The position numbers and the translations under genes are program-made. A DNA stretch of 59,495 nt from a virus (taxonomy: Duplodnaviria > Caudoviricetes): IMG/VR virus record IMGVR_UViG_3300042898_004908, positions 1 to 59,495 of that record. One strand, written 5' to 3'. The notes beneath the pieces are model-generated. The model saw nothing but the letters and a program-made list of their open reading frames with translations. It did no database searches and was not told where the DNA came from. Numbering within the stretch: the first letter of the stretch is position 1; every line of letters starts with the position of its first letter. This document shows positions 1 through 59,495 of the stretch, piece by piece.

Positions 1-692
1 GCGGCAGGATTGAACACTGATTCTTCGCCAGCGTTGAATGTTTGTCCAGGATCAAAAATATTTTCGCCTGGTGCTTCAGCAGGATCAAACTCTGTGGCCT
101 GTTCTGCCAATTCAGCTCGGTTTGCTTCTTGCTCAAGCTCTAATCTTCGTGCTTCAAAAGGATCATCGGCGGCTGCTTGTTCGTCTGGCGTGAGTGTTAT
201 GTCAGCTGGGTCAGCGTTGGCTCGTTCTTCAGCAGCTAGGCGTGCCGCTTCAAACGGATCATTATCACCAGGACCTTGAGGATCGTTGGCATCAATAAAA
301 TTCTGATTTACTGCTCCATTGGCAGAAACCGTAGCGGCATCTAGTGTAGATTGTGCTGTGCTTTCTACTTCAGAAATAAATGCCTGTTGGGTTGCAATCA
401 AATTTTGAGTCTGTGCAATGTTGTCTGTATTTTGTTCTATTGCCGCTTCATTTTGTGCAATAATCACAAGATTGTCTGTGATGTTTGCTTCAAGCGCCGC
501 CACTTGATCGTCGGGTAGGGTATCTGCACCTCTGAGTTGATCTCTGTCCTCTTGTATGTTGCCACGAGCACTTACAATATTTTGTTGCTGTTGTGTAATG
601 GCCACTTGGTAGCCTACAATGGCCGTTTGATAGCCTTGAATAGCAGTGCTGGCTCTGGCAACTTCAGCGATTTGTTGTGGGGTCGCGGGCAT
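1..692 (-). CDS. Partial hypothetical (probably virion/baseplate) protein, runs off the left edge; missing from the ORF track
   Basis: ATG at 692-690 with AGGA RBS and TAAATA upstream. Frame is open to the window edge: MPATPQQIAEVARASTAIQGYQTAIVGYQ...; coiled-coil-like N-terminus then acidic DPFEA(A/R)RL and FDP repeats. Confidence 0.75.
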   Translation of the reverse strand, partial: MPATPQQIAEVARASTAIQGYQTAIVGYQVAITQQQQNIVSARGNIQEDRDQLRGADTLPDDQVAALEANITDNLVIIAQNEAAIEQNTDNIAQTQNLIATQQAFISEVESTAQSTLDAATVSANGAVNQNFIDANDPQGPGDNDPFEAARLAAEERANADPADITLTPDEQAAADDPFEARRLELEQEANRAELAEQATEFDPAEAPGENIFDPGQTFNAGEESVFNPA

Positions 693-712
693 ATTAAAAA
701 ATTCCTATACAT

Positions 713-718
713 TATTTA
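713..718 (-). promoter_or_regulatory. Late promoter core TAAATA for the leftward gene
   Basis: tattta on + strand, 20 nt upstream of ATG 692; same motif precedes most structural genes. Confidence 0.55.
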
Positions 719-751
719 ACCCAATTAAAAACTAGGTACTTTAAGAAGAGG

Positions 752-784
752 TTGACAACTGTTGCAAATATGCTACAATAAATA
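752..784 (+). promoter_or_regulatory. Sigma70-type promoter (TTGACA-16-TACAAT, extended TG) overlapping a late TAAATA core, upstream of gp55
   Basis: TTGACA 752-757, TG 771-772, TACAAT 774-779, TAAATA 779-784; AGGAG RBS follows. Confidence 0.7.
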
Positions 785-805
785 CAGAAGGAGACTGTTT
801 AGTCC

Positions 806-1702
806 ATGAGCTTATTACCAAAAACCGCACCCCGTGTTAACTATCTTAACAATCGGGACATTTTAAAAGAAATTCACCATAGCAAAAATACCTACTGCTG
901 GTATCGCGACCGTGAGTTGGATCATCAATTTGATTTGATTTTGCCCAGCTTGGACAAGATCAATCAACGCACAATTGTTGATGCTAGAAAAAATCGTGCA
1001 GATCGTATCAAGCGCGAAACTGGCGAAGTGATTGATCAAAAGAAGATTCCCAACACTGATCTAGTGTTCCGCATCACTTGTTGGGATCATATTCCCCGAG
1101 CACCCAAAAAGATCACCAAGGCCGAAGCCAAAAAGAAAAAGCTAGAAGAAATTTTTGAACTAGAAGATATTCAAGAAGATCCCTTGGCTGATCTAGTGGA
1201 TGTGCCTGTGCTGGATTTAAATCATGTGCGACTGAACTTCCCACCATTTGAACACCATCGTCTGGACGAAGAAAAAAATACTTTCCTGGTTGGCCGCAGT
1301 CACTGGCGGGGCGATTTGGCCACAGGAGAGTTCAGCCGTGATCATGGCAACATGACCAAGAAGCTGGCCATGATGTTTATGAAGTTATGTGAAAGATATG
1401 CAACAAGGAGCAACTGGCGTGGATACACCTACAACGAAGAAATGCGAGGACAAGCCTTGCTACAACTCAGTCAAATTGGACTGCAATTTGACGAATCAAA
1501 ATCGCAGAACCCTTTTGCGTATTATACTGCCGCTATCACTAATAGCTTTACTCGTATCTTGAACATTGAGAAAAAGAATCAAAACATCCGCGATGACATC
1601 CTGGAAATGAATGGACTCAATCCTAGCTGGACTCGTCAGAATTCTGGCAAAGCTGGTATGGCTGCATTGTCCGGACCGGTTGTGTCTAGTCTAGATGAGT
1701 AG
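806..1702 (+). CDS. gp55: T4 gp55-like late-transcription sigma factor
   Basis: NYLNNRDILKEI N-terminus; NWRGYTYNEEM...FDESKSQNPFAYYT motif; located just upstream of gp47/gp46 as in T4. Confidence 0.88.
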   Translation: MSLLPKTAPRVNYLNNRDILKEIHHSKNTYCWYRDRELDHQFDLILPSLDKINQRTIVDARKNRADRIKRETGEVIDQKKIPNTDLVFRITCWDHIPRAPKKITKAEAKKKKLEEIFELEDIQEDPLADLVDVPVLDLNHVRLNFPPFEHHRLDEEKNTFLVGRSHWRGDLATGEFSRDHGNMTKKLAMMFMKLCERYATRSNWRGYTYNEEMRGQALLQLSQIGLQFDESKSQNPFAYYTAAITNSFTRILNIEKKNQNIRDDILEMNGLNPSWTRQNSGKAGMAALSGPVVSSLDE

Positions 1703-1708
1703 TATAAT
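1680..1708 (+). promoter_or_regulatory. Sigma70-like promoter (TTGTGT-17-TATAAT), probably giving a leaderless transcript
   Basis: TATAAT 1703-1708, 6 nt before ATG 1715. Confidence 0.5.
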
Positions 1709-1714
1709 AGGTAG

Positions 1715-2614
1715 ATGTCAAATCTAATTTTTTTTACTCAAGATGTACCTGGTGAGAGAGAATGGCTGTATAGCTTGTTCCCTGACCACCTGTGTCTTGA
1801 AACACAATCTTCAGGTCGGTGGAATACTGTGACCAGTAACCCTGTAATTTGGGAGGTTCCAGGGCCTGATCAACATTTAGACCTCCATTCCAAGTTAGAC
1901 GGTTCCAAAGTCAAATCCATTTTTCAGCAAGACTTGCCCATTGAAACATTGTTAAATGATACCGGATGGTTAGACTCCGAGGATTTGTATCTACACAACA
2001 AACTTAATTTTGCAGATGCTGACTCAGATGCGGCAATTAGTCAATACCAAATGTTTACTTTTGCTCGGTGTGGTACTGTGTTTACTGAATCAATTCTTCA
2101 GAAAAAGTATCCGGTCATTGAGCATCATTATGTTCTAGAAAACAACTTACCTCGAATCGTCACAGCGTGTCAAAATACACAAACACTTATTTGCTTGTTG
2201 TATCGTCGTGATTGGTGGAGTTGGCTTGTCAGCAACATAATCTCAGAAAACAACGATTATTATCATTATTATTCAAATGTTAATTTTGCAAACTTAAATT
2301 CTGTAGAAATTGGCCCTGCACAAATTGAACTGTACGAAGAAAGAATTAGATCAATTTTTAATTTCTGGTGCAATCTTAGAATGTGCCTGCCTTTGCATCA
2401 ATTTAAACTTTTTGAGTTTGCAGATGTTATTAAACAAAATCAATCAAACACCGATCACAAAAAAATTCCTTACAATCCTGCAGACTTTGTAGTGAATCAT
2501 GAAAAATCAAAATTGCTATTTGAAGAAGAATACTTACCTCGTTGGCAAGAAATTGAACGCAACAGTTTGCATCATTTGTCTGCAATGAAGGTCAACCTTA
2601 CATCAACCATATGA
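1715..2614 (+). CDS. Hypothetical protein with a sulfotransferase-like C-terminal domain
   Basis: FTFARCGTVFTESIL resembles the 5'-PSB loop (xxRSGT); LLYRRDWWSWLVS resembles the 3'-PB motif (R...S). Confidence 0.45.
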   Translation: MSNLIFFTQDVPGEREWLYSLFPDHLCLETQSSGRWNTVTSNPVIWEVPGPDQHLDLHSKLDGSKVKSIFQQDLPIETLLNDTGWLDSEDLYLHNKLNFADADSDAAISQYQMFTFARCGTVFTESILQKKYPVIEHHYVLENNLPRIVTACQNTQTLICLLYRRDWWSWLVSNIISENNDYYHYYSNVNFANLNSVEIGPAQIELYEERIRSIFNFWCNLRMCLPLHQFKLFEFADVIKQNQSNTDHKKIPYNPADFVVNHEKSKLLFEEEYLPRWQEIERNSLHHLSAMKVNLTSTI

Positions 2615-3624
2615 ATTTATTTAAAAAAGCCGCGATCTTCACTGACATTCACTTTGGACTGAAGTCAAATAGTATTCTACACAACGAAGACTGTTTGACC
2701 TTTGTCAAATGGGCCACTGCCAAAGCCAAAAGCGAAGGTTGCGAAACCTGCTTGTTTTTGGGAGATTGGCACAACAATCGAGCCAACCTCAATATTGTCA
2801 CGCTAAACTACAGTCTACAAGCACTGGAGCACATGAATGCCAACTTTGAGCATGTGTACTTTATTCCTGGCAATCATGACTTGTATTATCGCGATAAGAG
2901 AGATATACAGAGTGTGGAGTGGGCAAAGCATCTCCCCAATGTTGAAATCTGCAACAATTGGTTTGACGGTGGCAATGTGATCATTGCTCCTTGGCTCTGC
3001 GGAGACGATCATAAACGCATACCCAAACTAAAGGGCAAGTACATGTTCGGGCACTTTGAACTGCCTGGCTACTTGATGAACGCCATGGTGGAAATGCCCG
3101 ATCACGGTGAAGTGCGTAGAGAAGACTTCAACAACTTTGAACATGTGTTTACTGGACACTTTCACAAGCGACAGACCAAAAAAAATATCACCTACATTGG
3201 CAACTGTTTCCCGCACAACTATGCTGACGCTGGTGACGACGAGCGTGGACTAACTGTATTAGAATGGGGGCATGATCCTGTGTATCATGCATGGCCAGAT
3301 CAGCCCAGTTACAGAGTCTACGGACTGGCCAATTTGATCGACAATGCCGCCAGCTTGCTTCGACCCAAGATGCATGTGCGTGTTAATTTAGATATTGAAA
3401 TCAGCTACGAAGAAGCTAATTTTATCAAAGAAACATTTATTCAGCAGTACGGACTGAGAGAAATGGCCCTCATCCCCAACAAGGCCGCCGGAGTAGAAGT
3501 TGACCTGGCGCCTGGAGAAATTAAATTTGAGTCAGTTGATCAAATTGTAACAGATCAAATTACAAATATTGAATCAGAATTTTACGACAACAAATTGTTG
3601 CTGAAAATTTATCAAAATCTATGA
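2611..3624 (+). CDS. gp47: gp47-like recombination endonuclease (Mre11/SbcD metallophosphoesterase)
   Basis: DIHFG, GDW, GNHD, GHFH phosphoesterase motifs; synteny with gp55 and gp46. Confidence 0.92.
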   Translation: MNLFKKAAIFTDIHFGLKSNSILHNEDCLTFVKWATAKAKSEGCETCLFLGDWHNNRANLNIVTLNYSLQALEHMNANFEHVYFIPGNHDLYYRDKRDIQSVEWAKHLPNVEICNNWFDGGNVIIAPWLCGDDHKRIPKLKGKYMFGHFELPGYLMNAMVEMPDHGEVRREDFNNFEHVFTGHFHKRQTKKNITYIGNCFPHNYADAGDDERGLTVLEWGHDPVYHAWPDQPSYRVYGLANLIDNAASLLRPKMHVRVNLDIEISYEEANFIKETFIQQYGLREMALIPNKAAGVEVDLAPGEIKFESVDQIVTDQITNIESEFYDNKLLLKIYQNL

Positions 3625-4085
3625 GTTGGCGCCAAACACAATTAGATCAATCATTGTGTGACCAAGATCGATTAATTTTACAACTATTTGAAAATTGTTC
3701 TGTAAAATACATAGGTCAAAATGCTGAATTTGCTGAGCATCTGACTGTGGACAATGATTCATCAAACTTGATACTGATAATAAATCATCCAGTATGGTGT
3801 TCAGATTTAGTATCTCTTTGCAAAACGCATTTGACTGATACCGTCCAAACTTTTTATATTGGCGTCAACAGGTACTGCATCAAAGGCAACGATACCACAG
3901 TTGAACTAAATCTAACAGACAGCAAAGGCCAAGACATAATTGATTTTGTTAGTGGGCAAGCACAGTCAGGTGGCCATGTGACCACACAGTCTGGTCATTA
4001 TGACCAAGACCTCGGCAGGCATTTCAATTTTGTACAACCGTTAACATGGGTATATGGACACAAAACAACAAACCAAAGTAACTAA
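3621..4085 (+). CDS. Hypothetical protein (cassette gene A; paralog of 7575-8060)
   Basis: ATGA overlap with gp47; SWRQTQL...FYIGVNRY...GRHFNFVQPLT. Confidence 0.7.
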   Translation: MSWRQTQLDQSLCDQDRLILQLFENCSVKYIGQNAEFAEHLTVDNDSSNLILIINHPVWCSDLVSLCKTHLTDTVQTFYIGVNRYCIKGNDTTVELNLTDSKGQDIIDFVSGQAQSGGHVTTQSGHYDQDLGRHFNFVQPLTWVYGHKTTNQSN

Positions 4086-4629
4086 TCAGAATAAAATTAA
4101 TTTTTTTCAAACAGTCTACCATCATCAGTCTGCTGACAAGAATGACTTAGTCGATCTTGAATCAATTGATCAACCCACAATTATTCTAATAGATTGTTGC
4201 GGATGGTATTATAAAAAACTGTTTCCTCAAAAGTCTATCATTGGTTTTGAAACAGTTAAAACAGTCAAAGATTTTGAGCTAGACCAAACATACTTTGATC
4301 GTTTGATTGACAATCAAGCTGACAATCGAATTGGGTGGCCTTCATTGACAGCATCCAAGTGTGCAGTGGTGTTTGATAGATCACCCTTGCTAAAGTATCT
4401 GACACTGCAACAGATATCTAATATACTAGATAAAATTTCCAACAAGTACATGCCCGATACCATTGTGTTAGAGCAATCATTGATCTTTATAGATGACGCA
4501 AGATTGGTAGATAGATTTTATACCGTTGCCAGTCTTGCAATTGACAATTACATTGTGAATCAATTCAACTACAACACTGACAAGATGCATCTTTCAGTTA
4601 GATTTCAAAAGAAAATCAACACACTATGA
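4054..4629 (+). CDS. Hypothetical protein (cassette gene B; possible degenerate Rossmann/methyltransferase-like fold)
   Basis: Tightly packed ORF; weak similarity to 8057-8587. Confidence 0.65.
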   Translation: MDTKQQTKVTNQNKINFFQTVYHHQSADKNDLVDLESIDQPTIILIDCCGWYYKKLFPQKSIIGFETVKTVKDFELDQTYFDRLIDNQADNRIGWPSLTASKCAVVFDRSPLLKYLTLQQISNILDKISNKYMPDTIVLEQSLIFIDDARLVDRFYTVASLAIDNYIVNQFNYNTDKMHLSVRFQKKINTL

Positions 4630-5513
4630 CCCGAGCAGTCGCTATAGATTTTATAGCCGGAACTCATGGCCATTTTCTTGAGGTTATTCTAAACAAGTTT
4701 TTTAGTGTGGTATCAGTTGACTTTGTTCCATTTACTGCACTGGGCACCAGCCACAATGCCACAGAAGAATATACCAAGAATAAAATGTTTCATGCCGAGC
4801 ATTGGAGCGAGCTGTATCCAGAAAAATTAAAAAAATTCGATCAAGTTATTGCTATAAAATTTTTGCCCGAAGATCTGTTGTATGTGGCATCTGTTAGTCT
4901 GTTACGAGCTGGAGATATGCAACTCAACAATGACCAATTGGAAATAGATACCTATAACAAACTCAATAACAAATTTTATAAAAATAGTCTTGATACCATA
5001 TTGACATCGTATCCATTTTTGCAAGTTGATCAGATCAACAGCAACATCCCGAGATATGTACTGAGAGAATTTTTTAAATATGGGTTTCGAGACACTGCCG
5101 TCAATGGCTATTGGGAGAAGCAACAGGTAATGCAGTATTCAGACAATTGTGATGTTTTTGAATTTGAGCTTGCTTCGTTTTACGACTTTGAACATTTTAC
5201 TCAAAACATCAAACGGTTGGAACAATTTTTAAATTTAAATTTTGACTTTGGCAACGAGTTTGCCGAGATGTACAAAAAATTTATTGAGTTTATACCTTAC
5301 TTGACACACAAAGTACAATGCGATCAAATTGTAGATCAGATAATTTCGCAAGTAATATCACCAATACCAAAACTGACTTTGCTACAAGAAAGTTATATCA
5401 ACGCTGAATTAGAAAAATATTTCAACAAAGAAATGCCATTTCACCAGGATGAGTATTTTAATTCAACACAATTTGTGTTACAATACATTAAAGAACAGGC
5501 ACCAGATTTATGA
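4626..5513 (+). CDS. Hypothetical protein with a sulfotransferase/P-loop-like N-terminus (cassette gene C)
   Basis: IDFIAGTHGHFLE glycine loop after the first beta strand; ATGA overlaps at both ends. Confidence 0.65.
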   Translation: MTRAVAIDFIAGTHGHFLEVILNKFFSVVSVDFVPFTALGTSHNATEEYTKNKMFHAEHWSELYPEKLKKFDQVIAIKFLPEDLLYVASVSLLRAGDMQLNNDQLEIDTYNKLNNKFYKNSLDTILTSYPFLQVDQINSNIPRYVLREFFKYGFRDTAVNGYWEKQQVMQYSDNCDVFEFELASFYDFEHFTQNIKRLEQFLNLNFDFGNEFAEMYKKFIEFIPYLTHKVQCDQIVDQIISQVISPIPKLTLLQESYINAELEKYFNKEMPFHQDEYFNSTQFVLQYIKEQAPDL

Positions 5514-7591
5514 TAGAAATTCGCAATCTCACAGTAAAAAACTTTATGAGCGTGGGCAATGCCACACAGGCAGTAGACTTTGATCGTCAGGATTTGACTT
5601 TGGTATTGGGCGAGAATTTAGATCTCGGTGGCGATGGCAGTAGAAATGGCACAGGCAAGACTACCATTATCAATGCACTGAGCTATGCCATGTATGGACA
5701 AGCATTGAGCAACATACGCAAAGACAATCTGGTAAACAAGACCAACAGCAAAAACATGCTGGTCAGTTTGGATTTCAAAGTCAACGGACAAGCATACAAG
5801 ATTGAAAGAGGTCGCAAACCCAATGTATTGCGATTCTATGTCAACGACGAGCACCAGGTTGCACAAGATGATGCGCAGGGCGATTCAAGAGAAACACAAG
5901 ATGCTATCGAGCGGGTGATTGGCATGAGCCACGACATGTTTCAGCACATTGTTGCGTTGAACACTTACACTCCGCCATTTCTTAGTTTAAAGGCCAATGA
6001 ACAAAGAACAATTATTGAACAGTTGCTGGGCATCACTGTACTGAGTGAACGAGCTGATCGAATCAAAGAGCTCAACAGAGAAACCAAAGACGCTATTACA
6101 CAAGAAGAATTTCGAGTTCGTGCTGTGCAAGAAGCCAACAAACGAATCGAAGAGCAAATTGAAAGTCTGCGTCGTAGACAAGGTCTATGGCAAAAGAAAT
6201 ACGACAGTGACCTGGCATACCTTGTGGCACAATACGAAGACCTAGCCAAAATCAACATTGAAGTTGAACTGTTGGCTCACAAAGATCTAGCTGTTTGGAC
6301 CGAAAAGAAAAAACAAGCAGATGCGTACAATCGGCTGTTGGCATTTCAAACTGCATGGCGACAAACTCATGCCAAAGACATCAAAGAGCTCGAAGCCAGC
6401 TATGCCAAACTCAGTCACATAGATATCACTGCCGAACTACAGGCGCATCAGGATCTAGTGCTGTTCAATCAAAAGATCAAGGACATTGCAGATCTAGAAA
6501 AGTTGATTGCTAGATGTGTTGCAGATGAAGCCAAAGAACAAAAAGTCATTGTCAAACTCAAGGCTGAGATTGAAGAATTAAAAAATCACAAGTGCTATGC
6601 TTGTGGTCAAGACTTTCACGACGCCAGTCACGAAACTGTACTGGCTACCAAAGAAAAAGCACTGCAAGAAGCGGCATTGCAAGCATTGTCCACCAATGGG
6701 CAGTGGATGGAAAATACTGATGCACTTCAAGCATTGGGCGAGCTAGGCGTACAACCAACCACTCACTACAAGACTGAAGCAGAAGCAATTCGTCACTCCA
6801 GTGAGCTTGGCAACATACAACAAAAGATTGATGCTAAAAAATCTGAAACGGATCCTTATGCTGAACAATTGGTTGAAGTCTCGCTAGTAGAGCCTGGCCC
6901 ACAGCCGTCCACTCATTACGACACTGAATCACTGGCTATTGAACATCGCAGTCGTGTCAACACTTTGCTGACGCAGATTGCTGCCAAGGGCGAAGAGAAG
7001 GATCCGTACACAGAACAAATTACCGAAATGCAACAGCAAGCATTGCAAGAAGTGGACTACAACATCATCAATGAACTTACACGATTGCAAGAACATCAGG
7101 ACTTTTTGCTGAAGCTACTGACCAGCAAAGACAGTTTTGTACGCAAGAAGATCATTGATCAGAACTTGAGTTATCTGAACGCACGTCTAACACACTATCT
7201 AGATCGTATTGGCTTGCCACATACTGTGAAGTTCCAGAACGATTTGACTGTGAGCATAGAAGAACTGGGTCGTGAATTGGACTTTGACAATTTGAGTCGT
7301 GGTGAACGCAATCGATTAATTTTAAGTATGAGCTGGGCATTCCGAGATGTTTGGGAAAGTTTATACCATCCGATCAATGTGCTGTTCATTGACGAAATGA
7401 TTGACAACGGTATGGACACACAAGGTGTGGAAAATAGTCTGGCATTGTTGAAAAAGATGAGCAGAGAAAGACACAAGAGTATTTGGTTAGTCAGTCACAA
7501 AGATGAACTGGCTGGTCGAGTAGAAAATATTCTCAAGGTAATCAAAGAAAATGGATTTACCAGTTACAACACCGATGTTGACATTGCCTGA
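5510..7591 (+). CDS. gp46: gp46-like recombination ATPase (Rad50/SbcC)
   Basis: KNFMSVG, Walker A NGTGKTT, zinc hook CYAC, signature LSRGE, Walker B LFIDE, VSH. Confidence 0.93.
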   Translation: MIEIRNLTVKNFMSVGNATQAVDFDRQDLTLVLGENLDLGGDGSRNGTGKTTIINALSYAMYGQALSNIRKDNLVNKTNSKNMLVSLDFKVNGQAYKIERGRKPNVLRFYVNDEHQVAQDDAQGDSRETQDAIERVIGMSHDMFQHIVALNTYTPPFLSLKANEQRTIIEQLLGITVLSERADRIKELNRETKDAITQEEFRVRAVQEANKRIEEQIESLRRRQGLWQKKYDSDLAYLVAQYEDLAKINIEVELLAHKDLAVWTEKKKQADAYNRLLAFQTAWRQTHAKDIKELEASYAKLSHIDITAELQAHQDLVLFNQKIKDIADLEKLIARCVADEAKEQKVIVKLKAEIEELKNHKCYACGQDFHDASHETVLATKEKALQEAALQALSTNGQWMENTDALQALGELGVQPTTHYKTEAEAIRHSSELGNIQQKIDAKKSETDPYAEQLVEVSLVEPGPQPSTHYDTESLAIEHRSRVNTLLTQIAAKGEEKDPYTEQITEMQQQALQEVDYNIINELTRLQEHQDFLLKLLTSKDSFVRKKIIDQNLSYLNARLTHYLDRIGLPHTVKFQNDLTVSIEELGRELDFDNLSRGERNRLILSMSWAFRDVWESLYHPINVLFIDEMIDNGMDTQGVENSLALLKKMSRERHKSIWLVSHKDELAGRVENILKVIKENGFTSYNTDVDIA

Positions 7592-8060
7592 TTCATTGGC
7601 CTGGCGTGAATACCAACTTGGGTGGTATGCTGAACCTGTGGCTATAAAACAAGATCACGAGTTGATTGAGTACATAAAACACAATCATATTCAGCATGCA
7701 ATAATTCACGGAGATGATTTTTTCTCTCAGCATGTTAACAAAGTTGATTATGGCCCAGTTGATCTTGTTATCTGGATTGAAAATCAACCGTTCGACTTTG
7801 AACAATTGGTAAACAATATCAATGCAGAGATTGAACACAATCTCTCCCCCAATGGCATTGTGTATTTGGCTGTGAACAAATTTTTGTGTAGACGGCATCA
7901 GTCTACCACAAACTTACCCGATGACTATAACTGTGCCATTTTTGATTATGTCACCAAAAATGTCAATGCAGTGACGGAAAAATATTTTCCTGATCTAGAT
8001 GGTGAAGGCACAATGTTTAATTGGGTTCATCCGTTAACAAGATTTTATTTTAGAAAATGA
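7575..8060 (+). CDS. Hypothetical protein (cassette gene A')
   Basis: AWREYQL...LSPNGIVYLAVNKF...GTMFNWVHPLT; paralog of 3621-4085; start reassigned to ATG 7575. Confidence 0.7.
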   Translation: MLTLPDSLAWREYQLGWYAEPVAIKQDHELIEYIKHNHIQHAIIHGDDFFSQHVNKVDYGPVDLVIWIENQPFDFEQLVNNINAEIEHNLSPNGIVYLAVNKFLCRRHQSTTNLPDDYNCAIFDYVTKNVNAVTEKYFPDLDGEGTMFNWVHPLTRFYFRK

Positions 8061-8587
8061 AAGTCATAGAGAAATACTCTGACGGTGCTATTCTTGACAC
8101 TGCAGAAGTTGTCACACAGAGATTTCAAAAATCAATATATGATATATCTACAGGAGTAACAGAGTCTATTAGATCAAAATTGCTGCCAGGCAAAACGGTA
8201 GTGTTATTCAGTGGCAGTTGGAGATTTAACTTTGACGCAGTATATCTAGAAGCTAAAATTTTCGACCGCAACACAATTTCATTGCATAGCCAAACTTATT
8301 TTGTCGAACCTAACAATACAAAACTATTTGACAAAGTCATGCATGGAATCCATGCAACAAACATATTGATATTGCATTCAGGATTTTTTTGCAATTACAA
8401 ATCATTGGATGTAATTGTTGAACAAATGAGCACCTATCAACAATATTGTCCTAAACAAATTGTATTATCAATTCCTCAGGAGCGGGTAAGCTTCAATCGT
8501 TTGAAATACTCTGTAAACGATGTAGCACAGCAATATCAGGCAGAAGTAGTAGACAACTGTTTTATTATACAGATGGTTTCACAATGA
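8057..8587 (+). CDS. Hypothetical protein (cassette gene B')
   Basis: ATGA-coupled; similar length and position to 4054-4629. Confidence 0.65.
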   Translation: MKVIEKYSDGAILDTAEVVTQRFQKSIYDISTGVTESIRSKLLPGKTVVLFSGSWRFNFDAVYLEAKIFDRNTISLHSQTYFVEPNNTKLFDKVMHGIHATNILILHSGFFCNYKSLDVIVEQMSTYQQYCPKQIVLSIPQERVSFNRLKYSVNDVAQQYQAEVVDNCFIIQMVSQ

Positions 8588-9342
8588 CTTTAAATATTTT
8601 AAGATGGCAGGGCGGGTCAGGTGGAGACATGTTGTTGAAATTAATTTCAAGCTCAGCAGTAGTACAAACAAATGCAAAATTTCAATCTGGATTGTCAGCA
8701 CATGGCAAAATATTATTGGATCAGTTGCACCAACCAAGTCAAATAAATTATATTGCAATGGATTTTAACTGCCGGGCATCGATTGACCCAAAATTATTAA
8801 AACAAGAACTTGATCAGATAATTTCTAGTGACCAAATCTGGTGGGTTAAAAGTCATTATTACGAACAGAATTTTTACACTGATTGTATTGTAGACATTGT
8901 AGTTGATCATGAGTTGTTACCTTTTGCTGTGACTGCAAATATCAATAAAACAACAACCATGCAGTCTGACTTTAATCCGTTGGTGGCTAAAATTACTGAT
9001 CCGTATGTTCGATATCAGTACTCAATTTACAGTTTAGCTAAAGATTTTGTTTATCCATACAACACCAAGCGCATTATACAATTGAAACAATTGTTATCTG
9101 GATGGGATCAATTAAAGAACGCACTAGATTCGTTGAATATATCACTTGACGAGAAACTAAAAAGTTTTTATCAAGATTGGTTAACGCTCAATACTATGTA
9201 CATGCCAACACCTGCGTATCAACATCTTGTCAAGACACAAGATTACAATATGGATCACCCTGATCTTACACTGGTTGAAAAATATTGTTTGTTAGTTCTT
9301 GCTGGACGCAAATTTCAAATGCTGGATCAAAATGAAGTTTGA
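8584..9342 (+). CDS. Hypothetical sulfotransferase/P-loop-like protein (cassette gene C')
   Basis: ILRWQGGSGGDMLL glycine loop; WVKSH motif typical of sulfotransferase-fold proteins. Confidence 0.6.
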   Translation: MTLNILRWQGGSGGDMLLKLISSSAVVQTNAKFQSGLSAHGKILLDQLHQPSQINYIAMDFNCRASIDPKLLKQELDQIISSDQIWWVKSHYYEQNFYTDCIVDIVVDHELLPFAVTANINKTTTMQSDFNPLVAKITDPYVRYQYSIYSLAKDFVYPYNTKRIIQLKQLLSGWDQLKNALDSLNISLDEKLKSFYQDWLTLNTMYMPTPAYQHLVKTQDYNMDHPDLTLVEKYCLLVLAGRKFQMLDQNEV

Positions 9343-10438
9343 TTTTAACACAGTTGACGAGTACCAACTTGAAATTACCACTTATTGCAATGCGGCATGC
9401 CCTCAGTGTCCTCGAAACAAGCTCGGTGCAGGCATCAATCCTTACATGCCATTAACACATCTGCCACGCAAGGTCATTGATACAGCATTCACTATTGATC
9501 TATGCCAGAGGCTACGACAAATATTTTTCTGTGGCAGTTACGGTGATCCCATCATGCACCCTGACTTCCTGGAAATTTTAAAAGACTTTAGATCAAAGAA
9601 TCCCACATTGTGGTTGTATTTTCATACCAATGGTGGTGTTCACGATCCAGAGTACTGGGCAGAAATTGCTCGTATCATGAATGGGTACGGACAAATTGAC
9701 TTTGGCATCGATGGACTCAAAGACACTTTACATTTGTATCGTAAAAATGTAAAATACAGCAAGGTCATTGAAAATGCGCAGGCGTTTATCAATGCCGGAG
9801 GCAGAGCACAGTGGAACTTTATTGTGTTTAAACACAATGAACATCAAGTAGAAACTGTAAAGCAACTGGGCCAAGAGATGAAATTCTTCAATGTGTTGAT
9901 TCGCAAGACTGGTAGATTTTTAAATCATACTGAACTAGAAGAAATAGAAGCGTGGCCCATTGCTGGCAGCAATCATGTGCTAGAGCCGCCAGACAATATA
10001 GAATATAGAAATCAAAGTATAATGTTTTTGCCCAATCTCAAACAAGAGTATAGCAAAGTTCAAGACTATTTTGAAACTACTCCTATCAAGTGTGATGCGT
10101 TACAAGGCCGTAAGGTTGCCATCAATGCTGAAGGATTGGTATTACCGTGTAACTTTTTCAATCACAATTTGTACGATGCAAGATTTAGAGATGGTAGTTT
10201 GCCAGGAGCCCATGCTCTTGCACAACCCAATGGATCTAATCAGGTGAGAGATTTTTTGTCAAAATACGGATTTGAAAACTTAAACATTCATCACCGTACA
10301 CTAGAAAGAGTTTTTGACAATCCCATGTGGAATGATCTAGTAGATAGTTTTACCAACAGCAATCGATTGTTCGAGTGCGCAATGACTTGTGGTAGTCGGC
10401 TGCAAAAAGTTTGGGATCAAGGAGGATCCAACAGATGA
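9332..10438 (+). CDS. Radical SAM protein with a SPASM/twitch-like C-terminus
   Basis: CNAACPQC (CxxxCxxC), GSYGDP, HTNG, INAEGLVLPC, terminal CAMTC; start reassigned to ATG 9332. Confidence 0.9.
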   Translation: MKFDFNTVDEYQLEITTYCNAACPQCPRNKLGAGINPYMPLTHLPRKVIDTAFTIDLCQRLRQIFFCGSYGDPIMHPDFLEILKDFRSKNPTLWLYFHTNGGVHDPEYWAEIARIMNGYGQIDFGIDGLKDTLHLYRKNVKYSKVIENAQAFINAGGRAQWNFIVFKHNEHQVETVKQLGQEMKFFNVLIRKTGRFLNHTELEEIEAWPIAGSNHVLEPPDNIEYRNQSIMFLPNLKQEYSKVQDYFETTPIKCDALQGRKVAINAEGLVLPCNFFNHNLYDARFRDGSLPGAHALAQPNGSNQVRDFLSKYGFENLNIHHRTLERVFDNPMWNDLVDSFTNSNRLFECAMTCGSRLQKVWDQGGSNR

Positions 10439-11019
10439 AAGTATTAGTAACAGGTGGCAACAAAGGCCTAGGATTACATTTAGTTGAAACATTTGCCGGT
10501 GTTAGCACAAGTCGTGCCGACGGTTTTGATATTACAAAAAATGTAGAAGACATTGCCAACATGAGTTTGGACTACGATGTTTTTATCAACAATGCGTTTG
10601 ATGGGCCTCCGCAAGAATCCTGGGCCAACTTTGGTCAATCACAGATGTATTTTGCAGTGTACGATGCATGGAAAGCAAGCAACAAAGTTGGACATATTTT
10701 CAATATAGGGTCTGTTGGTGAAAAAACTATCACAGCTCCTGAGCCCAGGTTTGAAACTTATCGTGTCAGCAAGGCTGCATTATCGCATGCCAGCCGGCAG
10801 GGAACACAAGCATTTAAACAAAATTTAGTGCCGTTTAAGACTACATTGATCACCCTGGATCGACTAGACACAGAATTAAGCCGTAGTAGACCTACATGGA
10901 CTGGCAACGGCATTGAATTATTGGACATCAGCAACTTTATCAAATACGCTATCTCAGTGCAAAAAAATACTGTGGTAGAAGAGGCAACTTTTTACATCAA
11001 TTTCAACTATACGGCATAA
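10435..11019 (+). CDS. Short-chain dehydrogenase/reductase (SDR)
   Basis: VTGGNKGLG (TGxxxGxG), INNA, NIGS, YRVSK (YxxxK). Confidence 0.85.
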   Translation: MKVLVTGGNKGLGLHLVETFAGVSTSRADGFDITKNVEDIANMSLDYDVFINNAFDGPPQESWANFGQSQMYFAVYDAWKASNKVGHIFNIGSVGEKTITAPEPRFETYRVSKAALSHASRQGTQAFKQNLVPFKTTLITLDRLDTELSRSRPTWTGNGIELLDISNFIKYAISVQKNTVVEEATFYINFNYTA

Positions 11020-11022
11020 CTA
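11017..11022 (+). promoter_or_regulatory. Possible late promoter variant TAACTA for the GIY-YIG gene and downstream RNA
   Basis: One-base variant of TAAATA at the SDR stop codon; same variant at 30632. Confidence 0.35.
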
Positions 11023-11051
11023 TAAAGCAAGGACACACCCACCAAAAACAC

Positions 11052-11480
11052 ATGACATGGCTACATCAAGACACCCCAGTTGAGACTCTGCCCGAAGAAT
11101 GTGTTGGTTTTGTTTACTTGATCACAAATAATCTTTCAGGACGCAAGTACATAGGCAAAAAATTAGCAAAATTTAGCAAAACAACATACAAGACTGTAAA
11201 ACAAAAAAACGGCACAAAAAAGAAGAAAAAGATACGATCAAAGGTCGACTCAGACTGGAGAGAGTACTATGGGTCAAGCCCAGAATTAACTTCAGACATC
11301 GAAAAACTAGGCACCGAAAACTTCACCAGAGAAATACTTTTTTATTGCAACTCTAAAAGCGAATGTAGTTACATCGAAGCAAGAGAGCAATTTTCAAGAA
11401 GAGTATTGGAATCACGAGATTATTACAACGGCCACATACAAGTGCGTGTGCATGGCTCTCATATAATAGACAAACTGTAA
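11052..11480 (+). CDS. Minimal GIY-YIG nuclease-domain protein with a Lys-rich insertion
   Basis: GFVYLITN...KYIGKK, YYGSS, conserved E (YIEAREQ), YYN; no C-terminal DNA-binding domain. Confidence 0.8.
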   Translation: MTWLHQDTPVETLPEECVGFVYLITNNLSGRKYIGKKLAKFSKTTYKTVKQKNGTKKKKKIRSKVDSDWREYYGSSPELTSDIEKLGTENFTREILFYCNSKSECSYIEAREQFSRRVLESRDYYNGHIQVRVHGSHIIDKL

Positions 11481-11489
11481 GGCAACAAC

Positions 11490-11914
11490 AACGACACTGT
11501 GTTGGGCGATGTGGCTCAACCCCATTGAGGATATGTGCAATACCATATTTGGACTTGGGCGTCAAAGGCAATTGCTAACTTAAGGCAACAAATGGTCGGG
11601 GCCATGTGAAAAAGATACAACCCCAGCTTATAGGACTTGGATTTATTATTGGGTCACTAGGGTTCCGTTGATATGTGAAGCTAGAGTAAGGGGTACCGGT
11701 CAACCGCCTCTGCGTAGGAAACTACAATCTCTTTATAATAAATGACTGGGCTACTCAGATAATGCTCTTTCATATTCACCGTGCATACGGTGAATTATGA
11801 CCAGTTAATCTAGATAATAGCTTAAATCGCTTCGCTCTTGTAATAGAAATAAAAAATATTGATGAGCAAAGCGAATCAATAGAACTTCGTTAGAAGTTCT
11901 CAAACAGTGTTGTT
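11490..11914 (+). ncRNA. Putative ~425-nt structured non-coding RNA of unknown family
   Basis: Only long gap in a densely coding genome. Closing stem 11490-11500/11904-11914, about ten hairpins including GUAG-GAAA-CUAC, a 9-bp long-range pairing, and G-U pairs favouring the + strand. Confidence 0.65.
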
Positions 11915-12248
11915 ATAAGTTGGTATCTGGCCAATCTCTAAACAATGCATGTTGTATATCACCTGATACAAACTGATTGAATGACTTGTGTTTTACTTCG
12001 AGTTCGCCTTCTAGTGGTGCTACTCGCTTGAATGCACTATCCATTTGCCCCATGTCGCGGAACTCCATGAGTATCATCCATTCAGGCATGTCGGCAATAG
12101 ATCTAAAACCCATCTTGCATCTTGTGATTCTGTACGATACCATTTTGTCTTCTGACACAAGATGATCAAAGAAACTTTTCATTCCGTTGACCCAGTCTAA
12201 GTCTGATATATCGCCTTCTTTGTTTGCCCAAATTGTATAAATGTCCAT
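11913..12248 (-). CDS. DUF6614-like small alpha/beta-barrel protein
   Basis: MDIYTIW...YRITRCKMG...EW.I.MEF....Q.D.AF...ALFRDWPD resembles this family as recalled; not searched. Confidence 0.55.
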   Translation of the reverse strand: MDIYTIWANKEGDISDLDWVNGMKSFFDHLVSEDKMVSYRITRCKMGFRSIADMPEWMILMEFRDMGQMDSAFKRVAPLEGELEVKHKSFNQFVSGDIQHALFRDWPDTNL

Positions 12249-12250
12249 AG

Positions 12251-12685
12251 TTACTCCAGTGGTCCTAATAATTCAAAGCCGTCCATGTCGGCTTTGTATA
12301 AGTGCGCTTGCTCAAGGTACAAGTACTTGAATCCTCGTTCTCGGTAGATAGCACACTCTGCTTTCATTGTTTCGATACCCAATCTCATTTTGGGTCGGTG
12401 ATAGCTCCATGCGAATTGATCGCATAATGCATTCTGATCATCGTAGCGTTTGATCAACGAGAACGCCACAAGTTTATCTACATCGTAATACCCAATCACA
12501 TCAGTCATAGGATCTGTATAACGACTGTCAAAGATGGGCATAACTGATGCAAAGTGTTTGTACAGACAGTAGTCTCTGTAGATTTTGTTTAGATTTGCAA
12601 TGTCAGGATTGTGCAGGTACTCCCATTTGACATTGATTTTGTAATTGGTTTTTGATAGATCAATTCTGGCAAACTGATAGGTCAT
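12251..12685 (-). CDS. GNAT-fold protein resembling the C-terminal domain of aminoacyl-tRNA--protein transferases (ATE1/Bpt)
   Basis: KLVAFS...AWSYHRPKMRLGIETMKAE...RGFKYLYL...YK matches the ATE_C pattern (SLG...E.......G..YYYLG...YK); start reassigned to ATG 12685 (ATGA overlap). Confidence 0.55.
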   Translation of the reverse strand: MTYQFARIDLSKTNYKINVKWEYLHNPDIANLNKIYRDYCLYKHFASVMPIFDSRYTDPMTDVIGYYDVDKLVAFSLIKRYDDQNALCDQFAWSYHRPKMRLGIETMKAECAIYRERGFKYLYLEQAHLYKADMDGFELLGPLE

Positions 12686-13185
12686 ATTCTTGGATCCTGT
12701 CTGTGCTGAAACAAAGCAGTGAGATAATCTTTGGGCCAGGAATCGTAGAAACCTTTGCGAGCCATCTGTGCGGCCTTGATATTCAAGTCGCTGAGACTTT
12801 GCACCAGAGCCAAAGCATAGGTGCCCTGATTCATACAAATGCCATTGACTATTTCTTGGTCACTGGGATGATCTTCTAGTGCAAGAATGTCTGATGCCAA
12901 CAAAAAGTCTTGATGTGCCTGCTCTAGGCTGCTGGCAAATAACTCATGTGGCCATTCTGCAGGATCATATGCATAGATAATCACTTCCTTGTTGCCCATG
13001 CCATACCGTGCTCGATTTTTGAGATCAAAGTAAGGATCACTGCCAATGAACACATCATAGCTTTGTTTTAGTCTTGCACTGCGAGCATATGGGCACGGAG
13101 GAAACCCGCCCAAGGCAGGATGTGGAACTTCTACAAAGTTCACAATCCACTGTTCAATATCTTTTTTTACCTGATCAATATCCAT
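12682..13185 (-). CDS. DUF1415-like protein
   Basis: W...FV....LGGFPPCPYA and DHP motifs; start reassigned to ATG 13185. Confidence 0.5.
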   Translation of the reverse strand: MDIDQVKKDIEQWIVNFVEVPHPALGGFPPCPYARSARLKQSYDVFIGSDPYFDLKNRARYGMGNKEVIIYAYDPAEWPHELFASSLEQAHQDFLLASDILALEDHPSDQEIVNGICMNQGTYALALVQSLSDLNIKAAQMARKGFYDSWPKDYLTALFQHRQDPRI

Positions 13186-13186
13186 G

Positions 13187-13363
13187 TTAGAACCACGGTA
13201 ATCCTGATTTTTTGGTAGTCTCAATGTTTTCCTTGGCAAGGTCTGCAATCATCTGCCGTTCAGCAAAGCTGAGTTGTAACACCTGATCATAAGTGATGCC
13301 ACCTCGCATGTACCAGGACAATTTTAGACTTTCGGAACGAATTAAGTTGGCCTCTTTCTCCAT
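13187..13363 (-). CDS. Small gp51-like baseplate hub assembly protein (58 aa), probably the -1 frameshift extension of gp26; missing from the ORF track
   Basis: MEKEANLIRSESLKLSWYMRGGITYDQVLQLSFAERQMIADLAKENIETTKKSGLPWF; frame is open back to the slippery site at 13417-13423. Confidence 0.7.
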   Translation of the reverse strand: MEKEANLIRSESLKLSWYMRGGITYDQVLQLSFAERQMIADLAKENIETTKKSGLPWF

Positions 13364-13401
13364 GCTCTCTATAAAACTGTTGATTTCATCAGTGCCAGCG
13401 G

Positions 13402-14244
13402 TTAGGAGGCGGCTGCGAAAAAACTAGCTGTATCCAAAGTAAAGTCTTGGTCGTATTCGTGTTTGCACTCAGTGCAGGCAATGTGTAACGGCTTGAGGTC
13501 GCTCTTGATGCGCATGTTGACAATGTGATCGCGCACAATAGTAAACATTTTTCTATCGCAATTGTTTAAGAATTCCAAGATAAATCCAGGCTCAGTGACC
13601 ATGGCCTGCGGAGTACGAATTCCAGCAATGCTGTTTTGAATAGCCATCACAGTGATGTCAGTGATGGCCTTTACAGCTTCGTTCAAACGGCGAGATTTTT
13701 CATCCTCGGGCAAATCAGATCCAGGCAACAGTTGAATCAAGCGTTGCTGTTCAAACTGTTTCAGATTGATGTCGTTTTGTACATCGTAAGTGATGGGATG
13801 GAAAAAGATTTCAATGTCATTGTACTTGATTGTACCGGTGTAGTCTGGAGATTCTACCTGTGCCATAACACTGCGCAAATCCAGTTCAAACTCGTTGGTG
13901 GTTGTACAAGCAGGGCATGTGCTGTTGATTTCCATGCCGTGTCCGTAACTGGCAATTCTAATGGCAATCAACAGGCTGTTGAGATCAATAGATGGAATTT
14001 TCCAAGGATCCTTGATGTTGGGCACACAGCTCTTGATCACAGAAGTAACAGCGGCTCCGTTAAACAAGGCATCTGGAGTACGATAAGAAATTTCATCAAT
14101 TGCAGTCATGGGCAAGATTGGTAATTCGCGGTTGACTGGCATGTCCAGGGTGCCTGGAGGCCAAAACTGTCCGTCGCTGGGCAGTTTCATGTAGATAGCG
14201 GGTTGCCGAAAAAACTGGCGTAAGGGGTTAACAGATTGGTTCAT
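13402..14244 (-). CDS. gp26: gp26-like baseplate hub subunit/assembly chaperone
   Basis: IYMKLPSDG, PMTAIDE, AIRIASYG, CPAC and CTEC zinc motifs, ends in ..SFF; adjacent to tape measure gene. Confidence 0.7.
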   Translation of the reverse strand: MNQSVNPLRQFFRQPAIYMKLPSDGQFWPPGTLDMPVNRELPILPMTAIDEISYRTPDALFNGAAVTSVIKSCVPNIKDPWKIPSIDLNSLLIAIRIASYGHGMEINSTCPACTTTNEFELDLRSVMAQVESPDYTGTIKYNDIEIFFHPITYDVQNDINLKQFEQQRLIQLLPGSDLPEDEKSRRLNEAVKAITDITVMAIQNSIAGIRTPQAMVTEPGFILEFLNNCDRKMFTIVRDHIVNMRIKSDLKPLHIACTECKHEYDQDFTLDTASFFAAAS

Positions 14245-14248
14245 TTTG

Positions 14249-14278
14249 CACCTATAAATATACTTCTACTTATAGGTG
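14249..14278. promoter_or_regulatory. Palindromic bidirectional late promoter/RBS element
   Basis: CACCTATAA...TTATAGGTG 9-bp inverted repeat; TATAAATA on +, TATAAGTA on -. Confidence 0.7.
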
Positions 14279-14285
14279 TTTTACC

Positions 14286-17200
14286 ATGGCCATGACAGAA
14301 GATGAATCAAGACGGTTAGCCGAGCAACAAAGACAGTTTACTGAACAGTTATTTCAATTAACTGGTGTAACCGCTAGTCTTACCCAAGAAGAAATAGCGG
14401 CAGCCAAAGCAACTAAGTTGTTTGACGATAAGATGACACTGGCCACAGCCACCATTGGTGGGCTTATCAAAGCCACTGCTGCCTATAACAAAGCCTTGTA
14501 CGACGGTGAAAAAGGTGCCAAAGCATTTGCGGCATCTACAGATTCTATAGCCGACAGTATCACAGCAGTAGGCACAGCATTGGCATTGCTGTTCCCTGGC
14601 GGTATATTAATTAAAGGTGTTATTGCTGGGTTAGGGTTGTTGGCTGGCGAAGCAGTAAGATTCAGTAAAATATATGGCGAACAAGCAGACAATGTTCGAA
14701 ATGCGTTTGATCAGCTGGCACAAGTGGGACTCACTGGTAGCGAAGGCATGGAAGGGGTGTTTGAACAAATTCAGAAATTTGGTCTCAACATCAAGGATGC
14801 CAGTCATGTGGCCAAACTCATGGGCGAAAACGCCGTTGACATGTCATTGTTTAGTAAAACCACTAGAGACGGATATTTAGAGTTTAACAAAACAGTTGAA
14901 GGACTTGCACAGTTCCGCACAGAATTCCGCAACCTAGGTCTGGATCAGAAAGCGTCAATTGATGCAGCCATGGGCTTGAGAAAACAGCAACAGTTGCTGG
15001 CTCTAGGTACCAAAGCGCAAATGGAAGTGTCATCATCAGCAGTCAAACGCTATGTAGAAGAAACAGATAGACTCACTCGTATCACAGGTCTAAGTCGGCA
15101 ACAGCAAGAAAAAGCTGTGGAAGATGCGCTCAGCAACCAAGCATACGGTGCTACTATTGCAAACTTGCAAGATGAAGGCACTGATGCGGCCAAACGAAGT
15201 GTTGAACAGTTTAACACAATACAAAAAATATTGAAAACTCTTGGACCAGAAATGGAAAAAGCTGGTCAAGATGCCGCAGGTGGATTTATAGGAGCATCAG
15301 ATCGTGCAGGCAAATTGTTTCAGGCCAGCGGCGGAAAATATCAAGCTCTAGTTGATGACATACAAAACAAGCGTATCACAAGTGATGAAGAGCTGGCCAA
15401 TCGTTTGCAAGATGTGTTCCAGACTATAGGCCGAACAGAAAAAATGTTCCGCGGCCAACAGCAAATGATGAACGCAGACACATTCTTGATAGTGGCTCAA
15501 GAAATGAGAAAAGCTGGTACACTGGGAGCAAAAGATCTAGCGGCAATAATTAACAGAACCACTACAACTCAAAAAGAAGCCATCCAAGGCGATGCGTTAT
15601 TAAACAAATCTACTGAACTGTTGATCAAACAACAAGACGAAGAACTTAAACTGCAAAAAGATGTTCAACGCGGTGTGTTGAATTACATGACAACAATCAC
15701 GGCTGTTGGTGGAGCAATGAACAGCCTGAATGATATGGCTAGAAAAGCCGCCGAAGCCCTGGGCATAATTGGTGGACGCAAGCCTGGCCCAGGCGGCATG
15801 CCTGCCACAGGAGCAGTTCCTGCAGCAGGAGCAGCCCCAGGAATGGCACCCAAATCAGATGCTACTGCTCAAGCACAAACAGAAGTTGCTAAAATACAAG
15901 ACAAGGTAACCGCAGTCAAGACTGAATTAGAAAACAACAAAAAAGCACAAACACAGGCCAAAGCTGACTTGCAAACTGTTCTAATAGAAAACAAAAGCAC
16001 AGCAGAAATTGCCGCAGCCAAACAAAAGATTGCGGATCTTGCCAAACAAGAAATCAAGATCAAAGAAACCATTGTTGAGCAAGAAAAGTCACAGCAAAAA
16101 GCACAACAAAAAGTACTGGAACAACAACGACTTGATCAACAAATTCTTTACAAAGCTAGAGAAGCAGAGCAGATGGTGGTCGAAGTACAAAAAGAAATTT
16201 TATCCAACAAACAAAGTCTTGCTACACTTCGAGATTCTAGATTTGAAACTGCAAAAGACCTTGCGGCTAGAGAAGCCAAATCATACAAAACCGCAGTTGA
16301 TCTGGCCACAATAAACGGCACCAAGGCCGAACTGAAAAACATCAATGACAAGATTGCAAGAGGCGAAAAAGACCTAGGCGAAAAAGAAAAGCAACTGACT
16401 GAATTCCAGAAAACTATGCAGTCTGCTAGAAAAGCACTGCCTACGGCTGCAACAGAAACAGTCAGCATTGATATTGACCGAGAGAAATTTGCCAAAGTTG
16501 ACAAAGAGAACTTTGACAAATACGAAGCTCGCAAAAAAGAACTCTATGACAAAGAGCTCAAAGAAATCGAAGCAGACACCAATCTTGATGTTAGACAGCG
16601 TACTAGACTGAGAGAAAAAGCTGCCAAAATGGCCGAAGAAACATCGGCCAAAGAGTATGCGGCAAAAATCAAAGCCGCTGGCGCTGGACAAGTTACTGTG
16701 ACAAAAGCACCAGCTGCTGGCGCAACAGCAGGAGCAACAGCAGAAGCAACAGCGGCACCAGCAGGAGCAACAGCAGGCGCACCGCCTCCACCAGAAACAA
16801 CAGCAGGTGCACCACCGGCAGCACCAACAGCACCTGCTGCCGCTAAAGGATCAAAAGGTCCTGAAGCGCACGATCCAGTTGGAACAGGCGGTGGCGGGAA
16901 AAAAACTACAGAAGAAAAACCTAAGTTAGCAAGAGTAGGCAGTAAAAGTGGCAAGGGTGCATCAGTTAACGAAAAGTACGCATCAAACTTTCAAAATTTG
17001 ATTAATTATCTTGATGGTCAAGGATATGAAATTAATTCACTTGGTGGCTATGTTGATCGCGATGTGCGTGGGCAACCAGGAGTAAAAAGTATTCATGCTC
17101 ATGGTGCCGCAATTGATATTAACCCAGGTACTAACCCCATGGGATCTACACTTATTACAGATATGCCAGCTGATATTAGTAGTATAGCAAAACAAATGGG

Positions 17201-18371
17201 AATGGGATGGGGAGGTAATTGGACTACGCCAAAAGATCCTATGCACTTTAGTATGGCCAAAAGCGAAGGTGGCGTTGTTGAATTAAGTGAAGGCGGCATA
17301 GTACCAGCTAGACCAGGTGGCACCCGTGCGATAATTGGCGAAGGTGGACAACCCGAAGCAGTTATTCCTCTCAAAGGTGGCGCAGTTCCTGTAAACATTG
17401 GCGGGTTTGACCGATTTGCTGGTACAATGACACAGTATCTGAACACACAGGCAAGACTGTCAGAAAAATTGTACGCCAGACCCACAGACATGGCAGCTGG
17501 ACTTGTTAAGAGTTCTTTAAACACAGAAGAAGGCACAATACAAAGCAAACTGATTGATGCTACAGTATCAAAAGTTGTTGGATCAATTCCAGGAGTAAAA
17601 GAACTTGGTAGTATTTTAAACATTGCCGAAACATTGCAAAGTGATAAAATTTCAACAGCTGAAAAAGTACTTGAAATTGCCAAGCTGTTGAATCCCACTG
17701 TTAGAATGGTGTCAAAGTTGTATGATGTGTACAACAAGGTGGATGCAGTTACCTCAGCACTAAAGGCACCTGAAGAACCTGCAGTTAGCCCAGTTGATCA
17801 GCAACTAGACAAAGTTTTTGAATCAGGTTTCTCAAACTTATCAGACAAGTTTGCCAAACAAACTGACACGGATTTATTAAAATCTACTATCTCAGATTTT
17901 AAAAATGCGCAATTTGGACTAGCAGACACAAGCGAAATAGTCAAGTCAATATCAACTGAAGCACGGTCAGCGTTAGATGATGGTGCACAGAGATACGAAA
18001 AAATGCTGTCAAATGCATTGGAAAAATCTCAAGTGGCCAAACCTGAAGAGCCTAAATTTACAGAGTTAAAAATTCCGTTAGAAGGAATTGCAAAACAACT
18101 GGCAGGAAATATTCCTGGCAGCGATCGAGTATCAATAGCCAAAGACTTTGATCAAGACCTAATGAACAAGCTCAGTGAGCAAAAAGCAACACCATTGACT
18201 CCCACAGTGGCACCACCTACAGATACTGTCAACTTTAGAGAGCTCACAGATGTCATGAAACAAACAGCTTCCATAAATGAATCCATGGCTGGCATGATGG
18301 CTGAATTGGTCAGACAACAGCAGACCAGCAACGACATCAACAACAAGATGTTGCGTGTTGCACAGAACTAA
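14286..18371 (+). CDS. Tape-measure-like protein with a peptidase M15 (Zn peptidoglycan hydrolase) domain
   Basis: Long Ala/Lys/Glu/Gln helical protein; GGY..R......SIHAHGAAIDIN...WGGNW...DPMHF (M15 H-D-H ligands); GGIV..P....IGEGG.PEAVIPL motif. Confidence 0.75.
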   Translation: MAMTEDESRRLAEQQRQFTEQLFQLTGVTASLTQEEIAAAKATKLFDDKMTLATATIGGLIKATAAYNKALYDGEKGAKAFAASTDSIADSITAVGTALALLFPGGILIKGVIAGLGLLAGEAVRFSKIYGEQADNVRNAFDQLAQVGLTGSEGMEGVFEQIQKFGLNIKDASHVAKLMGENAVDMSLFSKTTRDGYLEFNKTVEGLAQFRTEFRNLGLDQKASIDAAMGLRKQQQLLALGTKAQMEVSSSAVKRYVEETDRLTRITGLSRQQQEKAVEDALSNQAYGATIANLQDEGTDAAKRSVEQFNTIQKILKTLGPEMEKAGQDAAGGFIGASDRAGKLFQASGGKYQALVDDIQNKRITSDEELANRLQDVFQTIGRTEKMFRGQQQMMNADTFLIVAQEMRKAGTLGAKDLAAIINRTTTTQKEAIQGDALLNKSTELLIKQQDEELKLQKDVQRGVLNYMTTITAVGGAMNSLNDMARKAAEALGIIGGRKPGPGGMPATGAVPAAGAAPGMAPKSDATAQAQTEVAKIQDKVTAVKTELENNKKAQTQAKADLQTVLIENKSTAEIAAAKQKIADLAKQEIKIKETIVEQEKSQQKAQQKVLEQQRLDQQILYKAREAEQMVVEVQKEILSNKQSLATLRDSRFETAKDLAAREAKSYKTAVDLATINGTKAELKNINDKIARGEKDLGEKEKQLTEFQKTMQSARKALPTAATETVSIDIDREKFAKVDKENFDKYEARKKELYDKELKEIEADTNLDVRQRTRLREKAAKMAEETSAKEYAAKIKAAGAGQVTVTKAPAAGATAGATAEATAAPAGATAGAPPPPETTAGAPPAAPTAPAAAKGSKGPEAHDPVGTGGGGKKTTEEKPKLARVGSKSGKGASVNEKYASNFQNLINYLDGQGYEINSLGGYVDRDVRGQPGVKSIHAHGAAIDINPGTNPMGSTLITDMPADISSIAKQMGMGWGGNWTTPKDPMHFSMAKSEGGVVELSEGGIVPARPGGTRAIIGEGGQPEAVIPLKGGAVPVNIGGFDRFAGTMTQYLNTQARLSEKLYARPTDMAAGLVKSSLNTEEGTIQSKLIDATVSKVVGSIPGVKELGSILNIAETLQSDKISTAEKVLEIAKLLNPTVRMVSKLYDVYNKVDAVTSALKAPEEPAVSPVDQQLDKVFESGFSNLSDKFAKQTDTDLLKSTISDFKNAQFGLADTSEIVKSISTEARSALDDGAQRYEKMLSNALEKSQVAKPEEPKFTELKIPLEGIAKQLAGNIPGSDRVSIAKDFDQDLMNKLSEQKATPLTPTVAPPTDTVNFRELTDVMKQTASINESMAGMMAELVRQQQTSNDINNKMLRVAQN

Positions 18372-18387
18372 CGGTAAATAACACACC

Positions 18388-18897
18388 ATGGCAGACAATA
18401 TTTTTTATGTGTATCAGTATATTAATGAAGATGGGCAACCATACTACATTGGTAAAGGGTCGGGCAAACGCATCGATAGGCCACATACAAAAACTAAACT
18501 GCCACCAAAAGAACGCCGTATAATCATAAAAGATAGTTTGTCAAACGAAGAAGCAAAGCAACTTGAGGGTACTCTTATAAGCAAATATAAGAGAAAACTT
18601 GATGGTGGTATTCTAGATAATATTAAAATAAATCAATGGGCATGTGCTGTAGGATGGAAACATTCAGAAGAAACTAAAAGAAAAATTAGCGAAGGTAATC
18701 GTGGAAAAACACGCACTCCTGAACAGTTGAAAAATTACAAAGGTACTGTAACTCTTGAACATCGTGAAAAAGTTAGACAAGCTAATTTAGGACGCCCATA
18801 TGACCCAGTACGGGCAGCTAAAATTTCATCTACCTTAAAGCGTTATTTTGCAGAACGCAAAGCAAATAAATTAATGCAGGAACATAATAATGGCTGA
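18388..18897 (+). CDS. Free-standing GIY-YIG homing endonuclease with NUMOD3-like repeats
   Basis: FYVYQY...PYYIGKG...R; KHSEETKRKISE; overlaps the portal start. Confidence 0.85.
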   Translation: MADNIFYVYQYINEDGQPYYIGKGSGKRIDRPHTKTKLPPKERRIIIKDSLSNEEAKQLEGTLISKYKRKLDGGILDNIKINQWACAVGWKHSEETKRKISEGNRGKTRTPEQLKNYKGTVTLEHREKVRQANLGRPYDPVRAAKISSTLKRYFAERKANKLMQEHNNG

Positions 18898-20674
18898 AAA
18901 CGATAAAAATAAAGGGTCGTGGCGCAAGTACTTCAAAGTTGCAGACACATCGGGCGTAATGAGCCCAATTTCGGGCACCAATCAATTTGGCCTGCCTGGC
19001 TACGGAAAAAATGACGGATCCAACAACAACATCAATGATTTTGTTTTCCGCAACTATGCCAGTCGATTGCCCGAAGTTTACTCAGGACATCCCAACCGTG
19101 TTGAGCGTTATAACCAGTACGAAAACATGGACATGGATTCAGAAATCAATGCCTGTCTGGATATTATTGCTGAATTTTCTACACAACTGAACGAACAAAA
19201 CGGCACGCCATTTGACATTGATTATCAAGACAAGCCCACAGATCACGAAATTGAAATTATCCGCAAGCAAATGAAACAGTGGGTCAAGCTGAACAAACTG
19301 GATCAACGAGTGTTCAAGCTGTTCCGTAACACCATCAAGTACGGAGATCAAGTGTTTGTGCGTGATCCAGAAACATTTGAAATGTACTGGGTAGACATGA
19401 GCAAAGTTGCCCGGGTGATTGTGAACGAATCTGAAGGCAAGCGTCCTGAACAGTATGTGATTCGTGACATCAACCCCAACTTTCAAAACATGACCGTGGC
19501 AGCCAAGACCACCACAGACTACATGACCAATCCTGTGACAGGATCAATATCAGGTGCCGCAAACTACAGCATGCCCAACGGTGGCACAGGTGGAGGTGTG
19601 GGCAACAGTCGTTTCATGACTGCCATGAACGAAGTGTGCCTGGATGCCAAGCACATTGTTCACATGAGCCTGAATGAAGGACTGGATACTTTCTGGCCTT
19701 TTGGAAAATCAATCTTGGAAAACATCTACAAAGTTTTCAAACAAAAAGAACTACTAGAAGACTCAATCCTGATCTATCGTGTGCAACGAGCTCCAGAGCG
19801 ACGAATCTTCAAGATTGATGTGGGCAACATGCCGTCACACTTGGCCATGCAGTTTGTTGAGCGTGTGAAAAATGAAATGCATCAACGCCGAATTCCCACA
19901 GTAACAGGTGGTGGCAACAACATGATGGACGCCAGCTACAACCCATTGAGCGTGGGCGAAGACTACTTTTTCCCACAAGGCCAAGACGGTCGTGGCAGCT
20001 CAGTTGAAACCTTGCCAGGTGGTCAGAACCTAGGCGAAATTGATGACTTGAAGTATTTCAACAACAAAATGGCTCGTGGTCTGCGTGTGCCAAGTAGCTA
20101 TTTGCCCACAGGTCCAGACGATTCAAGTCAAGCATTCAATGACGGAAAAGTGGGTACAGCCTTGATACAAGAGTACAGATTCAATCAATATTGCGAGCGA
20201 TTGCAGGCATTGATTGTGCAAAAACTTGATGATGAATTTAAGATGTTCTTGAAATGGCGCGGGTTTAACATTGACTCAGGTCTGTTTAACTTGACATTTA
20301 ACGCACCTCAAAACTTTGCCAGCTATCGTCAAAGTGAATTGGACAACACTAGAATCACATCGTTCCAGGCCATGGAACCATTGCCATACATGAGCAAGCG
20401 ATTCTTGCTGGAACGCTTCTTGGGATTGACTCAAGATGAAATACAGAAAAATGAAGAGATGTGGCGTGAAGAAAGAGACAATCCTGAGTTGTCTACCCAG
20501 TCCGGTCAAGACCTACGCAGTGTGGGCATTACACCTGCCAATCTGGACAGTGACATTCAAACTGGAGATGCAGTTGCTGCCATGGGAGTAAATGGTGGTG
20601 CGCCAATGGGTGCGCCAACAGGCCCAGGTGCTGTGCCTCCAGCCGGTGGCGTTGCTCCACCGCCTGCGTTATAA
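18890..20674 (+). CDS. gp20: Portal protein
   Basis: LEDSILIYRVQRAPERRIFKIDVGNMP, EDYFFP, TLPGGQNLGEIDD. Confidence 0.95.
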   Translation: MAENDKNKGSWRKYFKVADTSGVMSPISGTNQFGLPGYGKNDGSNNNINDFVFRNYASRLPEVYSGHPNRVERYNQYENMDMDSEINACLDIIAEFSTQLNEQNGTPFDIDYQDKPTDHEIEIIRKQMKQWVKLNKLDQRVFKLFRNTIKYGDQVFVRDPETFEMYWVDMSKVARVIVNESEGKRPEQYVIRDINPNFQNMTVAAKTTTDYMTNPVTGSISGAANYSMPNGGTGGGVGNSRFMTAMNEVCLDAKHIVHMSLNEGLDTFWPFGKSILENIYKVFKQKELLEDSILIYRVQRAPERRIFKIDVGNMPSHLAMQFVERVKNEMHQRRIPTVTGGGNNMMDASYNPLSVGEDYFFPQGQDGRGSSVETLPGGQNLGEIDDLKYFNNKMARGLRVPSSYLPTGPDDSSQAFNDGKVGTALIQEYRFNQYCERLQALIVQKLDDEFKMFLKWRGFNIDSGLFNLTFNAPQNFASYRQSELDNTRITSFQAMEPLPYMSKRFLLERFLGLTQDEIQKNEEMWREERDNPELSTQSGQDLRSVGITPANLDSDIQTGDAVAAMGVNGGAPMGAPTGPGAVPPAGGVAPPPAL

Positions 20675-20677
20675 ATA
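20670..20677 (+). promoter_or_regulatory. T4-type late promoter TATAAATA
   Basis: Exact T4 consensus, 5 nt before ATG 20683. Confidence 0.7.
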
Positions 20678-20682
20678 CAATC

Positions 20683-20901
20683 ATGCAACTAAACGAATTC
20701 TTTTCTCGTGAACCGTCAGCTTACCAAGACCTGAGTCAGGACAACAGTCAGCCTGAAATTGGTGACCTGCGTAAAAGTCGTCTAACCCTGCGCCAGTTAA
20801 ACAAACTGCGCAAAATGAATGATATCCGTACATTTGAATACAAAGAAAAACTCAAGCTGGTCAAGCAACAATATTCTCCTCCTCCGGCACCCATGGTATA
20901 A
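20683..20901 (+). CDS. Small hypothetical head-module protein
   Basis: 72 aa, lies between portal and core genes; MQLNEF start. Confidence 0.7.
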   Translation: MQLNEFFSREPSAYQDLSQDNSQPEIGDLRKSRLTLRQLNKLRKMNDIRTFEYKEKLKLVKQQYSPPPAPMV

Positions 20902-21004
20902 TTTGCACTGACAGGCAATTTATCTTCGTTTTGACACCTTAAACACTATACTTTTTGCGTGTTGTGTAAATAACAGCACACTTTACCTATAGGAGTTTTA
21001 TCAT

Positions 21005-21856
21005 ATGAACCGTTTTGAACAACTCATCGAGTATGTCATTAATGACGAAGAACAAAAAGCCCGCGAGCTATTCCACGACATCGTTGTGGAAAAAAGCCGC
21101 CAAATCTACGAAAATCTAATGCAAGAAGAAGCAGAAGAAGATCTAGATGAAGCAGCTGAAGAAGATCTCGACGAAGCAGCCGAAGAAGAACTAGACGAAG
21201 CCGACATGGGCGACAACAATTTGATCGACGAAGTCGAAGTTGAAGAAGAGTCCGACATGCACATGGAAGGCGAAGACGACGAAATGGACGACGAAATGGG
21301 CGGCGACGCTCAAGATGAATTCGTTAGCGATGTCGAAGTATCCAAAACTGATTTTGATGACGAAGGTGGCGATGAACCAGCTACCAAAGACGACATCATG
21401 AACTTGGAAGACAAACTAGACCAATTGATGGCCGAATTTGAAGCTGAATTAGCAGGCGATGCTGGCGGCACAGATGGCGACATGATGGGTTCAGACGAAG
21501 GTGGCGATGCCATCGAAATGGATGACACAGAAGAAATGATGCCAATGGCCGAAGCCATTAGCTTAAAAGCAGCCCCAAAGCCAGTGACCACTGAGCAAGG
21601 CGACGGCAAAGCAGGCCCAGTGGCATTCAACAGCGGCGCAACAGGTATGGCAGCCAAGCCAGTACACACAGGTACTAGCATGGGCGGAAGTCATGATACC
21701 AATGCATATCGCAACACAACCAAAGATTTGATTGGCAAGGTTGGTAATTCACCAGCACAGTCAACACAAGGTCTTAAGCCAGCTACAAAGCCACATCTTG
21801 GCCAAGCCAGCGGTGTAAACAACAAGAGCCCACTACCAAGCGGTCGTAAGGGTTAA
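21005..21856 (+). CDS. Acidic prohead core/scaffold-like protein
   Basis: D/E-rich with EEDLDEAA repeats (L-x-E protease sites); strong AGGAG RBS; lies before gp21. Confidence 0.65.
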   Translation: MNRFEQLIEYVINDEEQKARELFHDIVVEKSRQIYENLMQEEAEEDLDEAAEEDLDEAAEEELDEADMGDNNLIDEVEVEEESDMHMEGEDDEMDDEMGGDAQDEFVSDVEVSKTDFDDEGGDEPATKDDIMNLEDKLDQLMAEFEAELAGDAGGTDGDMMGSDEGGDAIEMDDTEEMMPMAEAISLKAAPKPVTTEQGDGKAGPVAFNSGATGMAAKPVHTGTSMGGSHDTNAYRNTTKDLIGKVGNSPAQSTQGLKPATKPHLGQASGVNNKSPLPSGRKG

Positions 21857-21860
21857 TTAG

Positions 21861-22499
21861 ATGTCATCTAGATACCTAAGAGAAGAATTAACTTTTAGCC
21901 AGGCCAATATCCGAGTCTTAGAAGAGTCGGATGTGGGTGGTAAAAAGCATCTCTACCTCGAAGGCATCTGCATTGAAGGCGACAAGCGCAATGCAAATGA
22001 CCGTATCTATCCTCTATACGAAATTCGCAAGGCAGTTGAAACTATCAACGAACAGATACTAAAAGGTAACTCCGTTCTAGGTGAAGTGGATCATCCAGAT
22101 GATTTAAAAATCAATCTGGATCGAGTTTGTCACACAGTTGAAAAAATGTGGATGGACGGACATGCCGGCTGCGGCAAGTTGAAAATCCTGCCGACCCCCA
22201 TGGGAGAATTGATAAAGACATTGTTGACATCTGGCGTGAAGCTGGGCGTCAGCAGTCGAGGATCAGGTAATGTTGATGACAGAACAGGACATGTAAGTGA
22301 CTTTGAAATAGTCACTATAGATGTAGTTGCCCAACCCAGCGCACCAAATGCTTATCCAAAAGCAATTTATGAAGGCCTCATGAACATGAAGCACGGTCAT
22401 AGAATTTTGGAAATGGCGCGAGAAGCTGGCCAGGACGACAAAGTGAAGAGATATCTCGCAGATGAAGTTAAAAAACTCATCAGAGATCTCAAAATCTAA
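21861..22499 (+). CDS. gp21: Prohead core protease
   Basis: LGEVDHP, GVSSRG, DVVAQPSAP motifs. Confidence 0.93.
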   Translation: MSSRYLREELTFSQANIRVLEESDVGGKKHLYLEGICIEGDKRNANDRIYPLYEIRKAVETINEQILKGNSVLGEVDHPDDLKINLDRVCHTVEKMWMDGHAGCGKLKILPTPMGELIKTLLTSGVKLGVSSRGSGNVDDRTGHVSDFEIVTIDVVAQPSAPNAYPKAIYEGLMNMKHGHRILEMAREAGQDDKVKRYLADEVKKLIRDLKI

Positions 22500-22511
22500 G
22501 GAGAACCAGGC

Positions 22512-23606
22512 ATGTTTGATGCTATTAAACCATTGCTAGATAGTGGCCTTATTAACGAGGATGTAAGTAAAGAGCTCACCGAAGCGTGGGATCAAAAACT
22601 TACAGAAGCTCGCGAAATGGTTCGTGCAGAACTCCGTGAAGAGTTTGCACAACGCTACGAGCATGACAAAACAGTAATGGTAGAAGCCCTAGATAAGATG
22701 GTAACAGAAGGTCTAGCCGCAGAAATTGCCCAAGTAGCCGCTGAAAAGCGTAACTTGGCCGAAGACCGCGTTAAGTTCCACAGCAAAATGAATGAGTCAG
22801 CCACTAAGTTTAACAGCTTCTTGGTTACAAAACTTGCTGAAGAAATTAGCGAACTGCGTAGAGATCGCAAGATGCACACTGAAGGAGTTGCAAAACTCGA
22901 AAACTTCATTGTACATGCACTTGCACATGAGATTCAAGAATTTGCACAAGACAAGCGTGATGTTGTAGAAACAAAAGTTCGTTTGGTGCGTGAAGCTCGT
23001 AGCAAGTTAGAAGGACTCAAATCACGCTTTATTAAAGAAAGCGCACAAAAAATGAGTTCTGCTGTTAGCAGACATCTTAAGGCCGAACTAAATCAGCTAC
23101 AAGAAGATATCAAGATTGCTCGTGAGAACAATTTTGGTCGTCGTATCTTTGAAGCATATGCAACTGAATTTGGTGCTACTCACCTGAATGAGAAAGCAGA
23201 AGTCCGTAAGTTGCATTCACTTATTGCTCGTAAAAACCAAAAGTTAAAAGAAGCAATTCAACTCACTGCAAAGGCGAAAGTCGTTGTTGAGTCCAAAGAA
23301 CGCGAACTGCGTATGATCAAAGAATCCAATGAGCGTGATGGCACATTGGAAATGTTGCTTGCTCCTCTAAACAAGGAAAAGCAAGATGTCATGCGTAATT
23401 TGCTTGAAAGTGTTCAAACAACTCGTTTGAAATCAGCTTTCGAAAAATATCTACCAGCAGTGTTGGAAGACCGTTCAGTAAAAGCCCATAAAGTGATTGC
23501 AGAATCAGTGTCCACAGTAACCGGTGATAAGACAGCCCCCGCACAATCCGCAACTCAAGAAGATCGCAGCAATGTGATTGATTTGAAGCGTTTGGCAGGA
23601 CTGTAA
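22512..23606 (+). CDS. gp22: Prohead core scaffolding protein
   Basis: Coiled-coil protein between gp21 and gp23. Confidence 0.75.
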   Translation: MFDAIKPLLDSGLINEDVSKELTEAWDQKLTEAREMVRAELREEFAQRYEHDKTVMVEALDKMVTEGLAAEIAQVAAEKRNLAEDRVKFHSKMNESATKFNSFLVTKLAEEISELRRDRKMHTEGVAKLENFIVHALAHEIQEFAQDKRDVVETKVRLVREARSKLEGLKSRFIKESAQKMSSAVSRHLKAELNQLQEDIKIARENNFGRRIFEAYATEFGATHLNEKAEVRKLHSLIARKNQKLKEAIQLTAKAKVVVESKERELRMIKESNERDGTLEMLLAPLNKEKQDVMRNLLESVQTTRLKSAFEKYLPAVLEDRSVKAHKVIAESVSTVTGDKTAPAQSATQEDRSNVIDLKRLAGL

Positions 23607-23629
23607 TTTTTAAATTATAGGAGACTTAA

Positions 23630-24826
23630 ATGTCACAAGAACTATTAGAAAGTCGCTGGGGCGAGACCAAAGAAGCATTGCTTGAAGGTTTAAACGGCTC
23701 AAAGCGCAACTCAATGAATGTTATTCTTGAGAACACACGCAAGTACTTGAAAGAAAATGCAAGTGCTGGTTCAACAGCATCTGGTAACATCGCTACACTA
23801 AACCGTGTGATTCTTCCAGTGATTCGTCGTGTCATGCCAACAGTTATTGCTAACGAGTTGGTTGGCGTTCAGCCAATGACAGGACCTGTTGGTCAAATTC
23901 ACACTCTGCGTGTTCGTTATGCACAGAGCTTGACTGATAACTCACTTGCTCAAACTAGCGTCACAGCTGGCCAAGAAGCATTGAGCCCATTCACTATTGC
24001 TACTGCATACTCTACAGTACCAAAAGACACATCAACAGCAACAGCTTACACTGGTGGCAACACAGCTACCATGGAAGGTAACGGCGGTAAGCAAATTTCC
24101 GTCCAAATCTTGAAGCAAGCTGTTGAAGCCAAGACTCGCAAATTGCAAGCTCGTTGGACATTTGAATCTGCACAAGACGCACAAGCCATGCATGGTATTG
24201 ATGTTGAAGCAGAAATCATGGCTGCTTTGGCTCAAGAGATTACCGCTGAGATTGACCAAGAGATTCTCTTGAGCTTGCGCTCATTGGCATCTACTGAGTT
24301 CACATACAACCAAGCTACCGTTTCTGGTACAGCTACATTCGTTGGTGACGAACACGCCGCATTGGCCGTGTTGATCAACCGTGTTGCTAACTTGATCGCA
24401 CAACGCACTCGTCGTGGTGCTGGTAACTACGCTGTTGTTTCTTCAGCCGCATTGACAGTGTTGCAATCTGCAACTACTAGTGCGTTTGCTCGTACAACAG
24501 AAGGCACATTCGAAGCTCCTACAAACACCAAGTTTGTTGGTACATTGAATGGCTCAATGCGTGTGTTTGTTGACAGCTATGCGGCTGACACAACACCAGT
24601 ATTGGTTGGTTACAAAGGTAGTTCAGAAGCTGACGCTCCTGCATTCTACTGCCCATACATTCCATTGATGAGCAGTGGTGTTGTTTTGGATCCAACTACA
24701 TTCGAACCAGTCGTGTCATTTATGACTCGTTATGGTTACATTGAGTTGACAAACACTGCATCGTCTTTCGGTAACGCCGGTGACTATGTTGGTGAGATCG
24801 CTGTATCCAACTTGTCTTTCTCTTAA
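23630..24826 (+). CDS. gp23: Major capsid protein
   Basis: GVQPMTGPVG, KTRKLQARWT.E.AQD...HGID, FYCPYIPL, FMTRYG. Confidence 0.96.
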   Translation: MSQELLESRWGETKEALLEGLNGSKRNSMNVILENTRKYLKENASAGSTASGNIATLNRVILPVIRRVMPTVIANELVGVQPMTGPVGQIHTLRVRYAQSLTDNSLAQTSVTAGQEALSPFTIATAYSTVPKDTSTATAYTGGNTATMEGNGGKQISVQILKQAVEAKTRKLQARWTFESAQDAQAMHGIDVEAEIMAALAQEITAEIDQEILLSLRSLASTEFTYNQATVSGTATFVGDEHAALAVLINRVANLIAQRTRRGAGNYAVVSSAALTVLQSATTSAFARTTEGTFEAPTNTKFVGTLNGSMRVFVDSYAADTTPVLVGYKGSSEADAPAFYCPYIPLMSSGVVLDPTTFEPVVSFMTRYGYIELTNTASSFGNAGDYVGEIAVSNLSFS

Positions 24827-24845
24827 TCAGAGATTGCACACAATC

Positions 24846-24871
24846 AAAAAAGCACCTTCGGGTGCTTTTTT
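24846..24871 (+). terminator. Intrinsic terminator after gp23
   Basis: AAAAAAGCACC-TTCG-GGTGCTTTTTT with a C(UUCG)G loop. Confidence 0.9.
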
Positions 24872-24879
24872 ATTGGCCA

Positions 24880-24887
24880 TATAAATA
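24880..24887 (+). promoter_or_regulatory. Late promoter TATAAATA
   Basis: Exact consensus just after the terminator. Confidence 0.7.
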
Positions 24888-24907
24888 TAACATAACAAGG
24901 AATAATA

Positions 24908-25060
24908 ATGGGAGTTGTAGTTGGTTCAGGTATAACAATAGGTCCAGGTATCACAATTGGCGCACCTGGTCAAGCGCCAGCAGTAATAACATTTATCACG
25001 ACACAAAATAACGAAGAACTGTTGACACAAGACAACAACAACCTAATTACGGAAAATTAA
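24908..25060 (+). CDS. Small 50-aa virion-associated protein; missing from the ORF track
   Basis: AAGGA RBS; MGVVVGSGITIGPGITIG...LLTQDNNNLITEN. Confidence 0.7.
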   Translation: MGVVVGSGITIGPGITIGAPGQAPAVITFITTQNNEELLTQDNNNLITEN

Positions 25061-25064
25061 TAAT

Positions 25065-27737
25065 ATGGCCAATGTAAAAATTTCACAACTACCAAGCCTG
25101 TCTACCATGACAGACTCCGCAATTATTCCAGTGGTGGCATCAGATGCTACTCAACAAATTTCTGGCGCAAATTTAAAAACTTACTTTTCAAGCGTTGCAG
25201 GCAACATCACTGGTGGCAATTTGCTGACAGCTGGATTGATCTCAGCAACTGGTGCCATTACAGGTGCGACAATAACTGGCACAAGTTTGACAGTGTCAAA
25301 TGGCAATATAACAGCTGGTAATTTGTTGATCAGTGGTGCTATTATTGATTCAGCTCAATTGGATATCCAAACATCTGCTAACAATGCCAATATTGTGCTG
25401 ACTCCAAACGGCACAGGCAATGTCAACACCGGTGCAAATTTGAGTGCCACTGGCAACATCACAGGTGGCAATGTCCTAACCGGTGGCCAAGTTATTGCCA
25501 GTGGAGTGATACAATCTGGTACAGGACTCAGCACTGGCGGATACCTAAGTGTGAATGGTAGTACTGATTTACACGATACTAATGTAACTGGTAATCTTTC
25601 TGCCAGCACAGTAACTACCTCAGAACTCACTGTTAATATTATCAAGAGTGACGACAGCTCGTTTGTGTCCATTCAAGATGGACTTCTAGTAGATGGCATT
25701 ATAGAAACACATGGTAATGTCACTGCTGATTATTTCATTGGCAACGGCAGTCAACTAACTGGATTACCAGCCACATATGGCAATGCCAATGTTGTGGCCA
25801 ACTTGGCTGCACTTGGATCAAACCCAATCAGTTCAACTGGTAATATTACAACAACCGCTAATGTTTCGGGCAATTATATCTTAGGCAATGGATCACAACT
25901 AACTGGTATAGCCTCAAGTTATGGCAATGCCAATGTGGCCAACTACTTGCCTACATTCTCAGGCAACATTTCGGCAGGCAACATCAGTGCCGCAGGCAAC
26001 ATCGCAGGCAACTATTTTATCGGCAACGGTGCGCAGTTGACTGGAATCTCAACTGCTAGTACAGGCAATGTCACATTCAATGATGTCAATATCATTGGTA
26101 CAGGTAACTTAAATCTACAACCAAATGGTAGCAGTAGTGAATATTTAAATGTTTACTTGACCGGGGCCGCGGATATACATGTTGCATACGGTGGTGGCAG
26201 TGGAAATGTAATTTTGGGCACAGATGAAGAAGCCAATGTTGCTGTTTTACAAGGAGGCAATGTGGCCATACAGGCTGGTAATGTCAGTGGCACACAGACT
26301 TGGACATTTGACACTGCTGGTAACCTAACCTTGCCTGGCAATATTATCGCAATAAACTATGCCGACGGTAATCGAGTAACCGGCGGCGTCACATTCAATG
26401 GCGAAGCAGTGATTGGCACAGGCACCAGCAACACACAGAGTGGACTGTATCTTGCGCCGGATCCTGTGTCTTTAACAAATGACTTATACCTGCGAGTGCG
26501 TGGAAATATCCTGGACGAACCCACTCACATACATTTTGATACTGGAAACAATCAATACTACAATCAGTTCATTGGCGATGACAACAAGTATATACAATTG
26601 GCCAACACCGGCAACATTGTGATCAATACTAACGACTATGCGGGCAACACAGCACAGTGGAACTTTGGCACAGATGGTGATCTAACATTCCCCACAGGCA
26701 ATTTGGTTATCACGCCCGTTGATGCTGCCTTTGGCAACTCAGCTGTTATAGCATCCGAGGATCATAACTTGATCACATTCTCAACTGGAGCCAACGGTGG
26801 GGTATCATCACTCTGGGTGGAAGATATCGGCAACGTAGGCACTAGTAATATAGCGGCAGTATATGCTAACCCTACTCCAGGATCAAAGATTGTTAGAATA
26901 GCAGTAGGACAAAATGGCGGCGGTGGCGGTGGTCCTAATCTATGGGACTTTAATACCACTGGTAATTTAACATTACCCGGTGGCAGTCAAATTAGACCCC
27001 TGGGTGCCAACCTAGATATCGTTGCTGGTGGTGGTTATGTAAACTTGATAACCGCTGATGAAAGTTCTTATATGGGCGTTAGTGGCAATGGTGGTTTTAT
27101 TACCTCCCCTGGTGGCACTTGGCAATTTGACGCTACGGGCAACTTGAGTGCTCCTGGCAACATCAGTGCTGTGGGCAATGTCACTGCTGGTAACATATCA
27201 GCTGGATCAGGCACTATAACTGGCGGAAATGTCAATGGTGCAAATTTCAATGGCAATGTAGCATTTGGCACTGGTACAGTAGGAGGGTCTGGCAACATCA
27301 CAGGTGGCAATATTTTAACTGCAGGCATTGTCAGTGCCACTGGCAATGTGACTAGTGGAAATCTCAGTGTCACTGGCAACGTCACCGGCAACACAGCCGG
27401 TTTTACCATAGGCTACCTAAACATTCCGCAGGTGAGTTTGGCGTCCAACGTCACAACCGCACTGGCAGACAGTGGCAAGCACTATTACTCAGTCAGTGCT
27501 TCAAACTTGGCCTTGACCATTGCCAACAACACTTCAGTGTCCTGGCCTATTGGAACTGCTATTTCAATTGTGAATGCTAACACAGGAAATATTCTGATAA
27601 ATCAAGGCACAGGCGTAAGTCTCTATCTAGCAGGCAATGCAACCGCGGGCAACAGAGTGTTGAGCACATTTGGCATGGCCACTATCATGAACACCGCGGC
27701 CAATGTCTGGTTCATCAACGGTACAGGAGTCAGTTAA
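25065..27737 (+). CDS. Fibre-like virion protein with GNITGGN repeats
   Basis: VKISQLP N-terminus; G/N/T/S-rich repeats; W.FDT.GNLTLP modules. Confidence 0.75.
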   Translation: MANVKISQLPSLSTMTDSAIIPVVASDATQQISGANLKTYFSSVAGNITGGNLLTAGLISATGAITGATITGTSLTVSNGNITAGNLLISGAIIDSAQLDIQTSANNANIVLTPNGTGNVNTGANLSATGNITGGNVLTGGQVIASGVIQSGTGLSTGGYLSVNGSTDLHDTNVTGNLSASTVTTSELTVNIIKSDDSSFVSIQDGLLVDGIIETHGNVTADYFIGNGSQLTGLPATYGNANVVANLAALGSNPISSTGNITTTANVSGNYILGNGSQLTGIASSYGNANVANYLPTFSGNISAGNISAAGNIAGNYFIGNGAQLTGISTASTGNVTFNDVNIIGTGNLNLQPNGSSSEYLNVYLTGAADIHVAYGGGSGNVILGTDEEANVAVLQGGNVAIQAGNVSGTQTWTFDTAGNLTLPGNIIAINYADGNRVTGGVTFNGEAVIGTGTSNTQSGLYLAPDPVSLTNDLYLRVRGNILDEPTHIHFDTGNNQYYNQFIGDDNKYIQLANTGNIVINTNDYAGNTAQWNFGTDGDLTFPTGNLVITPVDAAFGNSAVIASEDHNLITFSTGANGGVSSLWVEDIGNVGTSNIAAVYANPTPGSKIVRIAVGQNGGGGGGPNLWDFNTTGNLTLPGGSQIRPLGANLDIVAGGGYVNLITADESSYMGVSGNGGFITSPGGTWQFDATGNLSAPGNISAVGNVTAGNISAGSGTITGGNVNGANFNGNVAFGTGTVGGSGNITGGNILTAGIVSATGNVTSGNLSVTGNVTGNTAGFTIGYLNIPQVSLASNVTTALADSGKHYYSVSASNLALTIANNTSVSWPIGTAISIVNANTGNILINQGTGVSLYLAGNATAGNRVLSTFGMATIMNTAANVWFINGTGVS

Positions 27738-28486
27738 TGAGCGGTATTATGATGGCACTGGCCAACAACAATGTGCCCAGTGCCAGTGTTGTGAGTTATA
27801 CTGCCCTAGCCGGTAGCCTTCAGTTTAACGGAAGCAGTCAGTACCTTAGTATGTCGCCCGGCACCGCATTAGGTACCGGTGCTTACACCATAGAAGGTTG
27901 GTTCTACAACAATAGTACCTATAATACTCAAAAGGCATTTGTTGCCACAGATCAATCAGGAGCACTAAGTCTATTCAACACTGATGCACAGTCATTTACA
28001 CTAGACAAATACGGTGGTCTTGGTGCAAGAACTTATACTTTTCCCTATAACACCTTACAAGTAAATAAGTGGCAGTATATCATACTTAATCGTAATGCTA
28101 GTACACAGGTAGAAACTATGTGGGTCGGCACTTTTGTCAATACTAGTGCTTATGTGACTTGTAATCGTGCTACCGGGGCCGCAGGCGGAACCAGTGTCAG
28201 TGGTGGAACACAAGTAAACAATCTTGATTACACAGGTGTTTGTAACTGGATAGGCAGATTCTACGGTGGCTATTGGCCTGGCTTTATTACCAACCTTAGA
28301 ATCACTGTTGGAACGGCTGTGTATAACAGCACCAGTAGCACAGTTACCGCACCTTCAGCACCCTTGCCTAGTCTGGCCAACACCAAGTATCTGATGCTAG
28401 GTGCGGCAGTGATCACCGACACCTCAGGTACACAGACTGTCACAAACAACGGCACAGTGACACAAACGGCTACCAAGCCGTTCTAA
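27737..28486 (+). CDS. LamG/concanavalin A-like lectin domain protein (fibre tip or accessory)
   Basis: SLQFNGSSQYL, YTIEGWFY, WQYI, GFITNLRI pattern. Confidence 0.7.
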   Translation: MSGIMMALANNNVPSASVVSYTALAGSLQFNGSSQYLSMSPGTALGTGAYTIEGWFYNNSTYNTQKAFVATDQSGALSLFNTDAQSFTLDKYGGLGARTYTFPYNTLQVNKWQYIILNRNASTQVETMWVGTFVNTSAYVTCNRATGAAGGTSVSGGTQVNNLDYTGVCNWIGRFYGGYWPGFITNLRITVGTAVYNSTSSTVTAPSAPLPSLANTKYLMLGAAVITDTSGTQTVTNNGTVTQTATKPF

Positions 28487-28489
28487 GAT

Positions 28490-29638
28490 TCAGACTTTGA
28501 ACCAAGAAAGATACTGAGCAATCTTTTTGTTCACACTGGCCCAGTCATCCATTTCAGGTTGTCTGAACAGTCTCACAGTAGAATACCAAGGGCTGTCATC
28601 TCGATTGGTCAGCCAACGCCAATCAGTTGCAAACCAATTTAGCATGACCCAGGTGGGTCTGCCCAGTGCACCACTCAAGTGAGTGATTGCAGTGTCCACA
28701 CTGATCACCAGGTCCATGGCCATGATCAGAGCAGCCGTGTCTTGAAAGTTGTTTATGGTTCCTGGATAGCGAGTAACACCAGCATCGGCCAAGGCAGCAT
28801 CTTCTTCGGCAGTGGCGTCAATTTGCAAATTGACCCATTCGTACTGTGGATGCTGTTTGATCAGCTCAAGCATGGATTCAAAAGGCACACCTTTGTGTTG
28901 ATTCAACCAGGCGTCTCTGCGACCACTCCAACTGAATCCAATTCTCATGCGTTTTTTAGGACCCAACAACTGTAACCATTGTTGTTGCAGACCCATGTTG
29001 ACTTCCAGATAATTCATGGATCTAGTCAAATTTTTCAAAGTCACACCCAGCACTCTGGGAATGCTCATGATTGGAATCCAGTAATCAAAATCGCCCACAT
29101 CGTCTGTGTATGATGCAACTTGTTGAATAACTCGATTGCCGTTCAGCAATGGAATCAGCCCATCAGTCACTTGCAATTTTACTTTGGCACCACGATCAAC
29201 CAAAGCATTCAAAAATCTCACAAATTGAATGTTGTCTCCGTGCCCTTGTTCACCGCGAACCAGAATAGTTTTGCCATTCAAGTCTTGCCCGGTCCACTGT
29301 GGCTGACTGTACTGTGGCAGTGTACCAGCAAGATGCTCGTACTGCCAACGAATTTCGTAAGCAGGCCATCCTCGCTCGTAGTCGCCCATGCCCAACAGCG
29401 CCACAGCACGATTGAATTGTGCAGTAGCATGTTGAGGTGCAAGTATCATTGAATGTTCCAAAAATGGAATGGCTCTGGCTGGTTGTCCGCACTCTCTGAG
29501 GACATTGCCGTAGTTGTTCCAGGCAGCGGCTGAATCTGGGTCAGCCACAAACGCCTGTGCGTAACATTCTAACGCCTTCAAAGGCTGGCGTTGACTGCGA
29601 TATTGATTGCCTTGGTCTATTAATTGATCTGTGTTCAC
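28490..29638 (-). CDS. TPR-repeat glycosyltransferase (GT-B, GT9-like C-terminus)
   Basis: TPRs (AWNNYGNVL); EQGHGDNIQFVRF; DLVISVDTAITHLSGALG; DWRW; SPWY. Start placed at GTG 29638, 5 nt after a TAAATA core. Confidence 0.85.
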   Translation of the reverse strand: MNTDQLIDQGNQYRSQRQPLKALECYAQAFVADPDSAAAWNNYGNVLRECGQPARAIPFLEHSMILAPQHATAQFNRAVALLGMGDYERGWPAYEIRWQYEHLAGTLPQYSQPQWTGQDLNGKTILVRGEQGHGDNIQFVRFLNALVDRGAKVKLQVTDGLIPLLNGNRVIQQVASYTDDVGDFDYWIPIMSIPRVLGVTLKNLTRSMNYLEVNMGLQQQWLQLLGPKKRMRIGFSWSGRRDAWLNQHKGVPFESMLELIKQHPQYEWVNLQIDATAEEDAALADAGVTRYPGTINNFQDTAALIMAMDLVISVDTAITHLSGALGRPTWVMLNWFATDWRWLTNRDDSPWYSTVRLFRQPEMDDWASVNKKIAQYLSWFKV

Positions 29639-29700
29639 GGCAATATTTAATAACACATGTCTGGCCTGGCGTTATTTCTTGTTTTCGCTAAATACTGGTC

Positions 29701-29772
29701 AACGCAAATCGGCGTTTTATGCAGGACACCACTGCGTAGCGGCTAGAACCCGCATCGGGCTTCTATAAGGAG
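29701..29772 (+). promoter_or_regulatory. Structured 5' leader (three hairpins and a possible pseudoknot) of the 29780 gene
   Basis: Follows TAAATA 29689-29694. Stems AACGC/GCGTT, TATGCAG/CTGCGTA, GCGG/CCGC; loop TAGAA complementary to TTCTA next to the RBS. Confidence 0.5.
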
Positions 29773-29779
29773 AAATCAA

Positions 29780-30604
29780 ATGGGAAGAGCTCTAAAAATT
29801 CAAAAAACTGGTTCCAACGGCATCACAATTAATGCCAACGGAACAGTTAACACACCAGCGGCATCAGTAGCAGTTGATCAAGGTTTTCCAAACTTTGGAT
29901 CACTAACTGATCCAGTTTACAACTCACCAGTTCAAACACTGACTTCAAGTCAATTCTTGGGTGTGGTTGGTGGTGCACCTGTACTCAGTTCACCAACCAC
30001 AACATATCCAGAAATTTCACCCCAAGTGAATATTGCATTGCCAGATGGCACCGGCCAAGGAGTAGCAACTGGTCGTATCATCCGTCAAAAGGGTGCGCAC
30101 AAATTCCTGGTATCCAGCAATACCACAGTCAACGACGAAGACATGGTAGTCGGTGCAAGTTACATGATTATATCTCTAGGCGGAACCAATTGGCAACAAA
30201 TGGGTGCTCCTGCTGGTGCCGTTGCTGGTACAATTTTTACCTGTACAGCCACAGTAGCAACTGCATCAACCGGTACTGGCGTATTGGTTGGCCAGTGCGT
30301 GTTGGCCAACACTGCCACACCAACAGCTGGCTTCATGAGCATCAGCTATTCAGTAGGCGACAGCGTGGCAGTATATGCCAGCTACATTACCAACAAGTGG
30401 GTGCGTGATTGGACTGGTATGACTTATCAGAACTACAGCAACAGCAACCTTGGACCAAACATTCAAAGCAATGAAAACTTCTATGTTACCAACTTCTTCA
30501 CAGACGAAGGCACAGTCACATGGTCTGGTGCAGAAATCATTGGCGGAGCAGATGCTCAAAATGGTTCCTTGCAATTGGCTCAAATTACCAACATTACTTC
30601 GTAA
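29780..30604 (+). CDS. Hypothetical virion structural protein
   Basis: Late promoter, strong TAAGGAG RBS; MGRALKIQK, IIRQKGAHKFLV. Confidence 0.7.
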   Translation: MGRALKIQKTGSNGITINANGTVNTPAASVAVDQGFPNFGSLTDPVYNSPVQTLTSSQFLGVVGGAPVLSSPTTTYPEISPQVNIALPDGTGQGVATGRIIRQKGAHKFLVSSNTTVNDEDMVVGASYMIISLGGTNWQQMGAPAGAVAGTIFTCTATVATASTGTGVLVGQCVLANTATPTAGFMSISYSVGDSVAVYASYITNKWVRDWTGMTYQNYSNSNLGPNIQSNENFYVTNFFTDEGTVTWSGAEIIGGADAQNGSLQLAQITNITS

Positions 30605-30619
30605 TAGTTTTGGATCCAG

Positions 30620-30653
30620 AATCCCCCTTGCTAACTACTAGGGGGATTTTTTT
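30620..30653 (+). terminator. Terminator-like hairpin that also covers the next RBS
   Basis: AATCCCCCT-tgctaactact-AGGGGGATT followed by a T run, directly before ATG 30654. Confidence 0.65.
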
Positions 30654-31241
30654 ATGAGTTTGGTTTTTGTATTAGGTAACGGTCTAAGTAGACAATCAGT
30701 TGATCCAGCACAATTGCAGGAGCTGGCGCCTGTGTACGGGTGCAATGCATTATATCGAGATTTTACACCCACTGTTTTGATAGCAACTGATCGACCCATT
30801 GCTGAACACATTCAAAACAGTGGTTATTCTGCAAGCAATCGTTTTTATACTAGAAACCCTATATCAGGTCTGGGCGCTCGAAAAATACCCAAAGAGTACT
30901 GGACTTTTAGTTCAGGTCCGGCAGCCGTGGGAATTGCAGCGGATGAAGGCCACGAAGCAATCTATATCATTGGATTTGATATGGGGCCAACAGAAAACAA
31001 TAGATTCAACAACATCTACTCAGACACAGAATTCTACAAATCCAGTGCAGCCAATCCCACTTACTCTGGCAATTGGGTGCGACAACTACAACACATAACA
31101 AAAAAATATCCAAACAAAAGATTTGTCAGAGTAATGGGTGCAACCACAGCTGATATTGCTGGTCTCAAAAGCATAAAAAATCTAACACACCTGCCCATTG
31201 CAGAGTTCTTGTTACGGCTAAATAGTAAAAAGGATCTCTGA
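30654..31241 (+). CDS. DUF115/Maf-like (sialyltransferase-type Rossmann) protein
   Basis: FVLGNGLSR, YGCNA, LIATD, SSGPAA, IYIIGFD motifs. Confidence 0.55.
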   Translation: MSLVFVLGNGLSRQSVDPAQLQELAPVYGCNALYRDFTPTVLIATDRPIAEHIQNSGYSASNRFYTRNPISGLGARKIPKEYWTFSSGPAAVGIAADEGHEAIYIIGFDMGPTENNRFNNIYSDTEFYKSSAANPTYSGNWVRQLQHITKKYPNKRFVRVMGATTADIAGLKSIKNLTHLPIAEFLLRLNSKKDL

Positions 31242-31318
31242 ATGTATATTTTTGTCACAAAACCCATTGCTGATACAACCACTAACACATCCAAAGATCT
31301 CAGAGTTGCTGGAGTGGT

Positions 31319-32335
31319 ATGTCGCAAAATATAATAAATGTAGGTGCAGTGGCCAACGATGGCACCGGCGCATCATTGCGTATTGCGTTTGATGAGGTCA
31401 ACGACAACTTCTCGCAAATTTGGGCATCCGGCCCAGTCAACTCCAATGTTGTAATTGCCAACAACATAATTGCCACAAACGGAACAAATCAAGATCTAAT
31501 ACTGTCCCCAAACGGCATTGGAAACATACAAACCAATAGTCATATAGTTCCTTCGATCAATTCAGTGTATGATCTAGGTTCCTACAACAGTCAGTACGAC
31601 ACTGTCTGGACCAGAAATGCAGAAATTGGCTATGCCAACATTGCAAACTTCACTTCGTTGACAATTGCCATCGACAACCTGCATATCACAGGCGGTGCCA
31701 ATGCATATGTATTACAGACAGATGGCACTGGTAACTTGAGTTGGACACCGCAAACTGGCGGCAACGGTGGTATACCAGGCGGCTCTAACACACAAGTTCA
31801 ATTCAACAATGCTAATGTTTTTGGTGGCAATGCATCATTTACCTTTAACACAACCACTAGTACAATGGCTGTGATTGGTACCATCAGGTCAACAGGTAAT
31901 ATCAGCGCAACAGGCAACACCACCAGTGGAAATTTTATAACATCAGGTGCAAGCGGCAATATCACCGGTGCAAATGTAATCTTTGCCAATACTTTTGTAG
32001 GTAATGGCGCAAGTTTAACAAATGTACTGGCCAGTCGAGGTGCAGACTCTGATAATTGGGACACAAACACCCAAATGGGCGTTTATGTAGTAAATAGAAC
32101 GAGTTGGGCTGGAACAACAGGTACGCCGTTGGACAGTCAAGTTTATGTGGGTCTATTAGAAGTTAAAACTAGTACATCTTCAGTTAGTACGACAGTGCAG
32201 AATTTTTACCCAGGCACAATCAATGATGTCAACAATGTAAAAATTCAGTTTAATCGTAGTCTCTGGAATGGAGCCTGGACTTCGTGGATAAAAATGACGA
32301 ACAACGGTCAACAGATTGACGGTGGTTCTTTTTAA
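31319..32335 (+). CDS. Baseplate/fibre protein with a T4 gp9/gp10-like N-terminus
   Basis: INVGAVANDGTGASLRIAFDEVNDNF; GSNTQVQFN; LQTDGTGNLSW. Confidence 0.7.
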   Translation: MSQNIINVGAVANDGTGASLRIAFDEVNDNFSQIWASGPVNSNVVIANNIIATNGTNQDLILSPNGIGNIQTNSHIVPSINSVYDLGSYNSQYDTVWTRNAEIGYANIANFTSLTIAIDNLHITGGANAYVLQTDGTGNLSWTPQTGGNGGIPGGSNTQVQFNNANVFGGNASFTFNTTTSTMAVIGTIRSTGNISATGNTTSGNFITSGASGNITGANVIFANTFVGNGASLTNVLASRGADSDNWDTNTQMGVYVVNRTSWAGTTGTPLDSQVYVGLLEVKTSTSSVSTTVQNFYPGTINDVNNVKIQFNRSLWNGAWTSWIKMTNNGQQIDGGSF

Positions 32336-32350
32336 TACTTAGGAAAAAAA

Positions 32351-35300
32351 ATGGCAAATACAGTTTTAATTAAAAAGTCAGGTGTTGCAAATGCGGTGCC
32401 TGGTACAGGTGACCTGGCTTATGGCGAGCTGGCGATTAACTACAATGACGGCAACCTGTTTTACAAAAACAGTGGCGATGTAGTAACTGTAATCGCCAGT
32501 AACAAATTCGTGTCGGTCTCCGGCAACATCACCGGCGGCAACATCAACACTGTTGGCAATGTCAGTGGCAATTACTTTATTGGTAATGGTAGTCAACTGA
32601 CAGGCGTAACTGCCACATCAGCCAATGCTGAAACACTAACAGGCACATTCATAGCTTCAGGTGTGGTTGGATCTAGTTTGACATCGGTTGGTGTGTTGAC
32701 ATCATTGAGTGTGAGCGGTAACACCATCACTGGAAACTTGAGCACTGCTGGCAATGTTGCCGCAGGTGGTGTGCTGACTGATAACATTTATTATGCCAAT
32801 GGCACACCCTGGGACATGCAACAACCATCAGGGTCCAACACTCAAATTCAGTTCAACAACAACGGCAATTTTGGTGCAAATGCCAATTTGACCTTTGACA
32901 CCGCTACCAACATTCTTGGCACAGCTAACATTACTGCCAGTGGAACTGTCAGTGCAACTGGTAATATTACTGCTGGCAATGTACTGTTTGGTTCTGGCAT
33001 TGTCAGCGGCACAGGCAACATTAGTGGCGGTTACTTCTTTGGTAACGGTAGTCAACTGACTGGTATTGATACCACAAGTATACAAAATGGCAACAGCAAT
33101 GTACAAGTCTATGCCAATGGCAATGTGGCCACCAGCGTTGGCGGCACAGCCAATGTGCTCGTGGTCACAGTTGACGGTGCAACAGTCACAGCCAATCTAA
33201 GTGCCACCGGCAACATCTCAGGCAGTTACTTCTTAGGGAATGGTAGCCAACTTACAGATATAATAGCCAATGCAGAAACACTGACAGGCACATTCATAAA
33301 CTCAGGTGTAACTGGTTCTAGCCTAACATCCGTTGGCACATTGATATCATTAAATGTCACTGGCAATACTGCCAGCGGTAATTTACTCACAGGTGGCCTG
33401 GTATCTGCAACTGGTAATATCACTGGTGGCAACTTGTCAGCAGGCAGCGGCCAAATTGTAACAACTGGCAATATCACTGGCGGCAACTTGTCAGCAGGCA
33501 GCGGCCAAATTGTAACAACTGGCAATATCACTGGCGGCAATGTACTGTTTGGAGCAGGCATTGTAAGTGGCACAGGCAATATCTCCGCTGGCTACTTTAT
33601 TGGTAATGGTAGTCAACTGACAGGTGTAACAGCCAGTTCAGCCAATGCTGAAACGCTAACAGGCACATTCATAAACTCAGGTGTAACTGGTTCTAGTTTG
33701 ACATCAGTTGGCACATTGATATCATTGAGTGTGAGTGGTAATACTACAAGTGGTAACTTACTCACTGGTGGATTAATTTCAGCAACTGGCAACATTGACG
33801 GTGGCAACTTGTCAGGTACCAGCATTGCAGGTACATTGACCACAGCCGCACAAACCAATATCACATCAGTAGGTACACTGGGTAGTTTGGCAGTAACTGC
33901 CAATGTCACAGGTGGCAATATATTGACTGCTGGTATTATCAGCACATCTGGCAACATCACTGGTGGCAACTTGTTTGTTACCAGTATTGAAAGTGTAACT
34001 GGCAACATCACTGGTGGTAATATATTGACAAGCGGATTGATATCTGCAACAGGTATAATCACAGGTAGTGCGTTGACAGCAGGTGCTGGCAATGTCACAG
34101 GTGGTAACATTTTAACCAGCAGTATAGTAGGCACAGGGGTCACAGTTACTTCCACTGGCAATATTGCATTGTCTGCTACTGGTAATATATTCTTACCAAA
34201 TCAAACATGGATTACCAACCTTAAAGATCCAGCCCAGGCGCAGGATGCTGCCACCAAGAATTATGTGGACACTGTGGCACAAGGCCTTGACGCCAAAGCT
34301 TCTGTGCATGCTGCCACCTATGTGGCCTTGGCTGACGCATACACTTACAACAACGGCACAGGTGGTATTGGTGCCACACTGACCGCCAATGCAGTTGGTA
34401 ATTTGGTCATTGACGGACAAACAATCGCGCTCAATCAGCGTGTGTTGATCAAGAACGAAACTGGTGTATTTGTCAACAACACCACACCAAGTGGAGCATT
34501 CAACGGTATCTATTTGTGTACCACAGCAGGTGCTGCAGGCACAGCTTGGGTGTTGACTCGTGCTGTTGACTTTGATGTCAACACAGAAATGTACGCTGCA
34601 TTTACATTTGTTGAAACAGGCACCAACAACGATGATACTGGATGGGTCTGTACCAACAGTGCGGCATCCAGCCCAATCACAGTGGGCACAACACAAATTG
34701 TATTCACACAGTTTTCAGGTGCAGGGTCATACACAGCTGGTACTGGACTGAGCTTAACAGGCACAGTATTCAGCATTGCTAATACTGCTGTGACTCCTGG
34801 CAGTTACGGCAATGCCAGTACTATTTCTACATTCACAGTCAACCAACAAGGCCAACTCACTACAGCTGGAACTGCCAATATCACAGCACCAGCTGGTGAT
34901 TTAACTGGAACAACGCTTAATGCCACTGTGATAAACTCTAGTTTGACATCAGTTGGTACTCTGGTGTCACTGAGTGTAACTGGTAACACCACCAGCGGAA
35001 ATGTTAATTCTACTATTTTAAGTGCAAGTGGCAATGTTGTAGGCGGCAATGTACTCACAGGTGGATTGATATCTGCCACAGGCAACATTACTGGCGGCAA
35101 TGTACTGTTTGGATCAGGCGTTGTAAGTGGTACAGGCGACATCACTGGTGGCAACATCACTGGTGGCAACATCTTGACCACTGGTACTGGTAACATAGCT
35201 ACTCTAATAGTAACAACTTTTGCCAATGTTGTGGCCACAACTACTTCTACATCAAATGTCTCAGGTGCATTGAGAGTAGCAGGTGGTGTTGGAGTCACAG

Positions 35301-35383
35301 GTAATGTCTATGCTGACGGCATGTACACAGGCGGAGTCACAGTATTGAATGCAAATTCTACCATTGATGGCGGAACATACTAA
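32351..35383 (+). CDS. Tail-fibre-like protein
   Basis: GELAINYNDGNLFYKN N-terminus; GNITGGN and SSLTSVG repeats; DAATKNYVD module; ends IDGGTY. Confidence 0.75.
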   Translation: MANTVLIKKSGVANAVPGTGDLAYGELAINYNDGNLFYKNSGDVVTVIASNKFVSVSGNITGGNINTVGNVSGNYFIGNGSQLTGVTATSANAETLTGTFIASGVVGSSLTSVGVLTSLSVSGNTITGNLSTAGNVAAGGVLTDNIYYANGTPWDMQQPSGSNTQIQFNNNGNFGANANLTFDTATNILGTANITASGTVSATGNITAGNVLFGSGIVSGTGNISGGYFFGNGSQLTGIDTTSIQNGNSNVQVYANGNVATSVGGTANVLVVTVDGATVTANLSATGNISGSYFLGNGSQLTDIIANAETLTGTFINSGVTGSSLTSVGTLISLNVTGNTASGNLLTGGLVSATGNITGGNLSAGSGQIVTTGNITGGNLSAGSGQIVTTGNITGGNVLFGAGIVSGTGNISAGYFIGNGSQLTGVTASSANAETLTGTFINSGVTGSSLTSVGTLISLSVSGNTTSGNLLTGGLISATGNIDGGNLSGTSIAGTLTTAAQTNITSVGTLGSLAVTANVTGGNILTAGIISTSGNITGGNLFVTSIESVTGNITGGNILTSGLISATGIITGSALTAGAGNVTGGNILTSSIVGTGVTVTSTGNIALSATGNIFLPNQTWITNLKDPAQAQDAATKNYVDTVAQGLDAKASVHAATYVALADAYTYNNGTGGIGATLTANAVGNLVIDGQTIALNQRVLIKNETGVFVNNTTPSGAFNGIYLCTTAGAAGTAWVLTRAVDFDVNTEMYAAFTFVETGTNNDDTGWVCTNSAASSPITVGTTQIVFTQFSGAGSYTAGTGLSLTGTVFSIANTAVTPGSYGNASTISTFTVNQQGQLTTAGTANITAPAGDLTGTTLNATVINSSLTSVGTLVSLSVTGNTTSGNVNSTILSASGNVVGGNVLTGGLISATGNITGGNVLFGSGVVSGTGDITGGNITGGNILTTGTGNIATLIVTTFANVVATTTSTSNVSGALRVAGGVGVTGNVYADGMYTGGVTVLNANSTIDGGTY
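33408..33540 (+). repeat. 54-bp near-perfect tandem repeat (about 2.5 copies) within the fibre gene
   Basis: caactggyaatatcactggyggcaacttgtcagcaggcagcggccaaattgtaa repeated; encodes TGNITGGNLSAGSGQIVT. Confidence 0.85.
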
Positions 35384-35397
35384 AATACAGTATCTAA

Positions 35398-36855
35398 ATG
35401 ACCAATACTGTTTTAGTCAAACGCTCATCAGTTGCAAACTCAGTCCCCATTGCAGGGGACTTGAGTTATGGTGAGCTGGCTCTCAACTACAACGACGGTA
35501 ATCTTTTTTACAAAAATAGCAGTAATGTAGTTACAGTAATTGCCAGCAACCAATTTGTGTCAGTTTCTGGTAACATCACCGGTGGTAACATTCTAACCTC
35601 TGGCATAATTTCTGCAAATGGAACAATAATTGGTGGCAGTCTACAAACTCTAGGCAATGTTCTTGCACTGGGCAATGTGTTGGCTTCGGGTAATATGGTA
35701 GCTGGCAACATATTCATCACAGGAGCAACTAGTGCCGTTGGCAATATCACAGGCGGAAATTTATTAACCAATGGACTGATCAGTGCCACTGGCACAGTCA
35801 ACGCTGGCAATATCACTGGCGCAAACATAATGTCCATGGGACTTATCTCAGCATTGGGCAACATCTCAGCATCGGGCAACATCTCCATTGCTGGCACAGC
35901 GGATGTTGTTGGCAATATCACAGGCGGAAATTTATTAACCATTGGATTGATCAGTGCTACTGGCACAATCAATGCTGGCAATATGGTGGCTTCGAGCAAT
36001 ATGGTGACAGGCAACATCTCTATTGCCAGCACAGCAATTGCCCTGGGCAATATCACAGGCGGAAATTTATTAACCAATGGACTGATCAGTGCCACTGGCA
36101 CAGCGGATGTTGTTGGCAATATCACAGGCGGAAATTTATTAACCATTGGATTGATATCAGCATCAGGCAACATCCAAGCTAATAGTGCGTTATTCACCAA
36201 CGGATTGTATGTCACTGGCAATACTTCTCTAAATGGAATATTGGCAGTAACTGGTGATAATGCTAATGAAACTGTGGCCAGAATCAAAGGTGGCGCAACT
36301 GGAGATCAATTCACAGTCTACAGCGGTGCTGCTGGTAATGGAGTCACCTCAGGATCTCAAAATTCTAATTTTACTGGATTTGCGCCATATGGTATTCTGG
36401 CCTCTAAATTCTATATTAATATTCTTGATGGCAACAATACCAGTGTGTTGGCCAATGCATTGGCCATTGACACAACAGGGAATGTATCAACTGCTGGTGA
36501 ATTTTCATCAACAGGTAATATCACAGCTGGCACAAGCTCGTACTTCATAGGCAATGGCAGTCAACTTACCGGACTCAGTGTAAGTTCGGATAAAATTTTC
36601 AATGGCACCAGCAATGTCTTGGTCAACTCTGCTGACGGTCCAGTCACAATCTCAGCTGATAGTGTTGCTAATACTGCGGTGTTCAGCTCAGGTACATTGA
36701 CATTGGCCAGCGCCTGGGCAACACCAAAAGTTATTAGCAAAAATGCAACAGTTTCGGCAAATGTAAATGCTATGATATTAGGACCAGTGACTATTGGACC
36801 ATTATCAACTATTACAGTGCCAGACTCATCTACTCTGTATGTATACGCACCTTGA
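35398..36855 (+). CDS. Tail-fibre-like protein with an N-terminus paralogous to 32351
   Basis: GELALNYNDGNLFYKN; four near-identical GNITGGNLLT(N/I)GLISA DNA repeats. Confidence 0.75.
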   Translation: MTNTVLVKRSSVANSVPIAGDLSYGELALNYNDGNLFYKNSSNVVTVIASNQFVSVSGNITGGNILTSGIISANGTIIGGSLQTLGNVLALGNVLASGNMVAGNIFITGATSAVGNITGGNLLTNGLISATGTVNAGNITGANIMSMGLISALGNISASGNISIAGTADVVGNITGGNLLTIGLISATGTINAGNMVASSNMVTGNISIASTAIALGNITGGNLLTNGLISATGTADVVGNITGGNLLTIGLISASGNIQANSALFTNGLYVTGNTSLNGILAVTGDNANETVARIKGGATGDQFTVYSGAAGNGVTSGSQNSNFTGFAPYGILASKFYINILDGNNTSVLANALAIDTTGNVSTAGEFSSTGNITAGTSSYFIGNGSQLTGLSVSSDKIFNGTSNVLVNSADGPVTISADSVANTAVFSSGTLTLASAWATPKVISKNATVSANVNAMILGPVTIGPLSTITVPDSSTLYVYAP

Positions 36856-36891
36856 CAAACTAAATATATTGAGTAAAAAGGATAATTTGAA

Positions 36892-39800
36892 ATGGCACTA
36901 ATATTAGACGGCACCACAGGTATTTCAACAACTGGTAACATTGTAGGTAACAATATTATTGGTAGTTTGGTACTAACTTCATTTAGTGTAACTGGTAACA
37001 TCAGCGGCGCCAATTTAACAGTAACAAATAACGCAGTGATCGACGGTGATCTCACGGTGCTTGGTAATGCAAGTCTGTCAGGCAACATTTTGGGCGATCG
37101 TATTGTCAACGGAACAACAGAAGTTGCCATTCAAACCACCAGTGGCAATGCCAATATCACAGTGGCCGGCACAAGCAATGTAGCAGTGTTTACCACAACA
37201 GGAGTCAACATAACTGGTATTGTTTCGGCCAGTGGAAACATCACTGGAGGCAATGTTGCTGGCGCAACAGGCACATTTACAACTGTAGCAGGCACACTAT
37301 CCACAGCCGCACAAACCAACATCACAAGTGTAGGTACTTTGACATCATTAAATGTCACTGGCAATGTTGCAGGTGGAAACCTGTCAGGTACCAGCATTGC
37401 AGGCACACTATCCACAGCCGCACAAACCAACATCACATCAGTTGGTACACTGACATCGTTGAATGTCACTGGCAATATTGGTGGTGGCAACCTAAATGGT
37501 ACAAGTATTGCAGGTACATTAATCACCGCAAGTCAACCAAACATCACAGCAGTTGGTACACTAGGTAGTTTGGCAGTAACAGCCAATGTTTCAGGTGGTA
37601 ATTTGTTAACAGGTGGATTAGTATCTGCTACAGGCAACATCACAGGTGGCAATGTTGCAGGAGCAACTGGTGCATTTACCAATGTTGGCGGTACCTTGAC
37701 CACAGCCGCACAAACCAACATCACATCAGTGGGTACACTGGGTAGTTTGGCAGTTACTGCCAATGTCACTGGCGGAAACATCTTAACAGGTGGATTGATA
37801 TCTGCTACAGGCAATATCACAGGTGGTAACTTGTCAGGTACCAACATTGTGGGCACATTGACCACAGCAAGTCAAACAAATATTACAAGTGTAGGTACTT
37901 TGGGATCATTGAATGTAACTGGCAATATTGGTGGTGGCAACCTGTTAGGTACTAGCATTGTGGGTACATTGACCACAGCCGCACAAACCAACATCACAAG
38001 TGTGGGAACACTTACAAGTTTGTCAGCAACTGGTAACATCATATCTAGTGCTAATATCATTGCCATGACTGGGAACATAGTCACAGACAATATTAAAAAT
38101 CAGGGCGGTACAGGAATTTATCTGGCTCCCGGACCTGCAGGATACATTAATTTTTATACTACCACCGGCGATAGAGTTAGTATCACTGATGCCGGTAGTA
38201 TAAGTGCAGTAGGCAATGTGGTTGGTGGCAATCTTACCACAGCTGGCAACATCACTGGGTCTTACTTGTTTGGTAATGGCAGTCAGTTGTCTGGTATTGA
38301 CGCCACAAGTATTCAAAATGGCAACTCAAATGTCAGAGTTGTCAGTGCCAGTGGCAATGTAGCCATTGGCGTAAGCGGCACACCAAATGTGGCTGTGTTT
38401 AGCGACACTGGAGAATATGTAACTGGTGTTGTAAGTGCAAGTGGCAATATTATCAGTGGTAATTTGGTCACAGGAGGCCTTGTAGCCGCAACTGGTGCAA
38501 TAACTGGAGCAAGTTTTAGCAGTGCAGGCAATGTCACTGGTGGCAATATATCAGTTGGTAGTGGACAGATTGTAACAACTGGTAATGTCACAGGTGGTAA
38601 TGTTTTAACCAATACCATAGCTGGCACAGCAACCACAATCAAGTCAGCAGGTGATATCAACCTGTCAACCACTGGCAACATTGTACTGAGCACACAAACT
38701 TACATTAACAATTTGGCCACACCGGTACTACCCAATGATGCCGCAACCAGACAGTATGTTGACGATGTTGCTCAAGGTCTACATACACACGATAGCTGTA
38801 ACGCAGCCACACAGACTACATTGGCAAGTATATCAGGCGGTACTGTCACATACAACAACGGCACAAGCGGTGTTGGTGCAACATTGACCACAACCGGCAC
38901 ATACACAACCATTGATGGTGTTACATTGTCAAATGGCATGCGTATTCTTGTCAAGAACGAAGCGACTGACGCAAATAACGGTATATATGACGTTACAAGT
39001 AGTACAGTATTAACACGTTCAGCAGACTTTAATACTCCAGTTGAAATGGCAGGCGGTGACTTTACATTCGTTACTGCAGGAACATTATATGACAACACTG
39101 GTTGGGTAATGCCTGATGCAGTAACTACAGTGGGAACAAGTCCTGTTGTCTGGGTACAGTTTTCGGGTGCAGGCACATATACTGCTGGAACAGGGTTGAC
39201 ATTAAATGGCTCACAGTTTAATATCTCTAACACCGCAGTCACAGCTGCCAGCTACGGTAGCTCAACTGCTATCCCAACATTCACAGTGAATCAACAAGGT
39301 CAATTGACAGCCGCAAGCACTGCTGTTGTGGTTGCACCTGCTGATACATTGAGTGGTACTACATTGAATGCAACTGTGGTCACATCAAGTTTGACCACAG
39401 TTGGAACTTTAACTTCACTGGCAGTGACTGGCAATATCTCAGGTGGCAACCTGTCAGGTACCAGCATTGTGGGCACACTGACCACAGCAAGTCAACCAAA
39501 TATCACAGCCGTAGGTACTTTGGGCAGCCTGGCTGTCACTGGCAACATCTCTGGTGGCAATATAATTGCTATCCTTAACGGGTCAGGCGCCAATGTAACA
39601 TCAATCAGTGCCAATAATATATCGTCAGGTACTTTGGATCAGTCAAGATTGGCCAATGCTAGTTTAACTGTTAACGGCACTACAATTGCGCTAGGTGGAT
39701 CAGGCACAGTAACAGCCACAGCAACTAATGCATTGACCTTGGGTACATACTTAACTGGCACAAGTTATAACGGCAGTACCGGAGTAACAACCGCAGTTGA

Positions 39801-40479
39801 TGCTACATCAGCCAACACAGCTGACAAAGTGGTTGCTCGTGATGGATCAGGCAACTTTAGTGCAGGAACAATCACAGCCACATTAAGTGGAGCCGCAACC
39901 ACAGCCGGCACAGTGACCACTGGAACACAAGGTAACATTACCAGTGTTGGTACTCTAACTTCATTGGCAGTCAGCGGTGCAATTACTGTTAACTCAACCA
40001 ACGGAGCCACTGCAATTGTTAATGGTGGAACCAATGGCGGCGGCAATATTGGTGCTTCAGGGGCAACCTTTGACACCATATTTGCCAAAGCAACCACAGC
40101 ACAATACGCTGACTTGGCTGAAGCATACGAATCAGATGCACATTATGAACCAGGTACTGTGATGATATTTGGTGGTGACAAAGAAGTTACAGTGTCATCC
40201 ACGGCCAATGACAGCAGAGTGGCTGGTGTTATCACTACAAATCCTGCTCATGTGATGAATGCTGGACTAGCCGCAGAACACACTGCTGTGGTAGCATTGA
40301 CAGGAAGAGTACCAACTGCTGTTATTGGACAAGTCTGGAAAGGTGCCATGATGGTTGCCGCAGGCAACGGTCGAGCACAAGCATGCGCCACTCCAACCAT
40401 CGGCACAGTGATTGGCAAAGCACTAGAGTCGTTTGATGGCGGCGAAGGTGTTATTGAAGTTGTGGTAGGTAGACTATAA
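36892..40479 (+). CDS. Tail-fibre protein with a C-terminal intramolecular chaperone/autocleavage (peptidase G2-like) domain
   Basis: TAAQTNITSVGTL repeats; AQYADLAEAYESD..YEPGTV..GG...VAGVI.TNP....VALTGRVP...IGKAL. Confidence 0.8.
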   Translation: MALILDGTTGISTTGNIVGNNIIGSLVLTSFSVTGNISGANLTVTNNAVIDGDLTVLGNASLSGNILGDRIVNGTTEVAIQTTSGNANITVAGTSNVAVFTTTGVNITGIVSASGNITGGNVAGATGTFTTVAGTLSTAAQTNITSVGTLTSLNVTGNVAGGNLSGTSIAGTLSTAAQTNITSVGTLTSLNVTGNIGGGNLNGTSIAGTLITASQPNITAVGTLGSLAVTANVSGGNLLTGGLVSATGNITGGNVAGATGAFTNVGGTLTTAAQTNITSVGTLGSLAVTANVTGGNILTGGLISATGNITGGNLSGTNIVGTLTTASQTNITSVGTLGSLNVTGNIGGGNLLGTSIVGTLTTAAQTNITSVGTLTSLSATGNIISSANIIAMTGNIVTDNIKNQGGTGIYLAPGPAGYINFYTTTGDRVSITDAGSISAVGNVVGGNLTTAGNITGSYLFGNGSQLSGIDATSIQNGNSNVRVVSASGNVAIGVSGTPNVAVFSDTGEYVTGVVSASGNIISGNLVTGGLVAATGAITGASFSSAGNVTGGNISVGSGQIVTTGNVTGGNVLTNTIAGTATTIKSAGDINLSTTGNIVLSTQTYINNLATPVLPNDAATRQYVDDVAQGLHTHDSCNAATQTTLASISGGTVTYNNGTSGVGATLTTTGTYTTIDGVTLSNGMRILVKNEATDANNGIYDVTSSTVLTRSADFNTPVEMAGGDFTFVTAGTLYDNTGWVMPDAVTTVGTSPVVWVQFSGAGTYTAGTGLTLNGSQFNISNTAVTAASYGSSTAIPTFTVNQQGQLTAASTAVVVAPADTLSGTTLNATVVTSSLTTVGTLTSLAVTGNISGGNLSGTSIVGTLTTASQPNITAVGTLGSLAVTGNISGGNIIAILNGSGANVTSISANNISSGTLDQSRLANASLTVNGTTIALGGSGTVTATATNALTLGTYLTGTSYNGSTGVTTAVDATSANTADKVVARDGSGNFSAGTITATLSGAATTAGTVTTGTQGNITSVGTLTSLAVSGAITVNSTNGATAIVNGGTNGGGNIGASGATFDTIFAKATTAQYADLAEAYESDAHYEPGTVMIFGGDKEVTVSSTANDSRVAGVITTNPAHVMNAGLAAEHTAVVALTGRVPTAVIGQVWKGAMMVAAGNGRAQACATPTIGTVIGKALESFDGGEGVIEVVVGRL

Positions 40480-40953
40480 ATTCACAAGCTCGCTGCGTTC
40501 GACCGCAGCCAGCTTGGTTTGAACAGCTTCAATATTCAATGTAGACCACAGTCCAGGATGCATGGGTTTGGGCCAAACTCCATGATTGATCCACGCCCAT
40601 CCTAGATGCTCATGATTTAGTACAGGCACAAATTCTGATTCTACTATACAAACCCAAGTGTGATACTCAAACACTCCGTCGGCACTGGTAAATTTTTCCA
40701 AAGGCATCATGCGCAAGTAAGCAGGAAAACTGCCCAACTCTTCAATGCATTCTCGTTCCATTCCACCCAGCAAAGTTTCACCAGCTTCAACCTTGCCGCC
40801 AGGCAGTCCCCATGTGTCAGGATGTTTGTGATCGTTTCTTATGAGATAAAGATAGCGTCCAGTTTGTCGGCACAAAAACCAAACGCCTACAGCTTTTACA
40901 GTACCAGGCTCCAGGTCCCGCCGGGGTAGACCCCTTGATAGCTTTTTATCCAT
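40474..40953 (-). CDS. Nudix hydrolase (start codon uncertain)
   Basis: Nudix box GGKVEAGETLLGGMERECIEELG; LNHEH. Confidence 0.88.
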   Translation of the reverse strand: MDKKLSRGLPRRDLEPGTVKAVGVWFLCRQTGRYLYLIRNDHKHPDTWGLPGGKVEAGETLLGGMERECIEELGSFPAYLRMMPLEKFTSADGVFEYHTWVCIVESEFVPVLNHEHLGWAWINHGVWPKPMHPGLWSTLNIEAVQTKLAAVERSELVNL

Positions 40954-42299
40954 TCTGCACCATTGTATTCATATTGTATACCTGTAATTATGTTGGTAAC
41001 ATACTGCAAGTCAGTTTCTCCGGCAGCAACAAAAACAACTCTCCAACGGCCAGGGTTCACATATTCAATAATGTCATTTGCTTCAGCTATCAACGGTTGT
41101 CCAGAAACACTTTCCCATGCCACAGGATTTTCTGTGTTGCCAACGATACCAGTAGATTCAGTCAACAAATATCTAGTACCGATCACAGGTGCGGGTAATC
41201 CGGTGCCTGGACCACTCAGTTGTGGATTGATAATGGCAGTGATTGGTGGCAGAGTGTTCTGAGGAGCAGTGTCAGAGTCCACAGTGTAGATTACCAATCG
41301 GCTATCGTTGGGATTGAGTACAAAGGTTCCAACAATTTCTGTGCCGTTGGGTTGTGCCAATCTAATTTGACTGATACCTGGACGAAAAGTTCCATACAAA
41401 TCTATAATAGCCGGCCACAACAGTGGACTGTCAGACACAAGACTAGTGGGAGTTAAATCTTCATTGGATCCATTTGGCACAATTGTTGGAGCATACAACA
41501 CCTGTATCTGGTTGTCAATGACAACAATTTTGTAGTTGTAAGGAGTAAATTCTTGTCTTGTGCCCAGTAGCAAATCGCTGTCAAGGATGGCATTGGCAGC
41601 ATCGCCTTTGGCATCAAACATATTGGCAATAATGCTCTCAACCACACCCAATTTCTTGATCTTGGCTGGACTACTGATCCAAATTGGCATGGAAAACTTC
41701 AGTGTGGCAATGTCAATGGGATCTTCACTGCCTACGGGAATAGTTCTACTAGACCAGGCCACGCTGTCCAAGTACATCACACTCAAACTGGTCCAATCAA
41801 TGTAATTGTCAGTGCTTTGAATCTCCAAGCTGGGATTGAACAATGTCAGTATCTGTTCTAGCAATTGTAATTTTTGATTGGTATTGCTGGTCCAAATATC
41901 TAAGTTAATGCTGAGTTTGTATGGCACAGGCATCAGGCGTTCGATGGTGAACGCATTGCCTTGTGTGGTTTCAAAAGTTTCAGAATCTTGATTGTAAGTT
42001 CTTTGACGAACAGAAAAATTGTTCACAAAGTAAGGTTCTTGTAGTCGTTCTCTGGCATAGTCCAATGAGCTGATATAAAAAGTCATCAACGGTGTGCTGG
42101 GCAAACTGTTTCTTGAGTTTTCTTGAATCACAGTCTGCGCATTGCGACTGGCATCACCATACCGCACGGGCACACGCAACAGAGTGGCATTGTTTACGCC
42201 ATCATTTTCGTTGCCGTACTCAATCTGGAATCCAGAAAATATTCTGGTAAATTGCAGTAGGAATCTGCGTATTTGAGCATCATAGAAAAATTGTTGCAT
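40896..42299 (-). CDS. gp15: gp15-like tail completion/sheath stabiliser with a C-terminal extension
   Basis: FFYD.QIRR...F..IF, VPVRYG, MPVPY, QLLEQIL..FNP. Confidence 0.75.
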   Translation of the reverse strand: MQQFFYDAQIRRFLLQFTRIFSGFQIEYGNENDGVNNATLLRVPVRYGDASRNAQTVIQENSRNSLPSTPLMTFYISSLDYARERLQEPYFVNNFSVRQRTYNQDSETFETTQGNAFTIERLMPVPYKLSINLDIWTSNTNQKLQLLEQILTLFNPSLEIQSTDNYIDWTSLSVMYLDSVAWSSRTIPVGSEDPIDIATLKFSMPIWISSPAKIKKLGVVESIIANMFDAKGDAANAILDSDLLLGTRQEFTPYNYKIVVIDNQIQVLYAPTIVPNGSNEDLTPTSLVSDSPLLWPAIIDLYGTFRPGISQIRLAQPNGTEIVGTFVLNPNDSRLVIYTVDSDTAPQNTLPPITAIINPQLSGPGTGLPAPVIGTRYLLTESTGIVGNTENPVAWESVSGQPLIAEANDIIEYVNPGRWRVVFVAAGETDLQYVTNIITGIQYEYNGAEWIKSYQGVYPGGTWSLVL

Positions 42300-42307
42300 A
42301 TGGATCT

Positions 42308-43663
42308 TTAAAATATAATCGGAGGTGGATTTGGAGGCAGATCACCACCTTGATCGCCGTTGTCTGCCCGGGGCTTGAGAGCCTGGCTAAGACTCTGCCG
42401 TTGTGGTATTGCGCCCATGTCCGTGGTGTTGGTAGTGTAAGTGTTGTTGACAAAGCCACTGCGTAGTGTCTGATTGACAGGCCCGTTGTTGAGATCTGTT
42501 CGCACCTTGTCTTCGATCCTGACCCAAAGTCTACCATTGTAACGGAACAACCGATTGGGTTTGTAGTCCAGTCTCAATGCATAGTCACCAACCACAGGAT
42601 TGGCTGGAAATGCCACACCGGGAGTAACAGGAAATCCGTTGGGAGCAAGTCCGTCACCAGTCAAGTAACCCATGGTATAGCCATCAGCTCGTGGAGTAAC
42701 ATTCATGCCACCTTGAGTACCGTCAACTGTGGTATCGCTTGTGTCTGTCAAACTTGTGGGGTTAGCAGGCAACCCATCTTCGGTAGTGGGCAAAATATAA
42801 AACTTGGTAACATCGTAGCCCGACAGTGGTACTTCAATATCGGCTTGAGTCAAGATGTCATCATTGATCTGTTGATCTTTTGGTCTTGTACTTTGTAGAT
42901 CACTGATGGTTGGCGGTGTGTACACTTGCCAGTAGTTGGTATCAGTGATAGGGGTACCATCGGGCACATTTTGAATAGCTCGATAATACACATTGCCTTG
43001 ATTAACAATCAATCCCATTGGATAAAAATTACCTGGATCCCATATATTCTCTTCAACAAACGGTTTGTCGAGGATGTCTTTGAATTCTTGCTGATTGTTC
43101 AGTGGTGTGGCCTTGACTCTCCACAGGTGTGGTTGCCAAGTGACTGAAAAACCTTCGCTGGCAAAACTAGCATCTTGAATTACATAATATTTAGGCAAAG
43201 CAAGAGGCAGGCTTGCATTTAGTGGATTGTAATCTTTCAAGTTTGGAACTTCAATCACATCACCATTCATGAGCTTGCGCCCAAAAGTATCAATCATGTC
43301 ATTGTAATGGAAGGTGATAAACAAGGTATCGGTGTTCAAAAACAATCCAAATTGGGTCAAATCAAAATCCACATCTTGCACACGGTAAACACCACGCATG
43401 ATATAAATGTCCGGATCGTAGATACGATCTCTGTTTTCCAGCAACAGCAAATCTTGGATGTTCAATGTATCCACTGTTTCATAAACAGGTTGTGTAGCGT
43501 CAGCATTGCCACTTAAGGCAGAGTCTGCACCCCCTGCTTGTGGACCCATGTACTTGTGAACATAGATATCTAGTCCACCAACGGTGTACATCTCCGAAAT
43601 GGTTCTGTCCAAAAATTGGTAATCTCTTGTGCGATTTGGGCGGTATAAACTTAGGCGTGGCAT
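42308..43663 (-). CDS. gp14: gp14-like neck/head-completion protein
   Basis: GG.DIYVHKY, DLTQFGL, GDVIE.P; directly upstream of gp15. Confidence 0.65.
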   Translation of the reverse strand: MPRLSLYRPNRTRDYQFLDRTISEMYTVGGLDIYVHKYMGPQAGGADSALSGNADATQPVYETVDTLNIQDLLLLENRDRIYDPDIYIMRGVYRVQDVDFDLTQFGLFLNTDTLFITFHYNDMIDTFGRKLMNGDVIEVPNLKDYNPLNASLPLALPKYYVIQDASFASEGFSVTWQPHLWRVKATPLNNQQEFKDILDKPFVEENIWDPGNFYPMGLIVNQGNVYYRAIQNVPDGTPITDTNYWQVYTPPTISDLQSTRPKDQQINDDILTQADIEVPLSGYDVTKFYILPTTEDGLPANPTSLTDTSDTTVDGTQGGMNVTPRADGYTMGYLTGDGLAPNGFPVTPGVAFPANPVVGDYALRLDYKPNRLFRYNGRLWVRIEDKVRTDLNNGPVNQTLRSGFVNNTYTTNTTDMGAIPQRQSLSQALKPRADNGDQGGDLPPNPPPIIF

Positions 43664-43684
43664 AGTGTACTATTTATGGGCTGG

Positions 43685-43713
43685 TTGACCAATTATTCAA
43701 ACCCTGCTATAAT
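43685..43713 (+). promoter_or_regulatory. Sigma70-type early promoter
   Basis: TTGACC-17-TATAAT with extended TG. Confidence 0.75.
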
Positions 43714-43734
43714 TACACATAATTTGGAGCAACA

Positions 43735-44877
43735 ATGAAAACTGCAATCAAACCGCCGAAACCTCTAAACCCTCGTAGTGCAGACACCAATGCAATGGGC
43801 ATGGAGCCAACTTGGAAAACACAGCCTGACACCAATCGCATTAGTGCGTTGAGTCATGCTTTCTCCTGGTACAATTACTTTTACGGCAAAAAAGATGCCC
43901 GCGAGATGATTGTGGCTTATTTGGAAGCATATGATCGCAAAGCAGATGTGCGCACACTCCGACGCATACCGGACAGCTCAATACGCCTGACCACCGGCTG
44001 GTTGTGTCGTATGAGCATGGTAGGACTTGAACTTACGGATCAAGAGCAGATCAAATTGGATAACTTGCTCAAAGAAATTCTGGATTCCAAACAGGATGAA
44101 GTAGCAGAAGTTGAAACAGTGGTTGATGACGCCCCGGCCAGGCTTACGATTCAAGATCGACTGCGTGAAAAGGTATCAGAGTGTGCAGGTGAAATTGACG
44201 GACTGTTTGATGAATTTATCACAACCGGTGCCAAACTCAATGCAGACTATAAACCTGTGAGTTTGATGCGTAGCATGAACATCGCTCCACAAATGGTATC
44301 TGAAATCAAGGATATTTGGACTCGTAAATTAGCAGAGTTTGAAGAAGTAGTAGTTGGTAAAGATGCACAACTGGTTCAAGGATATGAGTATCTTACAAAA
44401 ATACAACTTAAAAATTGTGTTAAATTTTGTGAGTTGGTTGTGAGTGATTGTGGTGCATATGTGCAAATCAAAAAAGTGGAACGCAAACCACGCAAAGCCA
44501 AACCAGTTAGCCCAGAGAAAAAGGTAGCCAAGTTCAAGATTCAAGCAGAATTTGCCGAGCTCAAACTCAAATCGTTGCCTGCCACTGCTCTAGTAGACAA
44601 ATCAGAAGCATGGTTGTATGATACCAAAAAACGCAAGTTGATTCACATTGTGGCAGATGAGTACACCAAGGCATTCACAGTCAAAAACAATTCTATAATA
44701 GGATTCTCAACTGTGGAAACTGTGCAAAAGACTGTGCGCAAACCTGCAGAGATTACCAAAGCAATTGGTGCCGCAGGCAAGCCGGCTGCCAGAAAAATAT
44801 TCAAGGATCTGACCACAACCGAGACAGCATGGAATGCTCGAGGCACTGAGAATTTGGTAATCTTGCGTAGTTGGTAA
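43735..44877 (+). CDS. Hypothetical basic helical protein (early)
   Basis: GGAG RBS and sigma70 promoter; AFSWYNYFY; Lys-rich C-terminus. Confidence 0.75.
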   Translation: MKTAIKPPKPLNPRSADTNAMGMEPTWKTQPDTNRISALSHAFSWYNYFYGKKDAREMIVAYLEAYDRKADVRTLRRIPDSSIRLTTGWLCRMSMVGLELTDQEQIKLDNLLKEILDSKQDEVAEVETVVDDAPARLTIQDRLREKVSECAGEIDGLFDEFITTGAKLNADYKPVSLMRSMNIAPQMVSEIKDIWTRKLAEFEEVVVGKDAQLVQGYEYLTKIQLKNCVKFCELVVSDCGAYVQIKKVERKPRKAKPVSPEKKVAKFKIQAEFAELKLKSLPATALVDKSEAWLYDTKKRKLIHIVADEYTKAFTVKNNSIIGFSTVETVQKTVRKPAEITKAIGAAGKPAARKIFKDLTTTETAWNARGTENLVILRSW

Positions 44878-44913
44878 TTGCAAGCCAGGACTTTGTTTGG
44901 GATAATTATATGC

Positions 44914-45834
44914 ATGAAACTCCATTTTCCAAACAAAGTCGAATTCTACATTACCAATGTATGCAACTACACCTGCGACAACTGTAATAGATTTAACAAT
45001 CACAAATTTACAGGAGGGCAACGCTGGAGCGATTACGAAGCTACCTATCGCAAGTGGGCCGAACTGATATCACTGCAGGCCATTGTGGTCATGGGCGGAG
45101 AGCCCACACTTAACCCCACAGTAAACGAATGGGTGGTCAATCTCAATCAGATTTTTGATTGTGATGTACAAGTGCTCACCAATGCCACACGATTGGCCCA
45201 AACACCCGGGCTATACGAAAGCATGCTGGTTGAATCACCAGTGCGTCGAGCCCGTAATCACATAGGCATTAGTTTGCATAACATGGATGACTTTGAGCCA
45301 TTACGGGCCAATGTCCGTGCGTTCCTGAAGGGAACAATTCGTGAATTTGGCACTCATCTAGGACTTGCCGCACCAGCTAATGTACCTGAATACAATGCAT
45401 TCTACAGTGCTGTAGACGAAAACGGTGTCATGGTAAACATGTGGGTCAGCAACAACTTCAGCACTGCCGCTGTGCAAATGAATGCCGATGGTCGGTTTGT
45501 TTTGCACAATTCTGATCCTGCTAAATCGCATGCCGAATGTGGGTTTGTAAGGTATAAGAGCTATCACTTTATTCGTGGCAACATCTATAAATGTGGGCCA
45601 GCGGCTCTGCTGCCTGAGTTCGACGATCAACATCATTTTGCCATATCTGAAGAAGATAGAAAAATTGTACACAGTTATCAGCCACTCACTGTAGACAACT
45701 TTGAAACTTACAAAGATGAATGGGTTGAAAGTCTAAGTAATCCAATTGCACAATGCAAATTTTGCCCCGAAAACCCCCGTGCCGCTATCATTACACCTAC
45801 ACGCAAAGGTTCTGCTTTCAAAATAAATACATGA
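44914..45834 (+). CDS. Radical SAM protein
   Basis: CNYTCDNC, MGGEPTL, LTNA, YKCG, C-terminal CKFCP; probable start MKLHFP. Confidence 0.85.
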   Translation: MKLHFPNKVEFYITNVCNYTCDNCNRFNNHKFTGGQRWSDYEATYRKWAELISLQAIVVMGGEPTLNPTVNEWVVNLNQIFDCDVQVLTNATRLAQTPGLYESMLVESPVRRARNHIGISLHNMDDFEPLRANVRAFLKGTIREFGTHLGLAAPANVPEYNAFYSAVDENGVMVNMWVSNNFSTAAVQMNADGRFVLHNSDPAKSHAECGFVRYKSYHFIRGNIYKCGPAALLPEFDDQHHFAISEEDRKIVHSYQPLTVDNFETYKDEWVESLSNPIAQCKFCPENPRAAIITPTRKGSAFKINT

Positions 45835-45846
45835 TCGGAGAATCGC

Positions 45847-46614
45847 ATGGCCCAAGAACAAGATACACTTAATACCCTAAAACAAAATTTGATAGAATAT
45901 GTCAAATTGATGTTGGGCGATCAAATTATTGATTTGGAATTGGATCCTGCGCACTACGAAGCGGCCTACCAAAAAACCATTGGCACATATCGACAACGGG
46001 CCAACAATGCTTATGAAGAAAGCTACAGCTTTTTTACTCTGGTCAAAGATCAAAACATCTACACATTGCCGCAAGAAGTGATCAGCGTCCGACAGTGTTT
46101 CCGCCGTACATTTGGTGATTCAACTGGCCCATTTGCCAGCAACTTTGATCCATTTGCACAGGCCAGCTTGAATGTTTACCTGATGAACTTTAATGTGGCT
46201 GGCGGCTTGGCCACATATGATTTTTACAGTCAATATGTCGAGTTGGCTGCCAAAATGTTTGGCGGCTATTTCAATTACACTTACAATCAGGTTACTAAAA
46301 AATTACAGTTGATGCGTGATCCCAAAAACACTGGCGAAGCTGTGTTGATATGGACTTATAACCTAAAGCCCGAAATCAACTTGTTGAGTGACTTTCAAAT
46401 TCAACAATGGATCAAAGATTACATGACAGCCAACTGTAAAATGATCATTGGTGAAGCTCGTGAAAAATTTGGCACCATTGCTGGCCCACAGGGCGGTGGC
46501 ACATTAAATGGGGCCGCCATGAAAGCCGAAGCCAAAACAACCATGGACGAGTTGCTTGGGCAATTGGTAAATTATGTAGATGGAAGTCAACCGCTGACCT
46601 GGGTAATTGGTTAA
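45847..46614 (+). CDS. gp13: gp13-like neck protein
   Basis: L..Y.KLMLG, W.KDY..A..K.I.G....KF......GG.TLNG motif; TAAATA 45824-45829 upstream. Confidence 0.8.
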   Translation: MAQEQDTLNTLKQNLIEYVKLMLGDQIIDLELDPAHYEAAYQKTIGTYRQRANNAYEESYSFFTLVKDQNIYTLPQEVISVRQCFRRTFGDSTGPFASNFDPFAQASLNVYLMNFNVAGGLATYDFYSQYVELAAKMFGGYFNYTYNQVTKKLQLMRDPKNTGEAVLIWTYNLKPEINLLSDFQIQQWIKDYMTANCKMIIGEAREKFGTIAGPQGGGTLNGAAMKAEAKTTMDELLGQLVNYVDGSQPLTWVIG

Positions 46615-46621
46615 TATACAG

Positions 46622-46650
46622 TAGACTTGTATTTAAAATTCTGTTATACT
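46622..46650 (+). promoter_or_regulatory. Sigma70-type promoter, probably giving a leaderless transcript
   Basis: TAGACT-17-TATACT with TG; 6 nt before ATG 46657. Confidence 0.65.
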
Positions 46651-46656
46651 TGCAGT

Positions 46657-47181
46657 ATGGCAGACTTAATGATTGATCTTGAAGGGCTTGCAACAGGCCC
46701 AGATACTACTATTCTTACAATTGCGGCTCAATCATTTAACCCGTTTGGACAAGGCCATTTTGGCCAGAGTTACTATGCAAGAGTTACATTAGAGAGTCAA
46801 GAAGACCGTGCCATTGATCAAGGCACAATTGATTGGTGGGCCACACAACCTGCTGTGGTTCGAGATGAAGCATTCAACGAACAAGATCGTATTCCGTTAG
46901 ATCAAGCCCTAGATGAATTAGGTAAGTTGATTTGGCATTCCAGTAGAATATGGGCACAAGGTCCCACATATGACATGAACATCTTGGAGCATGCCTACAA
47001 GAGCTACGGCAAAGCATTGCCCTGGAAATACTACATGGTGCGTGATAGTCGTACTGTGTTTAGTTTGTGGCCTGATCAACCGATCCCGCCCACTAGCCAC
47101 CATGCTCTAGAAGACTGCCGCAGACAAATTGGCATGCTACAGCGCACACTACAACACCTAAATGTAAAGGTACTCAAATGA
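46657..47181 (+). CDS. DEDDh 3'-5' exonuclease (DexA/Rv2179c-like)
   Basis: MIDLE, WAQG..YD, RDSRT, HHALED; start reassigned to ATG 46657. Confidence 0.88.
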   Translation: MADLMIDLEGLATGPDTTILTIAAQSFNPFGQGHFGQSYYARVTLESQEDRAIDQGTIDWWATQPAVVRDEAFNEQDRIPLDQALDELGKLIWHSSRIWAQGPTYDMNILEHAYKSYGKALPWKYYMVRDSRTVFSLWPDQPIPPTSHHALEDCRRQIGMLQRTLQHLNVKVLK

Positions 47182-47819
47182 TAATTGGAATTTGTGGATT
47201 CATTGGCAGCGGCAAAGATACCATGGCTGACTATCTAGTAAACCTACATCAGTTTCGTAGAGAATCTTTTGCCAACACACTTAAAGATGCAGTGAGTCAA
47301 ATATTTGGTTGGGATCGTACCATGATTGAAGGCCGTACAAAAGCGGCAAGAGAATGGCGAGAGCAAGTGGATCCTTGGTGGGCTGATCGCCTGGGTATGC
47401 CTAATCTTACACCACGATGGATCCTTCAATATTGGGGCACAGAAGTTTGCCGGGCAGGATTTCATGACGATATCTGGATTGCTAGTTTGGAGAATAAACT
47501 GCGCAACTCTGAAGATGATGTTGTTATCAGTGATTGCCGCTTTCCAAATGAAATCTCGGCTATCAAACAAGCCGGCGGAATTGTGGTTAGAGTTGTGCGT
47601 GGTCCTGATCCTGAATGGTATGATCTGGCAATAGAATCAAATTGCGGCAGCTTTAATCATATGGCCACAGCATATCCTGATGTTCATGCCAGCGAAACCA
47701 GTTGGGTAGGCACAGAGTTTGACGCAGTTCTTGACAACAATCACTCACTTGACCACTTGTATCAGCAGATTAAAAATCTGGTTCAAGATCTCCTGGGCGC
47801 CAGGGTAGCTCAGTCCTGA
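47178..47819 (+). CDS. gp1: Deoxynucleoside monophosphate kinase (T4 gp1-like)
   Basis: GFIGSGKDT, LQYWGTE, ISDCRFPNE, HASE. Confidence 0.9.
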   Translation: MIIGICGFIGSGKDTMADYLVNLHQFRRESFANTLKDAVSQIFGWDRTMIEGRTKAAREWREQVDPWWADRLGMPNLTPRWILQYWGTEVCRAGFHDDIWIASLENKLRNSEDDVVISDCRFPNEISAIKQAGGIVVRVVRGPDPEWYDLAIESNCGSFNHMATAYPDVHASETSWVGTEFDAVLDNNHSLDHLYQQIKNLVQDLLGARVAQS

Positions 47820-48117
47820 GCAATTCCTCGGCACAGTTCCTACAAATACATTTTAAATTTTTAACAGCAATATTATTAAGATCACCGTCCACATGATATA
47901 CTAGTATCTGACTAGCATATCTTGCGTGAAATGCACAACGATCGCACTGCATTTTTTTCTTAAACCCGGCAGCTTTCCAGCGAGGCTCTCTAGGTTTTAT
48001 TCCCTTTCTCTTTCTGGCACAACTCTCACACCGTGATCGATAGTGCGCTACTCCGTCTCTGTAGTAGTTGACAGCACATGGTCGTTGAGAACAGGCTTTG
48101 CATAAAGGTCTTTTCAT
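47770..48117 (-). CDS. Zinc-finger/HNH-like protein
   Basis: CxxC pairs; YHVDGDLNN....NL..ICRNC; TAAATA 4 nt upstream. Confidence 0.7.
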   Translation of the reverse strand: MKRPLCKACSQRPCAVNYYRDGVAHYRSRCESCARKRKGIKPREPRWKAAGFKKKMQCDRCAFHARYASQILVYHVDGDLNNIAVKNLKCICRNCAEELLRTELPWRPGDLEPDF

Positions 48118-48212
48118 ACGGTATTTAGCAGTGGGCCTTTGCCAAAGGGTGCTATAACACCCACTTTTTTACCTTTATCAATAAATATCTACAACTTGAA
48201 AAGGAATCCACC

Positions 48213-51200
48213 ATGGCTCTAGTATCACCAGGCGTAGAAGTAACAGTTATTGACGAAAGTCAATATATTCCATCCGCAGTCAACACAGTACCTTACTTTT
48301 TGATTGCCACAGCACAGAACAAAGTTTCGGGTGCAGGTGTTGGAGTAGCAGCTGGAACTCTTGCTGCCAACGCAAACAAAACATATTTAATCACCAGTCA
48401 GCGTGATTTGGCAGCCACTTTTGGCGTACCATTCTTCTATAATACCACAACTGGTACTCCGATCAATGGTTACGAACTCAATGAGTACGGACTATTGGCA
48501 GCTTATTCAGCTCTTGGTATTACCAATCGTGCTTATGTTCAGCGAGCAGATGTCAATCTAACTGAATTAACAGCCAGTTTATCTCGCCCAGTTGGTGCCG
48601 CCGACAATGGCACATGGTGGTTAGACACTTCAACCACTACATGGGGACTACAAGTTTGGAATGCATCAACTGGCGCATTTACCAACACCACTCCTCTGGT
48701 GATCACAAACATCGACGACACAACACCCGATACCGACATTACAACTGGATTTACAACTTATGTGCCGTTAGACACAGTTGGTAGCATTGGAGATTATGCA
48801 GTTGTTACAGTTAGTACAGGCGCCGAGCGCGAAACACAAAATGTAGGTTGGTACAAAACTGCTGGTAATTCACCAGCTGGTGTAAGTGCCAATACCTGGG
48901 TAATCATTGGCAGCGACGAATGGAAATATTCATTCCCAACAGTAACAGGTACAGCAGCACCAACATCTTTGACGCCTAATGCCAACATGTTCATTAATGG
49001 CACATCAGTAGCAGTCCCTGTAGGCGCAACTGTAACCTCATTTGTTAACGTAATTAACGCAACAATGGTTGCTGTTAATCAAGGCATTCGTGCTCTCAAT
49101 GTCAATGGCAAATTATATCTGTATGCTGATTCAACAGCCGACAATGATGGCAGCACAGCTGACGGAGGCATTATTTCAATTCAAGCAGGTGGAACTTTTG
49201 GCGCAGCCTTGTTGACAGCTCTTGGTATCACGGCCGATGAATACTATGCACCATCATATTTTGTAGGCTACAGCTATCAGGCACCACGCTGGGGTAGCTC
49301 ACAAACACAACCTCGCCCAACTGGTTCTATCTGGAACAATGTAAGTCCAGTGAACAATGGGTTGAGCTTGAAAGTCAAGCAATACAATACTGCACTTGGC
49401 GTTTGGGTTGCACAGACAACCAATGCTTATGTCAGCACAGAGGCAGCATTGTTGGCACTAGACCCATCAGGTGGCGGCAGAAATATTTCTGTTGGCACTA
49501 CAATTGCTCAATGGAATGCAAACTATTTCACTACAACTCCAAACGATTCATTCTCGTTTGAAATTCTTGAGAAGTTGGCCCTGGGACAAACAATTGTAAC
49601 TGGTACAGCTACAAACCCTACATTCACAACATCATGGGCATTTGATATCTCTGCTAGTGCAGCCGGTACTACTACACTGAATACTGGTACTGCAACTATT
49701 GTTGGTACCACAGTGGCAGATTTTATTGCTGCCGTTAGTGCTGCTGATGTTCCTTATGTTAGTGCTAGCGTAAGCAGTGCAGGCAACTTGGTAATGACAC
49801 ACAGCCAAGGTGGTGTGATTTATTTGACTCAAACAAATGGTACTCCGTTGGCCTCAGCTGGTTTCACTTATGCTACTCCACAATGCCGTATCTCATCACA
49901 AGATGTTGATACACTGATTTTGAGCACATTTGTTACAGCACCTGAGTTCACTTATACTGCAAGCGATGTTGAACCAGATCAAAATCCTGCAGACGGTCGT
50001 TTGTGGTATTACAGCGCAGTTGATGACTGCGATATCATGATTCAAAACAACGGCGCCTGGGTTGGTTATCAAAATGTAGCAAACGATGTTCGTGGTTACG
50101 ACCTGACATTGTGTAATGCTACTGGTCCAATCATTGCAGCCACACAACCGTTGACACAGACTGACATTGCCGAAAGCCCATTAGAGCTCGGCGATTTGTG
50201 GATTGACTCCAGTGATCTTGAAAACTATCCAAAACTATATCGTTGGGAACAAGTCAGCGGTGTAAATCAGTGGGTATCAGTTGATACCACAGACCAAGTG
50301 TCACAGAATGGCGTATTGTTTGCTGATGCTCGCTGGGCACCAAATGGTACTACAGATCCTATCACTGATCCATTCCCAACCATTGTGAGCTTGCTGACCA
50401 GCAACTACTTGGACCTTGATGCTCCAGATCCAGCACTATACCCTGAAGGTATGTTGTTGTGGAACACACGCCGTTCAGGTTACAATGTCAAGAGCTTTCA
50501 GTTAGACTATTTCAATGGTATATCATTCCCTGATGACACATTGCCAGCAGTGACCAACACATGGTTAACTGCCAGCGGTAACAAGTCAAATGGTAGTATG
50601 TATTCAGGTCGTTTGGCACAACGCCAGATGGTTGTAGAAGCCTTGAAATCAGGTATTGACACCAGCCTGGGCGCAAGAGAAGATATTGCAGTATATACAT
50701 TGATTGCTACACCAGCTTACCCAGAACTGATTCCTAACATGATTGCACTCAGCAATGAGCGCAACAACACATTGTTTGTGGTTGGCGATACACCGATGCG
50801 TTTGGCTGGTAACGGCAACGACTTGGTTGCCTGGGCAACCAACAACAGTGGATTGGGTATACCCACAGAAGATGGACAGATTGCAACCAGCAATTATGCT
50901 GCCACATTCTATCCAAGCTGCCAGACTACTGACCTAGGCGGTAACTTGGTTGTACAACCTCCAAGCCACATGATGGTACGCACTATCATCCGCAGTGACG
51001 AAGTGAGCTATCCATGGTTGGCACCTGCTGGTACACGCCGTGGCGTGATTGACAATGCGTTACAGCTAGGTTTTATTGCTGCCGCAACTGGCGAATTCCA
51101 ACCATTGAGTGTTAACCAAGCATTGCGTGATATCCTGTACGAACAGAATGTCAACCCAATCACATTCGTTAACGGTGTTGGTATCACCAACTTTGGTAAC

Positions 51201-51551
51201 AAAACAAGTCGTGCTGTTACTACAGCGTTGGATCGTATTAATGTGGCCCGATTGGTTGCATTCTTGCGTGGCAGACTTGAAGAAATTGGTAAATTGTATC
51301 TGTTTGAACCAAACGATCAAATTACACGAAACGAAATCACTAACACATGCAATAGCTTGATGATTGACTTGATTTCTAAACGAGCAATTTACGACTATCT
51401 AGTTGTGTGTGACTTGAGCAACAATACACCTGCTAGAATTGATCGTAACGAATTGTATGTAGATATTGCTATTGAGCCAGTCAAAGCAGTTGAATTTATC
51501 TACATTCCTTTACGAATCAAGAACACCGGAGAACTTTCTGGTGGAGGGTGA
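48213..51551 (+). CDS. gp18: Tail sheath protein with large insertions
   Basis: LVSPGVEVTVIDES; PWLAPAG.RRG, LY...VNPI, DRINVARL, LFEPND, P.KAVEFI. Confidence 0.93.
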   Translation: MALVSPGVEVTVIDESQYIPSAVNTVPYFLIATAQNKVSGAGVGVAAGTLAANANKTYLITSQRDLAATFGVPFFYNTTTGTPINGYELNEYGLLAAYSALGITNRAYVQRADVNLTELTASLSRPVGAADNGTWWLDTSTTTWGLQVWNASTGAFTNTTPLVITNIDDTTPDTDITTGFTTYVPLDTVGSIGDYAVVTVSTGAERETQNVGWYKTAGNSPAGVSANTWVIIGSDEWKYSFPTVTGTAAPTSLTPNANMFINGTSVAVPVGATVTSFVNVINATMVAVNQGIRALNVNGKLYLYADSTADNDGSTADGGIISIQAGGTFGAALLTALGITADEYYAPSYFVGYSYQAPRWGSSQTQPRPTGSIWNNVSPVNNGLSLKVKQYNTALGVWVAQTTNAYVSTEAALLALDPSGGGRNISVGTTIAQWNANYFTTTPNDSFSFEILEKLALGQTIVTGTATNPTFTTSWAFDISASAAGTTTLNTGTATIVGTTVADFIAAVSAADVPYVSASVSSAGNLVMTHSQGGVIYLTQTNGTPLASAGFTYATPQCRISSQDVDTLILSTFVTAPEFTYTASDVEPDQNPADGRLWYYSAVDDCDIMIQNNGAWVGYQNVANDVRGYDLTLCNATGPIIAATQPLTQTDIAESPLELGDLWIDSSDLENYPKLYRWEQVSGVNQWVSVDTTDQVSQNGVLFADARWAPNGTTDPITDPFPTIVSLLTSNYLDLDAPDPALYPEGMLLWNTRRSGYNVKSFQLDYFNGISFPDDTLPAVTNTWLTASGNKSNGSMYSGRLAQRQMVVEALKSGIDTSLGAREDIAVYTLIATPAYPELIPNMIALSNERNNTLFVVGDTPMRLAGNGNDLVAWATNNSGLGIPTEDGQIATSNYAATFYPSCQTTDLGGNLVVQPPSHMMVRTIIRSDEVSYPWLAPAGTRRGVIDNALQLGFIAAATGEFQPLSVNQALRDILYEQNVNPITFVNGVGITNFGNKTSRAVTTALDRINVARLVAFLRGRLEEIGKLYLFEPNDQITRNEITNTCNSLMIDLISKRAIYDYLVVCDLSNNTPARIDRNELYVDIAIEPVKAVEFIYIPLRIKNTGELSGGG

Positions 51552-51560
51552 TGAAACTTA

Positions 51561-51584
51561 AAAGTAGGGCGAAAGCCCTACTTT
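51561..51584 (+). terminator. Hairpin/terminator after the sheath gene
   Basis: AAAGTAGGGC-GAAA-GCCCTACTTT. Confidence 0.7.
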
Positions 51585-51630
51585 CGAGCTAGGAATTACA
51601 GATAAATAAAACATATAGGAGATATACAAA

Positions 51631-52263
51631 ATGGCAGTTTCATCATTACAAAAAATGACAGTTCCTTTGGCAAGTGACCAAAGTTCGTCTACACAAGGCT
51701 TGCTAATGCCAAAACTCAGATATCGCTTTAGAGTGATGTTTGAAAATATTGGTACAGGCACAGATGTTACAGAATTAACCAAACAGGTTGTGAGCTTTTC
51801 ACGACCAAACTTGACATTCGAAGAAATCCCATTACCAATTTACAATTCAACATTGAAGTTGGCTGGTCGTCACTCATGGGCCGATACCACATGTGAAATT
51901 CGTGATGATGCCAATGGCAGCGTGTCAAAATTGATCGGCGAACAGATTCAGAAACAAATGGACTTCTTGGAAATGTCCAGTGCCGCTTCAGGTATTGACT
52001 ACAAGTTCTTGACAAGATTTGAAGTTCTTGATGGTGGCAACGGTGCTGCCACTCCTGTGGTTCTTGAGTCATGGGAACTGTATGGTTGCTATATCAAGAG
52101 TGCAGACTACGGTGCAATGAACTATGGTACCAATGAAGCTGCAACGATTACCATAACACTCGGATTCGACAATGCTAACCAAGGCAACCAAGGTGGTGGC
52201 GGAGTTGGCGGAATAATTGGTAGAACCGTTGGCGATGTTGTAACGGGTGTAGGCTCTAACTAA
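51631..52263 (+). CDS. gp19: Tail tube protein
   Basis: PKLRYRFRV, AGRHSW, WELYGC; follows sheath; TAAATA 51603 and AGGAG RBS. Confidence 0.85.
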   Translation: MAVSSLQKMTVPLASDQSSSTQGLLMPKLRYRFRVMFENIGTGTDVTELTKQVVSFSRPNLTFEEIPLPIYNSTLKLAGRHSWADTTCEIRDDANGSVSKLIGEQIQKQMDFLEMSSAASGIDYKFLTRFEVLDGGNGAATPVVLESWELYGCYIKSADYGAMNYGTNEAATITITLGFDNANQGNQGGGGVGGIIGRTVGDVVTGVGSN

Positions 52264-52273
52264 GGAATATTAA

Positions 52274-53458
52274 ATGTCTAGCTTCGGCCAAGACTTCCTT
52301 AAAGGGTTTACGGCAGTCAATAACTTGCGTGATTACACTCACGCAAGTAAAGTTTTTAGGACCAACGCCTATGAACTAAAACCCCGATTTAAATTTCTGT
52401 TCCATGTTGTGTTTACACTCAATGTGGATCAGATTCCTGCGCTTAGAAATAGCAAAATTTTTGGCGCCAGCGAAATATACAATCTTAGCCTTGCGGTCAA
52501 GACAGTTGATTTACCCAAGTACAACATCAGTCATGAAGTATTGAATCAGTACAATCGCAAACGAGTGGTTCAGACCAAGATCAACTATGATCCTGTGAAT
52601 CTAACTTTTCATGACGACGGTGGCGACAACATTAGAGAATTTTGGTACCAGTACTATTCGTACTACTACAAAGATCCTGCTCAAAAGTATATCTCAACAG
52701 CCAGCAATACCAATGGCAGCATCGGACCTAGCCAGACGGCACAAACAGGCATGAGCTACAACAATCGTGACATCTACGAACAAAACCGTACAGGCAATGT
52801 CAACGATTGGGGTTTCATTGGCGAAAGCTACAATGACGGAACCAGTACAGCATCGGGCAAACCACCATTTTTCAAAGACATTCAAATTGTTGGCTTTGAT
52901 CAACACAAGTATGCACGATACATTTTGATCAATCCTATCATTACCAATTGGAGTCATGATCAGTATGATTACAGTCAAGGCGCTGGCATCATGCAAAATT
53001 CAATGACCATTGCATACGAAACTGTAAAGTATTATTCAGGCGCCCTGGGCAAACCAGATGCCAATATCAACTGGCCAGATACTGCTCACTACGATACTAC
53101 TCCTAGTGCGTTGGCTCGTCCAGGGTCTACTGCTACTGTATTTGGTCAAGGCGGCCTGCTCAGCACTGGCAATGGTATCATGCAAGATTTGCAAAGTGGC
53201 AGTGTCATGGGACTCATTGGCGCCGCACAAAAAGCTGGCGCACTTCGCAACACATTCAAAGGCAAGAGCCTCAAGAGCATTGTCAAATCAGAAGCTGTGG
53301 CGCTTGGCACACAGGTGCTTGTGGGTGCATTGCCTGGCGCCACTCGAGCAGTAATTAACAAAGCTGACAGCTGGTTATTCCCGACACAAACTGCGGCTCG
53401 TACTCAAGGCGTGGTCAATCAGATCAATCAAGGACAAATTGCAGGAGGTGGCGTATGA
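52274..53458 (+). CDS. Tail-tube-fold protein (gp19/gp54-like)
   Basis: VDLPK, YDPVNLTFHDD, LINP.I, IAYE tube-fold pattern. Confidence 0.55.
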   Translation: MSSFGQDFLKGFTAVNNLRDYTHASKVFRTNAYELKPRFKFLFHVVFTLNVDQIPALRNSKIFGASEIYNLSLAVKTVDLPKYNISHEVLNQYNRKRVVQTKINYDPVNLTFHDDGGDNIREFWYQYYSYYYKDPAQKYISTASNTNGSIGPSQTAQTGMSYNNRDIYEQNRTGNVNDWGFIGESYNDGTSTASGKPPFFKDIQIVGFDQHKYARYILINPIITNWSHDQYDYSQGAGIMQNSMTIAYETVKYYSGALGKPDANINWPDTAHYDTTPSALARPGSTATVFGQGGLLSTGNGIMQDLQSGSVMGLIGAAQKAGALRNTFKGKSLKSIVKSEAVALGTQVLVGALPGATRAVINKADSWLFPTQTAARTQGVVNQINQGQIAGGGV

Positions 53459-53814
53459 GCACAGTAAATTACACAAATCCCAACTTGGATTTAACAGTCA
53501 GAGTATTTGATCAATTTTACAAATATGATGCCAATGTTCCTGCTGCCGAGTATGACATTGTCAACAGCTTTTTCCGAAAAGAAATGAGCGATGCCAGAAT
53601 TGCAGGCAACTTTACAGTCAGCCTGTTTCAAGTGGCAGAAGAAACCAACATTCCTGTGCTGACATTACTGGATACTTTCAAAGGCAAATCAGGACTAGAT
53701 CTCACAGTCAGCATGGCCTACTATCTCAATAATATTCGTAGCCGGGCCACCCTACTTGGGGTAAATGCACAAGTGGTTCCCAACTACTATGCCGCTAGAA
53801 CAATACTGCAATGA
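53455..53814 (+). CDS. Hypothetical protein
   Basis: ATGA-coupled 119-aa ORF. Confidence 0.7.
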   Translation: MSTVNYTNPNLDLTVRVFDQFYKYDANVPAAEYDIVNSFFRKEMSDARIAGNFTVSLFQVAEETNIPVLTLLDTFKGKSGLDLTVSMAYYLNNIRSRATLLGVNAQVVPNYYAARTILQ

Positions 53815-54242
53815 GTCGTTGGGCACAAGGCACATATCAAATTCTCAACCATGAAAAGTATGTGGGCAAAGGCTTGCCTAGATACCGATCAGGCTGGGAA
53901 CACAGTTTCATGCGCTTTTGTGACAGCAACGACAATGTGCTACAGTGGGCCAGCGAAAGCATATCCATTCCTTACCGTCATCCACTGACTGGTAAAATGA
54001 CCAACTATATCCCAGATTTCCTTATTACATATCGCACCAAGGACAACACCATGCGAGCTGAATTGATAGAAATCAAGCCCAAAGGCCAAAGTTCAATCAT
54101 GGAAGGGCAAAAGCCCAGAGAGCGTGCCGTAGTTGCCATCAACTATGCCAAATGGGCATCTGCCCAAAAGTGGTGTAAACAACACGGGTTAACTTTCAGG
54201 GTTCTCACCGAAGACGATCTCTTTGTAAACGGCCGCAAATAG
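53811..54242 (+). CDS. gp4: gp4-like head completion protein (TnsA-like nuclease fold)
   Basis: KY.G....YRS.WE..FM, W.SE, Y.PDF, IEIKP, N.AKW, LTE. Confidence 0.88.
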   Translation: MSRWAQGTYQILNHEKYVGKGLPRYRSGWEHSFMRFCDSNDNVLQWASESISIPYRHPLTGKMTNYIPDFLITYRTKDNTMRAELIEIKPKGQSSIMEGQKPRERAVVAINYAKWASAQKWCKQHGLTFRVLTEDDLFVNGRK

Positions 54243-54272
54243 TAAACTATGCAAAGTCTGCTAAATATTAGC

Positions 54273-54845
54273 ATGACTGTTTATTATCTTTACAAAAAAA
54301 CTCACAAAACAACTAATTTAAAATACTTGGGATTTACTAAAAAAAATCCTCACAAGTATAAAGGATCTGGGATCAAATGGCTCTTTCATTTAAACAAACA
54401 TGGATACAATGTTGAAACTGAAATATTGTACGAGACAACCGAGCGTGACAAAATACAACAATTAGGAGAATACTACAGCAAACTATGGAATGTAGTTCAA
54501 TCTCCTGAATGGGCTAACTTAAAACCTGAATCTGGCGATGGCGGCGGCGTTCCTGGAATGAATAAAGGAAAATCTCGACCGCAAGAACACAAAGATGCAA
54601 TGCGAGCAGGGTGGGAACGCATCAAGCAAAAAGGATACCAACCCTGGAATAAAGGCATCACTGGACTACCAGGTCCTTGTCAGACTACAATATTGGTTTC
54701 TCCAGACGGAACTGAATATTTGTATGAAAGTATGAAGCAAGGATGCAAAGAAAATAATCTCATTTACACAAAAATGAGCAGTGTAAAAAACGGGCACCTA
54801 GAACATTACAAAGGCTGGACTATTAAAAAGGTAAGTAAATCATGA
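54273..54845 (+). CDS. Seg-like GIY-YIG homing endonuclease
   Basis: YLYKKTH....KYLG...Y.GSG; NL.....DGG; PWNKG; start at ATG 54273, 5 nt after TAAATA. Confidence 0.75.
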   Translation: MTVYYLYKKTHKTTNLKYLGFTKKNPHKYKGSGIKWLFHLNKHGYNVETEILYETTERDKIQQLGEYYSKLWNVVQSPEWANLKPESGDGGGVPGMNKGKSRPQEHKDAMRAGWERIKQKGYQPWNKGITGLPGPCQTTILVSPDGTEYLYESMKQGCKENNLIYTKMSSVKNGHLEHYKGWTIKKVSKS

Positions 54846-55333
54846 CCAGAAAACTCGAAGAACTTTTTGACCTACCGCCCACAGTTGAAGAAGTTGACCT
54901 AGCTGTCCCTTCTATTCCTGAAAACAAAGCCCAACTGCAAGTGATCAACGATGCTATCAACAAGATAGATGCGGCATTGCCTGCGGTCAAAGGATTGGAA
55001 TCCACAGATCAAGAGATGGACGAATTGGCAGACTTGGCCAAAGACAGCTACAAAGATCTCATGGATCTTGGCATGCAAGTTGACAGTCGTTTTGCCAGTG
55101 AAATCTTCAGTGTAGCATCAAACATGCTGGGACATGCAATCACAGCAAAAACAGCTAAGTTGGACAAAAAGCTCAAGATGATTGACCTGCAAATGAAGAA
55201 AATGCGACTAGATCAACAACAGGCCAAAGACGATCCTGAAGGCACAGTACAAACAGCTTCGGGCACACTATTGAATCGAAATGATTTGTTGGAACGCATA
55301 CTTGCTAACAATCAAAAAGATAAAAAAGAATAA
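54842..55333 (+). CDS. Probable terminase small subunit (gp16-like)
   Basis: Helical 163-aa protein, LEELFDL start, ..RNDLL end; position after gp4. Weak evidence. Confidence 0.45.
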   Translation: MTRKLEELFDLPPTVEEVDLAVPSIPENKAQLQVINDAINKIDAALPAVKGLESTDQEMDELADLAKDSYKDLMDLGMQVDSRFASEIFSVASNMLGHAITAKTAKLDKKLKMIDLQMKKMRLDQQQAKDDPEGTVQTASGTLLNRNDLLERILANNQKDKKE

Positions 55334-55353
55334 ATATACCACAGGAACCTGAT

Positions 55354-55962
55354 ATGAAACCATTCGCACAATATCTAGCTGAAAGCGAGCGCACATACGA
55401 TTATCGTATTAAAATGTGCGGCCGTGTAAGCACAGAATTCGTTCAACAACTGAAAAGCAAACTAGACCAGTTTGATCCAGTTAAACTGGGCGACATTAAA
55501 ACAACCCCCGTACAGAAAATTTTAACTGATTTCCCCAATCACAAAAATGATTCTGTCAGCATGTTTGATGTGAGCTTTAGATACCCAGCCATTGAACCAC
55601 AGATCAAACAGCTGGCACAATTGTCAGGCATGGATCCAAATCTTATCATAATGTCAACTCGTAGTTACGACGAAGACATGATGAGTGAAGTAGACAAGAT
55701 TGAAGCGCAAAACAAAAATCTTTTGACAGACACAGATTATCCCACAGATGATCCCAAGCAACGAGCTCTCAAGAAAGATTACAGTGCACCACCACATGAT
55801 CATGTGGTTCTAAAAAACGCTTATCGCAGTGACTTCACTGTGGCTGGTGGCAAAACACCCCCGGCAAAAACAACCAACGACCTTCCACAAGGCGTTAAGG
55901 GTCCGATGTACAAAATCAGTCGCCCACCAAAGCCCGCTACCGGCCAAAACCCAAGAGGATAA
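55354..55962 (+). CDS. Hypothetical head-associated protein
   Basis: MKPFAQYLAE N-terminus resembles a capsid-targeting sequence; TAAATA 55331. Confidence 0.7.
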   Translation: MKPFAQYLAESERTYDYRIKMCGRVSTEFVQQLKSKLDQFDPVKLGDIKTTPVQKILTDFPNHKNDSVSMFDVSFRYPAIEPQIKQLAQLSGMDPNLIIMSTRSYDEDMMSEVDKIEAQNKNLLTDTDYPTDDPKQRALKKDYSAPPHDHVVLKNAYRSDFTVAGGKTPPAKTTNDLPQGVKGPMYKISRPPKPATGQNPRG

Positions 55963-55967
55963 TACAA

Positions 55968-57863
55968 ATGTCATTTTTTTACAACTTAAACAAAACTCTC
56001 GATGCTATTCGTGAGAAACCAGAACTCACACACGGTCAACTCAATGAGCGTAACATGAGCCGAGCTGCCAAGGGCTGGGAGAAGTACGGAGACGGTATGA
56101 CAGAATTGTCCAAACTAGGTCGAGAAGGTGCCAGTGAGAAAAAGATGGATGCTGCCCGTAAAAAATACGACAAGTATGACAATGAAGTAGACGAAGGTGC
56201 TTATCAAGGTGGTCCAGACAAGAGTCAGATCCCTGCTGTGAATCGTCCAGGCAATAAAATGACCTTGCAAGATTTAGAAAAAGAACGCAATCAAAGTCCT
56301 ACCACTGCTGATGGCATGAGAGCTTTGCAAAACAAACTCAAAAACATTCATCCAATGGATGCACAAGAAGGTGTTGACAAGGCAGCATTTGCCGCACTAG
56401 CACCACCAAAAAACAAAATTACTTTTGCTGACAAGATTGCTGGCGCCAAAAAAGAAGTTGACGAGATGCTGGGCGATGTAGCCGCAGAAGCTATCAAAGG
56501 TGCATTGAGTGGCAAGCAAAAGAAACTAGACAAGAACAACAATGGCAAGTTAGATGCCAATGACTTTGCTATGTTGCGCAAAGGCGGCAAGCAAGTGGCC
56601 GACGAAGCAGAAGACAACAGTCCGTTTACAGCTCACAAGCGTCCTCGTAAAGACACTCCGCGAGTTGGCGATGTTGAACATGGCGCCAAGCACGATATCA
56701 AACACACCGAAACTGGTCGCATGGTAACTCGTAGAGCAGATGCTCAAGGCATGAGTGTCGGTTCAGAGACTGACGACGAAGGCAACAAACACGAAAAACG
56801 AGGCCGTGGTCGTCCTACTGGTCCAGCTAAAGCCCCTGAGCGTGTGACAGCCAAAGCCACCAAACACAAAGATGGCCGCAAAGTCAAAGAAGGTGACTTT
56901 GGACCAATGGAAGAAAGCTCAGGCGACTTAAAAGCAGCCATGGCCCTGTTGAAGAAAGCCGGCTATAAAATTTCCAAAGCTGTAGAAGAAGAAAAAACTT
57001 CTACTCGTGATGATCATGCCGAAAAAGCTGGCAAGCGAGTTGCCAAAGACATTGAGTATGATGAAAAGAAAAAAGATGGCATTCATGGCAAGAAGCGTGG
57101 TGCTGAAGATGACAAGGCTGAAAAAGCTGGCAAGCGAGTTGCCAAAGACATCGAGTACGACGAAAAGAAAGACAAAAAAGAAGACAAGCCTAAAAAAGTC
57201 AAAGAAGCCGGCGGCACTGACACACCCACAGCATCCAGTGGCTTCAGTTATGGCCAGGGCATTTATGATTCAATCAATCATGAAATTGAAAAGATGATTG
57301 CCGAATCAATGAGCATGAATATGAGCGACTCAACTGACGGTACCAAGAGTTTGACCATCACTGCCACTGACGAAGATGCAGTAAAACTATCAATGCTGTT
57401 GAACACAGCAGGCATTGGTGGAGCAGGTGGACAACAGACTCACGGTGATACTTGTCCAGCATGCGGCAGTGCTGATTGCGGGTGTGGCACCCAGGGAATG
57501 GACGAAGCAGCACCCACAGTATCTGACAACGAGCCAGACTGGCCAACCAACACTGAAGAAGGCGATGCATTGCAATACAGCGGTGGCTTAGATGGTCCCA
57601 AGTCAACAGGACAAAGTACAGTACCTGTACTAGCCAGCCAAGATGATCGACAACACAGCTATGCTGAAGATGATGCTCTGCGTCGTATGATGGAAATGGC
57701 TGGTATCAAAGAAGCTGCCAAACCAGACTTTCTGGACATGGACAAAGACGGCGACAAAAAAGAGTCAATGAAAAAAGCAGCCGACGACAAAGACAAAGAA
57801 GATAAAAAAGTTGAAGAAAGTATCTTTACTTTGACCAACCAATGGAAAGCCTACAAAGGGTAA
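55968..57863 (+). CDS. Highly charged modular protein (putative prohead-core/internal polyprotein)
   Basis: K/D/E-rich; internal repeat AEKAGKRVAKDIEYDEKK; EF-hand-like, AT-hook-like and CxxC motifs. Confidence 0.7.
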   Translation: MSFFYNLNKTLDAIREKPELTHGQLNERNMSRAAKGWEKYGDGMTELSKLGREGASEKKMDAARKKYDKYDNEVDEGAYQGGPDKSQIPAVNRPGNKMTLQDLEKERNQSPTTADGMRALQNKLKNIHPMDAQEGVDKAAFAALAPPKNKITFADKIAGAKKEVDEMLGDVAAEAIKGALSGKQKKLDKNNNGKLDANDFAMLRKGGKQVADEAEDNSPFTAHKRPRKDTPRVGDVEHGAKHDIKHTETGRMVTRRADAQGMSVGSETDDEGNKHEKRGRGRPTGPAKAPERVTAKATKHKDGRKVKEGDFGPMEESSGDLKAAMALLKKAGYKISKAVEEEKTSTRDDHAEKAGKRVAKDIEYDEKKKDGIHGKKRGAEDDKAEKAGKRVAKDIEYDEKKDKKEDKPKKVKEAGGTDTPTASSGFSYGQGIYDSINHEIEKMIAESMSMNMSDSTDGTKSLTITATDEDAVKLSMLLNTAGIGGAGGQQTHGDTCPACGSADCGCGTQGMDEAAPTVSDNEPDWPTNTEEGDALQYSGGLDGPKSTGQSTVPVLASQDDRQHSYAEDDALRRMMEMAGIKEAAKPDFLDMDKDGDKKESMKKAADDKDKEDKKVEESIFTLTNQWKAYKG

Positions 57864-57874
57864 TTGTAAAAATC

Positions 57875-57902
57875 AACTGCTGTGGAAACACAGCAGTTTT
57901 TT
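57875..57902 (+). terminator. Intrinsic terminator
   Basis: AACTGCTGTG-GAAA-CACAGCAGTT followed by TTTT. Confidence 0.88.
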
Positions 57903-57918
57903 ATAGTAAGGAAAAATT

Positions 57919-58092
57919 ATGTCACAATACAAACCATACAATGAATCATTGACCACTCCTGTTCAGCCCAATCCACACTCGCCAGCGCACAGTGGGTACA
58001 AGCAACAGCCAGTTGAGATCCCAGGAGTACTGGATCAAACTCGTAATTTATTTCAACCGGTGGTTGCGATACCACCACAGGACAAATCATAA
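57919..58092 (+). CDS. Small Pro/Gln-rich protein (57 aa); missing from the ORF track
   Basis: TAAGGA RBS; MSQYKPYNESLTTPVQPNPHSP...; TAATG overlap with the next gene. Confidence 0.65.
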   Translation: MSQYKPYNESLTTPVQPNPHSPAHSGYKQQPVEIPGVLDQTRNLFQPVVAIPPQDKS

Positions 58093-58385
58093 TGGCTGCC
58101 AATGTTTACACAACACTATCCAACACTGTGGTTTACACAGACAAGTTACAGATTACCACTTCGGGCAATGCAGTGACTTATCAGGCCTATGCAGTGGCAC
58201 TGGGCACAAGCGCCGCCGCTGGAAACATTTACAGCGCACCAATTACTATTCCTGCCAATACAATATTTGAAGTATACTCAGGTGTTGGCAACAAAATCAC
58301 AGTAACAGGAACACCGTTTACTGCACTGGAATTAGGCACAGCAAGTTCAGCCACAGCCGGCGTGATTGGCTATGGAAGCATTTGA
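58092..58385 (+). CDS. Hypothetical small beta-rich virion protein
   Basis: T/A/G-rich 97-aa ORF, translationally coupled. Confidence 0.7.
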   Translation: MAANVYTTLSNTVVYTDKLQITTSGNAVTYQAYAVALGTSAAAGNIYSAPITIPANTIFEVYSGVGNKITVTGTPFTALELGTASSATAGVIGYGSI

Positions 58386-58759
58386 TGCGAGCCAGTGATT
58401 TTATTGTAGAAACTCAAAAAGGAAAAATATCCGCACGACAGCAACAGTCGACCCGTGGGTTGAATATTTTTTCAAAGAAGATAGACAGTTACGATAGACT
58501 GTATGATTTAAATCGGTTGATGATGGCTGTGGCAAGCAGTGATGGAATAAACCCAATAGAAATGAATGCTGAAAGTTGGGTAGGAAAACATAACACTGCA
58601 CATCCCTACACCAAAGAAGAACAGGACATGCTTAAATTAGCATACAAAGCTGCTGGTCTAGCGCATATAGATTTAAACAACGGTGATATGGATAGTGAAG
58701 AATTAGAGTCAACAAATACTCGTAGCCCGGTTACAGGATTCAAGGGATATCCCAGATGA
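58385..58759 (+). CDS. Hypothetical protein, paralog of 58756-59142
   Basis: MRASDFIVE start; ends S.E....NTRSPVTGFKGYPR. Confidence 0.75.
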   Translation: MRASDFIVETQKGKISARQQQSTRGLNIFSKKIDSYDRLYDLNRLMMAVASSDGINPIEMNAESWVGKHNTAHPYTKEEQDMLKLAYKAAGLAHIDLNNGDMDSEELESTNTRSPVTGFKGYPR

Positions 58760-59142
58760 GAGCTAGAGAATTTCTCAGAGAACAACACAATCTGCCTCCA
58801 GAGCAGGCCAACCCCATGCGTTACACTTATGTAATTCCTGGACTCAGTGCCGCTGATCCTTACAACAACTATAGATTTGGTGTGGCCCTGGCTAGAGCCC
58901 GTAGCGATTCTGGCAAAGATGGCATCAACACCAAGTTTCCAGCCTGGGATGCAGAAACAGTATTTGGCGAACACGGGGTTGTTGCTGGGATGGATTCTAG
59001 CATTGCTCAAGTGATTGATACAGCGTTGGCCATGACCAAAACACCTGGTGGTAAAAAATTGATCTCAACTGCTGACAGTACTGAACCCACATTTGTAGAT
59101 ACAAAAAGCCCGGTAAAAGCATTCAAAGGATACCCAAGGTAA
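58756..59142 (+). CDS. Hypothetical protein, paralog of 58385-58759
   Basis: MRAREFLRE start; ends STEP..VDTKSPVKAFKGYPR. Confidence 0.75.
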   Translation: MRAREFLREQHNLPPEQANPMRYTYVIPGLSAADPYNNYRFGVALARARSDSGKDGINTKFPAWDAETVFGEHGVVAGMDSSIAQVIDTALAMTKTPGGKKLISTADSTEPTFVDTKSPVKAFKGYPR

Positions 59143-59148
59143 AATATT

Positions 59149-59495
59149 ATGGCAAACCCACCACCACCATACGACAACATCACAGGCATAAGCCGTGCTG
59201 TGATGAAAGACAACGCACAAGAAACCATTGGCGATTACAATGGTGTTGCTCGCCCAAGTGAATTAGTAGTCAACCAACTCACACAAGATATCTATGTAGG
59301 CAACGTCAATGGAAATCTAAATTTGATCGCATACGGATCTGGCGTTACCAGCACCACAACATTCAACCCGCAGTTCACTGACGGATCAGGCACATTTGCA
59401 GGCGGCACTGCCACTGCATCGTATGTGCGTATGGGTCCGCTGATGTTTATACATGTGTATGTGGATTTTGCAGGAGTTACCAACTTTGGCAGCAC
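59149..59495 (+). CDS. Partial hypothetical virion protein, runs off the right edge; missing from the ORF track
   Basis: ATG 59149, open to the edge: MANPPPPYDNITGISRAVMKDNAQETIGDYNGVARPSELVVN... Confidence 0.7.
   Translation, partial: MANPPPPYDNITGISRAVMKDNAQETIGDYNGVARPSELVVNQLTQDIYVGNVNGNLNLIAYGSGVTSTTTFNPQFTDGSGTFAGGTATASYVRMGPLMFIHVYVDFAGVTNFGS

Follow-up and report, generated by a model that had tools for sequence, protein, structure and literature searches.

In the OMEGA systems, in which TnpB or IscB is accompanied by an omega-RNA, a small nuclease gene has a structured RNA encoded at its 3' end, in the same orientation. Phages also encode large, ornate RNAs, GOLLD and ROOL, whose function is unknown and which have no known protein partner; in the available part of a preprint they are described as large phage RNAs (bioRxiv 10.1101/2024.12.08.627333). 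Polynucleobacter-1 (RF01718) is marked as a likely cis-regulatory RNA by Weinberg et al. 2010 (PMC2864571), and the accessible part of that article's text contains no occurrence of GIY-YIG. Among GIY-YIG enzymes, the closest described are the Seg-type homing endonucleases of T4 and I-TevI, and T4 endonuclease II (denA), a short stand-alone enzyme placed after nrdB.

The locus we describe lies in a window of 59,495 nucleotides (the whole stretch of DNA analysed) from a tailed-phage record, IMGVR_UViG_3300042898_004908, and resembles each of these systems in part. As in OMEGA loci, a small nuclease gene is followed by a co-oriented structured RNA. However, the nuclease fold is GIY-YIG and not RuvC or HNH, no transposon ends were seen, the RNA lacks a hypervariable terminal guide, and the nuclease family is widespread without the RNA. 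The RNA is large, ornate and phage-encoded like GOLLD and ROOL, and likewise has no known function or protein partner, but it is about half their size and matches neither Rfam model; tRNA islands, a further point of comparison with GOLLD and ROOL, lie ~75-80 kb from the RNA in complete genomes of the lineage. With Polynucleobacter-1 it has genomic slot, strand and freshwater habitat in common.

The nuclease and its family

The ORF at 11052-11480 (+) encodes a protein of 142 aa that is a single GIY-YIG catalytic domain and nothing else, as the preliminary description of this DNA had read it: residues 3-129 match Pfam PF19835 (SegE_GIY-YIG, E 4e-33). It also matches PHROG 447 (E 3.5e-38), whose label, 'NAD synthetase', is a misnomer. 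The AlphaFold model (pLDDT 94) has one domain, with a basic beta-hairpin at residues 40-66; Foldseek gave only one meaningful match for it, to the catalytic domain of I-TevI (1ln0_B, probability 0.99). Across 33 diverse homologs, Y22, Y33, G35, E109 and N126 are invariant, while I34 and R93 are kept in at least 90%. With its GIY...YIG motifs, Arg, catalytic Glu and Asn, and alpha/beta fold, the protein is a member of the GIY-YIG superfamily. The basic insertion to which the preliminary description drew attention is present but not special, since it is a family feature also found in phages without the RNA and is only 6-11 residues longer here than in those relatives. Two further homing endonucleases that had been claimed for the window were not recovered when the window was searched with PF01541.

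The short nuclease family is large and mostly stand-alone. A protein search for relatives returned at least 8000 clusters; the family has 2200 representatives at E<=1e-3, is found in 541 cultured-phage records, and occurs as one short PF19835 gene per genome in 4/4 large related records. The window nuclease shares its catalytic domain family and fold with the Seg-type enzymes and I-TevI, and like the former it sits in a variable region of a T4-like genome. Unlike a Seg-type homing endonuclease, it has no C-terminal DNA-binding domain and is not sporadic (present at 62/62 loci by one route described below and, among the matches listed, at 108/109 assessable loci by another); a single 142-aa domain with a distribution that is not patchy places it outside that group. 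In some cyanophages the homolog sits after nrdB, as T4 denA does. Orthology with endonuclease II was nevertheless rejected, as there is no sequence similarity (BLASTP E 5) and the Pfam family differs; a PDB profile search run on this question was empty.

A conserved RNA with a pseudoknot behind the gene

We found no + strand ORF of at least 30 aa in 11481-11912, in agreement with the ~430-nt ORF-free stretch reported earlier. Conservation extends from ~10 nt past the nuclease stop codon to a 3' hairpin, and homologs of the RNA are present in more than 100 viral contigs. The features of the locus are as follows.

11052-11480, + strand: stand-alone SegE_GIY-YIG nuclease gene (phrog_447), 142 aa; from Pfam, PHROG, AlphaFold and Foldseek
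11491-11900, + strand: whole structured RNA, variant A, ~410 nt; from conservation and covariation
11493-11563, + strand: 5' domain, with closing helix 11493-95/11561-63 around hairpin 11501-20 and helix 11521-24/11556-59; from covariation
11529-11550, + strand: inner hairpin of the 5' domain, enclosed by helix 11521-24/11556-59; from covariation
11572-11588, + strand: hairpin TTGCT/GGCAA with conserved loop AACTTAA; pair 11572:11588 is UA in 64 and CG in 17 of 97 RNAs
11598-11624, + strand: hairpin GGGG/CCCC with an inner 3-bp extension; pair 11598:11624 has four pair types
11631-11659, + strand: hairpin bearing the pseudoknot loop 11641-11648; helix 8, 99.7% paired
11656-11733, + strand: near-invariant core, defined by a 52-nt degenerate pattern with exact matches in at least 118 contigs
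Within the core, + strand: proposed hairpin 11660-82, helix 11683-86/11729-32, hairpin 11689-11711 (with CGG-TCAA-CCG) and GNRA hairpin 11714-25
11736-11743, + strand: 3' strand of the pseudoknot, partner of 11641-11648; helix 9
11742-11765, + strand: repeat unit 1, ATGAC..CTC plus the 7-mer R1 at 11757-11763; unpaired in the consensus fold
11774-11795, + strand: almost invariant hairpin TTCACCGT-GCAT-ACGGTGAA between the repeat units; pair 11781:11788 is GC in 91 and CG in 6 of 97 RNAs
11797-11820, + strand: repeat unit 2, ATGAC..TCT plus the 7-mer R2 at 11812-11818; unpaired in the consensus fold
11824-11839, + strand: small GC-TTC-GC element, read from alignments
11858-11880, + strand: hairpin with tandem G-A/A-G pairs, ATTGAT-GA-GC..GC-GA-ATCAAT; helices 16-17
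11881-11900, + strand: 3'-terminal hairpin AGAACTTC-GTTA-GAAGTTCT; covaries, with five pair types at 11887:11893

The + strand folds at -125.2 kcal/mol (z -2.94) and the - strand at z -3.93, and for either strand 0/100 shuffles were as good. We tested a structure of 99 pairs on an alignment of 30 homologous RNAs (A1). Standard pairs made up 94.6% against a shuffled mean of 87.0, and 47/99 pairs changed on both sides against 22.9 in shuffles, values that 0/500 shuffles reached in either case; the covariation score was 0.269, compared with at most 0.079 when partners were slid. G-U cells outnumbered A-C cells by 1079 to 194, which favors the strand co-oriented with the gene, as had been proposed. 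We conclude that 11491-11900 (+) is a real RNA, intricately folded into ~14 helices and one pseudoknot, and that the initial claim of a structured noncoding RNA directly 3' of the nuclease gene was correct.

Much of the fold first proposed for this RNA was upheld by A1. The stems 11501-07/11514-20, 11529-35/11544-50, 11572-76/11584-88 and 11598-601/11621-24 are all supported, as are the GNRA hairpin, where pair 11716:11723 shows four pair types, and the pseudoknot 11641-48/11736-43, which is 96.8% paired with two-sided changes in 5/8 pairs. In helices 1-4 of the 5' domain, such changes occur in 2/3, 6/7, 3/4 and 5/7 pairs, and in the G-A hairpin in 8/8 Watson-Crick pairs, with 100% pairing. 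Three other stems did not survive. A helix closing the two ends (11490-500/11904-14) has 44% paired cells, its 5' arm pairing with 11561-63 instead; AGCTT/AAGCT is 75.7% paired with zero compensatory changes; and TGACTGG/CCAGTTA is 56% paired.

In the core, pair 11683:11732 is UA in 49 and AU in 47 of the 97 RNAs and 11689:11711 is GC in 72 and AU in 25, while the proposed hairpin 11660-82 never varies in sequence and the CGG-TCAA-CCG stem is likewise invariant. The TTCACCGT/ACGGTGAA stem is almost invariant, with two-sided change in 1/9 pairs in A1 and a few compensatory exchanges at its innermost pairs among the 97 RNAs. The GC-TTC-GC element is a clean hairpin in many B and C RNAs (variants defined below), degenerate in the window, and missing from some A RNAs. 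The 3'-terminal hairpin scores 56.5% in A1 because its register is shifted by one base in relatives. It was not called a terminator by our scan because no T run follows it, and the 3' end of the RNA is therefore not defined.

Several other identities for this region were considered and rejected. A hidden ORF or a decayed C-terminal domain of the nuclease is ruled out by the compensatory changes together with the recurrence of the ORF-free gap, which measures ~380-490 nt after the gene in most of 80 loci and is preceded in a few by an inserted ORF of 238-337 aa. A group I intron with an endonuclease ORF was dismissed, as there is no Rfam intron match, the gene that precedes the nuclease stops at 11019 and the one that follows is convergent, on the other strand; the genes upstream of the nuclease differ between loci. 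Neither the window nor 7 related loci gave a tRNA or tmRNA by ARAGORN or Rfam. Matches to RNase P, HEARO, RAGATH, ROOL or GOLLD were likewise absent, in line with the initial failure to recognize a known RNA class. A lone weak Rfam match, to MIR395 (18.7 bits, E 0.73), is a chance long hairpin.

Of the stretch 10400-12900, metatranscriptome contigs from 4/4 runs (4 studies) fall on 11038-11837, and in each run one contig bridges the stop codon and the RNA (11325-11581, 11399-11581, 11445-11583 and 11311-11710), although contigs from RNA libraries are no proof of transcription, ends or strand, and such libraries may contain contaminating DNA. No sigma-70-like promoter was found in 10300-12400, against 5.6 expected. 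The RNA ends in hairpins that face a converging gene on the other strand.

Linkage, exchangeable variants and twin 7-mers

When loci were fetched by the 52-nt RNA pattern alone, 108/118 among the matches listed carried a GIY-YIG gene upstream on the same strand; of the rest, 9 were not judgeable and 1 was without the gene, which leaves 108 of the 109 assessable. Fetched instead via the downstream DUF6614 gene, 62/62 loci with enough room had the nuclease gene. The complete phage genomes, of ~340 kb, have one copy each of the gene and the RNA, linked to one another. Gene and RNA are adjacent in 85 loci among the matches listed, while 23/108 have inserted ORFs of 0.3-2 kb between them, from at least 5 unrelated families; six of these ORFs, from 4 families, gave no Pfam match and two no PHROG match. 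At one locus, L135, the gene in front of the RNA encodes a PD-(D/E)XK nuclease (PF24608, E 1e-24), and a search of this 15-kb contig yielded no GIY-YIG gene. Whichever ORF is upstream, the RNA starts ~10-20 nt past the stop codon. The RNA core is more conserved than the protein, the exact 52-nt pattern persisting where proteins drop to 50% identity. The tight, co-oriented linkage first suggested from one locus is thus borne out, and it is stronger than mere operon neighborhood would require. Since the loci come from one phage lineage, however (nucleases 50-95% identical, DUF6614 at least 89%), synteny and function are not separable.

Among the cultured phages covered, the RNA was not recovered. 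Room for such an RNA after the gene was seen in 0/12 annotated cultured-phage records inspected (a 13th was unannotated), a model of the 3' module had no match in 5 whole cultured genomes (best E 0.17), and with blastn none of the variants A, B and C resembled cultured-phage DNA.

At least three variants of the RNA (A, B and C) stand behind homologous genes, with a common 3' module (unit 1, invariant hairpin, unit 2, small hairpin, G-A hairpin and terminal hairpin) and differing 5' and central domains. The 80 loci found through the protein comprised 35 with variant A, 31 with B, 10 with C, 1 with a divergent variant A and 3 with no room. Nucleases that are ~90% identical carry A, B or C. The 3' module model gave one match in each of 5/5 large related records, 4 of them 95-100% complete. 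The window RNA, a variant A, has this module directly behind a phrog_447 GIY-YIG gene and so belongs to the wider family. The first ~136 nt of variant B are Rfam Polynucleobacter-1 (L015:3438-3573 against RF01718, 120.3 bits, E 6e-26), and the Rfam motif spans about one-third of the variant B RNA. Common to A and B are the core GGTACCGG.CAACCGCC, both repeat units and the hairpins at the 3' end. Variant A itself matched no Rfam family; the window RNA falls below the RF01718 gathering score (37 bits), with no match at E<=10 on 10900-12100. In a separate scan of 596 Gb of genome contigs with a 17-nt pattern, which was too short, 1/120 loci among the matches listed was real: L309, a cut variant B RNA on a 1.7-kb stretch.

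The repeat units recur with a ~55-nt period, each comprising the motif and a hairpin, and are alike over ~15 nt. Within them, R1 and R2 are two single-stranded 7-mers that flank the invariant hairpin and change in step: R1 equals R2 in 94/97 RNAs, and independent changes go the same way in 12/12 and 6/6 pairs. These internal elements of 7-9 nt have ~13 alleles, differing mostly by transitions, and alleles differ between close relatives. Some alleles hold 4-nt palindromes (CATG, GATC, AGCT) in differing registers, and symmetric antiparallel R1-R2 pairing is an idea only.

We found no partner for R1 and R2. Mutual information (MI) within the RNA gave none, and Watson-Crick plus G-U 7-mer matching within the RNA reached 8/97 sequences in one bin. 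Exact R complements within +-3 kb gave no bin above 4/121; in the window there were 10 matches against 7.05 expected, two being the sites themselves; and three ~340-kb genomes held 7, 8 and 11 against controls of 7, 8 and 5, none judged above control. One genome only has an exact 10-mer complement of R 430 nt downstream, which we judged to be chance. Between nuclease residues and R alleles the best MI was 0.47 bits with no clean split (44 sequences, crude ORF finder). Most R alleles can be read as one sense codon and then TAA or TGA, but relatives do not preserve the frame set by the upstream ATG, and a mini-ORF or ribosome-hop reading was rejected. GATGA as a box C/D, K-turn or hammerhead motif was also rejected, since its G varies and its flanking bases are part of a covarying stem.

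What the RNA may do

The reading we favor, although tentatively, is that of a stand-alone phage noncoding RNA, co-transcribed with the nuclease gene and acting in trans via R1 and R2. The RNA would be made as the 3' end of the transcript carrying the GIY-YIG gene, and would work alone in trans, not as a nuclease cofactor, the gene being perhaps a fixed neighbor within the same operon. Its working surface would be R1 and R2, identical, single-stranded and held either side of the invariant hairpin, where they may dock one partner in two copies, its sequence varying from host to host or from phage to phage. That partner would most likely be a nucleic acid, or else a sequence-specific RNA-binding or RNA-cutting protein, and the exchangeable 5' domain may be a second module that evolves independently. 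Because no R1/R2 partner was found, this docking mechanism is pure inference.

The preliminary description had seen here a candidate nuclease-RNA system, of which the conserved, co-oriented and linked RNA stands while an RNA supplying the nuclease's specificity is not supported. A hypervariable guide beside a conserved scaffold, for which it proposed to look, was not seen either, the only variable segments being two internal 7-mers with few alleles. Set against OMEGA, there is neither a hypervariable guide of at least ~16 nt (two elements of 7-9 nt, ~13 alleles) nor constant co-occurrence of nuclease and RNA (541 cultured-phage records hold the protein, with room in 0/12 inspected), and the evidence weighs against an RNA-guided nuclease. 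We consider it quite improbable that nuclease and RNA form a ribonucleoprotein, with the RNA scaffolding or directing the enzyme and with R1 and R2 serving as a pair of short guides, for instance to the two strands of a target that is an inverted repeat. Near-universal co-oriented adjacency, a nuclease with a long basic beta-hairpin and no DNA-binding tail, RNA-library contigs spanning gene and RNA, and variable single-stranded 7-mers kept identical, which is what guides to a symmetric target need, would all suit it. Against this, the family is widespread and stand-alone without the RNA, blastn and the module model were negative in the cultured phages covered, where 0/12 annotated records inspected have room for it, the basic hairpin is a family feature, ORFs intervene in 23/108 loci among the matches listed, RNA variants are swapped behind ~90% identical nucleases, the alleles are few and mostly transitions, no nuclease residue tracks them in our crude test of 44 sequences, and no R complement exceeds control in three complete genomes. 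That R1 and R2 are twin programmable recognition elements, set on a conserved scaffold to either side of the invariant hairpin and pairing with two target copies or with both strands while the adjacent GIY-YIG enzyme, itself devoid of a DNA-binding domain, is recruited to cut, strikes us as a long shot; if true, R1/R2-directed cutting would make this a GIY-YIG system steered by RNA through a pair of short guides. The evidence also suits a milder version, a novel RNA principle that obliges two sites to be identical, such as a symmetric non-Watson-Crick contact or a two-site decoy.

The gene could instead be, or have been, a free-standing homing-type endonuclease beside a conserved RNA gene that is its target and whose function is unrelated. 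The gene-RNA junction is an insertion hot spot for at least 5 ORF families, L135 has a different nuclease family at the same spot, RNA variants switch exactly where the stop codon lies, in keeping with a recombination-initiating cut nearby, and in 3/6 of the marine cyanophages inspected a tRNA array begins just downstream of the homolog, a placement that recalls T4 segB, located in the tRNA region. Yet the gene is not patchily distributed and occurs once per genome, the protein shows good conservation and intact catalytic residues across thousands of clusters, and, as the nuclease has no DNA-binding domain, site specificity would go unexplained, so that we think this account unlikely. It is distinctly unlikely, in our view, that the RNA is a cis-acting 3' untranslated element that protects against 3' exonucleases, terminates or insulates transcription against the converging late operon, or limits a toxic nuclease by autoregulation: its start right behind the stop codon with no promoter, its terminal hairpins toward the converging gene and the likely cis-regulatory label of Polynucleobacter-1 (PMC2864571, in the part available) would fit, but an RNA of ~410 nt that includes a pseudoknot, a GNRA loop and a 50-nt invariant core goes far beyond what stability or termination calls for, and the RNA persists behind unrelated upstream ORFs with a core more conserved than the protein. 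Highly improbable, too, is a decoy for a host sequence-specific ribonuclease or defense protein, in which R1 and R2 would be equivalent sites of recognition or cleavage. The pseudo-antitoxins that phages have for type III toxin-antitoxin systems are a precedent, and part-repeated units evolving in concert, alleles that differ among close relatives as in an arms race and swapped 5' domains point that way, whereas the units are alike over only ~15 nt, no ToxN-like gene is involved and most of the 410 nt would be superfluous.

Whatever its action, the constraint on R1 and R2 is for the same base, not the complementary base, a kind of pattern outside the scope of standard covariation tools. Few elements are recovered from freshwater viromes as often as the nuclease family and, through its linkage, the RNA (at least 8000 clusters and at least 118 contigs, respectively). 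The RNA family is very common and almost undescribed: only a 141-nt piece of one variant has been catalogued, with a cis-regulatory role guessed, and it forms the 5' domain of an RNA of ~420-480 nt that has several domains. With its exchangeable versions, its fixed operon with a minimal nuclease in ~340-kb freshwater phages and its two sites forced to be identical, this RNA offers a concrete case on which the role of large phage RNAs can be tested.

A structured RNA behind the GIY-YIG gene

The window, a 59.5-kb virus record fragment that is 17% complete according to CheckV, derives from a T4-like myovirus; among its PHROG matches are a gp46/SbcC-like nuclease subunit, a baseplate hub, a portal, and a tail sheath. 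Complete relative genomes span 331 to 347 kb, and two of these carry terminal repeats. The locus is arranged as follows:

Ends at 11019: gene upstream of the GIY-YIG gene
11052-11480, + strand: GIY-YIG gene, 142 aa
11913-12248, - strand: DUF6614 gene, next downstream, converging on the nuclease gene and RNA

Only some relatives have the upstream genes at 8584-11019 (encoding a radical SAM protein, a short-chain dehydrogenase-like protein, and others). The DUF6614 gene and its neighbors are conserved in relatives, with variable inserts of 0 to 2 kb between them and the RNA. The nuclease-RNA unit thus lies between variable islands.

Of 599 viral stretches matched, 596 encoded a relative of the nuclease, and we used the best 80 of these. 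Most had a stretch of ~380 to 490 nt after the stop codon that was free of ORFs of at least 50 aa, preceded in a few loci by an inserted ORF of 238 to 337 aa. The preliminary description had reported an ORF-free stretch in the window itself, and we indeed found no + strand ORF of at least 30 aa there between the GIY-YIG and DUF6614 genes.

In an alignment of 30 RNAs of the window's type (variant A), the core was nearly invariant, and compensatory changes could be seen. Using mutual information over 97 unique RNAs together with RNAalifold, we derived a fold whose 99 pairs are distributed over 18 helix segments. In the 30-RNA alignment, standard pairs made up 94.6% of cells (shuffled mean, 87.0) and 47 of the 99 pairs changed on both sides (22.9 in shuffles), with 0 of 500 shuffles as high in either case; the covariation score was 0.269, compared to at most 0.079 with slid partners. 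G-U cells outnumbered A-C cells (1,079 versus 194), which identifies the + strand as the folded strand, the same preference previously suggested from G-U pairs. We conclude that the RNA behind the nuclease gene is a real structured RNA. A pseudoknot that had been proposed (11641-48 with 11736-43) was among the best supported helices. Three proposed stems were not conserved: AGCTT/AAGCT, TGACTGG/CCAGTTA, and the terminal stem, in place of which the 5' ACGAC pairs with GTC at 11561-63.

The RNA starts at most ~10 to 20 nt after the stop codon, whichever ORF precedes it. No sigma-70-like promoters were predicted in 10300-12400, versus 5.6 expected, and a terminator scan did not score the RNA's 3' hairpin as a terminator. 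Metatranscriptome contigs mapped to gene and RNA in four runs from four studies, with one contig in each run bridging the stop codon; this fits co-transcription, although it is not proof, since transcript ends and strand cannot be read from the contigs and the libraries may contain DNA.

Three variants and a module with twin repeat units

The sequences behind homologous nuclease genes were of three types: variant A; variant B, whose 5' start is a full-length match to Rfam family RF01718, Polynucleobacter-1 (120.3 bits, E = 6e-26, at 3438-3573 of viral locus L015); and variant C, whose 5' and central parts are unlike A and B. Among the best 80 protein-found loci, 35 carried A (long matches at 77 to 91% identity), 31 carried B, and 10 carried C; one (L050) had a divergent variant A after an inserted ORF, and three had no space for an RNA 3' of the gene. 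Nucleases ~90% identical to that of the window precede A, B, or C, which places the exchange point at the stop codon.

Variant A as it occurs in the window gave no Rfam match, even with the threshold relaxed to E ≤ 10. It is a relative of the Polynucleobacter-1 motif, which seems to make up just the 5' domain of a single variant. A published table lists that motif, from Burkholderiales and fresh water, as a probable cis-regulatory RNA; the text of the paper does not mention GIY-YIG (PMC2864571). Elsewhere in the window, freshwater-2 RNA (RF02980) matched at full length at 29700-29782 (+ strand, 74.1 bits), directly 5' of an ORF that begins at 29780 and whose start codon immediately follows the motif.

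All three variants have a common 3' module, in which repeat units 1 and 2, separated by a hairpin, are followed by a small GC-TTC-GC hairpin, then a tandem G-A hairpin, and lastly a terminal hairpin. In the window, its first elements are:

11742-11765, + strand: repeat unit 1, unpaired in the consensus fold
11774-11795, + strand: hairpin between the units, almost invariant
11797-11820, + strand: repeat unit 2, unpaired in the consensus fold

In both units, (A/G)TGAC is followed by a short variable stretch, an A, three pyrimidines (CTC in every unit 1, TCT in every unit 2), and a 7-mer. Of 97 unique variant A RNAs, 94 had the same 7-mer in both units (11757-11763 and 11812-11818 in the window), versus 22.2 expected under independent variation; in two of the other three, the difference is an alignment shift. 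Together, the variants carry about 13 alleles, including AGATAAT, GGATAAT, AGATGAT, GGATGAT, AGATGAA, GGATGAG, ACATGAA, AGATCAA, and AGCTGA. Across the entire RNA, non-canonical mutual information peaked at these positions, and it revealed no third partner for them.

We counted changes on a tree from the rest of the RNA, with repeat positions left out. The first variable 7-mer position changed at least 18 times, and the second copy changed alike in 12 of 12 independent pairs (sign test, p ~0.0005); at the second variable position, this was so in 6 of 6. Block recombination of the module could have inflated these numbers, but every allele still requires a double change of its own. Searches of the RNA itself, of the 3 kb to either side, of the window, and of three complete genomes turned up no complementary partner for the 7-mers, and a weak test found no nuclease residues that track the allele.

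Linkage of the RNA to the nuclease gene

At least 118 contigs matched a 52-position pattern taken from the core of the RNA. Among the 118 matches listed, a GIY-YIG gene lay directly upstream on the same strand in 85 and 0.3 to 2 kb upstream with intervening ORFs in 23; seven contigs ended before the upstream gene was readable, and two (L137 and L138) were cut within an inserted ORF. In the last, L135, a PD-(D/E)XK endonuclease gene (2296-2805, - strand; PF24608; phrog_244, RusA-like) directly precedes the RNA in the GIY-YIG gene's place, and no GIY-YIG gene was found on the 15-kb contig. ORFs inserted between the GIY-YIG stop and the RNA, present in 23 of 108 loci, belonged to at least five unrelated families (240 to 356 aa); the gene-RNA junction is an insertion hot spot. 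The six of these ORFs compared with Pfam, from four families, had no match, nor did the two compared with PHROG. Examples on related viral contigs are:

L003, 3440-4450: inserted ORF
L047, 3365-4432: inserted ORF
L077, 3428-4252: inserted ORF
L085, 4369-5256: inserted ORF
L161, 908-1636: inserted ORF

When loci were fetched via the DUF6614 gene, the nuclease gene was present in 62 of 62 with enough room and the RNA in 79 of 80 (A, 47; C, 19; B, 13). Each of five large relative records held exactly one module match, and four of four held one short PF19835 gene. The tRNA islands of the large records lie ~75 to 80 kb from the RNA; that of G001 (the complete 347-kb relative behind L004), at 102805-116350, contains 26 of its 27 tRNA matches, and its sister genome G004 has only six tRNAs. 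A second SegE_GIY-YIG match in G003 (the 332-kb record behind L032), at 322176-322460, ~12 kb downstream of the RNA, belongs to a longer, 297-aa open frame that resembles a typical homing endonuclease carrying an additional domain.

The nuclease family and the role of the RNA

The 142-aa protein had been described as a GIY-YIG domain only, and it does consist wholly of a SegE-type domain (PF19835, E = 4e-33, residues 3 to 129; phrog_447, E = 3.5e-38). AlphaFold modeled it (pLDDT 94) as a single GIY-YIG domain in which residues 40 to 66 form a basic beta-hairpin, and the only meaningful structural match was the I-TevI catalytic domain. The reported very basic insertion also occurs, 6 to 11 residues shorter, in nucleases of RNA-less phages. 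Like T4 endonuclease II, the nuclease is a short stand-alone GIY-YIG enzyme, and its homologs in some cyanophages, like the T4 gene, follow nrdB; no sequence similarity between T4 endonuclease II and the nuclease was detectable. Two further homing endonucleases with NUMOD tails had been reported; a search of the whole window with PF01541 gave no match at E ≤ 0.01.

The preliminary description interpreted gene and RNA as a possible RNA-guided nuclease. However, the family is widespread without the RNA. It numbers 2,200 representatives in a 50%-clustered library (E ≤ 1e-3), most of 130 to 165 aa, with catalytic residues conserved across the members compared, and it occurs in 541 cultured-phage records, all less than 60% identical (best, Methylophilales phage Melnitz, 47%). 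We inspected 13 such records, one of them without annotation, and 0 of the 12 annotated records had an unannotated gap 3' of the nuclease gene big enough for the RNA; a tRNA array follows it in three marine cyanophages (S-SM2, Bellamy, and SynMITS9220M01) and protein genes in the rest. In Synechococcus phage S-SM2 (L200, 2490-3137) and P-HM2 (L207, 1490-2074), the tblastn nuclease match extends over two short CDSs in the annotation, which may mean that the gene is split there or its annotation wrong. Blastn of variants A, B, and C against the phage collection gave no match, and neither did a search of five complete cultured-phage genomes with the module's covariance model (best E, 0.17). These comparisons indicate that the nuclease family does not depend on the RNA, and the RNA-guided reading is not supported and seems improbable.

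The observation of a structured RNA behind the nuclease was nevertheless right in substance, and this RNA belongs to a known kind, the large structured phage RNAs of unknown function. Most likely, it is a stand-alone phage RNA that would derive from the 3' end of the operon containing the nuclease gene and act in trans, on its own, with a modular build that includes two equal putative docking sites.
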